From positions 28,393 to 92,392 of the forward strand of contig DATMOF010000006.1 of NCBI GenBank assembly GCA_035568395.1: a DNA stretch of 64,000 bases, written 5' to 3'. This DNA comes from Mucilaginibacter sp. (lineage in GTDB: Bacteria; Bacteroidota; Bacteroidia; Sphingobacteriales; Sphingobacteriaceae). The notes under the pieces were generated by a model. That model was not told where the DNA came from, did no database searches, and saw only the letters and a list, made by a program, of their open reading frames with translations. Positions 1-64,000 of this stretch are shown piece after piece; the stretch's first letter is position 1, and each line of letters opens with the position of its first letter. A program made the translations under genes and the position numbers.

Positions 1-88
1 GATACACCTGATACAGCTGATACACTTCAAATAAACGACATAACAAACAGGTTATAAACCATTTGTATTTTCAGGCAAAAAAAGCATG

Positions 89-409
89 TCAACCCGGGTT
101 GGTTTTGCCGGTGTTGGGTTGGGTTATTTTGTGCAGGTTATACCGCATCACCCCGTTTTTTTCCGAGCCGGTGAGCAGGCCCTTTTCGTACAGGCGGCGC
201 AGCGTTTCGTGCACCAGCGCGCTAAGCTGTTCGCCGGTAACACCGGGTTCCAGCTTCTCCATTTGAGCGATCACGTCGTGCGCGCTGCCCTCGCCTATTT
301 CGGCCAGGGCGAATATCATTTTGTTTTGCTGCGTATCCGCGGCATCAAAATGCGGGGGAACTTGCAGGGGTTTATATTCTTCTCGAAATTCTTCGTCGGT
401 CAGGCTCAT
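89..409 (-). CDS. Hypothetical protein, possibly winged-helix-like
   Basis: 106-aa ORF. The segment EGSAHDVIAQM...LVHETLRRLYEKGLLTG...RYNL resembles a wHTH. Overlaps the upstream small ORF at 406-409, suggesting an operon. Confidence 0.6.
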   Translation of the reverse strand: MSLTDEEFREEYKPLQVPPHFDAADTQQNKMIFALAEIGEGSAHDVIAQMEKLEPGVTGEQLSALVHETLRRLYEKGLLTGSEKNGVMRYNLHKITQPNTGKTNPG

Positions 410-591
410 GCTTTCTTCGCCTCCGCTTCCTTCTTAAAGTGCAGGCGCGCCTGCTTCAGCCCGGTGGCTATGGCTTCGCCCTCGTTGCCGGTGGTCTTTA
501 ACACTTCATTCGCAATCTCAACCGCTTTATCCCTTATCTTTTTGGGCTGGTTTTTATAGCTTGGCGGATAGTCGCCGTTGTGCCAGGGCAT
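406..591 (-). CDS. Small YdaT-like protein (61 aa)
   Basis: MPWHNGDYPPSYKNQPKKIRDKAVEIAN resembles the Bacillus YdaT-type N-terminus. I moved the start from 618 to ATG 591, which is preceded by GGAGG. Confidence 0.7.
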   Translation of the reverse strand: MPWHNGDYPPSYKNQPKKIRDKAVEIANEVLKTTGNEGEAIATGLKQARLHFKKEAEAKKA

Positions 592-739
592 AGTTCCTCC
601 TTTTTTTACTTGGAACAATGGGGTGAGGAAAAGGTTTGGGGGGAGAGGGAGGGGGCAACTATCCGGGTTTCTTGCAGCCTTCTCTCCATTATTGTTTCCT
701 CGTTAAAAAATCTTATATTAGATAATTATAAATCACCTA

Positions 740-1297
740 ATGAGTACCTTATCTGAGTTTGAAGAGTTTCTTTTAAAAGAATACGAAAATATTGCCAAGG
801 CGCATTTCGAAGCTCAGAAGCAATTTGCAGTATTTTTTCGTTACTATATTTTATTTGCGTCAGTACCCGTGCTTATTTTGACAACTGCCGACAAGAACAA
901 TAAGGTATTTACTGATAATATCTTCGCTTATGTTCTTTTGTTCCTAGCATTTGTTGGCTTTTTCTTTTATTTATTCGTAATCAATGTTAAACATGAGGCT
1001 GTATTATATTCCCGAACAGTGAATGGGATAAGGTATCATTTTTACCAGAATGCACCATCGCACGCAGCAAACGTGCAAGTATTGCCTCTTGATAGAATAA
1101 AGCCTAAATACTACAATCCTTTTAATCCAGTTTTATTAATAATGATAATCCTAAATACTCTATTTACATGCTTGGGATTATATTATGACGGAAATAAATC
1201 GGTTGTAATTTTCATTATAATCGCAGTACTGATAGTTGCCCTGCACATCATAAGTAATTATATTCAAAGTAGTTTACAAGAGAAGAAATATCCCTAA
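740..1297 (+). CDS. Predicted 4-TM membrane protein of unknown function
   Basis: 185 aa with four hydrophobic stretches (FFRYYILFASVPVLIL; IFAYVLLFLAFVGFFFYLFVI; VLLIMIILNTLFTCLGLYY; VVIFIIIAVLIVALHII). AT-rich; 17 bp upstream of the radical SAM gene. Confidence 0.75.
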   Translation: MSTLSEFEEFLLKEYENIAKAHFEAQKQFAVFFRYYILFASVPVLILTTADKNNKVFTDNIFAYVLLFLAFVGFFFYLFVINVKHEAVLYSRTVNGIRYHFYQNAPSHAANVQVLPLDRIKPKYYNPFNPVLLIMIILNTLFTCLGLYYDGNKSVVIFIIIAVLIVALHIISNYIQSSLQEKKYP

Positions 1298-1314
1298 TTA
1301 CCAAAAATTAACAG

Positions 1315-3249
1315 ATGCCAAGAAATATTCTTCTTATAGAGCCTAATTATAAAAATAAATATCCACCGATCGGATTGATGAAATTGTCGACCTATCATAA
1401 ATTACTGGGCGATAATGTTCAATTCTTTAAAGGTAACTTAAATGATTTATTGCTTGAGAGAAAGCAATCTGAATGTTTGAGAGAATTACAATCAATACCA
1501 ACAAAGGATAGTATTGATATTTCTGAATTAGTTTACAGTTATCTAAAAACTAAGAGACTAATACTTCTAGCTGAAATTAAATCAGCTTATAATGACGGTG
1601 ATCGAAAGAGAGTTGAAGCCATACTAAAATTTTATTCGTATAAATATATTCCAATAGATTATTGGGATAGAATACATATTACGACGTTGTTTACCTTTTA
1701 TTGGAAGATCACAATTAAAACCATTGAGTTCGTAAAGACATTGGTATCGGACAATAAAAATATCTTTATCGGTGGGGTAATGGCGTCATTGCTTAAAAAC
1801 GAAATTGAGATACAAACAGGTGTAAAGCCACATGACGGCCTATTAGATAAACCCGGTATTTTGGATTCAGGTAATGACTTAATAATAGATGAATTAACAT
1901 TAGATTATTCAATACTTGACGAGATAGATTATAAATACCCTACGCAAAGCGCCTACTTTACATTCATGACCAAAGGTTGCACCCGCAAATGTTCTTTTTG
2001 CTCTGTACCCAAATTGGAGCCGACGTATAAAAGCAAAATTGAATCTATTGATAAATTCCAAGAGGTTACTGCGACTTATGGTGAACAAAGGAATTTACTT
2101 TTAATGGACAACAATGTTTTAGCTTCACCTAAGTTTCCTGAAATTATACAAGAAATTAAGGATATGGGTTTTTATAAAGGGGCAACTTTTGAAGAGCCTA
2201 ACCAATTAGATATATCAATCCGAAACCTTGAATCAGGGCTTAACGATAAAGCCTACATTAAAAGAAGTTTAGCACTCATAAATAAGTTTCATAAAAAATT
2301 ACGCGGGCCAAATAAACAAAAAGCCAATTTGATATTGGCTGAATTTGGAATTGGAGAAATTAAATATACATCAAAGGAAAATCTGATTGCGGTTTATCCT
2401 CATATTTCTGCGTTATATGAAAAATACCGTTCTAAGAAAACAGTTTTAAGGTTTGTCGATTTCAACCAGGGAACTGACGCTCGGTATGTAACCGATGAAT
2501 TAATGCAGTTAATGAGTGAAATTCCGATTAGACCATTAAGAATAGCTTTTGACCATATTGGCATTCAGAAACAGTATGTTAAGGCTGTGGAATTAGCAGC
2601 CAAGTATGGAATAAAAGAACTTTCTAACTATATCCTTTTTAATTACCAAGACAAACCTGCGGATTTTTATAACCGTTTACGAATCAATATTGATATGGGT
2701 AAAAGACTGGATATAAACATCTTTTCCTTTCCAATGAAATATGTTCCATTATTTGGTGAGGAAGCAAAAGATCGAAAATACATAGGTACACACTGGAACA
2801 GAAAGTTTCTACGGGCAATTCAAAGCATCCTTAATGCAACAAAAGGGATTGTGGCCCCTGGATATGATTTTTTTGAAAATGCCTTTGGTGTTGATTTAGA
2901 TGAGTTTATAGAGATTTTGTACTTACCGGAGCAATACATTATGAATAGAAAGTATTGCCTTAATGCCGGGATTACGGAACAATGGAGGAATGATTATAAT
3001 TCGTTAGACGTTTATGAACTCCTTTTAGCAAAGGAAATTATTCATGAAAATGATTTTTCCGATATTGTTTCCAAAAGCGATAATATCAAAATACAACGGC
3101 TCTTGCAGCACTATACACATGCCAAGCTTTCTATAGCTGATACAGAGTTAGAAGTTAAAAAAATGAAACTTAAATACAACAAGCTTATTAAGGATGATAT
3201 GTTTAAGAATCTAACACTTACCTATGATTTTGATGGATCTATGAATTAA
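1315..3249 (+). CDS. Radical SAM protein with B12-binding-like N-terminal region
   Basis: CxxxCxxC motif KGCTRKCSFC (Cys codons at 1978, 1990, 1999). N-terminal YPPIGLMKLSTY and IFIGG motifs; later DNN and DFNQG motifs typical of this radical SAM group. Confidence 0.85.
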   Translation: MPRNILLIEPNYKNKYPPIGLMKLSTYHKLLGDNVQFFKGNLNDLLLERKQSECLRELQSIPTKDSIDISELVYSYLKTKRLILLAEIKSAYNDGDRKRVEAILKFYSYKYIPIDYWDRIHITTLFTFYWKITIKTIEFVKTLVSDNKNIFIGGVMASLLKNEIEIQTGVKPHDGLLDKPGILDSGNDLIIDELTLDYSILDEIDYKYPTQSAYFTFMTKGCTRKCSFCSVPKLEPTYKSKIESIDKFQEVTATYGEQRNLLLMDNNVLASPKFPEIIQEIKDMGFYKGATFEEPNQLDISIRNLESGLNDKAYIKRSLALINKFHKKLRGPNKQKANLILAEFGIGEIKYTSKENLIAVYPHISALYEKYRSKKTVLRFVDFNQGTDARYVTDELMQLMSEIPIRPLRIAFDHIGIQKQYVKAVELAAKYGIKELSNYILFNYQDKPADFYNRLRINIDMGKRLDINIFSFPMKYVPLFGEEAKDRKYIGTHWNRKFLRAIQSILNATKGIVAPGYDFFENAFGVDLDEFIEILYLPEQYIMNRKYCLNAGITEQWRNDYNSLDVYELLLAKEIIHENDFSDIVSKSDNIKIQRLLQHYTHAKLSIADTELEVKKMKLKYNKLIKDDMFKNLTLTYDFDGSMN

Positions 3250-4265
3250 ACCCATAGACTAGTTACAGTAAAAGATTTTTTTATCATGTCTATCGGTTCT
3301 GGATTAAAATCCGTTTCCGCAATTCTTCTTTCGGTATAGCACGATAACGCCGTATTATTGGCGTATAGAAATTTCATCGCTAAATATTCATCTACATTTT
3401 GATGAGCAACCGGCGCTTCGTGATTTACAATATTAGTTCCTAAAATTGTAAAAGTCAGCATCATTGTTGGCATCCATTGGTTAGTTCCACTAATCCTGCG
3501 CCCACCCGACCCTTCATAATACATCGGGGGTAAAAATTCAGCCCTGAAATTATATTTTGCAAATATCTCATTTAGGTGGTAATATGTATATGCCTTAATT
3601 AGCCGTGCTTGTCTGCTAGGGTCTATCCCGTTATTATTAATTCTGGTCCTGTACTTTTTAAATTTACTATTATTAATATCATCGTAGTTTCTTTCCAAAA
3701 AATCAGAATTTACAGTAATAAACATTAAAAATTTATCAGATCGATTTGCCTCTTCAACATTAACCTGGTGTTCGATCAATTTATCAACGGCATCCAATTT
3801 ATAACATTCAATTTTTTTACCATCGGGATACACTACTGGAAAGGGCTTTGTCAAAGTGTTGCAAAAGTCCAAGTTATAAACAGTAACATAGTCGTTCTGG
3901 TTAAACTCCTGGCCATCCTCATCGTAGCCGGTCATAACTACTTGCTCTAAATAACCTTTATATAAGTTATAGTCATTTAAAGTTCCCCTGATGGTGCAGG
4001 CATTTAAATAATCTTTCAAAGTTTCAAACTCTTTTTGGGCTTCTTCGTATTCCTTATCGTCATCCAAACATTGGTACGCGAATACCATATCAAGATAATC
4101 GATCCATTCCTTAATATCAAATGCCCCGATACCAGGCAGTCCCATATAGACTAATTTTTTACCCAATATCCCGTTCAAGTATTGAATAATTGGTTTAGCC
4201 CATAAAGTTCTAAAAACGTTTTTTCGAGGATGGTCAGTGTAATTGACTAATGCTTTGGCAGCCAT
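3246..4265 (-). CDS. SAM-dependent methyltransferase-like (Rossmann-fold) protein, function unknown
   Basis: 339 aa. LVYMGLPGIGAFD resembles MTase motif I; VYNLDFC and FLMFITVN resemble later strands. Family assignment is tentative. Confidence 0.55.
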   Translation of the reverse strand: MAAKALVNYTDHPRKNVFRTLWAKPIIQYLNGILGKKLVYMGLPGIGAFDIKEWIDYLDMVFAYQCLDDDKEYEEAQKEFETLKDYLNACTIRGTLNDYNLYKGYLEQVVMTGYDEDGQEFNQNDYVTVYNLDFCNTLTKPFPVVYPDGKKIECYKLDAVDKLIEHQVNVEEANRSDKFLMFITVNSDFLERNYDDINNSKFKKYRTRINNNGIDPSRQARLIKAYTYYHLNEIFAKYNFRAEFLPPMYYEGSGGRRISGTNQWMPTMMLTFTILGTNIVNHEAPVAHQNVDEYLAMKFLYANNTALSCYTERRIAETDFNPEPIDMIKKSFTVTSLWV

Positions 4266-4267
4266 TA

Positions 4268-5947
4268 CTAAAATTCGTCATTGTTAATGTCTTCTATCTC
4301 ATTTTTTAAACTAATGAGTTCATTAATGAAGTCTTCCTCAGTTGCGGTTGTTGGCCTGATATACTTCTGTTCCAACAGATCGAAAATTTGTTTAATGTCT
4401 TTGCTAAACTCGTAGCCAATCAATTCAACAACATCAGCCAGACTACTTGGAATTTTTTCAACATTAGGTTGCTCCCTAGATGCAGGTGCCTGACTTAAGA
4501 TTGCAGCGGTTTCTGTAATGGTTGCTGGTTTTTTCTTTTTTGCTTCCTTTTTTACTTCTATAAGGTTTTTAATCTCAACTATAAGGTCATCCAATAGTTT
4601 CATAGTAGTAAGAGCTTCAGCTTTAATGGAAGTTCTTATTTTCCATCCACCACCGGTTTCCACTTTCCCACCACCAGCTTCCATTCTTTTCTTAAACTTA
4701 TTATATTCAGTGCTTATCGTCTTATATACATCGAGAAGCTTATCACTATTGCTTTCAAAGAAACGAAGCTGCGAACGGGTTTCCCGATATAAATCAATCA
4801 ATTTTACAAGTTCAACTTCCGCTTTTTCCTGTTCTTGGTAATCGTTAGCATCGTCATTAAATTCTTCTGCCGTATCTTCCAATACTCGATAAAAACTTGT
4901 TCTTAAGTTGGAATATTCAAAGTCATTACGTGCACCATTTGGTAGTAACTGCGGGTGCACCACAATGATTTCTCCGACATAACGGTTAAAAAACTTAGCA
5001 CCGAACTTTGCTAACAAATTATCCCGTACACCTAAAGCAAATCCCTGCTTTCTAAGCAAGAACCCTCTGACTTTGGCATTAGGAATAACGTTATTACTGG
5101 CATTCAAGACTCCCCATGACACCCCATAAAACTCGGTATCGCTTTGTAGAATCTTAAATACTGGTTTGCTTGGTTTGGATGGAAGAAAGTCCGAATCCTT
5201 ATAAGGGCGGTATAAATCTTCTTTTCTACCATTAATATCCAGGTTTAGAGTTATAATCCGAAATATTGCACCCCGTTCTTTACACTGTTCATCTATATAT
5301 TCTTGAATTTCTTTGCCTGGTGTAAATTCTGGATGAAATGGAAGTGGTACTACTTTTTCCAGATAATCAGACACCTCCTCAAATTTGGATAATGACATAA
5401 AGAAATTCTCTTCCACCCCGGACATTTCTACCCTTGTGCCGACGGTAGGATAATCTGCATTAGTCAACGCTGTAAATTCGACATGATCTTCCAATAGAGG
5501 CAATAAAGCAACCTGGCTGGCACCTTCCTCATCAACATTTAATTTCAAAATCCGGGCTTCTTTTTGTTCGTCAAGAACATCCCGCATTTGTTTAAAATTA
5601 AATATAAGTTGGTTCGGTTCGTGACCATCGACTTTTGAATGGATAACTAATTTATCACAAAGGTGAAATGAGCTATAAAGCCCGATACCCATAAAACCAA
5701 CACTCAATTTAGGGTTCTTATCAGACATCCCAACCCTCACTGCCCGGCGCATAGACCCTTTGGTCATGCCAGTACCGTAATCTTGCAGAACAATTTTATC
5801 GCCTCTTATCCGTATTTCAATTTTTTCTGCACCAGCATCTACACCATTCTGGACATATTCACGCAAAGCATCTTTGGGATCAGCGTACATCCCTTTTGTA
5901 ATTATGGATATAATTTCGCCACCAATATCATTTTGTGTGAGTTTCAT
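4268..5947 (-). CDS. GHKL (HSP90/MutL/MORC-like) ATPase
   Basis: LREYVQNGVDA (N box), QDYGTGM (G1), VGFMGIGLYS (G2); S5-like region with GEIIVVHPQLLPNGARNDFE; helical or coiled-coil C-terminus. Confidence 0.85.
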   Translation of the reverse strand: MKLTQNDIGGEIISIITKGMYADPKDALREYVQNGVDAGAEKIEIRIRGDKIVLQDYGTGMTKGSMRRAVRVGMSDKNPKLSVGFMGIGLYSSFHLCDKLVIHSKVDGHEPNQLIFNFKQMRDVLDEQKEARILKLNVDEEGASQVALLPLLEDHVEFTALTNADYPTVGTRVEMSGVEENFFMSLSKFEEVSDYLEKVVPLPFHPEFTPGKEIQEYIDEQCKERGAIFRIITLNLDINGRKEDLYRPYKDSDFLPSKPSKPVFKILQSDTEFYGVSWGVLNASNNVIPNAKVRGFLLRKQGFALGVRDNLLAKFGAKFFNRYVGEIIVVHPQLLPNGARNDFEYSNLRTSFYRVLEDTAEEFNDDANDYQEQEKAEVELVKLIDLYRETRSQLRFFESNSDKLLDVYKTISTEYNKFKKRMEAGGGKVETGGGWKIRTSIKAEALTTMKLLDDLIVEIKNLIEVKKEAKKKKPATITETAAILSQAPASREQPNVEKIPSSLADVVELIGYEFSKDIKQIFDLLEQKYIRPTTATEEDFINELISLKNEIEDINNDEF

Positions 5948-6166
5948 GTCTTATTTCTAACGCGTGTGTGTTTTTAAGTTTGCTAATGTAAAGATAGTTA
6001 TTATGTTGTATTTATCTTTTTCAGATTTATCGTTCATTTTTGCTGTGGAAAATGCCCGCCAGGTCAAGCGTCCCACTCTTAACCACATTAATTTAATCAT
6101 AGCGCAACCAAATAATTTACCCCATCTTTTATTTACGTATATTCGGGTAACTTATCAACTGTTATC

Positions 6167-6559
6167 ATGACTATAACCGAGTACATCACCAGTGCGCCGG
6201 CAGAATGGCAGGCCACCTTAACCGCCATCCATGAAGCCATACTGGCCAACGACCCAACTGTGACCCCGGTAATGAAGCCGATGATGGGCAAGGAAATGAT
6301 ATTGTATGAAGAGCGCTGGTACATGAAGTACGGGCTGGCCAGTACTAAAAACTATATGTCGCTGCATTGCCTGCCGATGTACATGCACCCCACCCTGCAT
6401 GCCAAATACGCGGGCCTGTTACCGGACGCCAAATTCCAAAAAGGCTGTATCAATTTTACAGGCGGGGACGCCATGCCGCCAGCGGTTGTAACCGCCCTGA
6501 TAGCTGAATGTTCGGCTATCAGCATAGCGGACATGCTTGAAAAGCGAAAAAAAAAGTAA
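6167..6559 (+). CDS. DUF1801 (YdhG-like) protein
   Basis: TITEYITSAP...LTAIHEAIL, GLASTKNYMSLH and FQKGCINF match the DUF1801 pattern. Confidence 0.8.
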   Translation: MTITEYITSAPAEWQATLTAIHEAILANDPTVTPVMKPMMGKEMILYEERWYMKYGLASTKNYMSLHCLPMYMHPTLHAKYAGLLPDAKFQKGCINFTGGDAMPPAVVTALIAECSAISIADMLEKRKKK

Positions 6560-6583
6560 ACTAAAAATTGAAGCTCATCCGCC

Positions 6584-6607
6584 CGGTCGAGCGTCTGCGC
6601 TTGACCG
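6584..6607. repeat. REP-like GC hairpin
   Basis: CGGTCGAGCG-TCTG-CGCTTGACCG, a 10-bp stem with one G-U pair, just downstream of the DUF1801 stop. Confidence 0.5.
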
Positions 6608-6634
6608 TAATTAATTCAAGCATCCAGGCACAAT

Positions 6635-6672
6635 AAAAAAGCCCGTCCCCACCATACGGGGGACGGGCTTTT
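6635..6672. terminator. Bidirectional rho-independent terminator
   Basis: AAAAAAGCCCGTCCCC-loop-GGGGACGGGCTTTT between convergent genes. Confidence 0.85.
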
Positions 6673-6705
6673 CACGAAAGGAACGGGAATCGAACCCGCA
6701 AACTT

Positions 6706-8118
6706 TTATCTCCAACCACCGCCCAAAGCCCGGTACAGCTCCGAAACGGCACTCAACTCCGATCGCTTGATCGAAGCCAGCTCCAGTTCGCTTTGCAATA
6801 CATTGCTTTGCGCTGTTATCACCTCTAAATAGTTGGCCATGCCGTTTTGGAACAACATCCTGGAATTGGCAGTGGCCTGCTGCAGGGTTTGAACACGTTT
6901 GGCGGCAATGCCCTGCTGAACTTTCAGCTGCTCAATTTTAACCTGCGCATCCGATACCTCGCCCACAGCCACCAGCACCGATTGCCTGAAACTGATAACG
7001 GTTGCTTCACGCTCAACTTTTGCCACATCGTATTGTGTCTTCAATAGTTTATGATCCAGCAGCGGCTGCACTACGCTGCCGGCAACCACCCCGAACAGCG
7101 AGGCCGGGATGTTAAACCAGTTGCTCGCCTTAAACGAGTTTACCCCGCCCTGTGCGGTTATCCTTAATGCCGGGTACATGGCCGCCTTGTTGATCCCTAC
7201 TTTTGCATTGGCTATGGTAAGCGCCAGCTCCTGGCTCCGTACGTCGGGCCTGCGGCTTAGTATAGCCGACGGGATACCCGCCGACAAGCTTTCATTAAAG
7301 GTAATATCATTTAAGCCTGCGTTCCTTTCAATTTTTGCCGGCAGTTCGCCTGCTAATATTTGCAGGGCATTTTCCTGCAGGGTAATATCCCGCTCAAATT
7401 GCGGTACCAGTTCGGCAGCGGCCATTTGCTGCGCCTGCGCCTGCTGCACCGCAAGCGAGGTTACCTGCCCGGCGTCGAATTGTAATTTAATGATACGCAG
7501 CGTGCTGTCGTTTAGCGCCACATTCGTTTTCGCAATGGCCAGCTGGTCGTCCAGCATCAGCAGGTTATAATATCCCTGCGAAACACTTGCTACGATATTG
7601 GTTTGTATGGCCTTTTTCGCTTCTGTTGTTTGCAGGTAAGCCGCAAGCGCGCTTTTGTTTTGATTGCGGATCTTACCCCAGATATCAGCCTCCCACGATA
7701 CCGACAGGTTGGCCGAATAGTCTTCTATGTGCTTTTCGCCGATCTTATATTGCGATAAGCTTAACCCGGTTATACTGTTATCAGACGGGCGGGTAGTGTT
7801 GGCCGTTACGTTAAGGCCAACTTCGGGCACGTAGTTCCATTTTACCTGCTTAACCAGTAATTGCGATGCCTCGATATTTTTGAGGGCCAGCTGCATATCA
7901 TAGTTTTTTGCGATAGCGCTATCGATCAGCTTTTGCAGGGTAACATCTGTAAAGAAACTTTTCCATGGGATATCCCCTATACTGGTGGTATCCGTGGTCG
8001 CGACTGCATTCCTGAACGAGTCAGGCAACTCAGGTTTGGGTGTCCCGATATTTTTTGAGACGTTACAGGCGCTTAGTATCACTAAGATAAAAGCCAGCCC
8101 GTTTATATATTTTTTCAT
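6706..8118 (-). CDS. RND efflux outer-membrane lipoprotein (TolC/NodT family)
   Basis: Lipobox LSAC; SWEADIWGK, LSRRPDVR and YRALGGGW motifs. Confidence 0.95.
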   Translation of the reverse strand: MKKYINGLAFILVILSACNVSKNIGTPKPELPDSFRNAVATTDTTSIGDIPWKSFFTDVTLQKLIDSAIAKNYDMQLALKNIEASQLLVKQVKWNYVPEVGLNVTANTTRPSDNSITGLSLSQYKIGEKHIEDYSANLSVSWEADIWGKIRNQNKSALAAYLQTTEAKKAIQTNIVASVSQGYYNLLMLDDQLAIAKTNVALNDSTLRIIKLQFDAGQVTSLAVQQAQAQQMAAAELVPQFERDITLQENALQILAGELPAKIERNAGLNDITFNESLSAGIPSAILSRRPDVRSQELALTIANAKVGINKAAMYPALRITAQGGVNSFKASNWFNIPASLFGVVAGSVVQPLLDHKLLKTQYDVAKVEREATVISFRQSVLVAVGEVSDAQVKIEQLKVQQGIAAKRVQTLQQATANSRMLFQNGMANYLEVITAQSNVLQSELELASIKRSELSAVSELYRALGGGWR

Positions 8119-8136
8119 GATTGATCTTAATTTAAA

Positions 8137-11100
8137 TTATACCGTTTCTTCTTCCTGAACAGCGGGTACGTGATGGCCATTTAGTTTTGCTTGTTCATGC
8201 TCGTCCCCGGCATTCAATACGGCCAAAGGAATTCCGGTTACTCTTTCCTGTAATGCCTGGAAGATGACGAATAGCACAGGGATGACAAACAATCCGAGCA
8301 ATACGCCCGAAACCATCCCGCCCGCAGCGCCGATACTGATAGAGTGGTTACCCTGTGCCGACGGCCCTGTAGCTATGCTCATCGGGAACAACCCGAAAAC
8401 AAAGGCCATGGATGTCATCAGGATGGGGCGCAGCCTAAGCCTTGCCGCCTCAATTGCGGCGGCCACCAATGGCTGCCCCGCCTTTCGCCGCTGTACGGCA
8501 AATTCCACGATCAGGATGGCATTTTTAGCCAGCAGGCCGATCAGCATGATCAGCGCCACCTGTACGTATATATTATTTTCTATCCCGGTTAAACCAAGTA
8601 CGATGAATACGCCCAAAATACCTGTGGGGATAGAGAGAATAACAGCCAAAGGCAGGATATAGCTCTCGTATTGGGCAGATAATAAGAAATAAACAAATAC
8701 CAGGCACAACAAAAATATGATGGTCGATTGCCCGCCGGATGAGATCTCCTCGCGGGTTTGGCCCGAAAATTCATACGCAAAGCCCGACGGCAATTGCTCT
8801 TTAGCTGTTTTTTGTATCGCCTTTATGGCATCGCCCGAACTATAACCCGGTTTTGGGATGGCATTGATCTCGATGGAATTAAACAGGTTGTAACGCGAGG
8901 CTGTTTCGGAACCATATACACGGGTTAGTTTCACGAGCGTATTGATGGGCACCATGGCGCCGGCTTTGTTCTTTACAAACACGCGGTCGATAGACGCCGG
9001 GTCGGTCCTATCCGCTATATCGGCCTGTACCACCACGCGGTAATATTTACCAAAGCGGTTAAAGTCCGATGCCTGGGCGCTGCCGAAATAGGCCTGCATG
9101 GTTTGCAATATATCCTTAACACTTACGCCCAATTGATTGGCTTTGTCGTCGTCAACCTCCAATTGCAGCTGTGGGTAATCCGCCTTAAACGAGGTAAATG
9201 CGTAGGCAATCGCAGGCTCAGCCATCAGCTTGCCAATAAAATTATTGGCCACGCCGCTGAATTTATCCAGCCTGCCGCCGGTTTTATCCTGCAGCACCAC
9301 ATCCAAAGCTTCCACATTGCTAAAGCCCGGAACGGTTGGGAAACTGAACACGAAGAAGCTGCCGCCGGTTATAGCCGCCAGTTTGCCCCGCATAATATTC
9401 TGTATAGCGTTAATATCTTTCACCTCCCCGCGGTCTTTATTGGGTTTCAGCAACACAAAAAACACCGCTGCCGAAGGGCTGTTTGAAGATGTCAGCAGGT
9501 TAAAGCCGGATATGGCGGTAACGAACCTGGCTGCGGGCAGCGACCGTACTTCATCCTCGGCTTGTTTCAATATTTTTGTCGTACCGTCCAGCGATGTGCC
9601 CGACGGGGTGGATACCGACACGGCAATAAAACCCTGGTCCTCCGTAGGTATAAAACCCGATTTGGTGGTTTGCACCAGGTAAATAGTAACGGCTGTTATT
9701 AAAGCAAGCCCGCCCATGCTAACCCATTTATTACGGATCAGGAACTTTAACCCGCTAACGTACCTGTTGGTGATGGCGCTAAAGCTGCTGTTAAAGCCGG
9801 CATAAAACTTTTCTTTAAATCCTTTTTTAACAATCACTTCGCCTTCTTTGGCGGGATCGCTTTTTAAGAATAAGGCCGCTAAAGCAGGACTTAATGTTAA
9901 AGCGTTAACCGCTGATATAACAATAGCAATGGCCATGGTAAAGGCAAACTGCCTGTAAAATATCCCGGTGGAACCGGTCATAAAGCCAACCGGTAAAAAC
10001 ACCGCGGCCATTACCAGGGTAATGGATATGATGGCGCCGGTAATTTCGTGCATGGCTTCTTTTGTAGCTGCCTTTGCCCCCAGGTGCTTATGCTCCATTT
10101 TGGCGTGTACCGCTTCAACCACCACAATGGCATCATCAACCACAATACCTATCGCCAGTACAAGGGCAAACAAGGTTAACAGGTTAATGGTGAAGCCAAA
10201 CAGGCTCATGAAAAAGAAGGTGCCTATTATAGCTACCGGGACCGCTATAGCGGGAATTAAGGTCGACCTGAAATCCTGCAGGAAAACAAATACCACCAGG
10301 AATACCAGTATAAAGGCTTCCAGCAGCGTATGCTCAACCTGCGTGATCGACTCGTCGAGCGCGGTTTTGGTGCGATAAAAATTGTTGAATTTAATACCTG
10401 CCGGGAAATCCTTTGATGCTTTTTCCATCAGCTTATCCACAGCGATTTGTATCTCATTAGCATTTGAACCCGCAAGTTGAATGATGCCGATTGCAATGCC
10501 GTCGTGCCCGTTTAAGTGGGTTACGCTGGTATAGGAGTAGGCCCCCAGTTCAACCCTGGCTACATCCTTCAAATGCAGCACAGAACCATCTGCATTGGCA
10601 CGTAAAGCGATGTTTTCATACTCTTCCGGCCTGGTCAGTTTACCTTTGTATTTGATAATATATTCAAATACTTCCTTGCTTCGTTCACCCAGCTTTCCCG
10701 GGGCCGCTTCCAGGTTTTTATCCTGTATCGCGGCCATAACTTCGGCAGGCGTTATCTTGTAAGCCGCCATTTGACCGGGGTTAAGCCAAACCCGCATTGA
10801 ATAGTCCTTAACACCCCCAAATATGGTAGCCGAACCCACACCGGGTATCCGCTTCAGTTCGGGAATGATATTGATCTGCGCGTAGTTGGCAACAAAGGTC
10901 TGATCGTATTTTTTGTTGTCTTCGGTATACATACCCACCGCGCCTATCAAACTGTTTTGCTGTTTTGTGGTGGTGATACCCTGCTGTACCACTTCGGCCG
11001 GCAGCTGGCTGGTTGCCTGGGCCACACGGTTTTGAACGTTCACCGCGGCCTGGTCGGGGTTGGTGCCCTGTTTAAAGTAAACAGTGATAGCCAGGGTACC

Positions 11101-11355
11101 GTCGTTGCTGGCGGTTGAGCTCATATAGCTCATGTTCTCCACACCGTTGATCGATTCTTCCAGCGAAGGCGCTACGGAACGCAGCACGGTTTCGGCATTG
11201 GCGCCGGGGTAAACTGCCGCTACCAATACCGCCGGCGGGGCGATATCAGGGAATTGCTGCAAAGGCAATTTTGTTAAACCGAGTACACCCACTATCACCA
11301 GCAATACCGAGATCACTGTTGAAAGCACCGGTCTTTCTATAAATTTTTGAAACAT
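8137..11355 (-). CDS. RND efflux permease (AcrB/HAE1 family)
   Basis: MFQKFIERPVLS start (ATG 11355 preferred over 11397); GIVVDDAIVVVE, KNAILIVEFA and RLRPILMTS motifs. Confidence 0.95.
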   Translation of the reverse strand: MFQKFIERPVLSTVISVLLVIVGVLGLTKLPLQQFPDIAPPAVLVAAVYPGANAETVLRSVAPSLEESINGVENMSYMSSTASNDGTLAITVYFKQGTNPDQAAVNVQNRVAQATSQLPAEVVQQGITTTKQQNSLIGAVGMYTEDNKKYDQTFVANYAQINIIPELKRIPGVGSATIFGGVKDYSMRVWLNPGQMAAYKITPAEVMAAIQDKNLEAAPGKLGERSKEVFEYIIKYKGKLTRPEEYENIALRANADGSVLHLKDVARVELGAYSYTSVTHLNGHDGIAIGIIQLAGSNANEIQIAVDKLMEKASKDFPAGIKFNNFYRTKTALDESITQVEHTLLEAFILVFLVVFVFLQDFRSTLIPAIAVPVAIIGTFFFMSLFGFTINLLTLFALVLAIGIVVDDAIVVVEAVHAKMEHKHLGAKAATKEAMHEITGAIISITLVMAAVFLPVGFMTGSTGIFYRQFAFTMAIAIVISAVNALTLSPALAALFLKSDPAKEGEVIVKKGFKEKFYAGFNSSFSAITNRYVSGLKFLIRNKWVSMGGLALITAVTIYLVQTTKSGFIPTEDQGFIAVSVSTPSGTSLDGTTKILKQAEDEVRSLPAARFVTAISGFNLLTSSNSPSAAVFFVLLKPNKDRGEVKDINAIQNIMRGKLAAITGGSFFVFSFPTVPGFSNVEALDVVLQDKTGGRLDKFSGVANNFIGKLMAEPAIAYAFTSFKADYPQLQLEVDDDKANQLGVSVKDILQTMQAYFGSAQASDFNRFGKYYRVVVQADIADRTDPASIDRVFVKNKAGAMVPINTLVKLTRVYGSETASRYNLFNSIEINAIPKPGYSSGDAIKAIQKTAKEQLPSGFAYEFSGQTREEISSGGQSTIIFLLCLVFVYFLLSAQYESYILPLAVILSIPTGILGVFIVLGLTGIENNIYVQVALIMLIGLLAKNAILIVEFAVQRRKAGQPLVAAAIEAARLRLRPILMTSMAFVFGLFPMSIATGPSAQGNHSISIGAAGGMVSGVLLGLFVIPVLFVIFQALQERVTGIPLAVLNAGDEHEQAKLNGHHVPAVQEEETV

Positions 11356-11371
11356 GACTTTTAGTTTTGGA

Positions 11372-11471
11372 GAGTCAGGATGAAAGTCAAGAAACAAGAC
11401 TGACCTATTGGTCTGCCTGGTGCTTAATTCCCTGGTCTTATCTTGACTCCTGGTTCTTGATTTCTTGACTC
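11372..11471. repeat. Intergenic imperfect inverted/tandem repeat element
   Basis: AGTCAAGAAA (11385-11394) is the reverse complement of TTTCTTGACT (11461-11470), with iterated TCTTGA units between them. Confidence 0.6.
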
Positions 11472-12665
11472 TTATTTGTTAATTTTTAAAACCGCAACCT
11501 TATCGGCTGCTTTTTCAGGATGGATAACTGTACCTTCCTGCAAATGGTCAATACCGCTTAGTACGAGCTGGTCGCCGGCTTTAACGCCATCCTTAACCAA
11601 GTAATTGGCGCCGCTTTTACCTATAATGGTGATCGGTACCTTTTTTACCTTGTTGCTGTCAGCAACCGTAAACACAAATACTTTATCCTGCATCTCGATC
11701 GTAGCCGACTCCGGCACGATCAATGCATCCTTGTGCGAGAGGCTCAGGCGTATCTTCCCGGTATTGCCCGATCGTAATAAACCCTGCGGGTTGTTAAAAC
11801 TGGCCCGCAATGTGATAGCCCCGGTAGTTTTATCGAACTGGCCGTCTATCATATCTATTTTCCCCTGTTTGGCATAAGCGCTGTTATCGGCGAGTAACAA
11901 TGACACAGGCGGCAATTGCCGTAATTTGTCCTTCAGGGTCGCGCCCGGATATTGCTCTTTAAAGCTTACGAAATCCTTTTCGCTTAGCGAGAAATAAACA
12001 TGCACATCGCGCACATCCGACAGCTGGGTTAACGCCTCAGCATCGGCCGGTGCAACAAGGCTGCCCTGTTTCTTCAGCAACCGGCCGATATAGCCGCTTA
12101 CCGGCGCCTTAATTAAGGTATAACCCAAATTGATCTGCGCGGTTGAAACATTGGCCCTGGCCTGTTCTATGTTCGCTTTGGCGATAGCATAAGCAGCCCT
12201 GGCTGTTTTTAACTGGTAGTCAGAAACAACCTTGTTTTGAACCAGCGGCGTCAGTTTATCGATCTCGATCTGTGCGTTTGCCGCTGCGCCCTCGGCAGCA
12301 TGCTGGCTGGCAATGGCATTGTTTAAAGCGGCGCGGTAAGGCTGTTCGTTAATTTTAAATAAAGGCTGCCCTGCATTTACAAAGGAACCTTCGTCGACAA
12401 ATACCTTATCAAGCGTGCCGCCTACCTGCGGGCGGACCTCCACGTTTACGGTACCTTCTATTGATGCAGGATATTCCTGGTAGGTTGTATCAGTACCGGT
12501 TACTATTGTTGCGACCGGCAATGATGGCGGCGGAGGAGGAGGCGGAGCCGCCGGGCTCGAGGTGCAGCTATATATCGTAATACTGATTAAAACCGCGATG
12601 ATGAACTTAACAACGTTAAACTGTTTAATATTGTTAAGTAACTGGTAAGATGAGTGCATTTGCAT
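11472..12665 (-). CDS. RND efflux periplasmic adaptor (MFP)
   Basis: VEVRPQVGG, GYTLIKAPVSGYIG and TGAITLRASF motifs; lipoprotein-like N-terminus followed by a poly-Pro linker. Confidence 0.95.
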   Translation of the reverse strand: MQMHSSYQLLNNIKQFNVVKFIIAVLISITIYSCTSSPAAPPPPPPPSLPVATIVTGTDTTYQEYPASIEGTVNVEVRPQVGGTLDKVFVDEGSFVNAGQPLFKINEQPYRAALNNAIASQHAAEGAAANAQIEIDKLTPLVQNKVVSDYQLKTARAAYAIAKANIEQARANVSTAQINLGYTLIKAPVSGYIGRLLKKQGSLVAPADAEALTQLSDVRDVHVYFSLSEKDFVSFKEQYPGATLKDKLRQLPPVSLLLADNSAYAKQGKIDMIDGQFDKTTGAITLRASFNNPQGLLRSGNTGKIRLSLSHKDALIVPESATIEMQDKVFVFTVADSNKVKKVPITIIGKSGANYLVKDGVKAGDQLVLSGIDHLQEGTVIHPEKAADKVAVLKINK

Positions 12666-12709
12666 GGTGTAGTTTGTATTGATTTGATGTGAATTTTAAC
12701 TTGATTTAT

Positions 12710-12740
12710 TTAACACCGTTAAATTTTTTAACAGTGTTTT
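12710..12740. promoter_or_regulatory. Putative TetR operator pair (TTAAC-N3-GTTAA)
   Basis: TTAACACCGTTAA at 12710-12722 and the degenerate TTAACAGTGTTTT at 12728-12740, upstream of the MFP gene. Confidence 0.7.
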
Positions 12741-12756
12741 AACATATATAAAAAAA

Positions 12757-13356
12757 TTACGCTTTTAGCGACCCGATAATGCCGCTGATAGCTGTTTTAA
12801 GTACCTCGTGAGTGATCTCCTCAGAAGTGCGGCGACGGACTACGTTTATGGAGATCAATCCATGTATAACCGACCAGAACGTATAATATTTAACGCTCAC
12901 ATCGTCTTCGGTCGGCTTATCCGGAGCCATGATCTCTTCGATCACTCCGGCAACCAGATCATACGGAATATCGGCCTCCGGCAACTTTGCCGATAATTCG
13001 CAACAGCTAATGTTTAAACCAAACATTACCTGGTACAGTTCCTTTTCGGCAAACGCAAAGTTCCAGTAGGCCAGCCACATGGCTTCCAGCTGTTTTTCGG
13101 GTGAACGGTGTTTTTCTTTTGCCGCCTTCATATCCCGGGCAAGGATCAAAAATCCTTTTCTTGTCAGCTCAAGCAGTATCGCTTCCTTGTTTGAAAAGTA
13201 CTCGTATATAATAGGTGCGGTGTACTCGATGGCATCGGCTATCTTGCGCATGCTCAATGCGGGCCATCCCTCCTCCTTCACAATCTGCAGGGAAGCATCC
13301 AGGATGTTTATCCTGGTCTCCTCTTTCAATCGTAATATCCTGTCTTTACTTGCCAT
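12757..13356 (-). CDS. TetR/AcrR family regulator
   Basis: HTH LSMRKIADAIEYTAPIIYEYFSNKEAIL; C-terminal WHG-type WSVIHG. Confidence 0.95.
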   Translation of the reverse strand: MASKDRILRLKEETRINILDASLQIVKEEGWPALSMRKIADAIEYTAPIIYEYFSNKEAILLELTRKGFLILARDMKAAKEKHRSPEKQLEAMWLAYWNFAFAEKELYQVMFGLNISCCELSAKLPEADIPYDLVAGVIEEIMAPDKPTEDDVSVKYYTFWSVIHGLISINVVRRRTSEEITHEVLKTAISGIIGSLKA

Positions 13357-13379
13357 GTGCTTTATGCCTATTAAATAAT

Positions 13380-13392
13380 TTAACAGCGTTAA
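13380..13392. promoter_or_regulatory. Putative TetR autoregulatory operator
   Basis: TTAACAGCGTTAA, the same palindrome as at 12710, lies just upstream of the tetR start codon. Confidence 0.7.
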
Positions 13393-13541
13393 GCAAAAGT
13401 ATATTCTTTTTTTAAATCGATTGACATTATTTTGTCACAATATCATTTTTTACGACACTATAAAAATTAAATAAAAAAAACTGGCCAAGTAAAAATAAAG
13501 TATTTGTTGTAGATTTGGTGTAACAACTTTGTTATAATTGA

Positions 13542-14144
13542 ATGATGGCCGATCACAGTCCTGCTGTAAAAAAAGACGAGGACACATTAAGCAGAATCTA
13601 TTCCGGAGATAAAAGCTCTTTTGAGAAATTTTATAAACAATATTATAAAAGGTCATATATAGTAGCCTATCAATACACAAAACACCACGAGCAATCCGAA
13701 GAAATTGTTCATGATGTGTTTCTCAAAATTTGGAATAACGCTTCAACTCTACGAATAGTACATTCGCTTGACAGCTATTTATACCGGTCGGTCGTAAATG
13801 CTTCATTAAATTACATCAAAAAAGAAAAGAATAAAGCCGAAAAACACGACAAGTTCAGCCAGGATTTTGACGAGTTTGAAATGATGGATGAAGGTGCAGA
13901 AACACTGGAAAAGCGGCTTCTGCAGATAGAGCACGCATTAGAGAAACTTCCCCCTCAATGCAAAAAGGTAATGATGATGAGTAAGTTTGACAAATACAAA
14001 CAACAGGAGATTGCCGACTCATTGAACATCTCTGTTAAAACGGTAAAAAATCACCTCACCTATGGATATAAAAAATTAAAGGATTTTCTTGTTGACAAGA
14101 AGGCGTTTTTTTGGATCTTATTTATAGGACTTTTTAAATTTTAG
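13542..14144 (+). CDS. ECF RNA polymerase sigma-70 factor
   Basis: Region 2 EEIVHDVFLKIW; region 4 LPPQCKKV...EIADSLNISVKTVKNHL. Confidence 0.95.
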   Translation: MMADHSPAVKKDEDTLSRIYSGDKSSFEKFYKQYYKRSYIVAYQYTKHHEQSEEIVHDVFLKIWNNASTLRIVHSLDSYLYRSVVNASLNYIKKEKNKAEKHDKFSQDFDEFEMMDEGAETLEKRLLQIEHALEKLPPQCKKVMMMSKFDKYKQQEIADSLNISVKTVKNHLTYGYKKLKDFLVDKKAFFWILFIGLFKF

Positions 14145-14149
14145 TTGTC
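14125..14149 (+). promoter_or_regulatory. Putative ECF promoter, copy 1 (fecR)
   Basis: TAGGAC-N15-TGTC, overlapping the sigma 3' end, 27 nt before the fecR ATG. Confidence 0.7.
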
Positions 14150-14176
14150 TGATAAAAATATACCCGGCTAATAATC

Positions 14177-15205
14177 ATGATAAAGAACGAATTTAGTATT
14201 CCTCCATACGAACTGATCATTAGAAGTTTTGAGGAGCCGCTTTCGGCGGATGAACAGAAGCTACTGGCTTCATGGAGGGCCATATCGGCCACCAATGAGG
14301 ATCTGTATCAGCAGCTCAATTTGATCAGTGCCGACATTGAGCTGTTGCCGGTTTACCAAAGGTTAAATCCGGATGTTTCGTGGAATAAATTCAGCCTTTT
14401 GCTTGAAAAGCATCACGAGCCCGTTAATATTGTGGAATTGAATGCAAAGCCCGCAGGCAGTTTCATTAAAAAATTAAGTTGGGTTTTGCCCATCGCTGCA
14501 TCCCTCTTATTGGTTACCTGGTTCACTATCAATCAAAACCGTAATAATACTATCAATACCGTTACGCTGGTACGGTCGGGGTTACACCAGCATAAAAAAA
14601 TTGTATTAACAGACGGAACAGAAGTATTATTGAATGAAAACACGAGGGTTTCTTACAATAAATACAGTTACAATCAAAACAGGAAGATTGATTTATTGGA
14701 AGGAGAAGCGTTTTTTACTGTTGTTCACAATGCTGCAAGGCCCTTTAAAGTAAACATCGATAAAATTGTTGTTAAGGATATTGGGACAAGCTTCAATATT
14801 AGAAAAGAACAGCACGCAGTTGTCGTCGTTGTGAATTCAGGTATTGTTTCGTTAATAAACCAGGCGAACGGAAGTAATGTGCTGCTTAGAGCCAAACAAA
14901 AAGGAATTTATGATATGGCTTTAGATAATATTACATGGAGAGCCAACGAAGAAATAAATTACAAAGCCTGGGCGGATAAAAATTTGGAATTTATTAAGGC
15001 GCCGCTACAAGATGTGGTACGGGAATTAAAAGATACGTATGGCGCTGATATATATATTGAAGATAATGCCCTAAACAATAAAATATTGACTGCATCATTT
15101 AGAAATCAGCCCATCGATAGTGTATTAAATTTTATCGGCATGACGCTCCATATTAAAATAGAAAAAAGAGATAATACGTTTTATTTAAAAAAAGATTTAT
15201 TATAG
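14177..15205 (+). CDS. FecR family anti-sigma factor
   Basis: Single TM (WVLPIAASLLLVTWF); LTDGTEVLLNENT, LLEGEAFF and IGTSFNI motifs. Confidence 0.93.
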   Translation: MIKNEFSIPPYELIIRSFEEPLSADEQKLLASWRAISATNEDLYQQLNLISADIELLPVYQRLNPDVSWNKFSLLLEKHHEPVNIVELNAKPAGSFIKKLSWVLPIAASLLLVTWFTINQNRNNTINTVTLVRSGLHQHKKIVLTDGTEVLLNENTRVSYNKYSYNQNRKIDLLEGEAFFTVVHNAARPFKVNIDKIVVKDIGTSFNIRKEQHAVVVVVNSGIVSLINQANGSNVLLRAKQKGIYDMALDNITWRANEEINYKAWADKNLEFIKAPLQDVVRELKDTYGADIYIEDNALNNKILTASFRNQPIDSVLNFIGMTLHIKIEKRDNTFYLKKDLL

Positions 15206-15218
15206 CATACGGGCAATC

Positions 15219-17792
15219 ATGTTGTATGTTCAAGGATGCCCGCGTCTTTCAATAAAAAGAAAGAAATTATCATGTTTTTTTATTTTGCTGCTATTGAGCA
15301 TTTGTTCTCTGAAAGCCCAAACGAAAAGGATTACCATTGATTTTGAGAATTGTTACCTGGAGACGGCACTCACAAAGCTTATAACCGATTTAAACGTTCC
15401 GCTTTCATTTAATCCTGCATTATTGCCTATTGATAAAAAGATCAATAAAAAATTTACAGATGCTACTGTAAATGAAATTCTAGACTATTTATTGTCGGAA
15501 ACTGAATTGTTCTATAAGGTTTCAAACAATGAATTTATAATTATAAAAGATAAAAATAAACCCATTGTTTTAAGCGGGCATTTTAAGGACTTGGAAACCA
15601 GGGAAGACATCATCGGTGCATCTTTGTACACGCCAGAACTTAATAAAGGTGTTTCTACGAATAATTACGGGTATTACGCTCTGGCCATTCCAAAGGGTAA
15701 TTATACTTTTTTGATCTCTCATATCGGGTATAAAAAGAAAACCATATTTCTGTCGTTAAAGAATTCTAAGATAGTTGATATAATGCTCGAAAAGCAAACA
15801 GATACGCTGAAAGAAGTAACGATCCAGTCGCCCGATGGCTACAGCGATACACTTTTATCGGGTATCCCCGGAAAATCGTTATCCACAACTTTTATTCAAA
15901 AACATCCTGCATTAGGTGGCGAAGCGGACATCATTAAGATAGTAAGAATGCAAAGCGGCGTTGTGGGGGGTACCGAAGGGAGCAATAGTTTGTTTATAAG
16001 AGGGGGCGGTAACGACCAAAATTTAATATTGATGGATGAAGCACCCATATATAATCCCGCTCATTTATTTGGATTGGTTTCTATTTTCAACCAGGATGCT
16101 GTAAGTAATGTGCAACTATATAAAGATGAGATGCCGGCCAATTTTGGTGGGCGATTGTCGTCTATAGTAGATGTTAGCATGCTTGAAGGAAATAAACAAA
16201 GCTTTCATATCAAAGGAGGTGCAAGTTTTTTATCTGCCCGGCTTGCTGTTGAGGGGCCTTTAAAACGCGACCGGGGTTCATTTTTGTTAACTTTTAGACG
16301 AGGCCTTACTGATTTTATAAACAATAACTTTCAATTATTTAATTTGAAAGCCACTTACTACGATCTTAATGCCAAATTCAATTACACCATTGATGCGAAT
16401 AACAGGGTGTTCCTTTCTGTCTATTATGGTGTCGATCATCTATTATCCAGTAATGCGTATAGAAATAGCTGGGGAAACAAAACAACAACCCTAAGATGGA
16501 ACCACCTGTTCAATTCGCGGGTGTTCTCCAATTTATCTGCCATCTACAGCAACTATAATAATCAGCTTAATATTGATGCCTCGAAAGCAGATAGAAGATT
16601 TAATTGGATAACCGGTATTGAAGATTTTACGTTAAAGGAAGATTTTACTTTTTATTATAAGCCCGAAAGTAATATTAAATTGGGTTTCAATGGAACTCTT
16701 CACAAGTTTATTCCGGGTGAATCGCCCGATAGGGCCCGGGATTCTATACCTGTAAATAATTTAAGGGTAAATGCGCTCGACCTGGCGGTTTACATCAGTC
16801 ACAATCTTTTTATCGGAACTAAATTCCAGGCAAACTACGGCCTTCGCGCCAACATGTTTAAAAACACTCCGGAGGATAAACTGTTTCAAAATACGAACAA
16901 TCAAAATAGCAATGGGCAAAACAGTTCAAATGGTTCCGCAGTAACTTTTGTAAATTTTGAACCAAGATTGTTTTTACAATTTAAATTGAACAAAACTCAA
17001 CAAGTACATGCGGCCTATAACCGCAATTATCAATACATCCAATTGGTACAGGATAATGAATTATCCTTTTCATCTTTAGAAACATGGATCCCTTCAAGCA
17101 CCTATATTGCCCCCCAAAAAGCCGACATTTTTTCTCTCGGCTACAAAGTCAGATTCAACAATCTTACAATGTCAGCCGATGGATATTATAAAAAATTGTC
17201 CAATCAGCTGGATTTAATAGATCATGCGCAAATCATTTTAAACCATAGTGTCGAGCACCAGCTTCGCGTTGGTAAATCGGATGCATATGGTACCGAAATT
17301 AATATTATAAAAAACTGGAACAAATTCAATGGCATCCTTGGCTATTCATACACGAGGGTATATAAGCAAATAGCCGGCATTAATAATAATAACCCCTATC
17401 CGCCGGACTACGACGTTCCGCACAACTTTAAGTTAAGTTCATCCTACCAGTTTACCTCCAGGTTGTCCTTAAATTCTTTTTTTATCTATCGGACAGGCAA
17501 GCCGGTAACACTTCCTGTTGGTTATTACACAGAAGGCGGGCGTATGATCCCTATTTTCGAAGACCGCAATTCGTCCCGCTTCAGCGATTACAACCGGCTT
17601 GATCTTAGCCTGGAATTAAAACCATCAGTCATAAAAAACAACAATCGGCACTGGCAAAGTACCTGGCTATTTGCAATTTACAATGTTTATAATAAGAAAA
17701 ACCCATTATTTTATATCATCGATAAGACGTCATCCGCAAATAATATAGGTTCGGGTATTGTTCCAAGTATTACTTACAATTTTAAATTTTAA
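15219..17792 (+). CDS. TonB-dependent receptor with N-terminal signalling (STN-like) extension
   Basis: Plug motifs IRGGGNDQNLILMD and PANFGGRLSSIVD; C-terminal YNFKF. Confidence 0.9.
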   Translation: MLYVQGCPRLSIKRKKLSCFFILLLLSICSLKAQTKRITIDFENCYLETALTKLITDLNVPLSFNPALLPIDKKINKKFTDATVNEILDYLLSETELFYKVSNNEFIIIKDKNKPIVLSGHFKDLETREDIIGASLYTPELNKGVSTNNYGYYALAIPKGNYTFLISHIGYKKKTIFLSLKNSKIVDIMLEKQTDTLKEVTIQSPDGYSDTLLSGIPGKSLSTTFIQKHPALGGEADIIKIVRMQSGVVGGTEGSNSLFIRGGGNDQNLILMDEAPIYNPAHLFGLVSIFNQDAVSNVQLYKDEMPANFGGRLSSIVDVSMLEGNKQSFHIKGGASFLSARLAVEGPLKRDRGSFLLTFRRGLTDFINNNFQLFNLKATYYDLNAKFNYTIDANNRVFLSVYYGVDHLLSSNAYRNSWGNKTTTLRWNHLFNSRVFSNLSAIYSNYNNQLNIDASKADRRFNWITGIEDFTLKEDFTFYYKPESNIKLGFNGTLHKFIPGESPDRARDSIPVNNLRVNALDLAVYISHNLFIGTKFQANYGLRANMFKNTPEDKLFQNTNNQNSNGQNSSNGSAVTFVNFEPRLFLQFKLNKTQQVHAAYNRNYQYIQLVQDNELSFSSLETWIPSSTYIAPQKADIFSLGYKVRFNNLTMSADGYYKKLSNQLDLIDHAQIILNHSVEHQLRVGKSDAYGTEINIIKNWNKFNGILGYSYTRVYKQIAGINNNNPYPPDYDVPHNFKLSSSYQFTSRLSLNSFFIYRTGKPVTLPVGYYTEGGRMIPIFEDRNSSRFSDYNRLDLSLELKPSVIKNNNRHWQSTWLFAIYNVYNKKNPLFYIIDKTSSANNIGSGIVPSITYNFKF

Positions 17793-18637
17793 TGCATCAT
17801 ATAAGAATTTATTGCTGTATTGCATTAAGCAACCTGCTTTTGACGCTAAGCTGCAAGAATTATGTTGTTACGCCACAATTTAAGCATAACAATAAAACTT
17901 ACGATATCGCGGTTGAGGGTGGGATAAATACATTTCAAACCACGCAATTTATCAGGCTGTCAAAACCGGCAATATTACCCAATAAAGACGTAGAACCAGT
18001 TAGTCAGGCTATTGTAAGCATTAGCGATGGAATTAATAAAGTATTTCTCAGGGAAACAAGTACGCCCGGAATATACACGGGCACCATCAATAACAACACA
18101 AATTACGACCGTCCATATACCTTGAATGTAACTTATGGCAAATCAGATTATGCTGCCACCGATACTTTGCGACGGGTGCCGGAGATTAATGTTAATGATT
18201 TGCCGTTTACCGCAAAAAAACTGGTTGACGGAAAAATTCAGCTAAAAATACCGAGACATATATTTGGCACATCATTTTCAGCGCGGTGGCTTATCACATC
18301 CCCTGGAAAAGAACGATGGAGCCCCGCCAGTTTAAACAAAAAGCTGGATTATAACTATTCTCATCAATATGGCTCGCCAAACACGTTATACCCAAGCACA
18401 CAAAAGATCAGCACGCGCACTTTGAATCCGGGGGATACAGTTACCGTTTACAAGTTTTCGCTGTCTGCATCTTATAGCAAATATCTGTATACTGTTTTTC
18501 AGGAAACGGATTTTAAAAACATATTCTCGTCGGTACCCGGCAAAATATATGGCAACGTTTCCAATAACGCCCTCGGTTATTTTTATTGTACCGATGTTAA
18601 GGTAAAACGCTATCTCGCCCGGGATCTGGTAAGATAA
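17792..18637 (+). CDS. DUF4249-like lipoprotein
   Basis: Lipobox LTLSC; IAVEGGI start; GNVSNNALGYF end; translationally coupled to the TBDR. Confidence 0.75.
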   Translation: MHHIRIYCCIALSNLLLTLSCKNYVVTPQFKHNNKTYDIAVEGGINTFQTTQFIRLSKPAILPNKDVEPVSQAIVSISDGINKVFLRETSTPGIYTGTINNNTNYDRPYTLNVTYGKSDYAATDTLRRVPEINVNDLPFTAKKLVDGKIQLKIPRHIFGTSFSARWLITSPGKERWSPASLNKKLDYNYSHQYGSPNTLYPSTQKISTRTLNPGDTVTVYKFSLSASYSKYLYTVFQETDFKNIFSSVPGKIYGNVSNNALGYFYCTDVKVKRYLARDLVR

Positions 18638-18902
18638 TTCCTGCTGTTCCTTTCCGGCTGCTTTTCCCTTCTTTTCCAGGGGTTATATAGGACTTTTGGA
18701 TCAATTAATTGTTTCCTGTTAAAGAGAATAACCATTAATTATTCACAATGATTTTAGGAATGCTTATTTACCTGATCAGGACGCTTTCAAAAATGCTAAA
18801 CGAAAAGTAGGGCTACCTCGCTTCTTGCCTAATCCGGCAAAACTAATTTTCTGATTTTAGTCCGTCACCCAGGCCAGGTTCAAAAGTTATTGCTCATCAA
18901 TA

Positions 18903-18927
18903 TAGGACTTTTAACACATCCTATGTC
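18903..18927 (+). promoter_or_regulatory. Putative ECF promoter, copy 2
   Basis: TAGGAC-N15-TGTC, 40 nt before ATG 18968. Confidence 0.7.
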
Positions 18928-18967
18928 TTTAATGTAATTAACTGTTTATCTATTTAAAACAAAGAAA

Positions 18968-19693
18968 ATGAAAAACACATCTTTAAAAACCAGCGCGCTT
19001 TTACTAATGGTATTAGTTCTTTCCATAGTTTCCTGCGCAAAGAAAAATGGAGTTACTCCGAAAAAAAAATTATCCTATCAATTTAAGGTAACCGGCGCCT
19101 CGGCCGCTTTAGTTGCCGGTACGCAAAACTCAACCCTTACTACAACGGCCACCACAGGCGCAAACATTACCTGGCAGTCGGGATATGCTAACGTAGCATC
19201 CATTTCTTTTGAGGGAAAGAACCAGGATAACAAACAAAGCCACGAAGATTTTATTGAATCTGCCGTTTATAAGCTTGATTTATTTGGCACTACCCAATTG
19301 ATAGGCAAAGTAGATTTAGCCGTTGGAACCTACCGCAATGTTGATTTCAAAATAGAGCTTAAGCAAACGGCATCAGGCGCAGCCTTGTTCCTGAAAGGTG
19401 TTTATGCATCGGCAAAAGGAAATATCCCGGTAGAGCTTTCTTTAAATGAAGGCAATGACAATATGGAAATAAAAGCCATAGCTAAAGATTTAACAGTTGG
19501 CGCAAAAGACAGCTACATCGCATATATTAACCTTCATTTGGATAAATTAATCGTCGGTGTTAAATCCGCTGATCTGGATGCAGCTACATTAACCGGTGGC
19601 ACTATAGTTATCAGCAGCACTTCTAATGTTGCCATTTATACAAAAATCAAGGCTACACTTGGCAATTGCTCAGATGGTGACTATAACAATTGA
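18968..19693 (+). CDS. Hypothetical lipoprotein (paralogue 1)
   Basis: Lipobox SIVSC; clearly similar to 19984-20733. Confidence 0.85.
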   Translation: MKNTSLKTSALLLMVLVLSIVSCAKKNGVTPKKKLSYQFKVTGASAALVAGTQNSTLTTTATTGANITWQSGYANVASISFEGKNQDNKQSHEDFIESAVYKLDLFGTTQLIGKVDLAVGTYRNVDFKIELKQTASGAALFLKGVYASAKGNIPVELSLNEGNDNMEIKAIAKDLTVGAKDSYIAYINLHLDKLIVGVKSADLDAATLTGGTIVISSTSNVAIYTKIKATLGNCSDGDYNN

Positions 19694-19891
19694 AATTACT
19701 ATATGACCCTTTAACTACTATGGATTACCTATAAAAACGAGAATAGGGAACAATTATGTAAATAGTTCGTTCCCTTTCTTTTTCTTTTGAAGTATTATCT
19801 GTAATATAAGAAAATGTCCTTTCCACGGCATCTATCCATCCGGCGAGGGCAGCTACCTGGCAATCCTTTAAAAAATAAATTTACATTGATA

Positions 19892-19916
19892 TAGGCCTTT
19901 TTTATTAAAAATTGTC
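19892..19916 (+). promoter_or_regulatory. Putative ECF promoter, copy 3
   Basis: TAGGCC-N15-TGTC, upstream of ATG 19984. Confidence 0.65.
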
Positions 19917-19983
19917 TTGAATATATGAATATAAATGTGGATTATATCAGGAAATACAAAATGTATAATTAAAACTAAAAAAT

Positions 19984-20733
19984 ATGAAAGCTCAAGTATT
20001 AAAAATCGGTGTATTGCTAATGCTGCTTGCTGTTATAATTTCTTGTTCAAAAAAAAACACGCCTGCACCAGTATCTAATAAAAAATTATCGTACCAATTT
20101 AAGGTGCTCAATGCTAATGTAGCGCTTAGTTCCAGTACTCCTGGTTCAAACACTACAGCATTAGGGACAGGTAGTATAAACTGGCAATCTGGTTTCGCTA
20201 ATATTTTATCTATTTCGTTTATTGGCAATAACATAGATAATAATGTCAATCCAAACGATACCACTATCGATACAAATGACTCTTTTGTAGAGCCATCCAT
20301 CTATAAAGTTGATTTATTTGGAAGCAACCAACTTTTAGGAAACGTAGATATTGCTAAAGGCACTTATCATGACGCGGAAATTAAAGTGGAACTCAAATCA
20401 TCCGCAACAGAGCCGGCACTTTATTTAAAAGGTGTGTATGCCTCGGCAAATGGAAACGTGCCAATTGAACTCTCTTTAAGTGAAGGCGGAGAGCAAATGG
20501 AAGTTATAGCTACAGCTAAAAACTTAACAGTTAGCTCAAAAGACAGTTACGTTGCGTTCATAAACATGCACTTAGATAAATTGATGGCCGGCGTGACAAC
20601 CGGCGATTTGGATGCGGCTACGCTTAGCAACGGATCAATTTTAATAGACCAAAGTAACAACACGTCAATCTACGACAAAATAATGGCCAATATCAACGGT
20701 TTTTCTGATGGGGATTATAATGCCGATAATTAA
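19984..20733 (+). CDS. Hypothetical lipoprotein (paralogue 2)
   Basis: Lipobox IISC; shares KKLSYQFKV, LKGVYASA, HLDKL and DGDYN with 18968-19693. Confidence 0.85.
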   Translation: MKAQVLKIGVLLMLLAVIISCSKKNTPAPVSNKKLSYQFKVLNANVALSSSTPGSNTTALGTGSINWQSGFANILSISFIGNNIDNNVNPNDTTIDTNDSFVEPSIYKVDLFGSNQLLGNVDIAKGTYHDAEIKVELKSSATEPALYLKGVYASANGNVPIELSLSEGGEQMEVIATAKNLTVSSKDSYVAFINMHLDKLMAGVTTGDLDAATLSNGSILIDQSNNTSIYDKIMANINGFSDGDYNADN

Positions 20734-20770
20734 GAGCGGCTGCTAAGTCAAGTCGTAATAAAACCATGAG

Positions 20771-20800
20771 AACCACTGGCAGACCCGGTGGTTTCTTTTT
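20771..20800 (+). terminator. Rho-independent terminator
   Basis: AACCACTGG-loop-CCGGTGGTT followed by a T-run. Confidence 0.7.
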
Positions 20801-20835
20801 TTGCCTGTAAGTTCAATAAATTTTACCGGTTGTTC

Positions 20836-20861
20836 TAGGACTTTTTTAAATATCCCTTGTC
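20836..20861 (+). promoter_or_regulatory. Putative ECF promoter, copy 4
   Basis: TAGGAC-N16-TGTC, 42 nt before ATG 20904. Confidence 0.65.
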
Positions 20862-20903
20862 ATTAATGTGAATTAACGTTTCGCCAGGGAAAACATTTCT
20901 ATT

Positions 20904-21155
20904 ATGAACAAGAACATTACCTATAAATTGAAAAGAACTGATGGAACAGAATGCCTGGTTCATATCATTTCTATAAAATATTTGAAGGAAAACCATAAAG
21001 CATTCTTTCTGATCGATGTGGGCGAAGATAGAGAACTGGGGTATTTAATTTTCGATGAGCAAAATGATTGGCGATTTAACGGGTTCCTCGAGTCAAATGA
21101 ACAAACACAGATTTCAAATTTTATACTGGAAAGCTATAATGTCCCGCTGCATTAG
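20904..21155 (+). CDS. Small hypothetical protein (83 aa)
   Basis: ORF with an AT-rich upstream region and its own copy of the ECF motif. Confidence 0.7.
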   Translation: MNKNITYKLKRTDGTECLVHIISIKYLKENHKAFFLIDVGEDRELGYLIFDEQNDWRFNGFLESNEQTQISNFILESYNVPLH

Positions 21156-21248
21156 CGGATAAAGAACTATAATATCACAGGGAAAGTGACTAAAAGGGAC
21201 TGATCTCTATAATGATAATATTTCAAAAACAGCCTGGTTGCTGCGCTG

Positions 21249-23114
21249 CTATAGGCCTAAATTCTCAGTCAAATAACTTTCTAAAACTACAAGCTGCCAG
21301 ATATGATTCCATTTGACACCATTTTTATTTCGCAGAAAATCGTCCCATAAACTGGTGATCTCTCTTTCTGAAAATTGCTCCCTTTTTCCCAACAGGCTAA
21401 GATGCATTTCGCAAAAGTCTCTCAATTCATTTTGCAGCCAATAAACCCATGGAAAGGTAAAACCCATTTTAGGGCGATGAACGATCTCGTTCGGCAATAA
21501 TGGATATAATGCCTCAACAAGCAGGCTCTTAGGGAAAATCGGGTATTTAATTTGATCGGGGACTTGTAAAACAAACTCCACCAGGTTATAATCTAAAAAA
21601 GGCTCCCTTATTTCTAATGAATTTGCCATACCCATCTGGTCAGTATCTTTTAATAATACATTTTGGGTATAGCAAAGCAACTCAGCAACCGAATATTGGC
21701 TTAAAACGGGCAATTTACTGATCCCGGTTTTTCTGTCAGCCAATATTTCCTGCACTACATTACCACCCGGGTGCTGGCTTTTCAGAATCTTGCTAACACC
21801 GGATATAGAGTGGTTCTGCCTTAAAAAGGGATATTGATGCTCAATATTTAAATTCTCAGCCTTTAACATCCCTGCGAAACGCTCGCCTTTTGCCCCACGC
21901 AAAAAGCGATTTGCAACTGCCCCGACGGATTGCCGCATAAACTCTGGTGTAAACCTTAATAATGGATGATTTTTAATTTTATAGAATAATTTAAACTTAT
22001 CATAACCTGCGAAAAGTTCATCTCCCCCTATCCCGGAAAGCGCGACTGAAACACCCGCATTTTTTGTTGCTTTGGCAATGATGTACGTATTGATCGCATC
22101 GCCGCTTGGCGTATCCATTGCCCTGAGCGCGTTTGGCAATTCTTTTAAAAAATCGTCCGCAGTCAGGTTGACCTGGGTATGGTTTGTGTTAAATTTCTTT
22201 GCAATTAATTTAGCGTAGCGTGACTCATCAAACGCCTGTTCATTAAAAGCCACCGAAAAAGTGTGGATGGGTTTATCTGTAACTTCCGACATTAACCCCA
22301 CGATGGCACTTGAATCTATTCCCCCGGATAAGAAAGCGCCTAATTCAACATCGCTTATCATCCTTCGTTCCACAGATTCCGTTAACAGCCGCCTGATCTC
22401 TTTTTTTACCTGGAAAGGGCTATCCATATCTTGAAAAGTTCTCTCTTTTTCAATGTTCCAATAATAGTTTTTTGTTAAGGTATTGTCTTTAAAAACCGCG
22501 TATTGACCCGGCATTAATTGATGTATTTCTTTAAATAAGGTATTTGGGGCAGTAACTGATAAATTCATCAGGTAATCTGCCAGCGAATGATCGTCGATCT
22601 CTAATTGAACTAAACCCGATGCATTTATAGCTCTTATCTCCGATGCAAAAACGAATCGGTCGTGAAGATGATAATAATATAAAGGCTTGACCCCTAACCT
22701 GTCACGTGCTATAAACAATTGTCTTTCCTGGTTGTCCCATATAGCAAAAGCAAACATGCCATTTAAACGCTCAAGGCATTTAGAGCCCCACTTAATAAAA
22801 GCGGCCAGGACAACTTCTGTGTCGGAATTGGTTTGAAAATCATAATCAACCAATTGTGATTTTACTTCCCGGAAATTATAAATTTCACCATTAAATAATA
22901 AAACATATCGTTTTTGGGAATCTGTAAAAGGCTGATTGGCTTTGTCATTCAGATCAATAATGGCTAATCGTGTATTACCTAAGGCTACCTTTTCATTTAA
23001 ATAAAATCCGTCAGAATCGGGGCCGCGGTGAATAAGCCTGGCCGCCATTTTTACTATTTTATTTTTTAGTACACTTTGATTAAAAGGCCCAATTATTCCG
23101 GATATTCCGCACAT
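21249..23114 (-). CDS. asnB: Asparagine synthase (glutamine-hydrolysing) family amidotransferase
   Basis: N-terminal MCGISG (Ntn Cys); HRGPD, LSGGIDSS, SGIGGDELFAGY, EPFLD and RPKMGF motifs. Confidence 0.93.
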   Translation of the reverse strand: MCGISGIIGPFNQSVLKNKIVKMAARLIHRGPDSDGFYLNEKVALGNTRLAIIDLNDKANQPFTDSQKRYVLLFNGEIYNFREVKSQLVDYDFQTNSDTEVVLAAFIKWGSKCLERLNGMFAFAIWDNQERQLFIARDRLGVKPLYYYHLHDRFVFASEIRAINASGLVQLEIDDHSLADYLMNLSVTAPNTLFKEIHQLMPGQYAVFKDNTLTKNYYWNIEKERTFQDMDSPFQVKKEIRRLLTESVERRMISDVELGAFLSGGIDSSAIVGLMSEVTDKPIHTFSVAFNEQAFDESRYAKLIAKKFNTNHTQVNLTADDFLKELPNALRAMDTPSGDAINTYIIAKATKNAGVSVALSGIGGDELFAGYDKFKLFYKIKNHPLLRFTPEFMRQSVGAVANRFLRGAKGERFAGMLKAENLNIEHQYPFLRQNHSISGVSKILKSQHPGGNVVQEILADRKTGISKLPVLSQYSVAELLCYTQNVLLKDTDQMGMANSLEIREPFLDYNLVEFVLQVPDQIKYPIFPKSLLVEALYPLLPNEIVHRPKMGFTFPWVYWLQNELRDFCEMHLSLLGKREQFSEREITSLWDDFLRNKNGVKWNHIWQLVVLESYLTENLGL

Positions 23115-23169
23115 TGTTTTTTATTTTTGCGTGTCATAATTCCTGATGAAATTATGTTTGATGGTTAAT

Positions 23170-23195
23170 GACAATGTGGTTGTAGAATAGTCCTA
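23170..23195 (-). promoter_or_regulatory. Putative ECF promoter, copy 5 (asnB)
   Basis: Minus-strand TAGGAC-N16-TGTC, 55 nt before the asnB ATG. Confidence 0.65.
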
Positions 23196-23357
23196 TATCT
23201 TCTTTTTCATGTCTGTTTTATTTTTTATTTTTCAGTTCAGCAGGACGCAATAATTGATTTATTAAGATGTAGGGATAGCTTAGGAAAGGCATAAATGCAA
23301 AAAGCCTCACTTCTCAGTAAGGCTATTGTTTTATAGACAGGTCGAACCCCGCCTCTG

Positions 23358-23768
23358 TTAACTCTTATAATAATTCAGCATCCAGTTAATGCCAAACTGG
23401 TCGCGTACGGAGCCGAACAGGGCATTCCAGAACATTTCGCTCACCGGGGCCAGTACCTGGCCGCCTTCGCCCAGCTTCTGGAAAAACCTGTTGATCTCCT
23501 CCTCGCTGGTACAGCTGATTGCCAGCTGGATGTTATCGCCGGCTGTTTGCCCCTGCGGGCCGCTCATATCCGAGCCCATCAGCAGCATCTTGCCGTCAAG
23601 TGACAGGGATGAGTGAAAAATTTTGCCTTTGCCGGCCGGCCAGTATTGTTCCATCGGCGAACCGTCGACCAGTTGCAAGTCTAATTCGCCGCCAAAGCAT
23701 TCTTTGTAAAATGTCATGGCTTCGCGGCACTTACCGTTAAAGCCAATGTATGGGTTAATTGCGTCCAT
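23358..23768 (-). CDS. VOC/PhnB (glyoxalase-like) family protein
   Basis: INPYIGFNGKCREAMTFYKECFGG and VRDQFGINWMLN motifs. Confidence 0.9.
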   Translation of the reverse strand: MDAINPYIGFNGKCREAMTFYKECFGGELDLQLVDGSPMEQYWPAGKGKIFHSSLSLDGKMLLMGSDMSGPQGQTAGDNIQLAISCTSEEEINRFFQKLGEGGQVLAPVSEMFWNALFGSVRDQFGINWMLNYYKS

Positions 23769-23893
23769 CAGGTTGAGTTAGTTTTAGTGTTTCGCCCTAA
23801 AGTTAAAACAGATTTCTATCAATGGCAAATACGTATCATAGTCATAACCCGGTTTAAAAATTATTTATCGGTTCCTTAACGGGATATTAACTT

Positions 23894-24098
23894 TTACCGG
23901 TATTTCCTGCTATGCGGGCCGGCAACCAGCATGTATGCCTGTTTGATTAACGATTGCGCCAGCCCCTGTGCATACCAACGCACCATATAATCGTTGGGAT
24001 GGAGCGGGTTTTCAATGCAGTCTTTGGCTTTTTTTAAGTGATATCAGCATACCGCCCATCCCAATGGCGCTTTGACCTAAAAATTTCCTCCTGTTCAT
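23894..24098 (-). pseudogene. Frameshifted remnant: Tat-like signal joined to an SGNH-hydrolase-like C-terminus
   Basis: ATG at 24098 gives MNRRKFLGQSAIGMGG. Removing one base from the A7 run (T 24029-24035) continues the frame into KDCIENPLHPNDYMVRWYAQG up to TAA 23894. The span is 205 nt (68 codons + 1). Confidence 0.5.
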
Positions 24099-24109
24099 TT
24101 TAATAATGG

Positions 24110-25717
24110 TTAAATAGCTTTCGGATCCCAGCCGCTTCGGTAATCTCGCGACAGATATTTATTTGCTTCGGGAACATTGGTAATCTGCCTGCTTGCAGCA
24201 TCGTATTTAAGCAAGCGCCCGGCCCTTAAAGCAGCAGCATATAAATTGACGGCTTCCGTTAGTGCTTCGGCCTCAACAAAATTCCCCGGATATTGCTGAC
24301 TGTTTTTACAGGAATCAGCAAATAGCTGTAACGATGCTATCATCTTATCCTGCGCATAAGATTGCTTCGGTGGTGTTATTGTCTTTAAATCCTTTTTCTT
24401 GCGGGAGAAAAGCCGCGGATTTTGGATATTAAAGCCAGCAAGTATTTTGCCCTTCTCGCCCACAAACATCATTCCTTCGGCAGTTAATTCTTCATTGATG
24501 ACCATCAATTCCTGGGGTATCGGCGGACGCATGCCACCATCATACCAGCACAGGTCAACCGGCGGCCTGTCGCCGTTAGCAGGATATTTGAACCTTACCG
24601 AGCTCGCCACGGGAAACGAAAAATCGTTACGTACAAAGGTCGGTGTATGGTCGCCCAGGCCGACATAGTGGCTCAGGTTCGGTTCAATGATCTCCGGGGA
24701 TGTCAGCTGCAAAGCATTGAAGACAGACCATAAGCTATAATGCCCCATATCAGCCATTGAGCCGCCGCCGAAATCGTACCATCCCCTGAAAACCATGTTG
24801 GTATAATCAGGCGAATATGGCCTGTCAGCTTCCGGCCCCAGCCACAAGTTCCAATCTAAACCGTCGGGAACGGGCGCGCGCCCGGTTGGCAGTGTTGGAT
24901 ATTGGGGCCACACCGGGCGGTTGGTCCAATTATGTACTTCTTTAAGCTTACCTATCTTGCCGGAATTGATCCATTCCATCACCTGGTCCATTGATCCGTT
25001 TGAATCCCACGGAACCAAATGTGTTACAAGGTTGCTTTTCTGACGTGTAAGCTCTATTACGGCCTTTCCTTCCAAAAGGCGGTTGGAAAGCGGCTTATGC
25101 ATCAATACGTGCTTGTTTCTCTTCAGCGCTGCTATGGCAAATAAACCATGCAGGTGGTCGGGAGTCATGATCTTAACCGCATCCAGATCTTTTTCTTTTT
25201 CAAGCAATTCGCGGAAATCTGCGTAAGCAGCGCAGCCCTTGAAATTTTCGGCTGTCCGCTTACTGCTATAATAAGTATCTACAATGCTTTTGCCATTTTC
25301 TCTCCCGCCCGCAACGGAATTGTCGCCACCAGGGCCCCAGTCCGGTTTCCCGATTGCCGCGCGTATGTCATCCCTGAGCCCGTTTTTCGACCAGTCCCGG
25401 TAACCGGTCGCATATTGATTTGGGTCGCATACAGCAACCACCTGCACACCGGGCACTGCCAATAGCGGCAGCAGTTCCCTGATCCCCTGCGTGCCACAAC
25501 CAACATAGGCAAACGTAAGCTTATCGCTGGGCGCTATAAAGTTTGTCCCGCCCAGCACGTGCCTCGGAACAATACTAAAGGCCAGGGCCCCTGTTGCAGC
25601 CATCTTTACAAAATTGCGCCGGTTAAGGCCGGTGGCTTCATTCGTACCGGGTGCTTGTTTTGCATTTACAGAGACCGGCATACCGCCGTCGCCGCTTTGG
25701 GAAATTTCTTTTTTCAT
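24110..25717 (-). CDS. Gfo/Idh/MocA family oxidoreductase with Tat signal
   Basis: NRRNFVK twin-arginine signal; YVGCGTQG nucleotide-binding loop; TPDHLH, HKPL and DMGHY motifs. Confidence 0.9.
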   Translation of the reverse strand: MKKEISQSGDGGMPVSVNAKQAPGTNEATGLNRRNFVKMAATGALAFSIVPRHVLGGTNFIAPSDKLTFAYVGCGTQGIRELLPLLAVPGVQVVAVCDPNQYATGYRDWSKNGLRDDIRAAIGKPDWGPGGDNSVAGGRENGKSIVDTYYSSKRTAENFKGCAAYADFRELLEKEKDLDAVKIMTPDHLHGLFAIAALKRNKHVLMHKPLSNRLLEGKAVIELTRQKSNLVTHLVPWDSNGSMDQVMEWINSGKIGKLKEVHNWTNRPVWPQYPTLPTGRAPVPDGLDWNLWLGPEADRPYSPDYTNMVFRGWYDFGGGSMADMGHYSLWSVFNALQLTSPEIIEPNLSHYVGLGDHTPTFVRNDFSFPVASSVRFKYPANGDRPPVDLCWYDGGMRPPIPQELMVINEELTAEGMMFVGEKGKILAGFNIQNPRLFSRKKKDLKTITPPKQSYAQDKMIASLQLFADSCKNSQQYPGNFVEAEALTEAVNLYAAALRAGRLLKYDAASRQITNVPEANKYLSRDYRSGWDPKAI

Positions 25718-25769
25718 ATTTGCCGCGTATTTAATTAGGAAATCATCTTAAAATTCGCATTAATAAGTA

Positions 25770-26783
25770 TTACCTGGTCTTTTTTATTTCAACTTTACCA
25801 TTATGCACAGATAGCGGCAGCCATAAATAAGCTGACTTTTCCAGGTCGGTTTTATTCCAGGTATCGGCCATGAACAAGAATTTACCCGGCTTTCCCGAAA
25901 CAGGCAACACATAGGTACTTTGCGATTCGAAGGTGGTGCCGGCTCCGGGCCCTTTACATGGATTTCCGTATTCTTTCCATGGCCCCAACACCTTATCGGC
26001 CACGGCATAGGTAGCCTCATTTGGTGACCAGCCTGTGCACGAGGACGTGATCAAATAATATTTTGCGCCGCTCTTAAATAAAGCGGGGGCTTCGCGCTTA
26101 CGGTTGACCAGTATGCGCGCGAAAGTTTTCGTTGGCTTAAGGTAGTCATCACTTAACAGGCATACCTGCATGGTGTTATTTTGCTCGGATGAATATACCA
26201 GGTATGCCTTGCCATCATCGTCTTTAAACAAACTCATGTCCCTTGCCATCTGGCCGTTTGGCTTTACGCTTTTAATATACCGGTAAGGCCCGGCCGGGCT
26301 GCTGCTTATCGCTACCCCTGCCTGCGAGTAGGAATAGTCTTTAGCGTCCACATGCATCCACATCACAAATTGCCTGGTTTTGCTGTTGTAAATTACTTTG
26401 GGGCGTTCTATTACCTTCCCGGTATCAATATCACTTTTTGGATCGCCGGTTACGGGCGCCAACGCTATGCCTTCATATTTCCAATGCTTCAAGTCAGTTG
26501 ATGAGTAGCAGGATATGCCACCCGCGGGCACCCGGTAATCCTCCCAGGTTTGATTGGGTACCAGCCAGGTTTTTCCCTTTTTAATTTCGCCATACAAATA
26601 GTACCGGCCGCCATAATACATAATACCCGCGCCGTGGGCATTGATCAAATTTTTGTCGGTATCATATAATTGGCCATAAACCGCCAATGAAGGTGTTTGG
26701 GCAAAAGTGCCTGTCTTTAAAAAGACGGTACCGCATAAAACCAAGGCAAAAATAAAGTATCTCATAGCTGTGTTATCAATCAT
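25770..26783 (-). CDS. Glycoside hydrolase family 43 (GH43_24-like, exo-beta-1,3-galactanase-like)
   Basis: INAHGAG, IERPKVIYN, REAPALFK and FESQSTYV motifs; signal peptide. Confidence 0.85.
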   Translation of the reverse strand: MIDNTAMRYFIFALVLCGTVFLKTGTFAQTPSLAVYGQLYDTDKNLINAHGAGIMYYGGRYYLYGEIKKGKTWLVPNQTWEDYRVPAGGISCYSSTDLKHWKYEGIALAPVTGDPKSDIDTGKVIERPKVIYNSKTRQFVMWMHVDAKDYSYSQAGVAISSSPAGPYRYIKSVKPNGQMARDMSLFKDDDGKAYLVYSSEQNNTMQVCLLSDDYLKPTKTFARILVNRKREAPALFKSGAKYYLITSSCTGWSPNEATYAVADKVLGPWKEYGNPCKGPGAGTTFESQSTYVLPVSGKPGKFLFMADTWNKTDLEKSAYLWLPLSVHNGKVEIKKTR

Positions 26784-26804
26784 TTCACTTCCTGTGCCCT
26801 TAAC

Positions 26805-28283
26805 TCACTTTAAAAGCTTTCTTAGTTTTGAACCTTCCGGTAGTTTATAGCCTGTAAACGAAGCTATCTGGCTGGCCGATGTTAAATTAGCCGTGCCGGG
26901 ATTTTTAAACCGCGGGTTTTCATTTAATCCTGCTATTTTACCGTCTTTTTGTTCCTTTCCGGTTTTTTCGGCCCAGGCTTTTAAACTCTTTATTCCGTTG
27001 ATATTAAAGCCGCTTTTCAGGCTCCACCAGTTGTTAGCGGTAAACGTGCATTTACCTAAAATGTCCTTACCAATGATCAACGAATCCATGCCTACAAATA
27101 TGTTATTGTGAAAATCGAAACCCTTATTCATGCTTTTCTCTGAGAAACTCAGGGCTGCTACTTTTGAATTATAAACAATGTTGCCATACACCTTTGTATT
27201 GTAAAATTGGTTGGCATCGCCCGAACTGTTCCAAACATACATACCGGCTTGCGAATCGGAAACCGTACCGTCGTTTTCGGTAATATTGTACCTGATGATG
27301 TTGTTATAAAACGGGCTTGCGCCCCAATATTGAAAAATACAGTAACCGCTTCCCTGGTTTTCGTACGAGAAACAATATTGTATGATGGAATTGGTTGTTC
27401 CGCCGTCGAGGTCGAAACCGCCGCCATCTGCACCGCCTTTTGACGTTTTGTTACGGTACGAGAGGCAATGCTGTATAAGAACACTATCTGCCTCATAGCA
27501 CCAAATGCCAACCGGGCCGTTACCGATGCGCGGCATATCCCAGCCATTGTTTGTAGCTGTACATAGGTCAATAACTACATTGGTGCAATGACCTACAACA
27601 ATACCATTGCCGCTGTGATTATCCAGTTTGGTGGGATCGCCCGGGTTGTTTTCGGCCCGGCAATTTATGATGTGTATATTTCTTGAATCTTTTTTGCTGT
27701 TTCGACCTTCAACAGTAATACCGGCCGAGCCATTATCATGGGCGAATATATTATTCGCGGTAATGTATGATGAAGAATCGATCAGCAAGCCCGCTTTTTG
27801 AAACCCGCTGATGTCAAGATCGGTTGCATTAATGTCATTACTGTTTATGATAGCTAACCCGCTCTGCCGGTTGCCTGTCTTTCGGCCTAAACCTGTTAGT
27901 TTTAAATTTCTTATGGTTACAAACTTTGCTTTATATAAGCTTATGGCTGTAACACTGTCGCCGTTGATAATGGCTTTTCCGGCTCCGTATGAGGAAAGTA
28001 CAATCTGTTTTGCTTTACTGCCGGCAATGTTACCCAGCTTTATGGTACCGGAAAAAACCTGACCCGATTTAAAATAAATAGCATCCCCTGCATTAAGATG
28101 GATGCTGTTTATTTTACGGATGGTTTTAAATGGCGACACCATGGTGCCGGGGTTGTTGTCGCGCCCGTTCAGGTTTACATAGTATGACTTTGAATAACCG
28201 GGTGTATGTGCGCATAAAAATAACGCAGCGGGCAAAATAAGAAACGCAAAGAAATATTTTTTAAGGTTCATCGTGGTAATCAA
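26805..28283 (-). CDS. Secreted right-handed parallel beta-helix protein
   Basis: YYVNLNGRDNNPG start; repeated Asn/Gly beta-helix units; DGGGFDLDGG motif. Confidence 0.8.
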   Translation of the reverse strand: MITTMNLKKYFFAFLILPAALFLCAHTPGYSKSYYVNLNGRDNNPGTMVSPFKTIRKINSIHLNAGDAIYFKSGQVFSGTIKLGNIAGSKAKQIVLSSYGAGKAIINGDSVTAISLYKAKFVTIRNLKLTGLGRKTGNRQSGLAIINSNDINATDLDISGFQKAGLLIDSSSYITANNIFAHDNGSAGITVEGRNSKKDSRNIHIINCRAENNPGDPTKLDNHSGNGIVVGHCTNVVIDLCTATNNGWDMPRIGNGPVGIWCYEADSVLIQHCLSYRNKTSKGGADGGGFDLDGGTTNSIIQYCFSYENQGSGYCIFQYWGASPFYNNIIRYNITENDGTVSDSQAGMYVWNSSGDANQFYNTKVYGNIVYNSKVAALSFSEKSMNKGFDFHNNIFVGMDSLIIGKDILGKCTFTANNWWSLKSGFNINGIKSLKAWAEKTGKEQKDGKIAGLNENPRFKNPGTANLTSASQIASFTGYKLPEGSKLRKLLK

Positions 28284-28429
28284 AAGATTTAGGACACATG
28301 ATGATCAAACGGGGCCTAATACTATCCCGAAGTAAAGTAAATTTTTATTAATTGTAAAATATACCGTCTTTTTAAAAATTTCATTATATAATAAAATAAG
28401 TGTTATTTCAATACGAATTTAGGATTAGT

Positions 28430-30118
28430 ATGAAGAATGACCATTTTGTGATTGGGGTAGATTATGGGTCCGATTCGGTTCGGTCGGTTCTTGTTAATGC
28501 CTCAAACGGCGAGGAAATAGCCTCTTCGGTTTTCTATTACCCGCGTTGGCGCGATGGCTTGTATTGTAACGCAGCCGAAAATCAGTTCAGGCAGCATCCG
28601 CTTGATTATATCGAAGGGCTGCAGTTTACCGTTAAAGACTGCCTGAAAAAAACCGGCGGCCTGGTAAAACCGGATGCTATTAAAGGAATATCTGTAGATA
28701 CGACCGGCTCTACACCGGTTGCGGTGGATATACATGGCCAGCCGCTGGCTTTGACGCCCGGGTTTGATCACAACCCAAATGCCATGTTTGTTTTATGGAA
28801 AGATCATACCTCAATTACCGAGGCTGCACAAATAAATGAACATGCCGCCCGCTTTCCTGTAAATTATCTCAAATATGTAGGCGGTATCTATTCTTCGGAA
28901 TGGTTTTGGGCCAAGTTGCTGCATGTACTGCGGGCCGACGGGGAGGTACGCAAAGCATGCTACTCATGGGTTGAACATTGTGATTGGATCCCTTTTTTGT
29001 TAACCGGCGGAAATAACATCCGCGACATGAAACGCGGAAGATGCTCCGCCGGCCACAAAGCGCTATGGGCCGAAGAGTTTGGCGGTTTGCCGCCCGATGA
29101 ATTTTTTTCATCGCTCGACCCGCTGCTTGGCGGGTTTACGTCCTTGTTATTTACGGAAACCTTTACATCGGATAAAAAAGCCGGATACCTGAGCAAAGAG
29201 TGGGCGGAAAGATTGGGGCTGTCTGAACACGTGGCGGTTGGTATCGGCGCTTTTGACGCACACATGGGCGCTGTAGGAGGGCAAATAGAGCCCTATTTCC
29301 TGAGCAAAGTAATGGGAACATCAACCTGCGATATTTTGGTGGCCCCAACCGCCGAGCTGCAGGGAAAATTGGTTAAGGGTATTTGCGGGCAGGTCGACGG
29401 TTCGGTAATACCCGGGATGACTGGGCTCGAAGCCGGCCAGTCAGCCTTTGGCGACACCTATGCCTGGTTTAAAAATTTGGTTTCATGGCCGCTGGATAAT
29501 ATGCTCAAAAACTCATCGGTAATAGATGCTCAAACAGCCGACACGCTGCTAAAAGAAATGAGCGAGCGCATTATACCCGAACTAAGCAGGCAGGCCTTAT
29601 TGATCCCGGTTGATGAGCACAGCGAATTAGCCGTGGACTGGTTTAATGGGCGGCGTACGCCAGATGCCGACCAATCCTTAAAGGGGGCTATTGCCGCATT
29701 AAGTTTAGGAAGCGACGCCCCAAGGGTGTTCCGCTCGTTGGTTGAGGGCACGTGTTTTGGCGCCAAACGGATAGTCGACCGCTTTAAAGAAGAAGGCATA
29801 CCGGTAAAAGGGATTATCGGGATAGGCGGGGTAGCAAAAAAATCACCTTTCGTTATGCAACTGATGGCTGATATTTTGGAAATGCCCATCCGCATACACC
29901 AATTTGAACACACCTGTGCCCTGGGGGCGGCTATGTTTGCTGCCGTTGTCGCCGATATTTATCCAACGGTTGAAGAAGCAATGGCCGCAATGGGTCGCGG
30001 TTTTGATGTTGAATATTATCCCGACAAACAATTCCGTGAAATTTATGCGAAACGATACCAGCAATACATTGATCTGGGTAAATTCGCAGAATCGCATGCC
30101 CGTTCAACCACATTGTAA
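28430..30118 (+). CDS. araB: Ribulokinase
   Basis: IGVDYGSDSVR, DTTGSTP, WKDHT and GGVAKKS motifs; ATG 28430 preferred over 28400. Confidence 0.95.
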   Translation: MKNDHFVIGVDYGSDSVRSVLVNASNGEEIASSVFYYPRWRDGLYCNAAENQFRQHPLDYIEGLQFTVKDCLKKTGGLVKPDAIKGISVDTTGSTPVAVDIHGQPLALTPGFDHNPNAMFVLWKDHTSITEAAQINEHAARFPVNYLKYVGGIYSSEWFWAKLLHVLRADGEVRKACYSWVEHCDWIPFLLTGGNNIRDMKRGRCSAGHKALWAEEFGGLPPDEFFSSLDPLLGGFTSLLFTETFTSDKKAGYLSKEWAERLGLSEHVAVGIGAFDAHMGAVGGQIEPYFLSKVMGTSTCDILVAPTAELQGKLVKGICGQVDGSVIPGMTGLEAGQSAFGDTYAWFKNLVSWPLDNMLKNSSVIDAQTADTLLKEMSERIIPELSRQALLIPVDEHSELAVDWFNGRRTPDADQSLKGAIAALSLGSDAPRVFRSLVEGTCFGAKRIVDRFKEEGIPVKGIIGIGGVAKKSPFVMQLMADILEMPIRIHQFEHTCALGAAMFAAVVADIYPTVEEAMAAMGRGFDVEYYPDKQFREIYAKRYQQYIDLGKFAESHARSTTL

Positions 30119-30136
30119 ACACTGAAGAATGATGTA

Positions 30137-30835
30137 ATGGCAAACTATAAACACATACGGCAGGAGGCCTTCGAAGCAAACATGCAGCTTCCTCAATTAA
30201 ACCTGGTACTATTTACTTTTGGTAACGTAAGCGCCGCCGACCACCAGCTAGGCGCTTTTGCCATTAAGCCAAGCGGCGTTCCATACCATGAGCTCACGCC
30301 GGAAAAAATGGTGATAGTGGATTTTGACGGTAATACTATTGAAGGTAATTTAAGGCCCTCGTCTGATACTAAAACGCATGCCGTATTGTATAAAAATTGG
30401 GGTAAAGTAAACGGAATAGCGCACACACATTCAACCTACGCTACGGCCTGGGCGCAATCGCTGAAGGATATCCCTGTTTACGGCACAACGCACGCCGATC
30501 ACCTCACAATAGACGTACCCTGTGCAGCCCCAATGAGTGATGAAATGATCCGGGGTGATTATGAATACCAAACCGGGTATCAAATTATCAATTGTTTATC
30601 CGGCAGGAGCCTGAGCCATACCGATACAGAAATGATCCTGGTGGGCAACCACGCACCTTTTACCTGGGGCGAAAGCGCGGCTAAGGCGGTTTATAATAGC
30701 GCAGTACTGGAGTTGATAGCCCAAATGGCATTACTAACCAAGCAAATTAATCCCGAAGCATTACCGCTAAAGCAATCGCTGATTACGAAACATTATCACC
30801 GCAAACACGGACCAGACTCCTATTATGGCCAATAA
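30137..30835 (+). CDS. araD: L-ribulose-5-phosphate 4-epimerase
   Basis: FTFGNVS, PSSDTKTH, HTHS and RKHGPDSYYGQ motifs. Confidence 0.95.
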   Translation: MANYKHIRQEAFEANMQLPQLNLVLFTFGNVSAADHQLGAFAIKPSGVPYHELTPEKMVIVDFDGNTIEGNLRPSSDTKTHAVLYKNWGKVNGIAHTHSTYATAWAQSLKDIPVYGTTHADHLTIDVPCAAPMSDEMIRGDYEYQTGYQIINCLSGRSLSHTDTEMILVGNHAPFTWGESAAKAVYNSAVLELIAQMALLTKQINPEALPLKQSLITKHYHRKHGPDSYYGQ

Positions 30836-30873
30836 ATGGCAATCCTTTAAGAATAATAAAACATTGAAATATA

Positions 30874-32370
30874 ATGATCGATCTAAAAACATTTGAAGTT
30901 TGGTTTATCACAGGCAGCCAGCACCTGTACGGCGAAGAAACGCTTAAATTGGTGGCCGGACATGCGCAGGAAATTGCAAAAGGCCTCGACACTGCCGTCG
31001 AAATACCGGTGAGGGTGGTTTATAAGCCGGTTGTAAAAAGCACGGAAGAAATTTACGAAACCTTGCAACAAGCTAACACCGCTGTAAACTGCATCGGTAT
31101 CATCACCTGGATGCATACCTTTTCACCAGCTAAAATGTGGATCAGAGGTCTAAACATTCTGCAAAAACCGCTGCTTCACCTGCACACCCAGTTTAACCGG
31201 GATATTCCATGGAGTTCGATCGATATGGACTTTATGAACTTAAACCAAAGCGCTCATGGCGACCGGGAGTTCGGCTTCATTGTTTCGCGCATGCGCAAAA
31301 GCCGCAAGGTTGTTGTCGGCCACTGGCAGGACAAAGAGGTGCTTGGCCAGATCAACACCTGGACCAGGGCCGCAGCAGGCTGGCACGACTGGCAAGGCGC
31401 CAAATTTGCCCGTTTTGGCGATAACATGCGATATGTTGCAGTTACCGAGGGCGACAAAGTAGAAGCGGAGTTAAAGTTTGGCTTTTCTGTTAATACCTAC
31501 GGCGTTGGCGACCTGGTTGCTGAAATTGACCGGGTAAGTGAATCAGCAATTGACGAACTTGTTGCCGTATATGAAACCGCTTATTCCATGGACGCCTCTT
31601 TACGCAAGGGCGGCGAAAAGCATTCATCAGTATACGAAGCCGCAAAAATTGAGCTGGGGATAAAGGCGTTTTTGAAAAAAGGAGGTTTCAAAGGTTTTAC
31701 TGATACGTTCGAAGACTTACACGGCATGATGCAGCTGCCTGGCATAGCTGCCCAGCGTTTAATGGCCGAAGGCTATGGGTTTGCCGGGGAAGGCGACTGG
31801 AAAACGGCTGCTCTCGTGAGGGCTTTTAAAGTAATGGGAAGCGGGTTAAAAGGAGGTAATGCATTTATGGAAGACTATACCTATCATTTCGATCCGGACA
31901 ACAACCTGGTTTTAGGTTCGCATATGCTTGAGATAGACGCCTCATTGGCCAACGGCAAGCTGGCGCTTGAAGTGCATCCCCTGGGGATAGGTGGCAAAGC
32001 CGACCCAGCCCGGCTGGTGTTTAATGTAGCGGGCGGTTCGGCATTAAATGCCTCAATCATTGATATGGGTAACCGTTTCAGGCTGTTGGTTAACGAAGTA
32101 GAAGCTATTGAGCCGCAGCATGATCTGCCGAAGCTGCCGGTGGCGCGGGTGCTTTGGAAACCTTACCCCGATATGAAAACGGGCTGCGCCGCATGGATAT
32201 ATGCGGGCGGTGCGCACCACACCGCATACAGCCAAAATTTGACTGCCGAACACTTGCAGGATTTTGCTGATATGGCGGGGCTTGAATTTTTACTGATAGG
32301 GAAAGATACCCAGCTCAGCACGTTCCGTAATGAACTGCGCTGGAACGAAACAGCCTATAGTAAACACTAA
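30874..32370 (+). CDS. araA: L-arabinose isomerase
   Basis: [33 protein letters not shown] and GGAHHT motifs. Confidence 0.97.
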
Positions 32371-32614
32371 TTGTAAACCACAAAGTACACCGAAAATAAA
32401 AGAAGTTACACTTTTGATGTAACTCCTTTTGCTTAAAGCGGAATAGACGGAACCCGACTCAATTTTCGCCCGGTCGGGTGCCCGTGCTTGACCGTATTTG
32501 GTTAAACTGATTATCAATCCCCGTTTTGACCACGCAATACCTAATCCGTAAAATGCCGGGTCGATAACTTTCCGCAGTATATTTTACATATCCGCGATTA
32601 TTGATTGAACATAT

Positions 32615-33928
32615 TTAATTCATTCCGGAGATGATTGATTGAGCATCGGCTACATCCAACATAACTAAATCGTTATATGCCAGGCTTAGCCGCGTTTCCG
32701 CAGCGGCATTCTCCTGGTACTTTTTTCGGAGTGTGTACCATTTATAAATAAGCTGTAGTTCTGTAACGGTATAAGTTACCCCGGTATATTGCTGTATAGC
32801 CTGTAAAAAGGTAAAGTTAAAATCCAGCGTCGGTTCGATCATCGTACCCTCGCCGTAGTCGTTCCAGGTAATCAGTTGGAGATAATTTGTTCCGCTGGTT
32901 TTTGCCAGGCTAAGGCAGTTTTGTAAGGTAGCCGCCCCGTTATAGCCAATTAAAAATAAGTTATTTCCCCAGCCGCCTTGTTTATAAAAATCCTGGAATC
33001 CCGGATACGCTCCGGCGAAATAAGTCGCCTGGGACGGTGCCCGGTTTTGATAAAAACCCTGCAAGTCTGCTTGATCTGTAGCATTAACCCATGCGAATTC
33101 CCCGCTGCCCGAACTGCCGGTTACGCCGCCCTGGTATTCGAGAGACAACAACCTGGGTTTAGCTGAAAGACCGGAAAAAGCCTGCTGCCAGTCGGCGGTT
33201 GTTTTCAGTGACTGCGGCCCAAAATCGAGCAGCAAGGGCTGGTTGTTGGTCTTTATGTAGCTGCTGCTATTAAAATATTGGGACTGCAGGTAAGTAAAAT
33301 CCTCGCGGGCGGCCTGTACCGTGTCAATTCCCGCCAAGGATTTTACCTGCTGTAATGTTGCATCCTCGTAACAAATGGCAAATTGCAGGCCGGCATAAGG
33401 GATACGATTAAAAATGGAATCCGTATTTCGCTTAACCAAAGGGTAGTCAAGCACGTTGTGTGTGCCATACCAATCCACGATCACGCCGTCGATCCCGGCA
33501 TATTTCATGAGCAGCAAATGGTAGTCGATCACATCCCTGTCCGAACTCGCATATGGGCCGATCATCGGGTAAAAGTACGAGGCGATCTGCCGCCGGCCGT
33601 TTGCCAGGACAACATCCGGGTTCTGGTTGGTCATGGTCCAGTGCTGCCCCCATTTACCGGTGCCGGATGTAGTAGGATCTTCAAACCATGCCATATAGTG
33701 AACATATACCTTTTGGCTGTTGGTTTTTACCACCGGCTTCGCGACGGTTGGTATTACCGTAACCGTTGTATCATTTTTTTTAGGCGTAACAGGTGCTCCG
33801 CCGTTAACAGGGCTGTTTTTTTTACAGCCGGCAACAGACAGGCAAATGATTAGAAGAAAATCGGAAAATCGGAAAAGTCCGGAAGTCCGAAAGATATATC
33901 GCTGGATTAAAAAAAACCTCATGCTCAC
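32615..33928 (-). CDS. GH71/GH99-like glycoside hydrolase lipoprotein
   Basis: Lipobox VAGC; VYVHYMAWF, GIDGVIVDWYG and ITWNDYGEGTMIEP motifs. Confidence 0.8.
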   Translation of the reverse strand: MSMRFFLIQRYIFRTSGLFRFSDFLLIICLSVAGCKKNSPVNGGAPVTPKKNDTTVTVIPTVAKPVVKTNSQKVYVHYMAWFEDPTTSGTGKWGQHWTMTNQNPDVVLANGRRQIASYFYPMIGPYASSDRDVIDYHLLLMKYAGIDGVIVDWYGTHNVLDYPLVKRNTDSIFNRIPYAGLQFAICYEDATLQQVKSLAGIDTVQAAREDFTYLQSQYFNSSSYIKTNNQPLLLDFGPQSLKTTADWQQAFSGLSAKPRLLSLEYQGGVTGSSGSGEFAWVNATDQADLQGFYQNRAPSQATYFAGAYPGFQDFYKQGGWGNNLFLIGYNGAATLQNCLSLAKTSGTNYLQLITWNDYGEGTMIEPTLDFNFTFLQAIQQYTGVTYTVTELQLIYKWYTLRKKYQENAAAETRLSLAYNDLVMLDVADAQSIISGMN

Positions 33929-33969
33929 TCTCCAATAAATCCGAAATCGAACATCCGAAATCCCTCACA

Positions 33970-36111
33970 CTATTTATACAATTTCAATCCCTTATCCTCC
34001 GCCGTAACCGGCTTTATACTTACGGCTGCGCCGCCGCCATTAGCCAGTTTAATATGCAGGCTGCTGCCATTTGTAACCTGGTATTTTGTAACCTGGTATG
34101 CCTCGGGGTTATTTTTCCAATCCGCATCAGCCGCATCGGCATATATCGTAACTGCATATTTCCGGTCTTTGTCTAAAAAGTTTAACGGAATAATAGCGTT
34201 GCGCCCGTTCTCGTTTGTGACCGCACCAATAAACCAATTGCCGGCGCCTTTTTCCTTGCGGGCAATGGTGATATATTCGCCCGGTTCGGCTTCCACAACC
34301 TTAGTATCGTCCCAGTCGGTGGCTACATCTTTTATAAATTGAAAGGCGTCCATGTGCTTTTCGTAATTCTCCGGCATATCAGCTGCCATTTGCAAGGGGC
34401 TGTACATGGTTATATACAGGGCCAGTTGTTTAGCCAGCGTACTATGCACCTGCCGGCCGGGGACCATTGAATATCCCTGTATTTTAAATATCCCCGGCGT
34501 ATAATCCATCGGACCGCCCATCAACCGGGTAAACGGCATAATGGTTTCGTGGTTAAGATTATTCCCGGTACTAAACGCGTTGTACTCGTTGCCACGTCCT
34601 GCCTCGCATGCCATCCAGTTTGGATAAGTGCGCTGTAACCCGGTCGGCCTTACCGGTTCATGGGCGTCCAGCATAACATGATAGCGGGCTGCCTTTTGGG
34701 CGACGCGAACGTAGTGATCGATCATCCACTGCCCGTCGTGATGCTCCCCCCGCGGGATGATCTTCCCTACATAACCTGTTTTTACGGATGTGTATCCGAA
34801 TTTATTCATAAAACGGAAGGCTGTATCCATCTGTCGCTCGTAGTTGGTAGCCGAGCCTGATGTTTCATTATGCATGATCATTTTTACACCCTTCGATGCC
34901 GCATATTGGGTGATCTCTTTTACGTCAAAGTCGGGATATGGCGTCACAAAATCAAAAACGTTTTCCTTCCAGTTGCCAAACCAGTCTTCCCAGCCTACAT
35001 TCCATCCTTCAACCAAAACACCCTGGATACCTTGCCTTGCGGCGAAATCTATATATCGTTTTACATTGGCTGTGTTAGCGCCATGCTTTCCGCTTGGTAT
35101 CAGCTTTCCATCGGCGCCCGGCGCGTTATCGCTATAACTCCAGGTACTTTTACCGGTTTGCATCTCCCACCATACACCCACAAATTTCATGGGCTTTATC
35201 CATGATGGATTTTCGATCTTTGATGGATCATTCAAATTAAGGATCAGTTTAGAGGCGAGGATATCTTCGGCCCTGTTGCTGACGATTATTGTCCGCCAGG
35301 GCGTTTTACAGGGCGCGCTCATATAAGCTTTATTGCCTACTGCGTCGGCCACTAAATTGGCAGTCAGCTTAAAGGTTTTTGTATCTGCATGTAACTGCAT
35401 TGAGGTATAATTTTGCAGCGCGGCCTCATGGATATTGACATAAAGACCCTCCGCTGTTTTCATCATCAGCGGGGTTTGAATGCCGTATTTATCCGGAACA
35501 AAACGCACGGCAATATCAGTCGCCGATTTTGCCAGCACCGAGGCGTCGATCTTGCTTATTGGCGATATGGTGTAAGGATATTCATTACTGTCGTAATCTC
35601 CCGGTATCCAAAATGTTTTATGATCGCCGGTCAGGCTGAATTCTGTTAATTCGTCGGATACAATAAAATATTTAAGGTTGGGTTGTTCCGGAAATTCGTA
35701 CCTGAACCCCACCCCATCGGCAAATACCCTGAATATGATATCCAGCAATCTGCCCGCCTGGTTTTGCTGTTTTAAATGAACTATTAGCTGTTCATAATGA
35801 TTACGGATATGGCTTACTTCGCCCCAAACCGGCTCCCAGGTTTCATCAACAGTTTTTCTTTCTGTTCCGGCTATTTCAAAATGGTTATCGAAGTTATTTC
35901 CATCCGCCAGGTTAATGCCCATAAACGAAGGGTTGATAACAGGTTGCTGCCCGTAACGTACATTATAAACAGGCCGTCCGTTGGCGTCCAATTTAAATTC
36001 AAGGTGTACCTTGTTCATTTCCGCCTGTATAGGTTGGCTGCCTTGTGCTTTCAGCCCGCCATAAACCGCGACGCTTAATAAACATATAAATATTTTTTTC
36101 ATCAGTATCAT
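33970..36111 (-). CDS. GH97 alpha-glucosidase (SusB-like)
   Basis: WIKPMKFVGVWWEMQ, VLVEGWNVGWE, MHNETSG and PMDYTPGIF motifs. Confidence 0.95.
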   Translation of the reverse strand: MILMKKIFICLLSVAVYGGLKAQGSQPIQAEMNKVHLEFKLDANGRPVYNVRYGQQPVINPSFMGINLADGNNFDNHFEIAGTERKTVDETWEPVWGEVSHIRNHYEQLIVHLKQQNQAGRLLDIIFRVFADGVGFRYEFPEQPNLKYFIVSDELTEFSLTGDHKTFWIPGDYDSNEYPYTISPISKIDASVLAKSATDIAVRFVPDKYGIQTPLMMKTAEGLYVNIHEAALQNYTSMQLHADTKTFKLTANLVADAVGNKAYMSAPCKTPWRTIIVSNRAEDILASKLILNLNDPSKIENPSWIKPMKFVGVWWEMQTGKSTWSYSDNAPGADGKLIPSGKHGANTANVKRYIDFAARQGIQGVLVEGWNVGWEDWFGNWKENVFDFVTPYPDFDVKEITQYAASKGVKMIMHNETSGSATNYERQMDTAFRFMNKFGYTSVKTGYVGKIIPRGEHHDGQWMIDHYVRVAQKAARYHVMLDAHEPVRPTGLQRTYPNWMACEAGRGNEYNAFSTGNNLNHETIMPFTRLMGGPMDYTPGIFKIQGYSMVPGRQVHSTLAKQLALYITMYSPLQMAADMPENYEKHMDAFQFIKDVATDWDDTKVVEAEPGEYITIARKEKGAGNWFIGAVTNENGRNAIIPLNFLDKDRKYAVTIYADAADADWKNNPEAYQVTKYQVTNGSSLHIKLANGGGAAVSIKPVTAEDKGLKLYK

Positions 36112-36144
36112 GTATGCTGTTAAAATTATGCTGTTGGCCCGTCG

Positions 36145-37791
36145 TTATTTTGAGCCACTTCCATTGTTATTACCCGCTTTGAATGCCGGATTGTATTCAT
36201 GAGAATATTGCAGCTTAAATCCTTTATACAGGTCTTTGTAAAAGTAATTGAATTCGCTGCTAAACGTGTATGTTATCCTGTCGGATCGGTACGGTTTATT
36301 AGTGATACCCTCCGGGGTCGTGAAATGAATGACCATTTTATTATTTCTTGTGACCGTTACAACGACCGGCCCGGCCCGCATCGGGAATTTTGTTGATACC
36401 AGGCCGGCTCCTACCGTTTTGGTATCTCCGTTCACTTTCAGTTCGGCGCTCGACTTTAACATGGAAACTACTTCAATGGAATCCTCCCATGAAGCAGGTA
36501 TCACTTCCTTTTGAAAACTCACCACCGGTATATCATAAGGATACGGCGTGATCGTATGTTTATATTTTTTAAAAAACACAACGGCAACGTCTTTTCCGGC
36601 ATATGGTGATGCTAAGCCTTTCCATTTATTCTTATAATAATTCAGCAGTATAGAAAAACCGTCGTTGTGATTGACCTCCGGTGCCAAATGGTGCCCTTCC
36701 GGGTAATCGTTCCAGGTTATGATATTTATTATTGGTGCATTCTGCTTAATACCAAATTCAAAGAGTTTACGGAAATTGTACGACAGCCCGGTGATGATCT
36801 GCTTACGATCCATTTTCTCTATTCCCGCCTGTACGGCATCTTCCGCTTTGCGGTACATCACCCATGTCCCCTTCTTTTGTAATTTGGAAGTATAAAAGTC
36901 GCCAAAGACCGAGGCGGTAAAAGTGCGATGGCGCAGCCTGCATTGTTCAGCAACCATGTTTCCGAGATAGTCATTACCGCCATAAGGCAGCGTCCATATC
37001 CAGGTGGCCGGGAAATAATCCAAAAAGCTATTCAGGTTATTCACGCTGATCTCTTTATTGATCGTAAAAACGCAGGCAAAACGCTCGTGCACGGCATTGG
37101 CCAACCGTTTATAGGCACGGGCAATATAAAATTGCTGAGGCAAACCCTGTTTGTCGGCAGGCACGTCAGCCAGGCCCTCACCATCCCATTGATAAATAAT
37201 AAGCCTGCCATCAGGCGTGCGCAGCCAATGCGGATTATTGCGGCCGGTTTCATCAAGTATACGATTCATCCGGGTGCTGAACTCTGCTATTTTAGCTGCT
37301 TCGGTACCTCCGTCAGGGTGCGATATACAAAAGGTAAATTTAAAATTGATATGCTTTTGATCGGCAACCCTGAAATACGCCCTGATAATATCGTCCCATT
37401 TCGGGTTATGCAAAGTATAATAAAACTGGAAACCATCGATACCCGATCTGATGGCCGCCCGCATTTCAAACTCCACCGCTTCGTCAAGCGTAGCGTTAGC
37501 CAGCACACTGTCCTCCATTACCTTTATCTGGGTCAATCCGCCCAATGGAGAAGTTATATTACCATTTGGCGAATAATATTTCGGATTACAGCCGTCCTCA
37601 AATTCATGCCCTTTATAGCGGATAATATTCGTCATGCAGTGTGCAATCACCAGTTTTTGACCGGTAAGCGGCAGGCTATACTCGGGCAGGTTTTTTAATG
37701 AGTCCTGTGCATATGCAAAATCCGTAAAAAGTACGCCGATAACGGGCAACAAAAACACGCGCAGGTATTGCCTAAAGTAACTACCAATCAT
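36145..37791 (-). CDS. GH71-like endo-alpha-1,3-glucanase
   Basis: LVIAHCMT, AIRSGIDGFQF and ITWNDYPEGHHLAP correspond to GH71 motifs; signal peptide. Confidence 0.75.
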   Translation of the reverse strand: MIGSYFRQYLRVFLLPVIGVLFTDFAYAQDSLKNLPEYSLPLTGQKLVIAHCMTNIIRYKGHEFEDGCNPKYYSPNGNITSPLGGLTQIKVMEDSVLANATLDEAVEFEMRAAIRSGIDGFQFYYTLHNPKWDDIIRAYFRVADQKHINFKFTFCISHPDGGTEAAKIAEFSTRMNRILDETGRNNPHWLRTPDGRLIIYQWDGEGLADVPADKQGLPQQFYIARAYKRLANAVHERFACVFTINKEISVNNLNSFLDYFPATWIWTLPYGGNDYLGNMVAEQCRLRHRTFTASVFGDFYTSKLQKKGTWVMYRKAEDAVQAGIEKMDRKQIITGLSYNFRKLFEFGIKQNAPIINIITWNDYPEGHHLAPEVNHNDGFSILLNYYKNKWKGLASPYAGKDVAVVFFKKYKHTITPYPYDIPVVSFQKEVIPASWEDSIEVVSMLKSSAELKVNGDTKTVGAGLVSTKFPMRAGPVVVTVTRNNKMVIHFTTPEGITNKPYRSDRITYTFSSEFNYFYKDLYKGFKLQYSHEYNPAFKAGNNNGSGSK

Positions 37792-37823
37792 AGCCCGATT
37801 TTATAATCATTAAATGTAAAAAA

Positions 37824-37855
37824 AAGTGTAAAGCCATCTCACCTGCTTTACACTT
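37824..37855 (-). terminator. Intra-PUL terminator after susD
   Basis: AAGTGTAAAGC-loop-GCTTTACACTT followed by a T-run on the minus strand. Confidence 0.75.
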
Positions 37856-37871
37856 AATTAATCAACTATTA

Positions 37872-39704
37872 TCAGTAACCGGGGTTCTGCTTGATCTTTG
37901 AGTTGGAGTTGATCTCACTTAATGGGATCGGCCAAACGTATGATTTATTAGGATCGAAAGTCGCTGTTAACGGACCGGTAACGTTTAGTGCAGTTTGATA
38001 GTATGCTGCTTCTGATGGGCCTATTTTCCAACGGCACACATCAAACCACCAGGTGCCTTCGTTAAATAGCTCGGCCCATCGCTCGTAGTACAATGGATTG
38101 TTACCCAAAACAGGATCGGGGTGAAGGGGGTTTGCGGCAGCTGTATTGTCGGTAAGCGACTTATAATCAATTGCCGACGGTGTATTTATTGGCAAGCCAT
38201 AAGCCCTGCGTTTAACCATATTTAAATAGTTGAGCCCAGTGGCGTTATCGCCCGATCCTATACTGGCTTCTGCATATAATAAATATACATCGGCCAAACG
38301 GAGCAGGTAATAATCCCAAATATCCGAAACGCTGCCACCGTTACCGGCACCACTTCCTTCAGTGTAGGTGATAGGTGAATACTTTCTTTCACTGAAGCCA
38401 TAATGGGTATCGCCGGCAAAAGCATAATCGCCTGGTTTAGCAACCAACGTCCAGTTAACGCCATCAACTTTTACCGAATCAATACGTGGTTGAAGCGTAT
38501 TTACGAACAATCGGGGATCGGCGGTCTGATTGGCCCGTACCGCTAATGCCGCAGCTTTATAGGCAGGGTCCATAATCTGCGTTGGATTTTTATAAGATGG
38601 GTTTGAGCCTGTATAAGCGGGATTGGCAACTAAAGTGTATGACGGAAGCGGATAGCCAAAGCGCAAAACATTTTGATCATGCACAAAGGAATTTGAATAA
38701 CCAAGCGACTTTGAATCGCCTTCGTTTCCGCTTGGGCCAATATATGAAGGAGACCATATTAAACCATTAATGGTCGATGAGTTTGGATTTCCGGTATATA
38801 CACCATAACCGCCCTGCGAATTCGGATCGACATATAATTCCAGCAACGATTCGCTGTTGAATTTATTTTGGCCATTGAAGGCGTTGTTATAAGTAGCAAA
38901 CGGCATTAAAAATTTTCCGCTATTTGTTATTACATCGTTTAAAACAGTTTTTGCATTGGCCCAGTCCTGTGTATAAACGTAAGCCTTTCCTAACAAACCT
39001 TTTGCTGACCATTCGGTAGCCCGTGCAAGGTCGGTTGAAGGCCAAACCTGGCCTTTAAGCAATGTTGCCGACTGTTTAAGGTCGCTAATAATTAAAGCCC
39101 AGGTATCTTTTACCGTACCACGCGCTACTTGCGTTTCAGCTAAACTGGAAGGCACACCCGTAATTAACGGAACGCCCATGTTACTGCCATTTGTACCATC
39201 AGATTTTAAATAGCCATTGCCAAACAAGCATTCCAGTTCCATATAATACCATGCACGCAGGCAGTAAGCCTGGCCAAGTACAAGGTTAACTGCTTTCGGA
39301 TCAACAGATGGGTTTGTTTTTAATAAAACCCCGGCCGCGTAAATGGTTACGTTACAGTTTTTTACGCCGGTATAACAGGCGGTCCAAACTTCTCTTGCAT
39401 ACTCGTCGCCGGCAGTAAGGTTTTCCGCAGCAGCTTCGTTGCGCCCCCCATCGCCGGTATACTGGTCGTTTGTCGTGTGCATAGCGTCCGCCAGCGACTT
39501 AGCAAAAAAATTAAAACCGAATATACCCTGATCGCGCAAATTGGAATAACATGGCACCAAAATCGTTTGCAGTTGAGCAATAGTAGCCGGGTAAGTGGAA
39601 CTGCTATATGCATTTGGGGGCCCAACGTTAACCGGGGCTTTTTTACATCCCGCCGCTAAAACGAGCAGGAGCGCTGCGATATATTTTCTCTTTAACATTT
39701 TCAT
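37872..39704 (-). CDS. SusD/RagB family lipoprotein
   Basis: Lipobox AAGC; YLLRLADVYLLYAEA, ERWAELFNEG and WPIPLSEI motifs. Confidence 0.95.
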   Translation of the reverse strand: MKMLKRKYIAALLLVLAAGCKKAPVNVGPPNAYSSSTYPATIAQLQTILVPCYSNLRDQGIFGFNFFAKSLADAMHTTNDQYTGDGGRNEAAAENLTAGDEYAREVWTACYTGVKNCNVTIYAAGVLLKTNPSVDPKAVNLVLGQAYCLRAWYYMELECLFGNGYLKSDGTNGSNMGVPLITGVPSSLAETQVARGTVKDTWALIISDLKQSATLLKGQVWPSTDLARATEWSAKGLLGKAYVYTQDWANAKTVLNDVITNSGKFLMPFATYNNAFNGQNKFNSESLLELYVDPNSQGGYGVYTGNPNSSTINGLIWSPSYIGPSGNEGDSKSLGYSNSFVHDQNVLRFGYPLPSYTLVANPAYTGSNPSYKNPTQIMDPAYKAAALAVRANQTADPRLFVNTLQPRIDSVKVDGVNWTLVAKPGDYAFAGDTHYGFSERKYSPITYTEGSGAGNGGSVSDIWDYYLLRLADVYLLYAEASIGSGDNATGLNYLNMVKRRAYGLPINTPSAIDYKSLTDNTAAANPLHPDPVLGNNPLYYERWAELFNEGTWWFDVCRWKIGPSEAAYYQTALNVTGPLTATFDPNKSYVWPIPLSEINSNSKIKQNPGY

Positions 39705-39721
39705 AATTTTGAAGGTTATTA

Positions 39722-49249: not shown

Positions 49250-52200
49250 ATGGTGGCCTGCAAGTTTTTCCCTCTCCTGGTATTGCGTACGCCTGTTTAT
49301 CCCATCAAAAATTATAATCCGGCCCAGCTTAAAGCATATATCAAAGATCCCTTTTTTCAAAAAGCACTGCTGCTGGCGAGCAGGGTACTGTATGTAGAAC
49401 TCAAAAAGGCCGGTTTTGATCACGGGAAGCTAAACAAGAAAGAAAGAACGGCTTTATTGAAATACCTGAACCGGATGTGTTTCCGCCCCACCCCATTCGG
49501 GCTTTTTTCTGCATTTTCCGCTACTGAATGGTCCGCAGACGGTCATTTGAATTTGGGCAGCAGCACTATACACATTAAAAACAGCTTTGCCGCGCAAATA
49601 AATGCGGCACAAATGGTAAAATCGGCAGCAGGGCCGGAAGACCACTGTTACCAGACCAATCAAACCATTTACCCGTACGGGGATGAAATCAGATATTTGG
49701 CCTGTTTCCCCAACGACCAGCAAAACGCTTTTGAGTTTTCCATCCGCTCAATTAACAGCCACGCCGTGTTAAAACAACTCTTCACCTTTTGCAAAAAAAA
49801 GAAGCATTTTGAAACGATAAAAAACTTTCTGGGTAGCAAGTCAGGGATAACCGCAGCGGAAGCTAAGCAATTGCTTAAAGAGCTGATCGACGTGCAGGCG
49901 CTGACCGACGACCAGGCACCCCATATAACCGGCCGGGATACCGTGCCGCTGATGAATGCAACCAGCATGGGTAAGCCTGAAGACCCGGCACCCGGGGCAC
50001 CGCCCGAGCAGCTGCCGGTTAAACCGGAAACGATCATGCCTGACGCTGATTATTATGTCAACATGGAAAAAGCGGCAACCGGCGCCTTGGATACCGGTTT
50101 CCAGGGGACGATCCTGAAAGGTGTTGAATGTTTGTATTGGCTCAACGTAGCCGGCTTAGCCGCGAACAACCCGTTATGGCAGTTTATACGCGATTTTAAC
50201 CAGCAGTTTGAAGGCCGGCTTATGCCTTTATTATATGTGCTGGACCCTGGTGCCGGCATAGGGTACAAAAACCTTGCCGGGAACGATGAAAAAAGCACAT
50301 TGCTTAGCGACATCAACTGGCAGGACAGGCACGAGAAGCGGACAAATACTGCCGGCTGGACAAATACCCATGCGCTGCTGCTTTCGAAATGGAAAAACAA
50401 TCATCCCGGCAGCTTCACCAAAGTCATTTCATTATCAGCCAGTGATATAGCGCCGTTAAAGATTATGGACAGCGCCCCTGCCCTTCCGCCAACCATATCT
50501 GTATTGTTCCGGGTCATAGACGACCAGGTGCTAATTGAAAGCGCGGGCGGGGCGACAGCCAATGCGCTGATCGGGCGCTTTACACCGTTTAATGACTGCA
50601 TCCGGCGGCTGGGGTCTTCCATTGCCGCAATGGAAACACAGCATAACCCGGATGTTGTCTTCGCAGAGATAGCTCATATTTGTGATTTCCACACAGCCAA
50701 TATCAACCGGCGCGAACATCTTTATCCTTACGAAATCCCCGTGATGGCTGGTTCCCTGGTGCCGGCGGCCCGTCAGATCCCCCTCAATGACTTATGGGTA
50801 ACTGTGATAAACGGCGAGGTTATCCTGCAGTCAAAAAGGTTAAACAAGCGGGTTATACCCCGCTTGAGTTCTGCTTTCAATCACACGAGAAACAATCTTT
50901 CCATATTCCGTTTCCTTTGCGACCTGCAGTACCAGGGCGTCCATGCCGGCCTTGGGCTGGACCTAAATGCATACTTTCCAAACCTGGATTATTATCCGCG
51001 CGTGGAATGCCTGAATACTGTGCTGGCTTTGGCAACCTGGCGGGTCTCCAGGCAACAATGGCAGTCCGTCCTGGACACGGCTGACCCTGGAGACCGGTCA
51101 GGGCGTTTTAGGGCGTTTAAAAAAAGCCTGCGCCTGCCACATTGGATCGCCCTGACGGTACACGACCATCAGTTGGTTTTTAATTTAAGCAAACAGGATC
51201 ATATTGATTTTTTCCTGCAGGTCATCAAAGACCAGGAGCAGGTCACGATCAAGGAATTTCTTTCCTCCCGTGAAAAAAAAGCGGCCGTCACGGACAAGTT
51301 GCATAAGCCGTTTATTAACCAGTTTGTCGCTTCACTGTACCATGAGCAGCAGGTATATACAGCAAAGGCCGCCCCTTTCCCTGAAACTGCTGATGAGCTG
51401 TTCCGGAAAGTACCGCCGGGAACGGACTGGCTGTATTTTAAAGTGTATTGTCATCCTTCCCGGCAAAACGAATTGCTGGCCACAACGATCAGTCCCCTTG
51501 TGAAAAGCCTGTTCAAAAGACATTTGATCAGTGCGTGGTTCTTTGTGCGGTATGCCGATCCCGAACCGCATGTACGTTTCCGGCTCAGGACGGGCAGGAA
51601 TAATGCTCATCGTGCATTCCGGTTCAGCTGCCGGATGCTCAACGGAGCAATCAAGCGGCAGGCCGTGCGCCATTACAGCATTTCCGTTTACGAACGGGAA
51701 CTGGAACGCTACGGCGCTCAAACGATTCCGATTTTTGAGCATATTTTTTTTTCAAGCAGCAAGCTGGTGCTGAGCTACATGGAGACACCCGATGCTGGTG
51801 ATACCAGCATGACGCTGGAAGACTTTGCTTTTTCAGATGTATGTGTGATACTCCACGCCCTTGGTTTCACTGACGAAACGGCGGTTCATTTCCTGCAGTC
51901 ATTGTCAAACAGCTTCATGAAAGAGTTTGAACAGCCCGACTTAAAGTATCAGCTGGATCTAAAATACAGAGCTTTGGAAAAACGGATCAGCCACGTTTTA
52001 GCAACTGACCGGCGAATTTCTGGCTCCCCCCGTATCCGTACCGCTTGCCGGGAATTTACCGGGTCGTTAAAAACGCTTTTTTCCGGGACCGGTTCCAAGC
52101 CACCCGCCCAGGTAGCGAAATGGACTGCCGACATCATACATATGCACCTCAACCGGTTGTTTACGGAGGAAGCGCGCAGGCAGGAACTGGTGGTTTATTA

Positions 52201-52276
52201 TTGCCTGTTCAAATATGAGAAATCACTGAGGATGCGGCAGCTGAAAAAGATATCGCAGGGTGGCTGCCCTGCATGA
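49250..52276 (+). CDS. Class I lanthipeptide-type dehydratase (LanB; glutamylation plus elimination domains)
   Basis: LRTP start; YLNRMCFRPTPFGLF; elimination-domain motifs WLYFKVY, WFFVRYADPEPHVRFRL, YERELERYG and HMHLNRL. Confidence 0.92.
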   Translation: MVACKFFPLLVLRTPVYPIKNYNPAQLKAYIKDPFFQKALLLASRVLYVELKKAGFDHGKLNKKERTALLKYLNRMCFRPTPFGLFSAFSATEWSADGHLNLGSSTIHIKNSFAAQINAAQMVKSAAGPEDHCYQTNQTIYPYGDEIRYLACFPNDQQNAFEFSIRSINSHAVLKQLFTFCKKKKHFETIKNFLGSKSGITAAEAKQLLKELIDVQALTDDQAPHITGRDTVPLMNATSMGKPEDPAPGAPPEQLPVKPETIMPDADYYVNMEKAATGALDTGFQGTILKGVECLYWLNVAGLAANNPLWQFIRDFNQQFEGRLMPLLYVLDPGAGIGYKNLAGNDEKSTLLSDINWQDRHEKRTNTAGWTNTHALLLSKWKNNHPGSFTKVISLSASDIAPLKIMDSAPALPPTISVLFRVIDDQVLIESAGGATANALIGRFTPFNDCIRRLGSSIAAMETQHNPDVVFAEIAHICDFHTANINRREHLYPYEIPVMAGSLVPAARQIPLNDLWVTVINGEVILQSKRLNKRVIPRLSSAFNHTRNNLSIFRFLCDLQYQGVHAGLGLDLNAYFPNLDYYPRVECLNTVLALATWRVSRQQWQSVLDTADPGDRSGRFRAFKKSLRLPHWIALTVHDHQLVFNLSKQDHIDFFLQVIKDQEQVTIKEFLSSREKKAAVTDKLHKPFINQFVASLYHEQQVYTAKAAPFPETADELFRKVPPGTDWLYFKVYCHPSRQNELLATTISPLVKSLFKRHLISAWFFVRYADPEPHVRFRLRTGRNNAHRAFRFSCRMLNGAIKRQAVRHYSISVYERELERYGAQTIPIFEHIFFSSSKLVLSYMETPDAGDTSMTLEDFAFSDVCVILHALGFTDETAVHFLQSLSNSFMKEFEQPDLKYQLDLKYRALEKRISHVLATDRRISGSPRIRTACREFTGSLKTLFSGTGSKPPAQVAKWTADIIHMHLNRLFTEEARRQELVVYYCLFKYEKSLRMRQLKKISQGGCPA

Positions 52277-52283
52277 GCGCGCA

Positions 52284-53357
52284 TCACAGAGCCACCAGCA
52301 AGTGAATGCGGAACATCTCGTCGCCGTCTGTGATGTTCAGGTCAAAATTATTGCCGTAATAATTGGTCAACCTGGTTCTCGTGTTTTCGATGCCGATGCC
52401 CCACCCGGCTGAACGCTGTTTCGTTTTTTTCAGGTTCTGACAGTGCATCTCCAGTATATGGTTATTACAGGTAATGGCGACCCGGGCCGGGAAATCCGGC
52501 TTTGATAAGTCACCATGTTTATAAATATTTTCCACAAATGAAAGTAATACCAGTGGTATAATGGCTTCTCCCTGGAATGCACCTTTCGCGGAAAGGCTGA
52601 TGTTTAAACGCTCCTTAAAGCGCAACTGGTTGATCTTCACCAGGTTTTTGAGGTGGTCAATTTCATTTTCCAGGGGCACCTTCCCGTTAACGCCCGCATC
52701 CGACAGCGAATAGCGCATCATATCCGACAGCAACAGAATAGCGCCCGCGGCAGAATCCGACAATTTCCTGACCGAATTATAAATTAAGCTCAACGTATTG
52801 AACAACAGATGCGGATTCAGCTGGGACCGCAGATAGGCGTTTTGTGCTTTGATCAGGTTCTTTTCCAGTTCTGCACTGTTTATTTCCTGCCGTAGCCTGA
52901 GATTTTCCAGCTCCAGGATCATTTTTCTTTGTTTTGCCATTATCCTGGCAAACCAATAGGCTATACTGAATCCAATAAAATACACCCCCCGGTAAATACT
53001 TTGGATGAAAAAAACTTCAGTATTAAAAACATTGGCCTTTGGGTGGATGTGAACATAAATGAGCAATTTACTAATAAGGAATTGCAGACAGAGATAAACA
53101 CTCAGCTCACCAACGAGCAATAGACCTATCCCCAGGTACCGGTATCTGAACCGACTGAAGATGAATTCAAAAAAACGGGCGTTAAAATAAAACAGGCAGA
53201 TATTAAGTGTATAATGTAAGGCATAATCCCAAATACTATAATCAGCCGTGCTGGCCAAATGGAGATACGATACTTCATAGGCCACGAATAGCAGCCAGAC
53301 AACAGCGTGCCTGCCCACTGTTGTAACAGTTCGCTTATAGTCCATAAAAACGGCCAC
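52284..53357 (-). CDS. LytS/YehU-type sensor histidine kinase
   Basis: N-terminal TM helices with no large periplasmic domain; H-box SQLNPHLLFNTL; FVENIYKHG and GIGIENTRTRL motifs. Confidence 0.92.
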   Translation of the reverse strand: MAVFMDYKRTVTTVGRHAVVWLLFVAYEVSYLHLASTADYSIWDYALHYTLNICLFYFNARFFEFIFSRFRYRYLGIGLLLVGELSVYLCLQFLISKLLIYVHIHPKANVFNTEVFFIQSIYRGVYFIGFSIAYWFARIMAKQRKMILELENLRLRQEINSAELEKNLIKAQNAYLRSQLNPHLLFNTLSLIYNSVRKLSDSAAGAILLLSDMMRYSLSDAGVNGKVPLENEIDHLKNLVKINQLRFKERLNISLSAKGAFQGEAIIPLVLLSFVENIYKHGDLSKPDFPARVAITCNNHILEMHCQNLKKTKQRSAGWGIGIENTRTRLTNYYGNNFDLNITDGDEMFRIHLLVAL

Positions 53358-53458
53358 AATTTAATTAATTGATTCCATCTATTGCTTATCGCGATTGGTG
53401 TAAAATGTTCTTTAACGCATCCACAAGCTTTTAATTTAATACTTAAAAATAACAAATT

Positions 53459-53602
53459 ATGAAAGTATTGAAAAAGAAGATTAATTTAAATGCAAAAAGT
53501 GTATTTAAATTTCAAAAGAGCATGCCAAAAGCAGGATCGCCGGAAACCACAGACCCAACTACTTCTACCAGTACCACGGTGTCGACACTTATGGGCTTTT
53601 AG
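53459..53602 (+). CDS. Putative RiPP precursor, 47 aa, Cys-free, Ser/Thr-rich core (not in ORF track)
   Basis: My translation: MKVLKKKINLNAKSVFKFQKSMPKAGSPETTDPTTSTSTTVSTLMGF*. Basic leader, AT-rich upstream region, and its own hairpin terminator. Confidence 0.8.
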   Translation: MKVLKKKINLNAKSVFKFQKSMPKAGSPETTDPTTSTSTTVSTLMGF

Positions 53603-53611
53603 AAAGGGGTT

Positions 53612-53651
53612 AGCGGTGTATTTTTGTTCATTTCAGGAATACACCGCTTTT
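53612..53651 (+). terminator. Terminator or attenuator after the precursor
   Basis: AGCGGTGTATT-N15-AATACACCGCT followed by TTT. Confidence 0.65.
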
Positions 53652-53743
53652 GCCATTTGGGCTGGGTTTGTTCTTTATTAAAATATTTTCAATATCGGTA
53701 TAGTTAACTGTAAATTGTGTAATTTTAATCATATTGCACTGAT

Positions 53744-54463
53744 ATGATTACTTGTTATGTCGTAGACGATGAATATCACGCAATAGAAATATTATGTGAT
53801 ATTATTGAAAATATCCCCGGGCTGCAGCTACTTGGCCACACCACAAACCCTTTAAACGCCCTGGAATTTATTACCACACAGGTTCCTCCGGACCTGACTT
53901 TTGCGGATATCAATATGCCGGAAATGACCGGAATTGAATTTGCTGCGCTGGTGAACGACTATACGACCGTTGTTTTTACAACTGCCTATGATCATTTTGC
54001 GGTAGAGGCTTTTGAAAAAGAAGCATTCGATTATTTGCTAAAGCCCGTTACCCGTGAACGCTTTTTAAAATGCCTGACGAAATACAGGAAAGGCCATAAA
54101 CCAAATATACAGGCTAAAGAAGAATATTTTTATATCAAAGGCGATATAAAAGGAAAAATGATACGTGTGATCACAGCGGATATTATGTATATCGAAGGCG
54201 CTTTAAACTACGTTATTATTCATATGGCGGACGGCAAGCACGAGATCACTTACCTGACAATGGGCGAATTGCAAAACCAATTGTCCGGGCATTTCCTGCG
54301 GGTTCACCGTTCTTTTATTGTCAATAGCGACAAGATCAAGACCGTCGGCGGAAACAGTATTGTACTGGACGACAAAACCGTCCTTAGCATTGGGACTGTA
54401 TATAAAAACGATGTTTTTGATTCGCTGAACAGGCGATTGATCAAGACGAAAAGAATACTGTAG
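53744..54463 (+). CDS. LytTR family response regulator
   Basis: Receiver motifs VVDDE, FADINMP, FTTAY and YLLKP; LytTR domain FLRVHRSFIVN. Confidence 0.95.
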   Translation: MITCYVVDDEYHAIEILCDIIENIPGLQLLGHTTNPLNALEFITTQVPPDLTFADINMPEMTGIEFAALVNDYTTVVFTTAYDHFAVEAFEKEAFDYLLKPVTRERFLKCLTKYRKGHKPNIQAKEEYFYIKGDIKGKMIRVITADIMYIEGALNYVIIHMADGKHEITYLTMGELQNQLSGHFLRVHRSFIVNSDKIKTVGGNSIVLDDKTVLSIGTVYKNDVFDSLNRRLIKTKRIL

Positions 54464-54499
54464 ATTTTCCTATAATTCCCGGTTTTTAAATAAAGAACG

Positions 54500-54675
54500 C
54501 TATTCGTCTCATCGAACACCGCCTTCACCATTTCTTTTACCCAGATCATCTTATCGGCCTTTTTGGGATGCTTCAAAAAATACGCGTTCCGCTCGGCGAA
54601 GTGCCAGTCGATTACCTCCATACAGGCATCCAGCGATTCATAATCCCTGTTTAATTGATATACTTTTTTGCAGAA
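54500..54675 (-). mobile_element. Probable degenerate transposase C-terminal fragment (IS630-like)
   Basis: Minus frame reads ..LNRDYESLDACMEVIDWHFAERNAYFLKHPKKADKMIWVKE.., which from memory resembles the NSDY..V..C..AID.YF.ERN..F..NP..AG..IWGKE tail of some IS630-family transposases. No start or terminal repeats found. Confidence 0.45.
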
Positions 54676-54702
54676 AACCGCTTAAAAGAGCTTTAAACGC
54701 AG

Positions 54703-54728
54703 AAAAGCCTTACTTTCGTAAGGCTTTT
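54703..54728. terminator. Terminator downstream of tRNA-Asp
   Basis: AAAAGCCTTAC-loop-GTAAGGCTTTT. Confidence 0.8.
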
Positions 54729-54740
54729 TCAATGTTTCCG

Positions 54741-54814
54741 CGGAATGGACGGGACTCGAACCCGCGACCCCGTGCGTGACAGGCACGTATTCTAACCAGC
54801 TGAACTACCACTCC
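54741..54814 (-). tRNA. tRNA-Asp(GTC)
   Basis: GGAGTGGTAGTTCAGCTGGTTAGAATACGTGCCTGTCACGCACGGGGTCGCGGGTTCGAGTCCCGTCCATTCCG forms a full cloverleaf with anticodon GTC; CCA is not encoded. Confidence 0.97.
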
Positions 54815-55093
54815 GGTTATCCAAAAGTTTCCCTTTGGACGGGCTGCAAATATACGCAGCATTTTCTATAACACAAGCTGTTTTTTCAAAAACTTAAAAA
54901 GAAGAGAATCTGGGTTGTAAACAGTTGAAATTCAATCTCCTTACAGGCTGGTTTTTTTTGTTAATAAATACATTTGTGCTTATGGCATAAAATTCTGTAG
55001 TTTTATAACAAAGATTAAACACCTGCGGAGAACAATATTTACAGGGCATTTATATTGCCGCCGGTTGAAAAATTGCTAATTGTTTTTTTTCAG

Positions 55094-55121
55094 AAAGCCG
55101 TTCCGCAGGAGGAACGGCTTT
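55094..55121. terminator. Terminator of the MFS efflux operon
   Basis: AAAGCCGTTCC-loop-GGAACGGCTTT. Confidence 0.8.
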
Positions 55122-55127
55122 TTCTGT

Positions 55128-56675
55128 TTAATGGGCGTCTACAGGCATCTTCACCGCCTTTTTAAAGGGCTGCAGGTAAAGCAATGGTATGGAGAACAGC
55201 ATTACCAATCCCGATATCCAATAGGCATCGTCATAGGTGAGCAGCATCGTTTGCTTCATTACAGCTCCTTCAATTGCCGCGTAGGCCATGTGCGTGGCGT
55301 CTATTACAGATTTACCCTTGGCAACAAACCCGTGCATCAGCAAACTGAACCTGTCGTTAAAGGCCGGGTTGTAAATATTGATATTAGATAGCAGGTTATT
55401 GCGGTGAACACCCTCGCGCAAGTGTATAATGGTAGTGAGCGTTGCGATACCGAACGAACCACCAAGCTGGCGCATCATGTTGTTTAAGCCCGTGCCCTGG
55501 CCCAGTTCGGGGCCCTTGAGGTCGGCGATAGCCAGCGTGGTAAGCGGAACAAATAATAGCGCCATACCTACACCCCTTATCAGCAGCGGTATCAATACAT
55601 CGGCCTGCCCGGTGCTCAGCGTCGAATTGCTGAGCATCGTGGTAAACACAAAGAACATGAACATACCTGCCGTAGCCATAAATTGCGCCGGGATACCCCT
55701 GTTGAGCATCTTACCGATAAATGGCATCATCACAATGGTACACAACCCACCGGGGAACAGCAGCTCGCCGGTTTGCTGCGCGGTAAAGCCAAGCAAATTC
55801 TGGCAAAACACCGGGAACACAAATACCGACCCGTACAGACCGAAACCAAGCACAAACGAGGTAAACATACCCACGGCAAAGCTGCGGTGCCGCATAATGC
55901 CGAAGTTTACGATCGGGTGGTCGGTGCTAAGCTCGCGCCATATAAAGCAGATGGTGCCAATAATGGCGGTGATGGTAAGCAGCAATATGTAGGGTTTGGC
56001 AAACCAGTCTTCCGATTCGCCCTTTTCCAGGATGGTTTGCAAGCTGCCCACCGCTACGGCAAGCAGGCCGATGCCCCACCAGTCGATGGGTTTTCCCTTC
56101 GCTTCCTTTGGTGTTTTATGAATAAACGTATAAGCGCAAAATGCCGCTATTGCCCCCACCGGGATGTTCACATAAAATATCCACCGCCACGAGGTGTGGT
56201 CGGTAATATAACCCCCAATGGTAGGACCGACGGTTGGGCCAACAACCGCGCCTAAACCGAATAAAGCGGTTGCGGTACCGATCTGTTCGCGCGGCCAGGT
56301 TTCAATCAGGATAGCCTGCGAGGTTGAAATCAATCCCCCGCCCGCAAGGCCCTGTAATATACGGAAGATGACCAGCTCGCTCAAGCCGTGCGCATTACCA
56401 CATAAAAACGAGGCGATGGTAAATACGATGATCGAAGTAATAAAGTAATTCTTCCGCCCGAACCGGCTCCCCAGCCAGCCCGACATCGGCAGGATGATCA
56501 CATTCGCTACAGCGTAGCCTGTAACCACCCACGCAATATCTTCGAGTGTAGCGCCCAGGTTACCCTGTATATCAGGTAAGGATACATTCACGATCGTGGT
56601 ATCGATCAGCTCCAGCAACGAAGCAACGATAACCGTAATGGTAATGATCCACTTTTTAAAGCCAGTTTCTGCCAT
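55128..56675 (-). CDS. DHA2 family MFS efflux permease (EmrB/QacA-like)
   Basis: LIDTTIVNVSLP, WLGSRFGRK and WRWIFYVNIPVG motifs; about 14 TMs. Confidence 0.95.
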   Translation of the reverse strand: MAETGFKKWIITITVIVASLLELIDTTIVNVSLPDIQGNLGATLEDIAWVVTGYAVANVIILPMSGWLGSRFGRKNYFITSIIVFTIASFLCGNAHGLSELVIFRILQGLAGGGLISTSQAILIETWPREQIGTATALFGLGAVVGPTVGPTIGGYITDHTSWRWIFYVNIPVGAIAAFCAYTFIHKTPKEAKGKPIDWWGIGLLAVAVGSLQTILEKGESEDWFAKPYILLLTITAIIGTICFIWRELSTDHPIVNFGIMRHRSFAVGMFTSFVLGFGLYGSVFVFPVFCQNLLGFTAQQTGELLFPGGLCTIVMMPFIGKMLNRGIPAQFMATAGMFMFFVFTTMLSNSTLSTGQADVLIPLLIRGVGMALLFVPLTTLAIADLKGPELGQGTGLNNMMRQLGGSFGIATLTTIIHLREGVHRNNLLSNINIYNPAFNDRFSLLMHGFVAKGKSVIDATHMAYAAIEGAVMKQTMLLTYDDAYWISGLVMLFSIPLLYLQPFKKAVKMPVDAH

Positions 56676-56716
56676 TATGATATTTTTATCTTACGTAAAG
56701 AGCCGGAAGCTCAATT

Positions 56717-56797
56717 AATATCGAACACCGAATGCTGAATTTTGAATGATGAAGTTCAACTTCGATGTTGGACATTCGGCATTCATTATTCGATATT
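56717..56797. repeat. Nested palindromic intergenic element
   Basis: Nested arms AATATCGAA/TTCGATATT, CCGAATG/CATTCGG and GAAGTT/AACTTC. Confidence 0.65.
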
Positions 56798-56800
56798 CTT

Positions 56801-57865
56801 TTAGTTTTTATATATCACCGATACAGCCACGCTCATCCCTGGCCGAAGCTTTGCCATGTCCTCTGCTGAACCATTGATCTTTATCTTAACAGGTACCCGC
56901 TGAACCACCTTAACAAAGTTACCGGTAGCGTTATCAGGGGGCAGCAGTGAGAATTTAGCGCCTGTTGCCGGCGAAAAGTTATATACTGATCCGGTCAATT
57001 TTAAGTTGGGATAGGCGTCCACATCAATATTTACTTTTTGGCCATTCTGTATTTTATCCAGCTGAGTCTCTTTAAAGTTGGCTGTGATATAAATGCTGTT
57101 ATCGTTAACGATAGAAAATAACGTTTGCCCGGCCTGCACCAGTTGCCCTACCTGCACATTCTTTTTCGATACTATTCCGCTCGACGGCGCCTTAACGGTT
57201 GTGTAAGATAACTGCAGCTTAGCATAATCTACGTCCACCTGGCGCTGCGACACGCCTTTGTTGGTTACATTTAATTCGCTTCGCGTAGCGCCAACCTGCT
57301 CTTGCGCAGCTTTATACTGGTCTTGTGAACTCTGGTAGTTTGCTTGTGCCACTTCCAGGTCGGCTTTTGCCTGGTCAAACTGCTGGCGGGTTATTGAGCC
57401 GTCCTGTACCAGGTTGGCATACCGCTGGTAATCTTTTTTTACCTTATCAAGCTGCGCTGCCGCAGATGTTACTTTGGCCCTGGCGGCAGCAGAATTGGCG
57501 GTATTCTCATAAATTTGAGATTGCCCGACGCCAACATTGGCGCTTGCGCCGGTTACAGCAGCTTGTGCTTGTTCAACCTTAACTTTATAGTCGCGGTCGT
57601 CAATTTTAACCAGCACCTGGTCTTTGTTAACATGGGTGTTTTCCTCGAAATAGATACTGTCCACATACCCGCTTACACGTGCAACAACCGGGCTAATATC
57701 GCCATCAATTTGCGCGTCGTCCGTATCTACGTGTTTCCCGTAGTATATATACTCTTTTATCCCGAAAACGACACCCGCAAGCAGTATGATACCTAATACG
57801 ATCGGCAATACTCTGTTGGGTTTCTTTTTAGTTTCAGTTGTGTGGGTTTCGTGTTCCTTTGCCAT
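56801..57865 (-). CDS. HlyD/EmrA family efflux adaptor
   Basis: TDDAQIDG, ANFKETQL and LPPDNATGNFVKVVQRVPVKI motifs. Confidence 0.95.
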   Translation of the reverse strand: MAKEHETHTTETKKKPNRVLPIVLGIILLAGVVFGIKEYIYYGKHVDTDDAQIDGDISPVVARVSGYVDSIYFEENTHVNKDQVLVKIDDRDYKVKVEQAQAAVTGASANVGVGQSQIYENTANSAAARAKVTSAAAQLDKVKKDYQRYANLVQDGSITRQQFDQAKADLEVAQANYQSSQDQYKAAQEQVGATRSELNVTNKGVSQRQVDVDYAKLQLSYTTVKAPSSGIVSKKNVQVGQLVQAGQTLFSIVNDNSIYITANFKETQLDKIQNGQKVNIDVDAYPNLKLTGSVYNFSPATGAKFSLLPPDNATGNFVKVVQRVPVKIKINGSAEDMAKLRPGMSVAVSVIYKN

Positions 57866-57957
57866 TATATTTTTAATTATTGAATGAGTGAGTTAGTGAA
57901 TGGGTGATTTAGTTTGTTTAAATTATCTGCACATCTGGAATCTGCACATCCGCACAT

Positions 57958-64000: not shown

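Follow-up and report, generated by a model that had tools for sequence, protein, structure and literature searches.

A bipartite promoter motif marks a putative local regulon of an ECF sigma factor in Mucilaginibacter

The window, the whole 64,000-nucleotide stretch of Mucilaginibacter DNA analyzed here, contains a 9.7-kb module (positions 13500–23207) headed by a gene for a 200-aa ECF sigma factor (13542–14144, plus strand). The protein consists of regions 2 and 4 of sigma-70 only (Pfam Sigma70_r2 and Sigma70_r4_2), and its score of 146.4 bits against NCBIfam TIGR02985 (cut-off, 126.4) places it among the ECF (group 4) sigma factors of the Sig70_bacteroi1 subfamily. The next gene, which starts 33 nt past the sigma stop codon, encodes a 342-aa FecR-type anti-sigma factor (14177–15205, plus strand; Pfam FecR, 72.4 bits, and FecR_C, 48.4 bits), a neighbour of the kind expected in FecI/FecR/FecA-type systems, whose anti-sigma factors have a periplasmic FecR domain. 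It is followed by an 857-aa TonB-dependent transducer (15219–17792, plus strand) with a weak STN match and with CarboxypepD_reg-like, Plug and barrel domains in Pfam and by a DUF4249 lipoprotein (17792–18637, plus strand; Pfam), a putative lid of the transducer, a role that has been proposed in bioRxiv 10.1101/2023.03.17.533168. The STN match (residues 62–110) scores 17.6 bits, under the Pfam cut-off of 28.4; the ~110 N-terminal residues of the transducer are missing in non-signalling paralogues, and a search of genome contigs with the transducer as query returned distant paralogues only (29–37% identity). The layout of sigma factor, FecR and TonB-dependent transducer is that of cell-surface signalling.

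Further along the plus strand lie a 20-aa small open reading frame (MILGMLIYLIRTLSKMLNEK in translation; 18748–18810) and two paralogous lipoprotein genes (~55% identity), lipoA (18968–19693) and lipoB (19984–20733; 249 aa). The lipoA product is a 241-aa lipoprotein of unknown function that reached the cut-off of no Pfam or NCBIfam family, its only Pfam match being aBig_2 (16.7 versus 27 bits). AlphaFold2 modelled it as all-beta (pLDDT 78), and the model had no match in the PDB at E ≤ 0.001 (best TM-score, 0.26). Next comes a gene for an 83-aa cytoplasmic orphan protein (20904–21155, plus strand) with no family match in Pfam or NCBIfam; one homologous cluster was found among 1.8 billion representatives, plus a 101-aa homologue in the relative L093. 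On the opposite strand, asnB (21249–23114) encodes a 621-aa accessory glutamine-dependent amidotransferase of the asparagine-synthase family (Pfam, TIGR01536); a second asnB elsewhere in the genome shares 35% identity with it. Terminator-like hairpins with T-runs follow both lipoA (GGGAAC...GTTCCC, 19746–19788, plus strand; read by eye, since the terminator scan omitted it for its loop of >8 nt) and lipoB (20770–20804, plus strand; of intrinsic-terminator type), and each unit would therefore need its own promoter. An Rfam search of 13000–24000 identified no RNA family.

An earlier note had described a motif, TAGG(A/C)C-N15/16-TGTC, 27–67 nt before five start codons on both strands. We located all five full copies at the claimed coordinates and on the claimed strands: before the fecR–transducer–DUF4249 genes (TAGGAC-N15-TGTC, 14125–14149), lipoA (18903–18927), lipoB (TAGGCC variant, 19892–19916) and the 83-aa gene (20836–20861) on the plus strand, and before asnB (TAGGACTATT variant, 23195–23170) on the minus strand, with gaps of 27, 40, 67, 42 and 55 nt, respectively, between TGTC and the start codon. 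The weaker copy that the note had reported, TAGGAC-N16-TGTT, is likewise present (18688–18713, plus strand) and precedes the small open reading frame. The extended form of the motif reads taTAGGACTTTT-N11/12-tTGTC(a/t)t.

Shuffling of the window gave a chance expectation of 0.22 matches per 64 kb, or ~0.03 per 9-kb block, from which a Poisson P(≥5) of ~2 × 10⁻¹⁰ for the block follows arithmetically. The genome-wide scan that the note had proposed as a check returned eight exact matches in 4.07 Mb, five of them in the block (reversed-pattern control, 22 matches); when the following base was required to be T (TAGGMCT-N14/15-TGTC), all five genome matches fell in the block. Because a matrix trained on the sites themselves is circular, we replaced it with one trained on 26 sites from other genomes only and scored ~8 million positions. 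The five full copies (29–34 bits; fecR copy, 33.8 bits, the top match genome-wide; asnB copy, 32.3 bits) and the weak copy (22.3 bits, sixth-best) were the top six matches in the genome, followed by one of 21.3 bits and then by matches of 18.3 bits or less. The note had seen no full copies outside the block; this did not hold, as the window contains a sixth exact match (TAGGCCCCG...TGTC, 28318–28293, minus strand) before a gene for a beta-helix protein. We rejected this match as a regulon site, since it lacks the T-tract present in 39 of 39 compiled sites (see below) and was sub-threshold in both matrix scans; it is probably due to chance. Another exact match, at C5:303509, sits between two genes of the other strand and was also set aside.

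The motif also occurs beside sigma orthologues (46–92% identity) at ten other loci in Mucilaginibacter, Pedobacter and Daejeonella (G207, G196, G139, L093, L087, L088, L089, L090 from Pedobacter suwonensis, L091 from Daejeonella, and L092), always upstream of fecR and neighbouring genes and oriented towards a gene. In L093, an 86%-identical relative, the motif blocks persist within flanking intergenic DNA that can no longer be aligned. Across 39 compiled sites, the spacer is 15 nt in 11 and 16 nt in 28, and every site is oriented towards a gene; they thus share the bipartite form, fixed spacing of ~15–17 nt, gene orientation and clade specificity of ECF-type promoters. The sites were selected by pattern, which makes their core positions partly circular; conservation extends to positions outside the search patterns, namely T at +6 in 39/39 sites and the TTT after it in 32–37/39. 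Genomes of the genus that lack a sigma orthologue contain zero or one match to TAGGACT...YGTC and no clusters. A paralogous sigma/FecR/TonB-dependent-transducer clade has a different conserved motif before fecR; this clade was rejected for comparison of the junction, as ~700 nt separate its motif from the 29%-identical sigma gene upstream. The textbook ECF promoter is GGAAC (−35) and CGTC (−10), from which AGGAC and TGTC differ here; G196 and G139 have CGTC. The STN domain is listed by Pfam without a mark of weakness for the orthologous transducers of L090 and L092, as weak for L087 and as faint for L088 and L089; it is not listed for L091.

Individual targets recur in these relatives. The weak copy at 18688, TGTT included, is conserved in L093 and G207, and small open reading frames of 20–26 aa homologous to that of the window follow motif copies in G207 (two copies), G196, G139 and L093, which makes five genomes with this pairing; the 20-aa frame differs from that of L093 by two synonymous changes, a stop-to-stop change and two conservative replacements. 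Judged by this conservation, the weak copy is not a spare. L087, L088 and L093 have lipoA homologues behind the motif, and the hairpin block 3′ of lipoA is conserved in L093, where the sequence beyond cannot be aligned. Stand-alone lipoA homologues in 60 relatives have no sigma gene nearby and were discarded as anchors for orthologous loci; the ECF-like motif before them is a different one, GG(C/T)(A/T)AC-N15/16-CGT. The lipoB promoter has the equivalents TAGGTC in L093 and TAGGCC in G207, and that of the 83-aa gene is TAGGTC-N16-TGTC in L093. In L087 and L093 the motif is followed by asnB, of which G207 retains a remnant behind its copy; the TAGGACTATT form precedes the gene in all three. Other accessory members differ between loci: GT87/GT2/deacetylase/Wza; GT4; fasciclin; fatty-acid hydroxylase–DUF2147–PMT_2; a second TonB-dependent transducer–DUF4249 pair; DUF6134; an MprF-like synthase; and RND efflux. 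Members of these kinds suggest a role in reshaping the cell envelope or surface, not in simple nutrient uptake.

The sigma gene itself has no motif copy upstream in the window, which indicates that in this genome the sigma factor is not autoregulated through the motif; two distant orthologous loci do have a copy there. A candidate housekeeping (sigma-A type) −7 box, TAGATTTG (13510–13517, plus strand), is the sole match to the pattern TAnnTTTG among six intergenic regions examined, being present upstream of the sigma gene and absent from the intergenic regions of the motif copies.

We regard it as highly likely that the extended motif is a −35/−10 promoter recognized by the sigma factor encoded at 13542–14144. 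The transcription starts, the signalling chain and an inducing ligand are predictions from this arrangement. The sigma gene would probably be transcribed from a housekeeping-type promoter, and the FecR-type protein would keep the sigma factor inactive. Binding of a ligand by the transducer and its putative DUF4249 lid would then send a signal through FecR that frees the sigma factor. Once free, it would fire six separate transcription units within the module: the fecR–transducer–DUF4249 operon, as feedback on its own sensor; the 20-aa small open reading frame, from a deliberately weak −10 (TGTT); lipoA; lipoB; the 83-aa gene; and, on the opposite strand, the accessory asnB. The comparative evidence, cross-validated between genomes, strongly supports the earlier proposal of a local regulon on both strands served by one bipartite promoter. 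The departures from the textbook ECF promoter and the low STN score of the transducer count against this reading.

That this sigma factor and not another reads the motif is suggested by their co-occurrence. The genome has eleven sigma-like tblastn matches and four FecR systems, and other sigma–fecR junctions carry related motifs, e.g., TTAGGGGCTT-N13-CGTCAT, so that cross-talk is conceivable and the promoter could be a genuine ECF-type one read by a sigma factor encoded elsewhere, the adjacent one being merely linked. We consider this unlikely, since the motifs at those junctions differ at conserved positions and the motif accompanies the sigma orthologues at ten loci from three genera and is gone from genomes of the genus without them. 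Quite improbable, too, is a role of the motif as the operator of a DNA-binding activator or repressor. A TetR-family gene adjoins the module, and contact between sigma factor and motif is itself predicted from sequence; however, this neighbour is missing from orthologous loci that retain the motif, the motif-bearing intergenic regions show no alternative promoter consensus, and the motif combines a bipartite, asymmetric form with a spacer of 15 or 16 nt, strict orientation towards genes and a promoter-like distance from start codons. Although the paralogy of lipoA and lipoB means that their upstream regions could share ancestry, it is scarcely credible that the repeats are non-functional products of chance or leftovers of local duplication, given that the copies have spacers and flanks of unrelated sequence, that no homology links fecR, the 83-aa gene and asnB, that so few copies are expected by chance and that the independent matrix recovered exactly these sites, which are conserved across genera.

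Read as a sigma-dependent promoter system, the switch of this soil Mucilaginibacter is of an ordinary type of surface signalling, with an ECF sigma factor, an anti-sigma factor and an outer-membrane sensor. The FecI–FecR–FecA system of Escherichia coli, with related systems in Pseudomonas, combines the same ECF sigma factor, FecR-type anti-sigma factor and TonB-dependent outer-membrane transducer, and in both cases the transducer gene is under the control of the target promoter (here, as predicted) and the sigma gene does not lie behind it. Unlike in FecI–FecR–FecA, the putatively induced operon here includes the anti-sigma gene, the sigma gene ends within the promoter, the sigma factor has a hydrophobic C-terminal tail, a CarboxypepD_reg-like domain and a putative DUF4249 lid belong to the transducer, and five further local units are present with no iron-uptake genes. 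The ECF-sigma/anti-sigma/SusC-like regulators of Bacteroides polysaccharide utilization loci (PMC3878776) are from the same phylum, have sigma factors of the TIGR02985 type and couple a FecR-family anti-sigma factor to a TonB-dependent protein for local gene control; the regulon described here differs in having no SusC/SusD pair and no glycoside hydrolases. It differs further in its readable promoter motif, as no such motif has been defined for the Bacteroides systems (PMC3878776, PMC7366714). By description, our system also resembles the FecI-like groups ECF239–ECF243, in particular ECF240 (formerly ECF10), in being a Bacteroidota FecI-like sigma factor with FecR-like anti-sigma and TonB-dependent receptor neighbours; no ECF240 member had been studied experimentally according to PMC7826278, and the group-specific promoter logos of ECF classification 2.0 are given in the supplements of PMC7826278.

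Hardly any promoter motifs have been defined for the ECF sigma factors of Bacteroidota. B. thetaiotaomicron has no known one (PMC7366714), and predicting such promoters has been called challenging and dependent on transcription-start data (PMC3878776). The cross-validated motif ties one sigma clade to its putative targets in several genera and therefore makes the regulon readable from sequence. Its target lists (lipoproteins, an amidotransferase, glycosyltransferases, MprF-like and ArnT-like enzymes, efflux and a small peptide) suggest that the clade controls envelope or surface functions, not nutrient import.

Finally, we considered the end of the sigma gene, where the first motif copy overlaps the last codons (ATA GGA CTT TTT AAA TTT TAG, I G L F K F stop), such that the −35 element is coding and TGTC begins 2 nt past the stop codon. 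The earlier note had suggested that the promoter constrains the hydrophobic tail (AFFWILFIGLFKF, codons 14103–14141, plus strand). This appears correct for the last 0–9 residues: the junction copy is kept in all ten orthologous loci, and the −35 DNA is invariant among orthologues though read in three codon phases (as I-G-L, as N/Y-R-T-F or with TAG as the stop), so that these residues are dictated by the DNA. It does not extend to the hydrophobic core of the tail, which occurs in 113 of 118 sigma homologues (~96% of the Sphingobacteriales sigma clade) and whose DNA is 52% T, compared with 38% in non-coding promoter copies; for these reasons the core looks like a feature of the protein. Short conserved extensions after region 4.2 are also known from ECF238 and ECF29, in which they are cysteine-rich or carry an RCE/D motif and replace the anti-sigma factor (PMC7826278); in contrast, the tail here is purely hydrophobic (10–15 residues), coexists with FecR and overlaps at its end the target promoter of the sigma factor itself. 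AlphaFold2 modelled the tail as a low-confidence extension of the last helix. It might serve as a helix for membrane association or anti-sigma docking, holding the sigma factor at the inner membrane beside FecR. A functional tail of 10–15 residues, the promoter overlap and a conserved, sigma-dependent, hydrophobic 20-aa peptide could together make up an undescribed, envelope-remodelling variant of surface signalling, a reading that we put forward tentatively. At the end of the tail, the same DNA is both a −35 element and protein code that can be read in any of three frames, a compact natural overlap of protein and regulatory code.

We conclude that the ~9-kb block carrying the motif copies is a putative cell-surface-signalling module, in which a ligand would act through FecR to release the sigma factor, as the domain architecture suggests, and the released sigma would fire six local units. 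Assignment of gene products by Pfam and NCBIfam placed on the plus strand an ECF sigma factor (13542-14144; TIGR02985 'Sig70_bacteroi1', above cut-off), a FecR-type anti-sigma factor (14177-15205), a TonB-dependent receptor, here called the transducer, with a CarboxypepD_reg-like domain and an STN signalling domain that scores below threshold (15219-17792), a DUF4249 lipoprotein (17792-18637), the paralogous lipoproteins lipoA (18968-19693; only a sub-threshold aBig_2 match) and lipoB (19984-20733; no family at cut-off), and an 83-aa protein of no family (20904-21155). The minus strand carries asnB (23114-21249), encoding a 621-aa glutamine-dependent asparagine-synthase-family enzyme. FecIRA-type systems are the established model for the ligand-FecR-sigma release steps. 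As far as sequence alone can tell, the module has, the sub-threshold STN domain aside, the features of the FecI-FecR-FecA class and would work alike, as it would, judged by the same kind of features, with the Bacteroides ECF/anti-sigma/SusC regulators. The proposed steps follow the Bacteroides ECF/anti-sigma systems (PMC3878776), and for DUF4249 proteins a role as the lid of non-SusC TonB-dependent transporters has been put forward (bioRxiv 10.1101/2023.03.17.533168). The asnB of the block is regarded as accessory because the genome holds a second asnB elsewhere (35% identity). The lipoA model is all-beta (pLDDT 78), with no relative found in the PDB; for the 83-aa protein, a single homologous cluster turned up among 1.8 billion representatives, in addition to a copy in L093, a Mucilaginibacter MAG.

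The motif TAGG(A/C)C-N15/16-TGTC was present at all five sites claimed in the earlier note, namely 14125, 18903, 19892 and 20836 (+) and 23195-23170 (-), and the weaker copy, TAGGAC-N16-TGTT, at 18688-18713. All copies face a start codon, located 27, 34 (a 20-aa ORF), 40, 67, 42 and 55 nt downstream, within the 27-67 nt that had been reported. The genome-wide scan proposed in that note, run over the 4.07-Mb assembly (14 contigs, with the window at C6:28393-92392), placed five of the eight exact matches inside the block. Dinucleotide-preserving shuffles of the window gave an expectation of 0.22 matches per 64 kb and reached six in 0 of 100 cases; for the 9-kb block, ~0.03 matches are expected, and the Poisson probability of five copies is ~2e-10. 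A reversed-pattern control yielded 22 matches genome-wide versus the eight of the motif, and fixing the next base as T left five matches in the genome, 5/5 inside the block. Full copies outside the block had gone unnoticed, and the window does contain one more exact match, the sixth, at 28318-28293 (-). This match (TAGGCCCCG...TGTC) sits ~22 nt 5′ of a plausible ATG; the gene, part of a glycoside-hydrolase cluster, encodes a secreted beta-helix protein. Because the match lacks the T-tract and has a low matrix score, it probably arose by chance. Beyond the block, exact matches are fewer than in the controls (3 versus 22 reversed versus ~14 expected from window shuffles), a scarcity that may reflect the usual rarity of TAG-containing words or avoidance of spurious promoters.

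We also built a cross-validation matrix from 26 sites of other genomes only, excluding the window and L093, and scanned the entire assembly with it. The five reported sites scored 29.3-33.8 bits and the weak copy 22.3 bits, and these filled the first six ranks. The seventh match, C11:89698 (ATATAGGACTATTTT-N-CGGTCTTTA; 21.3 bits, near the score of the weak copy), lies ~70 nt 5′ of a gene encoding a secreted protein of 142 aa and may belong to the regulon as a distal member; the remaining matches scored ≤18.3 bits. Genus genomes without the orthologue contained 0-1 TAGGACT...YGTC matches and no clusters. A paralogous sigma/FecR/TBDT(STN) clade, widespread in the genus (loci L044-L064, L094 and L095) and with a sigma 29% and a transducer 36% identical to those of the window, has a different, strongly conserved element, CACTAAGGGTATC-N13-TGACTATATG, ~55 nt upstream of fecR, which probably serves another ECF clade as its promoter. 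Motif and sigma clade thus travel together, and we are fairly confident that the motif is the promoter recognized by the adjacent sigma. Together with the matrix, this co-travel favors the earlier proposal of a regulon on both strands under the 13542 sigma, except that the sigma gene has no copy of its own upstream in the window; a TAnnTTTG box, TAGATTTG, lies upstream of it at 13510. In two related loci, L088 and L090, the sigma gene does stand behind its own motif, ~120-130 nt 5′ of its start. The regulon prediction is solid and testable, and it comes with the detail of an overlapping code and a conserved sigma tail. No ECF promoter motif is known in B. thetaiotaomicron (PMC7366714), and no member of ECF240 has been studied (PMC7826278), although the motif may already be among the supplementary promoter logos of the latter work. 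Another sigma-FecR-SusC-like system of the genome, C2:1189500-1196500 (-), carries TTAGGGGCTT-N13-CGTCAT at the junction of its sigma and fecR genes, and these bacteria may commonly have a promoter at that point.

Orthologues of the transducer occur in 3 of 229 genus genomes, G207 (74%) and G196 and G139 (51%), and protein searches with contig look-ups added further loci: L093, 85.7% identical in nucleotide sequence to window 13500-23207; L087 and L088 from metagenomes (sigma 66% and 59% identical); L089 (46%); L090 from Pedobacter suwonensis CP031708 (50%); L091 from a Daejeonella MAG (50%); and L092 (48%). All related loci carry the same motif at the sigma-fecR junction and 5′ of neighboring genes. 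The 39 compiled sites give the consensus taTAGGACTTTT-N11/12-tTGTC(a/t)t, with a TAGGAC-TGTC spacer of 16 nt in 28 and 15 nt in 11, and with a T after TAGGAC in 39/39, a base that most of the search patterns did not demand. In the L093 alignment, the motif blocks were kept while the surrounding intergenic DNA had diverged past alignment. Genes behind the motif include lipoA homologues (L087, L088, L093 and G207), asnB (L087 and L093; in G207, a remnant with an internal deletion), a GT87-GT2-deacetylase-Wza operon (L093, with G207 sharing its first gene), a GT4 gene (G207), a fasciclin lipoprotein (G196 and G139) and a fatty-acid hydroxylase-DUF2147-PMT_2 set (L089). In L091 and L092, the genes behind it are a second TBDT-DUF4249 pair with DUF2147 and either a fatty-acid hydroxylase or a VTT (DedA-type) domain protein; in L090, they are DUF6134, an MprF-like synthase and an efflux operon of the OEP-MFP-RND type. 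These accessory lists point to a role in remodelling the envelope or surface polysaccharide. The G207 remnant (L073; G207:C622, 2337-2910) retains only the equivalents of residues ~17-61 and 509-621 of AsnB, behind an intact motif. Colinearity with L093 runs from 13500 to 23207, ending on the right 12 nt beyond the asnB −35, and the left flank is TetR-RND efflux in the window versus the motif-driven GT87-GT2-deacetylase-Wza operon in L093; the regulon accordingly behaves like a self-contained module.

Terminator-like hairpins with T-runs follow lipoB and lipoA, the latter (GGGAAC...GTTCCC) being kept in L093, the closest relative; the two genes therefore form separate units, each needing its own promoter. 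The Bacteroidota housekeeping −7 box TAnnTTTG was found in 0/5 motif-carrying intergenic regions. The weak copy at 18688 precedes the 20-aa ORF (18748-18810; MILGMLIYLIRTLSKMLNEK), and homologous ORFs of 20-26 aa stand behind motif copies in G207 (two), G196, G139 and L093. Comparison with L093 showed two synonymous changes, one stop-to-stop change and two conservative replacements, and comparison with G207 three synonymous changes with the stop at the same codon, as would be expected if the ORF is translated into a small peptide; Rfam gave no match there. Since TGTT instead of TGTC is kept in three genomes, the weakness of this copy looks deliberate.

The earlier note had suggested that the sigma tail FIGLFKF is constrained by the promoter; this applies to the last 0-9 residues and not to the hydrophobic core. 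The position of the −35 hexamer relative to fecR is invariant across the ten loci with DNA (variants TAGTAC and TGGGAC). It is read as I-G-L (or I-V-L, M-G-L) in the window, L093, L087, L088, L089, G207, G196 and G139 and as (N/Y)-R-T-F in L091 and L092, and its TAG is the sigma stop codon in L090, with sigma stops 0, 10, 14, 17 or 26 nt past the hexamer start. Going by the sequences compared, conservation at the sigma 3′ end is at the level of DNA, not peptide, and its occurrence in three codon phases argues that the last 0-9 residues are translated promoter. Before this end, 113 of 118 homologues (45-92% identical) show a stretch of 10-15 hydrophobic residues that follows a polar linker. The T content of the 36 nt 5′ of junction copies is 52%, versus 38% for 25 copies of this promoter in non-coding DNA, and the promoter therefore does not require T-rich composition. 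Being so widely kept and not required by the promoter, the hydrophobic core looks like a selected protein feature; in the AlphaFold2 model, the tail does no more than prolong the last helix, at low confidence.

The gene divergent from sigma (12757-13356, -) was ruled out as a second sigma, as its product is a TetR regulator; on the same strand follow RND efflux genes for an HlyD-type membrane-fusion protein (11472-12665) and an AcrB-type pump (8137-11397). A perfect inverted repeat, TGACA-N6-TGTCA (13422-13437), between the divergent genes is a plausible TetR operator for this TetR-MFP-AcrB operon. Stand-alone lipoA homologues (27-38% identity) occur in other Mucilaginibacter genomes (loci L010-L027), with no sigma within ~14 kb in the twelve extended loci checked. 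Another ECF-like motif, GG(C/T)(A/T)AC(C)-N15/16-CGT(A/T), stands in front of them, and the lipoA family seems to be ECF-controlled in general.

Follow-up and report, generated by a model that had tools for sequence, protein, structure and literature searches.

The window analysed here, a 64-kb stretch of DNA from a soil Sphingobacteriaceae genome that is 99.8% complete, contains a four-gene cassette encoding a LanB dehydratase, a small Cys-free peptide, a membrane sensor kinase, and a LytTR regulator. On comparative grounds, we consider it reasonably probable that this locus works as a self-contained cassette for peptide signalling, in which the Cys-free peptide would be modified by LanB and sensed by the adjacent kinase. 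Among the neighbourhoods of 32 loci that were compared, only LanB, the kinase, the LytTR regulator, and the small ORF recurred. The base composition of the locus gave no island signature. The sequencing runs that hold this sequence consist of metagenome DNA only.

The lanB gene (49250–52276, forward strand) encodes a class I-type dehydratase of 1008 aa, which matched Pfam PF04738 (E 6e-82) and PF14028 (E 3e-57) and carries both the glutamylation and the elimination domains. Its relatives in the PDB were 9g04 (E 7e-42) and NisB (4wd9, E 1e-22). The motifs RPTPFGLF, RYADPEPHVRFR, RELERYG, and HMHLNR, on which an earlier note had based the claim of a full-length LanB with intact motifs, are all present and align with the matching stretches of NisB in 4wd9, and the claim thus holds. 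LanB occurs as a single copy in the host genome, and its nearest relatives were only 33–40% identical. A locus search with the LanB protein alone returned none, and the related loci were gathered by whole-genome searches. LanB adjoins a kinase and a LytTR regulator in 19 of the 20 nearest loci.

The 47-aa precursor peptide MKVLKKKINLNAKSVFKFQKSMPKAGSPETTDPTTSTSTTVSTLMGF is encoded between the kinase and the regulator (53459–53602, forward strand). It consists of a Lys-rich leader with VFKFQK, a near-invariant P33–T34, and a Thr/Ser-rich core ending in GF, and its last 21 residues contain 12 Ser/Thr and no Cys. No Pfam or NCBIfam model matched the peptide. Its homologues form 81 clusters in the protein database, all annotated as hypothetical. 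They make up an unnamed peptide family, whose members share a Lys-rich leader (hFxFKK), an almost invariant Pro-Thr, and a core rich in Thr/Ser. In the alignment the leader is conserved and the core is variable, as in RiPP precursors, and the cores differ between species. The Ser/Thr content was 34% in the core vs 15% in the leader, Cys was absent from the last 25 residues in 84 of 90 family members (93%), and GG precedes the core in some members only. At no fewer than 36 loci the peptide gene keeps its position, its start and frame, and its leader motif. The loci represent 12 or more genera, to which Pontibacter and another family are added. With homologues at the equivalent position of 36 related loci, the ORF is far beyond chance and, judged by this conservation, is a genuine gene. 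It is followed by a terminator-like hairpin (53612–53648, forward strand) with a 15 bp stem and a T-rich tail (−25.1 kcal/mol; z −5.7; none of 200 shuffles equally stable), so that the ORF with its own terminator, as described earlier, is borne out both by position at the 36 loci and by RNA folding. A simple terminator scan missed this hairpin, which was revealed by folding of the stretch. Tandem arrays of 2–7 peptide genes occur in some genomes, the copies having the same core and slightly different leaders.

We investigated the distribution of the peptide gene in relation to LanB and LanC. No LanC (PF05147) was found in the window or in the host genome; the search works, since the same model detected LanC in 20 of 201 genomes of the host's family. 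With a confident ORF-positive genome defined by an ORF match at E ≤2e-4 (n = 26), LanB was present in 26/26 such genomes vs 52/201 genomes overall, and 17 of the 26 had no LanC. Where a LanC is present in ORF-positive genomes, a different LanB adjoins it. In the phylogenetic tree, a branch with 100% support separates the ORF-linked LanBs from the LanC-linked LanBs, and on the window's side a family-type ORF lies beside 36 of 38 LanBs, either divergent from the kinase or between the kinase and the regulator. The host genome contains six kinase/LytTR pairs, and only the LanB-adjacent pair carries the ORF; the ORF matched the peptide family at E 3e-10, and the genome contains no second member. 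No other precursor-like ORF was found near or upstream of LanB in the window, and none is conserved in the related loci. Extra ORF–kinase–regulator modules without their own LanB also occur; their genomes hold a LanB elsewhere, and several such modules per genome share one LanB. These surveys show that the predicted precursor gene co-occurs with LanB, and without LanC. In a sample of 401 genomes across the phylum, the peptide family was confined to the window's own family, and outside that family the adjacency of LanB, kinase, and LytTR was seen in one genome only. A distant relative (G531) has a weak LanC-like gene after the Cys-free ORF. A protein of about 400 aa, encoded after the ORF at some of the loci, was considered as a LanC; BLAST showed no likeness to LanC, and the protein is missing from the host genome.

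The earlier note had proposed that the ORF is a LanB precursor whose product is not a lanthipeptide, and had suggested a search of related genomes for small ORFs by the kinase and LytTR genes. The results of that search agree with the proposal. The assignment as a precursor is supported indirectly and would fit the single LanB and single ORF of the genome, the one ORF-bearing pair among six, the strict presence of LanB in ORF-positive genomes, and the fully supported branch. The lack of lanthionine rings is supported by the Cys-free cores, by the absence of LanC here and in most ORF-positive genomes, and by the different LanB found beside LanC where one is present; a LanC encoded elsewhere in the genome, which had been named as evidence to the contrary, was not found in the 99.8%-complete sequence.

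The kinase gene (52284–53357, reverse strand) encodes a histidine kinase of the LytS/YehU type, which matched PF06580 (E 6e-20) and, weakly, GHKL. Its first 140 or so residues (about 52938–53357) make up a 4-TM sensor of four hydrophobic stretches separated by very short loops, and the remainder is the catalytic half. The kinase had been described as LytS-type and membrane-only; the former is correct, whereas the latter is not, as a membrane-embedded sensor is joined to a normal catalytic half. The response regulator (53744–54463, forward strand) has a receiver domain (PF00072) and a LytTR DNA-binding domain (PF04397), and its nearest NCBIfam model, BtsR, scored below the cut-off. LanC-type LanB clusters of the same family are also flanked by kinase/LytTR pairs, and therefore the pairing of a kinase with LanB alone is not special. 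The special features are the Cys-free peptide and the co-variation of the peptide with the sensor.

The divergent promoter region between the kinase and the ORF contains two imperfect direct repeats 21 nt apart (53369–53407, forward strand), which are a candidate LytTR binding site. The distal repeat is ..TTCCATCTATTGC.. and the proximal repeat is GATTGGTGTAAAAT (53393–53406), 61 nt before the ATG of the ORF. The same architecture was found at an equal distance (−55 to −64) in 12 loci, with three repeats in Pedobacter-type loci, and the site scored 13.4 with a PWM that was built without the window. These comparisons show that the putative binding architecture upstream of the peptide gene is conserved.

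Two close Pedobacter genomes were compared, and only the peptide genes and the membrane sensor of the kinase were hypervariable (about 50% vs 97% identity). The DNA identities in this pair were 88–98% for LanB, the catalytic half of the kinase, and LytTR, 54–56% for the kinase sensor, and 24–72% for the ORFs. The sensor parts of kinase orthologues were 47–51% identical vs 92–97% for the catalytic parts. Sensor divergence was observed in all three ORF-linked orthologue pairs, with N-/C-terminal identities of 47/97, 48/92, and 70/91%, whereas four control kinase pairs gave 98/98, 84/87, 89/99, and 90/86%. The ORF-linked pair with the most similar cores also has the most similar sensors; in one pair with an identical first core, the sensor identity was still only 61%. 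Two kinase pairs unlinked to the ORF family were likewise sensor-divergent (46/79 and 48/100%), and the sensor signature is therefore not unique to the ORF family. These comparisons show joint divergence of the peptide core and the kinase sensor, as in agr/com pherotypes. The idea that the peptide may be an autoinducer for the adjacent kinase thus gains comparative support from the promoter repeats, from the joint hypervariability of peptide and sensor, and from the extra modules without their own LanB. The single core shared by tandem peptide genes also speaks for signalling.

We propose the following mechanism. The 47-aa ORF would serve as a ribosomal precursor whose Lys-rich leader (hFxFKK) recruits the stand-alone LanB, and LanB would dehydrate Thr/Ser of the core via Glu-tRNA to give a Dhb/Dha peptide without lanthionine. 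The leader would then be removed, possibly at the near-invariant Pro-Thr, and the peptide released by a route that is presumed here, as is the cleavage site. The adjacent PF06580 kinase would then detect the peptide through its 4-TM sensor, presumably outside the cell, and phosphorylate the LytTR regulator. The regulator, taken to be that of the same locus, would bind the 21-nt-spaced repeats upstream of the peptide gene and thereby close a positive loop, and may also bind upstream of a small number of targets particular to each genome, of which the protease operon (45469–48723) is the probable example here.

The genes for maturation and export bear on this model and on its alternatives. No leader protease and no immunity or exporter genes were conserved with the module among the 32 loci, and no C39 peptidase (PF03412) was found in the host genome, whereas the same model matched in 7 of 14 control genomes. 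The lack of a conserved exporter, leader protease, and C39 transporter counts against the cassette model, as do the LanC-like gene of G531 and a second set of repeats (48895–48932) that faces away from LanB. The kinase/LytTR pairs beside LanC-type clusters could be the usual regulators of such clusters, and their presence is in line with an unlikely alternative, in which the peptide is a LanB-made bioactive end product (an antimicrobial, a surfactant or similar) rather than a dedicated cell–cell signal and the kinase and regulator control its production on another cue or on the product itself, as for nisin. Tandem precursor genes and species-variable cores are also known in bacteriocin loci, and efflux genes lie near the window locus. 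An end product is, however, not readily reconciled with the lack of conserved immunity and export genes, with tandem copies that share one identical core and do not form a library, with hypervariability restricted to the peptide and the kinase sensor, which points to a ligand–receptor pair, or with several peptide–kinase–regulator modules per genome sharing one LanB.

It is distinctly unlikely that the small ORF acts with the kinase without being a LanB substrate, either as an unmodified pheromone or as a modulator of the kinase in the same cell, while LanB modifies another peptide. The modules without an adjacent LanB and the failure to find an exporter would suit such a role, but LanB is present in every confident ORF-positive genome, the LanBs linked to the ORF group apart in the tree, no other precursor-like ORF was found near LanB in the window and none is conserved, and the Ser/Thr-enriched core and conserved leader resemble those of RiPP precursors. 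The shortness of the ORF and its lack of Pfam/NCBIfam matches might suggest a chance open frame next to a LanB left over from a decayed lanthipeptide cluster. This reading is hardly credible, as it is already contradicted by the conservation of frame, start, leader motif, and position across loci and genera and by the 81 database clusters, and LanB is intact with all motifs present. The signalling cassette remains the preferred reading.

The cassette shares features with several known systems. In nisin (NisABTCIP-RK) and subtilin (SpaRK), as proposed for the cassette, a LanB-type Glu-tRNA-dependent dehydratase acts on a leader-bearing precursor, and the mature peptide is taken to be detected by a neighbouring two-component system that switches on the precursor promoter. 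The cassette, however, has four genes only, without LanC, Cys, LanT/LanP, or immunity genes, and no lanthionine is expected because both LanC and Cys are lacking; it has a LytTR regulator and a polytopic PF06580 kinase, whereas nisin has the OmpR-type NisR with NisK. Staphylococcal agr (AgrBDCA) has the same four-part make-up, with a small precursor and its modifying enzyme alongside a LytTR regulator and a polytopic membrane kinase. The agr regulator binds direct repeats with a period of about 21 nt, matching the spacing of the candidate repeats here, and the hypervariable segment, which defines specificity groups in agr, spans the peptide and the kinase sensor in both. The modifying enzyme of the cassette is a LanB dehydratase and not the AgrB peptidase/cyclase, and it is not hypervariable; a thiolactone is impossible since the peptide has no Cys; and the kinase is PF06580 rather than HPK10, in a Gram-negative Bacteroidota host. 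In the double-glycine pheromone systems of Firmicutes (ComCDE, BlpCHR, and PlnABCD), the gene for a small peptide with a cationic leader similarly adjoins those of a dedicated kinase and LytTR regulator; direct repeats occur in the promoters, pherotypes vary, and a genome may have several paralogous modules. These peptides carry no modification, and a C39 ABC transporter both exports and cleaves them, whereas the cassette genome has no C39 protein and LanB is strictly co-inherited.

Goadsporin, thiopeptides, pyritides, and linaridins contain dehydroamino acids that, as predicted for the cassette peptide, do not go into thioether rings. In the first three a LanB-type enzyme makes these residues, split LanBs being combined with YcaO or cycloaddition enzymes, and linaridins use dehydratases unrelated to LanB; the full-length LanB of the cassette, unlike the enzymes of goadsporin, thiopeptides, and pyritides, is the only conserved tailoring enzyme. 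The class I lanthipeptides of Bacteroidota (pinensins and the PedA15 peptides of Pedobacter lusitanus) have LxLxKx5L...GG leaders (PMC7268733). They come from the same phylum and the same enzyme family, and the leader of the window peptide (INLNAKSVFKF) loosely resembles an LxLxK-type leader. Their clusters, however, carry LanC, Cys-rich cores, and C39 exporters, and their LanBs lie across the 100% supported split from the ORF-linked LanBs.

Peptide pheromones sensed by membrane kinases are regarded as a Gram-positive trait (review PMC8895600), and our literature searches turned up no description of a LanB and LytTR peptide system, or of peptide quorum sensing, in Bacteroidota. We give an even chance to the broader view that Sphingobacteriaceae and some Cytophagales use an undescribed pheromone class of linear, LanB-dehydrated, Cys-free peptides, each sensed by a dedicated PF06580 kinase and LytTR regulator, and that these diversify like pherotypes and form several parallel channels per genome around one shared LanB. 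If true, Bacteroidota would have their first family of peptide-based quorum sensing, and RiPPs a new class with a full-length LanB as the sole tailoring enzyme; a lanthipeptide dehydratase would be able to act alone as a pheromone maturase, and soil and rhizosphere Bacteroidota would gain a cell–cell signalling language with strain-specific dialects. The cassette would also offer a compact four-gene system for studying receptor–ligand co-evolution and Dhb-rich peptide chemistry, and genome mining would have to treat a LanB without LanC in the host's family as a distinct functional type and not as cluster debris.

The genes around the cassette were also compared. An MFS–HlyD–OEP efflux operon lies 0.7 kb downstream. 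This operon, a TetR gene, a C1 protease, an I42 inhibitor, and a 337-aa protein were considered as core parts of the module and rejected, having no counterparts in 20 related loci. The second, stronger double repeat noted above (48895–48932, reverse strand) lies in the LanB-divergent intergenic region and comprises GTTATCTAT and, 21 nt on, TTTCGTGTAATAA. Their scores of 16.0 and 13.7 are the best and third-best PWM sites in the window, and only 50 sites in 8.1 million genome positions scored ≥14. The repeats point toward the operon of the 337-aa protein, the I42 inhibitor, and the C1 protease. Absent from the 20 related loci, this protease operon may be an additional member of the regulon, peculiar to the host genome. 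A further repeat box (48846–48859, reverse strand) lies beyond the second double repeat.

The earlier note described four genes at the locus, and the coordinates and gene calls of all four were correct. The LanB dehydratase (1008 aa; 49250-52276, + strand) matched PF04738 (E 6e-82) and PF14028 (E 3e-57), and its nearest solved structures were 9g04 (E 7e-42), NisB 4wd9 (E 1e-22), and MibB 5ehk. The stretches FRPTPFGLFS, FFVRYADPEPHVRFR, VYERELERYG, and IIHMHLNRL aligned with the corresponding stretches of NisB, which we take to be the sites of the glutamylation and elimination residues; the enzyme is full length with its motifs intact, as had been claimed. The PF06580 histidine kinase gene (52284-53357, - strand) ends 8 bases past the LanB stop on the opposite strand, and kinase residues 1 to ~140, referred to here as the sensor, form four hydrophobic segments joined by very short loops. 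The 47-aa ORF (53459-53602, + strand), the candidate precursor peptide, is divergent from the kinase and has a 15-bp hairpin on its 3' side (-25.1 kcal/mol, z -5.7), after which lies the gene of the receiver and LytTR regulator (53744-54463, + strand). The cassette is flanked upstream by an operon encoding a 337-aa protein, an I42 inhibitor, and a C1 protease, and downstream by tRNA-Asp (GTC; 54740-54814, - strand; ~280 nt past the LytTR gene) and an MFS-HlyD-OEP-TetR efflux set. Base composition gave no island signature at the window.

The host genome (4.07 Mb, 99.8% complete, soil metagenome-assembled) contains one LanB, one member of the ORF family, and six kinase/LytTR pairs, only one of which, the pair adjoining LanB, carries the ORF. 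The lack of LanC, previously noted for the locus, extends to the whole genome, and the same model detected LanC in 20 of 201 genomes sampled from this family (Sphingobacteriaceae). Moreover, no C39 peptidase was found in this genome by a search whose control was positive in 7 of 14 genomes. The module is accessory, since LanB was present in only 5 of 12 genomes of the same genus.

LanB homologues were found in 52 of the 201 family genomes, with identities to the window LanB of 40% or less, and 19 of the 20 best loci have LytTR and kinase genes after LanB. A scan for small ORFs near these genes in relatives, which the earlier note had suggested, recovered a homologous ORF in 17 of these loci, either divergent from the kinase or between the kinase and the regulator, and further homologues in a second and a third batch of loci. 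The N-terminus is conserved among the aligned ORFs (MK...K..(K)KT-h-F-x-[FY]-K). After a linker that varies come a near-invariant Pro-Thr, in most cases [DNH]PT[TGN], and a Thr/Ser-rich core of 12-25 residues, frequently with an aromatic residue at its end. Ser and Thr account for 34% of the last 20 residues versus 15% of the first 25, and 84 of 90 sequences are free of Cys over their last 25 residues. When 5.8 billion proteins were searched with a profile, 81 peptide clusters were returned, all annotated as 'hypothetical' and none with a Pfam domain, and the named hosts were Pedobacter, Mucilaginibacter, Daejeonella, and Olivibacter. By eye, four loci hold a third, more divergent subtype with a KKTVFLFK leader and cores such as SETNTTELLTWTFTN. 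This conservation indicates that the 47-aa ORF is a real gene of a conserved family.

We examined the association of the ORF with LanB and LanC in the 201-genome sample, in which the ORF profile matched 30 genomes. All 26 matches at E ≤ 2e-4 fell among the 52 LanB-positive genomes, and 17 of these 26 lack LanC entirely, which bears out the co-occurrence of the peptide with LanC-less LanB that the earlier note had raised; in the remainder, the LanB that adjoins LanC is another one, about 1030-1075 aa long. Of the four weaker matches (E 0.003-0.006), two were in LanB-positive genomes, and the two in LanB-negative genomes were partial, one lying inside long open frames. In a maximum likelihood tree of 62 LanB sequences, a branch with 100% SH-aLRT support separated 24 LanBs (10 LanC-linked, 12 with kinase/LytTR only, and 2 bare) from 38, of which 36 adjoin a family-type ORF; the other two lie at a contig end and at a locus that has lost the kinase. 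When the flanking proteins of 32 loci were clustered, only LanB, LytTR, and the kinase recurred everywhere, and no conserved transporter, protease, immunity gene, or second tailoring enzyme was found, in agreement with the dedicated transporter reported missing from the locus. Kinase/LytTR pairs also accompany LanC-type LanB clusters, which is a caveat on the pairing. These distributions indicate that the ORF is co-inherited with LanB, independently of LanC and Cys.

In DNA comparisons of two Pedobacter genomes, the LytTR gene was 90-98% identical, and the kinase catalytic half and LanB were 88-93% identical; the identity of the kinase sensor was 54-56% and that of the ORFs 24-72%. The protein identity of the kinase pair jumps from ~50% to ~98% at residue 143, and other close genome pairs gave a comparable mosaic. 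Other kinases of the same two genomes, paired as reciprocal best hits, served as controls. All three ORF-linked kinases showed the contrast between N- and C-terminal identity (47/97, 48/92, and 70/91%), and peptide-core similarity was likewise highest for the pair with 70% sensor identity. The contrast was absent from four unlinked kinases (98/98, 84/87, 89/99, and 90/86) and present in two further ones (46/79 and 48/100). The comparisons show that the peptide and the kinase sensor diverge together. With the promoter repeats, tandem copies, and extra modules described below, this is evidence for a candidate signal-receptor pair.

LytTR regulators (AgrA, ComE, PlnC/D) usually bind direct repeats with a period of ~21 nt. 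In 12 window-type loci, the ORF ATG is preceded at 55-64 nt by a box TTGGTGTAA(A/T)A, and a half-site related to the box (GTTCATCTA-like) is positioned exactly 21 nt further upstream. Repeats of this kind occur three times, 21 nt apart, in Pedobacter-type loci. The promoter repeats are conserved. We derived a weight matrix from the other loci, excluding the window, and used it to score the genome. The best site in the 64-kb window was at 48908 (- strand, score 16.0), with a proper distal half-site 21 nt upstream, and belongs to the strongest LytTR-type double repeat of the window (48895-48932, - strand); a further box lies at 48846-48859 (- strand, site at 48859, score 13.7). The ORF promoter scored 13.4, and genome-wide a score of 14 was reached at only 50 of 8.1 million positions. 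Both sites lie in the intergenic region that separates LanB from the divergent protease operon, and both point toward the operon, whose 337-aa protein, I42 chagasin-type inhibitor, and C1 papain-like protease have no obvious signal peptide. Together, the operon and its repeats (45469-48932) may represent an output of the module that is specific to this genome. Similar extra sites adjoin other, non-homologous genes in related loci, so the signalling outputs appear to be genome-specific, as would be expected of a regulatory circuit.

From sequence comparison, the best-supported reading of the cassette is an agr-like autoinduction circuit in which LanB is the maturase and the product is a dehydrated, lanthionine-free peptide. 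The lanthionine-free product, proposed before, agrees with the absence of LanC from the genome and the scarcity of Cys in the peptide C-termini. LanB would dehydrate a number of the Ser/Thr residues, possibly with a non-Cys cross-link; the leader might, as a guess, be cleaved at the conserved Pro-Thr; the peptide would cross two membranes without a dedicated transporter and be sensed extracellularly, and the LytTR regulator of the cassette would bind the candidate repeats. Class I clusters with LxLxKx5L...GG leaders and C39 proteases are abundant in Bacteroidetes (Walker et al., PMC7268733), LanB/LanC clusters of this group have been catalogued (Marsh et al., PMC3091789), and a review of two-component quorum sensing presents peptide autoinducers as a Gram-positive feature (PMC8895600). 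We found no description of a LanB and LytTR peptide architecture in the Bacteroidota/Pedobacter, quorum-sensing, and stand-alone-LanB literature, of which our coverage was incomplete, and novelty is not proven.

Some genomes carry arrays of 2-7 ORF copies with the same core and slightly different leaders, such as TDPTANTILMTQSSMSNIFNK in six copies and TNP(I/V)SDQSQTQVTLGTFAI in seven; the cores are identical, and the arrays represent dosage of one product and not a library. Pontibacter and several Pedobacter genomes contain extra ORF-kinase-LytTR modules without an adjacent LanB, and their single LanB-linked module sits elsewhere, consistent with several signal channels that share one maturase.

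In a phylum-wide sample of 401 genomes from 178 genera, the ORF profile matched only the family of the window. Outside this family, LanB-LytTR-kinase adjacency was found in one of 16 LanB-positive genomes, the distant relative G531, whose ORF is Cys-free and family-like (MKTTATTAKFSFKKTTVTVFNKQVSGLKRYTDDDTTTTIINTQQTWIDTTSGFGF) and is followed by a weak LanC-like gene (PF05147, 36.6 bits). Furthermore, Pontibacter mucosus (Hymenobacteraceae) has a complete module.

Several other features were observed in related loci. The LanBs of L060, L061, L090, L091, and L093-L099 (~1015-1060 aa) form a second lineage nested among the LanC-linked LanBs; they lie beside LytTR and kinase genes, with no LanC nearby and often none in the genome, and have no ORF of the window's peptide family. 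LanB orthologues with a single in-frame stop (TAG in L005/L034 of genome G180, TAA in L019 of G033, and TGA in L014 of G197) may be pseudogenes or assembly errors. In the two Pedobacter genomes compared above, one more kinase/LytTR pair (L147 954-3304 and L146 698-3055) has a 48% identical sensor and a 100% identical catalytic half, and a divergent ORF of ~85 aa, apparently a small membrane protein, may form an unrelated signal-receptor pair with this kinase.

A protein of ~400 aa with no Pfam match directly follows the ORF in L036 (4957-6129), L040 (13440-14612), L042 (13396-14568), and L047 (13293-14546), and the LanC-like protein of the G531 locus holds the same position (L136 4022-5233). 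BLAST found no similarity between the two proteins, and the genome of the window has no homologue of either. A SusC/SusD-like outer-membrane pair adjoins the module in several genera and Pontibacter (L036 12106-18014; L039 1410-5993; L046 11911-18704; L047 1148-8053; L053 8927-16243; L078 22-4031; and beside LytTR in L050, L066, and L073). This pair may function as an uptake or target system for peptides, or be a chance neighbour, because SusCD pairs are abundant; it is frequently accompanied by a thioredoxin/AhpC-like protein, a MauE-family membrane protein, and a ~95-aa protein.

Follow-up and report, generated by a model that had tools for sequence, protein, structure and literature searches.

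Quorum sensing by peptides is considered a Gram-positive trait, and to our knowledge no peptide signal/receptor system has been established in Bacteroidota, a dominant phylum in soil, water, and gut. In the LytTR circuits of Firmicutes, such as agr (AgrDBCA), ComCDE, PlnABCD, and BlpRH, a small peptide gene is associated with a polytopic kinase and a LytTR regulator; kinases of the HPK10 type are the known sensors of peptide pheromones, and two direct repeats 21 bp apart are the LytTR signature. In nisin-type class I lanthipeptide clusters (NisA, NisB, NisC, NisT, and NisP), a precursor composed of a leader and a Ser/Thr-rich core is combined with a full-length, glutamyl-tRNA-type LanB dehydratase and with a two-component system, NisRK. 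Lanthipeptides also occur in Bacteroidota, as exemplified by the pinensins and PedA15 of Pedobacter lusitanus, and the canonical LanA leaders of Bacteroidetes carry the motif LxLxKx5L...GG (PMC7268733).

The window analyzed here, a stretch of 64,000 nucleotides from a Mucilaginibacter genome, contains a 47-codon gene whose product is probably a precursor, giving rise to a modified peptide that is free of cysteine and previously undescribed. The gene lies on the plus strand at positions 53459–53602 (ATG at 53459, TAG at 53600–53602; 47 aa plus stop) and is translated as MKVLKKKINLNAKSVFKFQKSMPKAGSPETTDPTTSTSTTVSTLMGF. A proposed leader with a net charge of +8 (residues ~1–27, 53459–53539) precedes a proposed core, PETTDPTTSTSTTVSTLMGF (residues 28–47, 53540–53599), the boundary between them being placed by alignment; Ser and Thr account for 11 of the 20 core residues, and Cys for none. 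As in the nisin-type systems, a precursor of this build is accompanied by a full-length LanB with its catalytic residues and by a two-component system that could provide self-induction. As in the Firmicutes circuits, the small peptide gene has the genes of a polytopic kinase and a LytTR regulator as neighbors, it is closely preceded by imperfect direct repeats phased at ~21 bp, and peptide, receptor, and site diversify together, with several paralogous sets per genome. Our main reading, to which we assign a probability of roughly 0.55, is that the gene encodes the precursor of a cysteine-free modified peptide that depends on LanB but not on LanC, is paired one to one with a two-component system, and is autoregulated.

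A sequence-only reading of the window had proposed this ORF as a missed small gene. The ORF is present as described there and, judged from its sequence and conservation, is a real, conserved gene, but it had not been missed entirely, since the exact 47-aa protein is already present in a public protein collection. It is beyond chance: among the 11,332 ATG-started ORFs of 35–80 aa in all six frames of the whole genome, only two contain at least 8 Thr per 16 residues, and one of these is the ORF at 53459–53602, which adjoins the sole LanB gene of the genome. No named family in Pfam or NCBIfam matched the peptide. A 3-sequence profile picked up syntenic homologues in 8 of 229 Mucilaginibacter genomes, and a 42-sequence profile did so in 44 of 401 Sphingobacteriaceae genomes. 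A collection of 5.8 billion proteins yielded 47 matches, the majority nameless and the named ones all termed "hypothetical protein", and 65 clusters (50% identity) matched among 1.84 billion representatives. Contigs of a ~98%-identical relative span 53334–53543 and 53425–53811; they are short and of low depth, and they were discounted as evidence of transcription given that depth and the unknown library type of both runs.

Loss of the reading frame in syntenic loci had been named as an outcome that would speak against the gene; the frame is kept. The dN/dS ratio, a check suggested at the same time, is 0.17–0.31 across homologues, with synonymous sites near saturation, and shows purifying selection on the peptide gene. 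These values, together with conservation that is strongest at the non-Thr positions of the N-terminal half of the peptide, make it scarcely credible that the ORF is a chance frame or a Thr-codon attenuation leader peptide controlling the regulator gene via a hairpin, even though its Thr runs resemble the thr operon leader peptide and, in the window, a strong hairpin does separate the ORF from the regulator gene. In most loci, moreover, no gene of the same direction follows the peptide gene, leaving nothing to attenuate, and the Thr attenuator was rejected on gene order and conservation pattern. Broken copies occur in two genomes, one with a 1-nt deletion after the ATG (G011) and the other with a frameshift at the leader/core transition (G162), and the peptide gene is therefore dispensable in some strains.

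The hairpin itself, a stem-loop on the plus strand at 53612–53648, begins 10 nt past the stop codon. The 11-bp stem noted in the sequence-only reading is perfect, formed by AGCGGTGTATT (53612–53622) and AATACACCGCT (53638–53648), and extends to 15 bp. The structure has a folding energy of −27.6 kcal/mol (z = −5.0), with none of 200 shuffles folding as well, and a strong hairpin directly follows the stop codon in 10 of 13 homologous loci. It escaped a simple terminator scan, as the stem is followed by only four U before GCC; the stem-loop is probably a terminator, an attenuator, or an mRNA stabilizer. The earlier suggestion that a terminator keeps expression of the peptide above that of the LytTR gene is possible for the gene order of the window but does not extend to most loci, in which the regulator is not downstream.

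Alignments support the layout of a RiPP precursor, in which the leader is conserved and the core behind it variable. The leader motif in the window, INLNAKSVFKFQK (residues 8–20, 53480–53518), conforms to the family pattern [LI]-x2-K-x2-[VL]-[FY]-x-[FY]-K, or L-x2-K-x2-[VL]F-x-F-K in its short form, within a leader that is Lys-rich; in homologue alignments, F18 never varies and L10 is conserved to at least 90%. Inside subfamilies the leader is nearly invariant while the core varies. Cores of the family are variable and Thr-rich, start at DPTT, and lack Cys in most members. Other general features of RiPP precursors are likewise present, namely a short gene, a leader/core division, co-occurrence with LanB, and, at times, tandem copies, with 2–5 tandem peptide genes in Pedobacter-like LanB loci. 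The segment INLNAKSVFKF, earlier put forward as a LanB recognition element by comparison with the FxLx motif, does carry the family-conserved L10, F16, and F18 with flanking Lys, but the motif differs from FxLx/FNLD, and the resemblance is only an analogy.

The distribution of the family was at first taken to be restricted to Sphingobacteriaceae, to which the matches of a phylum-wide profile search (401 genomes) were confined. This restriction was withdrawn after a LanB-anchored scan uncovered clear members in Pontibacter and Chitinophagaceae; the peptide profile is too weak for searching at whole-genome scale. The leader pattern is also found in Pedobacter-like, Pontibacter, and Chitinophagaceae members.

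The LanB gene of the window (49250–52276, plus strand) encodes a full-length dehydratase of 1008 aa, the only LanB of the genome, with Pfam domains for glutamylation (Lant_dehydr_N, 6e-82) and elimination (Lant_dehydr_C, 3e-57). Alignment with NisB and MadB indicates that the equivalents of NisB Y80, R83, R87, T89, R784, R786, E823, R826, and H961 are kept; the importance of Y80, R83, R87, T89, and H961 in NisB is documented (PMC4341554). The C-terminal domain bears the NCBIfam name thiopeptide-type bacteriocin biosynthesis protein. A full-length LanB is encoded in all 44 peptide-positive genomes compared with 145 of 401 overall, and its gene is usually adjacent to the peptide gene, as it is in every Mucilaginibacter locus inspected that had enough context. 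The cultivable relative Mucilaginibacter gilvus F01003 has the gene order of the window. Taking LanB as the anchor, the 80 best of 318 relatives were examined: a kinase and a regulator lie within 6 kb in 69, and a peptide matching the profile is present in 54, with an equivalent Thr-rich ORF in 12 of 14 inspected profile-negative loci.

These associations bear on the possibility that the two-component system has the peptide as a target or partner, while LanB does not use it as a substrate and acts instead on another, unrecognized peptide. Many Pedobacter-like triads do lack an adjacent LanB, and the link between peptide and LanB is drawn from sequence. Nevertheless, we consider this reading very improbable in view of the full co-occurrence of LanB with the peptide, the position of the single LanB gene next to the only such Thr-rich small ORF of the genome, the absence of any other candidate precursor from the 526-bp region upstream of lanB, and the recurrence of the peptide beside LanB across three orders in the LanB-anchored search.

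Treating the peptide as the LanB substrate, the comparison with lanthipeptides shows where the locus departs from them. LanC (PF05147) had no match in the 99.8%-complete genome, any LanC at all occurs in only 12 of the 44 peptide-positive genomes, and 5 of the 80 best LanB-related loci have a LanC gene at a distance of 6 kb or less. Because the core contains no Cys and the genome no cyclase, thioether rings are not possible; unlike nisin, the product would have no lanthionine, and the peptide is not a lanthipeptide. In further contrast to the nisin system, the locus lacks an FNLD box, LanT, LanP, and immunity genes, and its regulator is of the LytTR type, whereas that of nisin is of the OmpR type. 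The LanBs of this group also constitute a lineage separate from that of the LanC-linked enzymes of class I lanthipeptides; within the same bacterial family, a single branch with an SH-aLRT value of 100 separates peptide-linked from LanC-linked enzymes. With the lanthipeptides of Bacteroidota the peptide family shares the phylum, often the same genomes, a LanB, and a Lys-rich leader, yet it differs in its leader motif and in having no conserved GG site, Cys, or LanC. One canonical precursor encoded beside LanB and LanC, for instance, reads MKKKPIKVSKSLSLDKETISKLDENQLNEVAGG and then continues into a Cys-rich core, and the leaders of canonical LanA peptides, taken from loci with LanC in the same bacterial family, gave no match to the peptide profile even at E < 10.

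Two other groups of dehydrated peptides invite comparison. The linaridins cypemycin and legonaridin are linear, ring-free peptides with Thr-derived dehydrobutyrines, features that are predicted for the peptide described here, but linaridins come from Actinobacteria, have other leaders, and lack a paired LytTR system. Their dehydrobutyrines are made by LinH/LinL-type proteins, and linaridin dehydration is not known to use LanB; that LanB is present here speaks for another route. The split dehydratases of thiopeptides and goadsporin and the small LanB peptide aminoacyl-tRNA ligases resemble the present enzyme in having the LanB fold without a cyclase. However, the enzyme of the window is a single full-length protein with both domains and has no YcaO or azole genes nearby, in contrast to the former, and its elimination domain implies that it is not ligase-only, in contrast to the latter.

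Release of the product from a two-membrane cell is a point that counts against the model. The conserved module, in the loci read, includes no exporter, leader protease, or immunity gene, and the C39 peptidase (PF03412) is absent from the genome; a C39 exporter encoded elsewhere in the genome was considered as an export route and rejected, none being present. These absences and the lack of a signal peptide in the sequence would fit a peptide that is never released but acts inside the cell, as a modulator of the kinase in the manner of MgrB and PhoQ or as a cell-autonomous feedback switch, with LanB tuning its activity or stability. The purely membrane-embedded sensor of the kinase and the strict pairing of peptide and kinase would agree with such a role. 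On the other hand, the peptide has no transmembrane helix, a conserved leader before a variable core and tandem copies are typical of modified peptides that are processed and released, and one subgroup of loci has a C39-ABC exporter next door. We regard an unreleased peptide as improbable.

That exporter adjoins the module, together with a radical SAM enzyme and an outer-membrane barrel protein, in the one subgroup only, and the window has an MFS/HlyD/TolC efflux operon 0.7 kb downstream. Such neighbors would be in keeping with a dehydropeptide that serves chiefly as an antimicrobial or surface-active agent, either a lantibiotic-like weapon or a morphogen, and whose production alone is controlled by the kinase and regulator; LanB products are classically antimicrobial, and linear dehydrated peptides such as linaridins are bioactive. 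This use of the peptide seems unlikely as its main one, given that neither an immunity gene nor an exporter is conserved with the module, that the flanks of the module vary from locus to locus, and that a kinase and regulator for each peptide, even in triads devoid of the enzyme, fit ligand/receptor pairs better. It is important to note that nisin is both an antimicrobial and a signal, and the two readings are compatible.

The partners of the peptide are candidate receptor components. In all loci read, a gene for a membrane histidine kinase is divergent to that of the peptide (in the window, 52284–53357, minus strand, 357 aa). According to Pfam and hydropathy, it comprises 3–4 transmembrane segments within residues 1–135, no periplasmic domain, and a subsequent part that matches PF06580 (His_kinase, 5.6e-20) and, weakly, a GHKL domain. 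The AgrC-type GHKL model HATPase_c_5 scored 0.008, below the cut-off, and the kinase is not of the HPK10 type. The regulator (53744–54463, plus strand, 239 aa) combines Response_reg and LytTR domains in Pfam, with BtsR as the nearest NCBIfam model, below its cut-off, and accompanies the kinase wherever the available sequence of a locus is long enough. Across loci, the peptide gene thus keeps these two neighbors, the polytopic membrane kinase and the regulator of the LytTR type, in a constant arrangement. Triads of peptide, kinase, and regulator without a LanB of their own make up 8 of 12 Pedobacter-like loci, and in these genomes the single LanB occupies another module of the same kind, which indicates that each peptide keeps its own receptor, whereas the enzyme can be shared. 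Neither the constancy of the kinase/regulator pair nor the LytTR-type repeats had been remarked upon in the sequence-only reading.

The divergent intergenic region shared with the kinase, earlier given as about 100 bp, measures 101 bp from the kinase GTG at 53357, or 113 bp from an ATG at 53345. It extends over a bipartite direct-repeat box at 53374–53407 (plus strand) that would be the binding site of the LytTR regulator, with a distal half-site, ATCTAT (53377–53382), and a proximal half-site, TTGGTGTAA (53395–53403), the latter 61 nt before the ATG counted from GTGTAA. Between the box and the ATG, TAATTTAA (53432–53439, plus strand) is a candidate −7 element of the Bacteroidetes type, and TAnnTT boxes are similarly placed in homologous loci. 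The AT-rich ribosome-binding region of the sequence-only reading corresponds to an A-rich translation initiation region, TAAAAATAACAAATT (53444–53458, plus strand), that has no Shine-Dalgarno sequence; homologues are likewise A-rich before the ATG, and Bacteroidota largely dispense with Shine-Dalgarno pairing.

The repeat box aligns across 10 loci. When 10-mers upstream of the peptide gene were compared with the same regions at spacings of 11–32 in 33 loci, which are mutually related and hence not fully independent, the best self-match peaked at 21 bp, with a mean of 6.85 compared with 4.7–6.1 at other spacings and with 5.38 ± 0.17 for shuffled sequences; the peak exceeded all 200 shuffles, and the repeats matched at 8 or more of 10 positions in 10 of the 33 loci. 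These ~21-bp-phased imperfect direct repeats just 5′ of the peptide gene point to binding by a LytTR regulator. Repeat sequences are not the same from one subfamily to another, which would be expected had regulators and their sites diversified together. The box of the window is itself a poor internal repeat, its half-sites matching at 4 of 10 positions, and with a matrix trained only on the peptide-upstream sites of nine other genomes it ranks second in the window and tenth in the genome.

The highest-scoring match of that matrix in the genome (22.2 bits over 8.1 million positions) is a second bipartite box, GTTATCTATCTTATAGTCTCTTTCGTGTAATAAA, on the minus strand at 48894–48927, in the intergenic region 330 bp before lanB. 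A strict repeat pattern has only two matches in 4.07 Mb, one of which is this box. However, its orientation is away from lanB, a point that counts against the model, and it faces an operon (ATG at 48723) for a 337-aa protein, a chagasin-type inhibitor, and a C1 protease. An ORF downstream of this box was considered as a paralogue of the peptide gene and rejected; it encodes a hydrophobic 29-aa product unlike the family.

The constant kinase and regulator and the LytTR-type repeats would shift the interpretation of the peptide from that of a LanB substrate alone to that of a putative signal paired with its receptor, and the peptide is most likely the ligand of its own divergently encoded kinase. 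In the mechanism we infer, the Lys-rich leader would dock the peptide on the single LanB of the genome, which would glutamylate Thr and Ser residues of the core and eliminate the glutamate, leaving a linear peptide with many dehydrobutyrine and dehydroalanine residues. After removal of the leader by a protease and export, the product would act on the all-membrane sensor of the PF06580 kinase. The kinase would then phosphorylate the LytTR regulator, which may bind the 21-bp-spaced repeats upstream of the peptide gene and the second box upstream of lanB, closing a positive feedback loop like that of the nisin, agr, or com systems. Such a circuit would nevertheless differ from those of Firmicutes in several respects: the cell has two membranes, the kinase is of the PF06580 (LytS/YehU) type, AgrB is absent, a C39-ABC exporter is not obligatory, and the proposed modification is dehydration by LanB as opposed to thiolactone formation or simple cleavage.

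In the literature on LanB with LytTR, on Bacteroidetes, and on cyclase-less LanB, no description of this module was found, although an earlier mention is possible. The locus provides a concrete, testable candidate in which all parts are named: precursor gene, modifying enzyme, receptor kinase, regulator, and DNA site. If the model is correct, LanB dehydratases would not be confined to lanthionine formation but would also produce linear dehydropeptide signals. The model would further account for many LanB genes without a cyclase, which genome-mining tools report as incomplete lanthipeptide clusters and whose precursor genes are nameless or "hypothetical protein" in databases. The 21-bp repeat boxes permit regulons to be predicted from sequence, the prediction here being the cysteine protease operon. 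More generally, the data suggest that Bacteroidota use modified peptides as self-induced signals. A more tentative proposal, to which we give somewhat less than even odds, is that agr-like cell-to-cell signaling exists in Sphingobacteriales, Chitinophagales, and Cytophagales, in which the signals would be linear, Thr-derived dehydropeptides made by LanB, each perceived by its own PF06580 kinase and LytTR regulator, with paralogous sets serving as separate channels that share one LanB; in this organism, the system would induce an operon for a papain-like protease and its inhibitor.

The peptide gene, a small open reading frame (ORF) on the forward strand, extends from ATG 53459 to TAG 53600-53602 and encodes a Thr-rich, Cys-free product of 47 aa (MKVLKKKINLNAKSVFKFQKSMPKAGSPETTDPTTSTSTTVSTLMGF), with TAAAAATAACAAATT as the 15 bases just 5' of the start codon. 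Ten bases past the stop, on the same strand, begins the first arm of a stem-loop, AGCGGTGTATT at 53612-53622, which pairs with AATACACCGCT at 53638-53648 in a stem of up to 15 bp. Its stability (-27.6 kcal/mol; z = -5.0) was equaled in none of 200 shuffles; a simple terminator scan did not list it because only four U follow the stem. Pfam assignments identify the neighbors as a full-length LanB dehydratase (49250-52276, +), a PF06580 histidine kinase (52284-53357, -) that starts 101 bp from the peptide ATG, and a receiver–LytTR regulator (53744-54463, +). The small ORF, the hairpin, and these three neighbors had all been claimed in the sequence-only reading, and all are present in the sequence. 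Only 2 of 11,332 small ORFs in the genome reach this Thr-richness, and the peptide ORF is one of them. The probability that the peptide gene is genuine and works together with its kinase, regulator, and LanB partners is put at about 0.9.

The rival reading, in which the frame is a chance ORF or an attenuator preceding the stem-loop, has to be weighed against conservation. A six-frame search of relatives revealed syntenic copies in the same genus, Mucilaginibacter, in each of which the peptide lies between the LytTR regulator and the PF06580 kinase with LanB adjoining. Frame conservation at syntenic loci, on which the earlier proposal had been made to depend, is thus borne out: dN/dS was 0.17-0.31 across the seven locus pairs without saturated synonymous sites, indicating purifying selection on the reading frame. 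Two Mucilaginibacter copies are broken, one by a 1-nt deletion directly past the ATG (ATGAAAGC-TCA; L003/L015, contig G011:C70, about 93.6 kb) and one, in a complete genome, by a frameshift between leader and core (L019/L027, G162:C1, about 3.272 Mb), reflecting either gene decay in some strains or sequencing errors. Separately, two public runs of unclear library type from one organism contain short, low-depth contigs of a ~98%-identical relative (53334-53543 and 53425-53811), with coverage preferentially over the peptide gene; this variant shows a K20Q substitution, a single synonymous change, and the loss of 1 nt past the stop codon.

Beyond the genus, a seven-member profile matched 47 small proteins in a collection of 5.8 billion, the majority without a name and every named one a "hypothetical protein," and 65 clusters at E <= 0.001, nearly all of 43-97 aa, were recovered from 1.84 billion representative proteins. 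Judged from the alignments, the family is built like a precursor. Its Lys-rich, well-conserved N-terminal half reads MKATGQKLKKLKT[KR]QVYGFKK in the largest subfamily and KK-x-NL-x2-K-x2-F-[KT]-F in that of the window's peptide; the INLNAKSVFKF segment, singled out previously as a possible recognition element, contains the conserved positions L10, F16, and F18. A short variable linker, frequently Gly-rich, is followed by a variable Thr-rich stretch, with an almost invariant DPTT at its start and a few residues of hydrophobic or aromatic type at its end.

The peptide is accompanied by a constant gene set. Six further members on long contigs each occur with LanB, the LytTR regulator, and the PF06580 kinase, and in all of them peptide and kinase genes diverge; the flanks of these modules are unrelated, and no module includes a LanC cyclase or a transporter. 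Within a sample of 401 Sphingobacteriaceae genomes, the peptide is present in 44, all of which encode LanB, compared to 145 of the 401 overall; only 12 of the 44 encode any LanC. The window's genome, 99.8% complete, encodes a single LanB and lacks both LanC-like genes and C39 peptidases. In the reverse test, a profile built from twelve module LanBs and run against one genome per species yielded 318 relatives. Among the best 80 of these, kinase and regulator lie within 6 kb in 69, LanC in 5, and a peptide matching the family profile in 54; a small Thr-rich ORF occupies the equivalent position in 12 of 14 inspected loci lacking such a match. The LanB-anchored loci are spread over Mucilaginibacter, Pedobacter, Daejeonella, Hufsiella, Sphingobacterium, Pontibacter (Cytophagales), and several Chitinophagaceae, which places the module in at least three orders.

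Several neighborhoods depart from this plan. LanC-like genes lie within 6 kb of a few modules despite a Cys-free peptide (G112:C6:3109-8285, locus L045, a partial match to model positions 4-294; G099:C14:24-34 kb; L144 from Mucilaginibacter oryzae; L080, L081, and L153) and may belong to neighboring canonical clusters or represent a relic cyclase. Two tandem PF06580 kinases separate regulator and peptide gene in L033 (5682-7867), L097, L108, and L111. In one subgroup, an OMP_b-brl_3 outer-membrane protein, a radical SAM enzyme, and a C39-ABC exporter adjoin the module (L014 602-8849, L015 1477-8714, L027 10899-17969), with a 0.7-1.2 kb gap that could contain more precursor genes; this set may provide an export route or else form a modified-peptide cluster in its own right. 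In the window, an efflux operon (TetR regulator, TolC-like protein, HlyD-like protein, and EmrB-like MFS pump; 55128-59956, -) lies 0.7 kb downstream of the regulator gene and is not kept beside the module in other genomes.

Alignment of LanB to the dehydratases NisB and MadB equates its YLNR and RPTPFG motifs with NisB Y80, R83, R87, and T89, HVRFR with R784 and R786, ERELERYG with E823 and R826, and IIHMHLNRL with H961. The roles of Y80, R83, R87, T89, and H961 in NisB are documented (PMC4341554). Both half-reactions therefore look intact. In a maximum-likelihood tree, a single branch (SH-aLRT 100) splits 20 module LanBs from 12 LanC-linked LanBs of the same bacterial family, a clustering matched by 0 of 500 label shuffles. 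The LanA genes at the LanC-linked loci are of the ordinary Bacteroidetes kind, encoding LSLNKETIAKL...GG leaders and Cys-rich cores, and did not match the peptide profile. The peptide is probably a LanB substrate; a rival reading has it escape LanB modification.

In a Pedobacter-like genus, peptide–kinase–regulator triads that lack a neighboring LanB make up 8 of 12 peptide loci. In four of these genomes, the examined LanB, the only one found per genome, lies within a further module with two to five tandem peptide genes; the tandem copies are nearly identical (e.g., MKAQ..KLAKKTVFVYKSVKDQNNFVTNPISDQSQTVVTNGTFIVNF), and the same genomes have one or two additional LanB-less triads (loci L058-L061 and L046-L057). 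A dedicated kinase and regulator thus stay with each peptide, and one LanB can serve several loci in trans, the pattern expected for ligand–receptor pairs. A less likely alternative is an antimicrobial under ordinary regulation. The kinase differs in type from known pheromone sensors. Its 135 N-terminal residues include three or four hydrophobic segments, and it lacks a periplasmic domain; from this predicted topology, its input must lie within or at the membrane. The module shows neither an exporter nor a protease for the leader. A further rival would make the peptide a never-released modulator of the kinase. That the product is a ligand of its kinase is given roughly even odds.

Known sites of LytTR regulators (AgrA, ComE, PlnC, BtsR) are 9-10 bp direct repeats with 11-13 bp spacers. 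A candidate box, TTgGTATAtA-N11-TTGGTGTAATAAC, aligns over ten loci, its GTGTAA 57-68 nt 5' of the peptide ATG. When the region from -115 to -30 of 33 loci was examined without an assumed sequence, the mean best 10-mer self-match peaked at 6.85 for 21-bp spacing, versus 4.7-6.1 at the other spacings from 11 to 32, and 5.38 +/- 0.17 (maximum 5.85) in shuffled sequences; ten of the 33 loci match at >= 8/10 positions at 21 bp. The repeat words vary by subfamily (GGTGTAAT, TATATAATA, TGGTATA, CTATAA). The window's own box (53374-53407, +; distal half-site ATCTAT 53377-53382, proximal TTGGTGTAA 53395-53403) is a poor internal repeat and ranks tenth when a matrix trained on nine other genomes only is scanned over all 8.1 million positions of the window's genome. 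The top score, 22.2 bits, falls on a second box (48894-48927, -) located 330 bp 5' of lanB. In 4.07 Mb, only these two sites fit the strict pattern [AG]TCTA[TC]-N11-13-YBSGTGTAA. The second box points away from lanB, toward an operon 180 nt downstream (45469-48723, -) encoding a 337-aa protein, a chagasin-type inhibitor (I42), and a papain-like C1 protease. This operon is not kept beside the module in other genomes and may be the circuit's output in this genome or a source of the leader protease; in M. gilvus, which shares the window's gene order, the second box is positioned immediately 5' of lanB. A 29-aa hydrophobic ORF (MTALSRHHILNIFLSFNLILSLLKGSVTT; 48724-48850, -) starts 54 nt past the second box's GTGTAA, the interval at which peptide genes follow their own box; it is unlike the peptide family and may be a chance ORF.

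In the proposed mechanism, the leader would deliver the peptide to LanB, which would convert several core Thr and Ser residues to dehydrobutyrine and dehydroalanine; since Cys and a cyclase are both missing, the product would stay linear. After leader removal, it would act on the cognate kinase, and the LytTR regulator would then switch on the peptide promoter and the second promoter in the cluster, resulting in self-induction. Such a module would work like a cross of nisin-type autoinduction and agr/com-type LytTR pheromone circuits, and the product predicted for it is linaridin-like. The module is neither a class I lanthipeptide system, since tests for LanC, core Cys, and known leader motifs were all negative, nor a member of the agr/com family, since the kinase subfamily differs and a dedicated exporter is absent. 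Searches of the accessible literature returned no published description of the module; LanB and LytTR occurred together in just one paper, an unrelated one. On the sequence evidence, the small ORF is a genuine, conserved, unnamed precursor-type gene, part of a widespread module that joins the peptide to a kinase, a LytTR regulator, and LanB.
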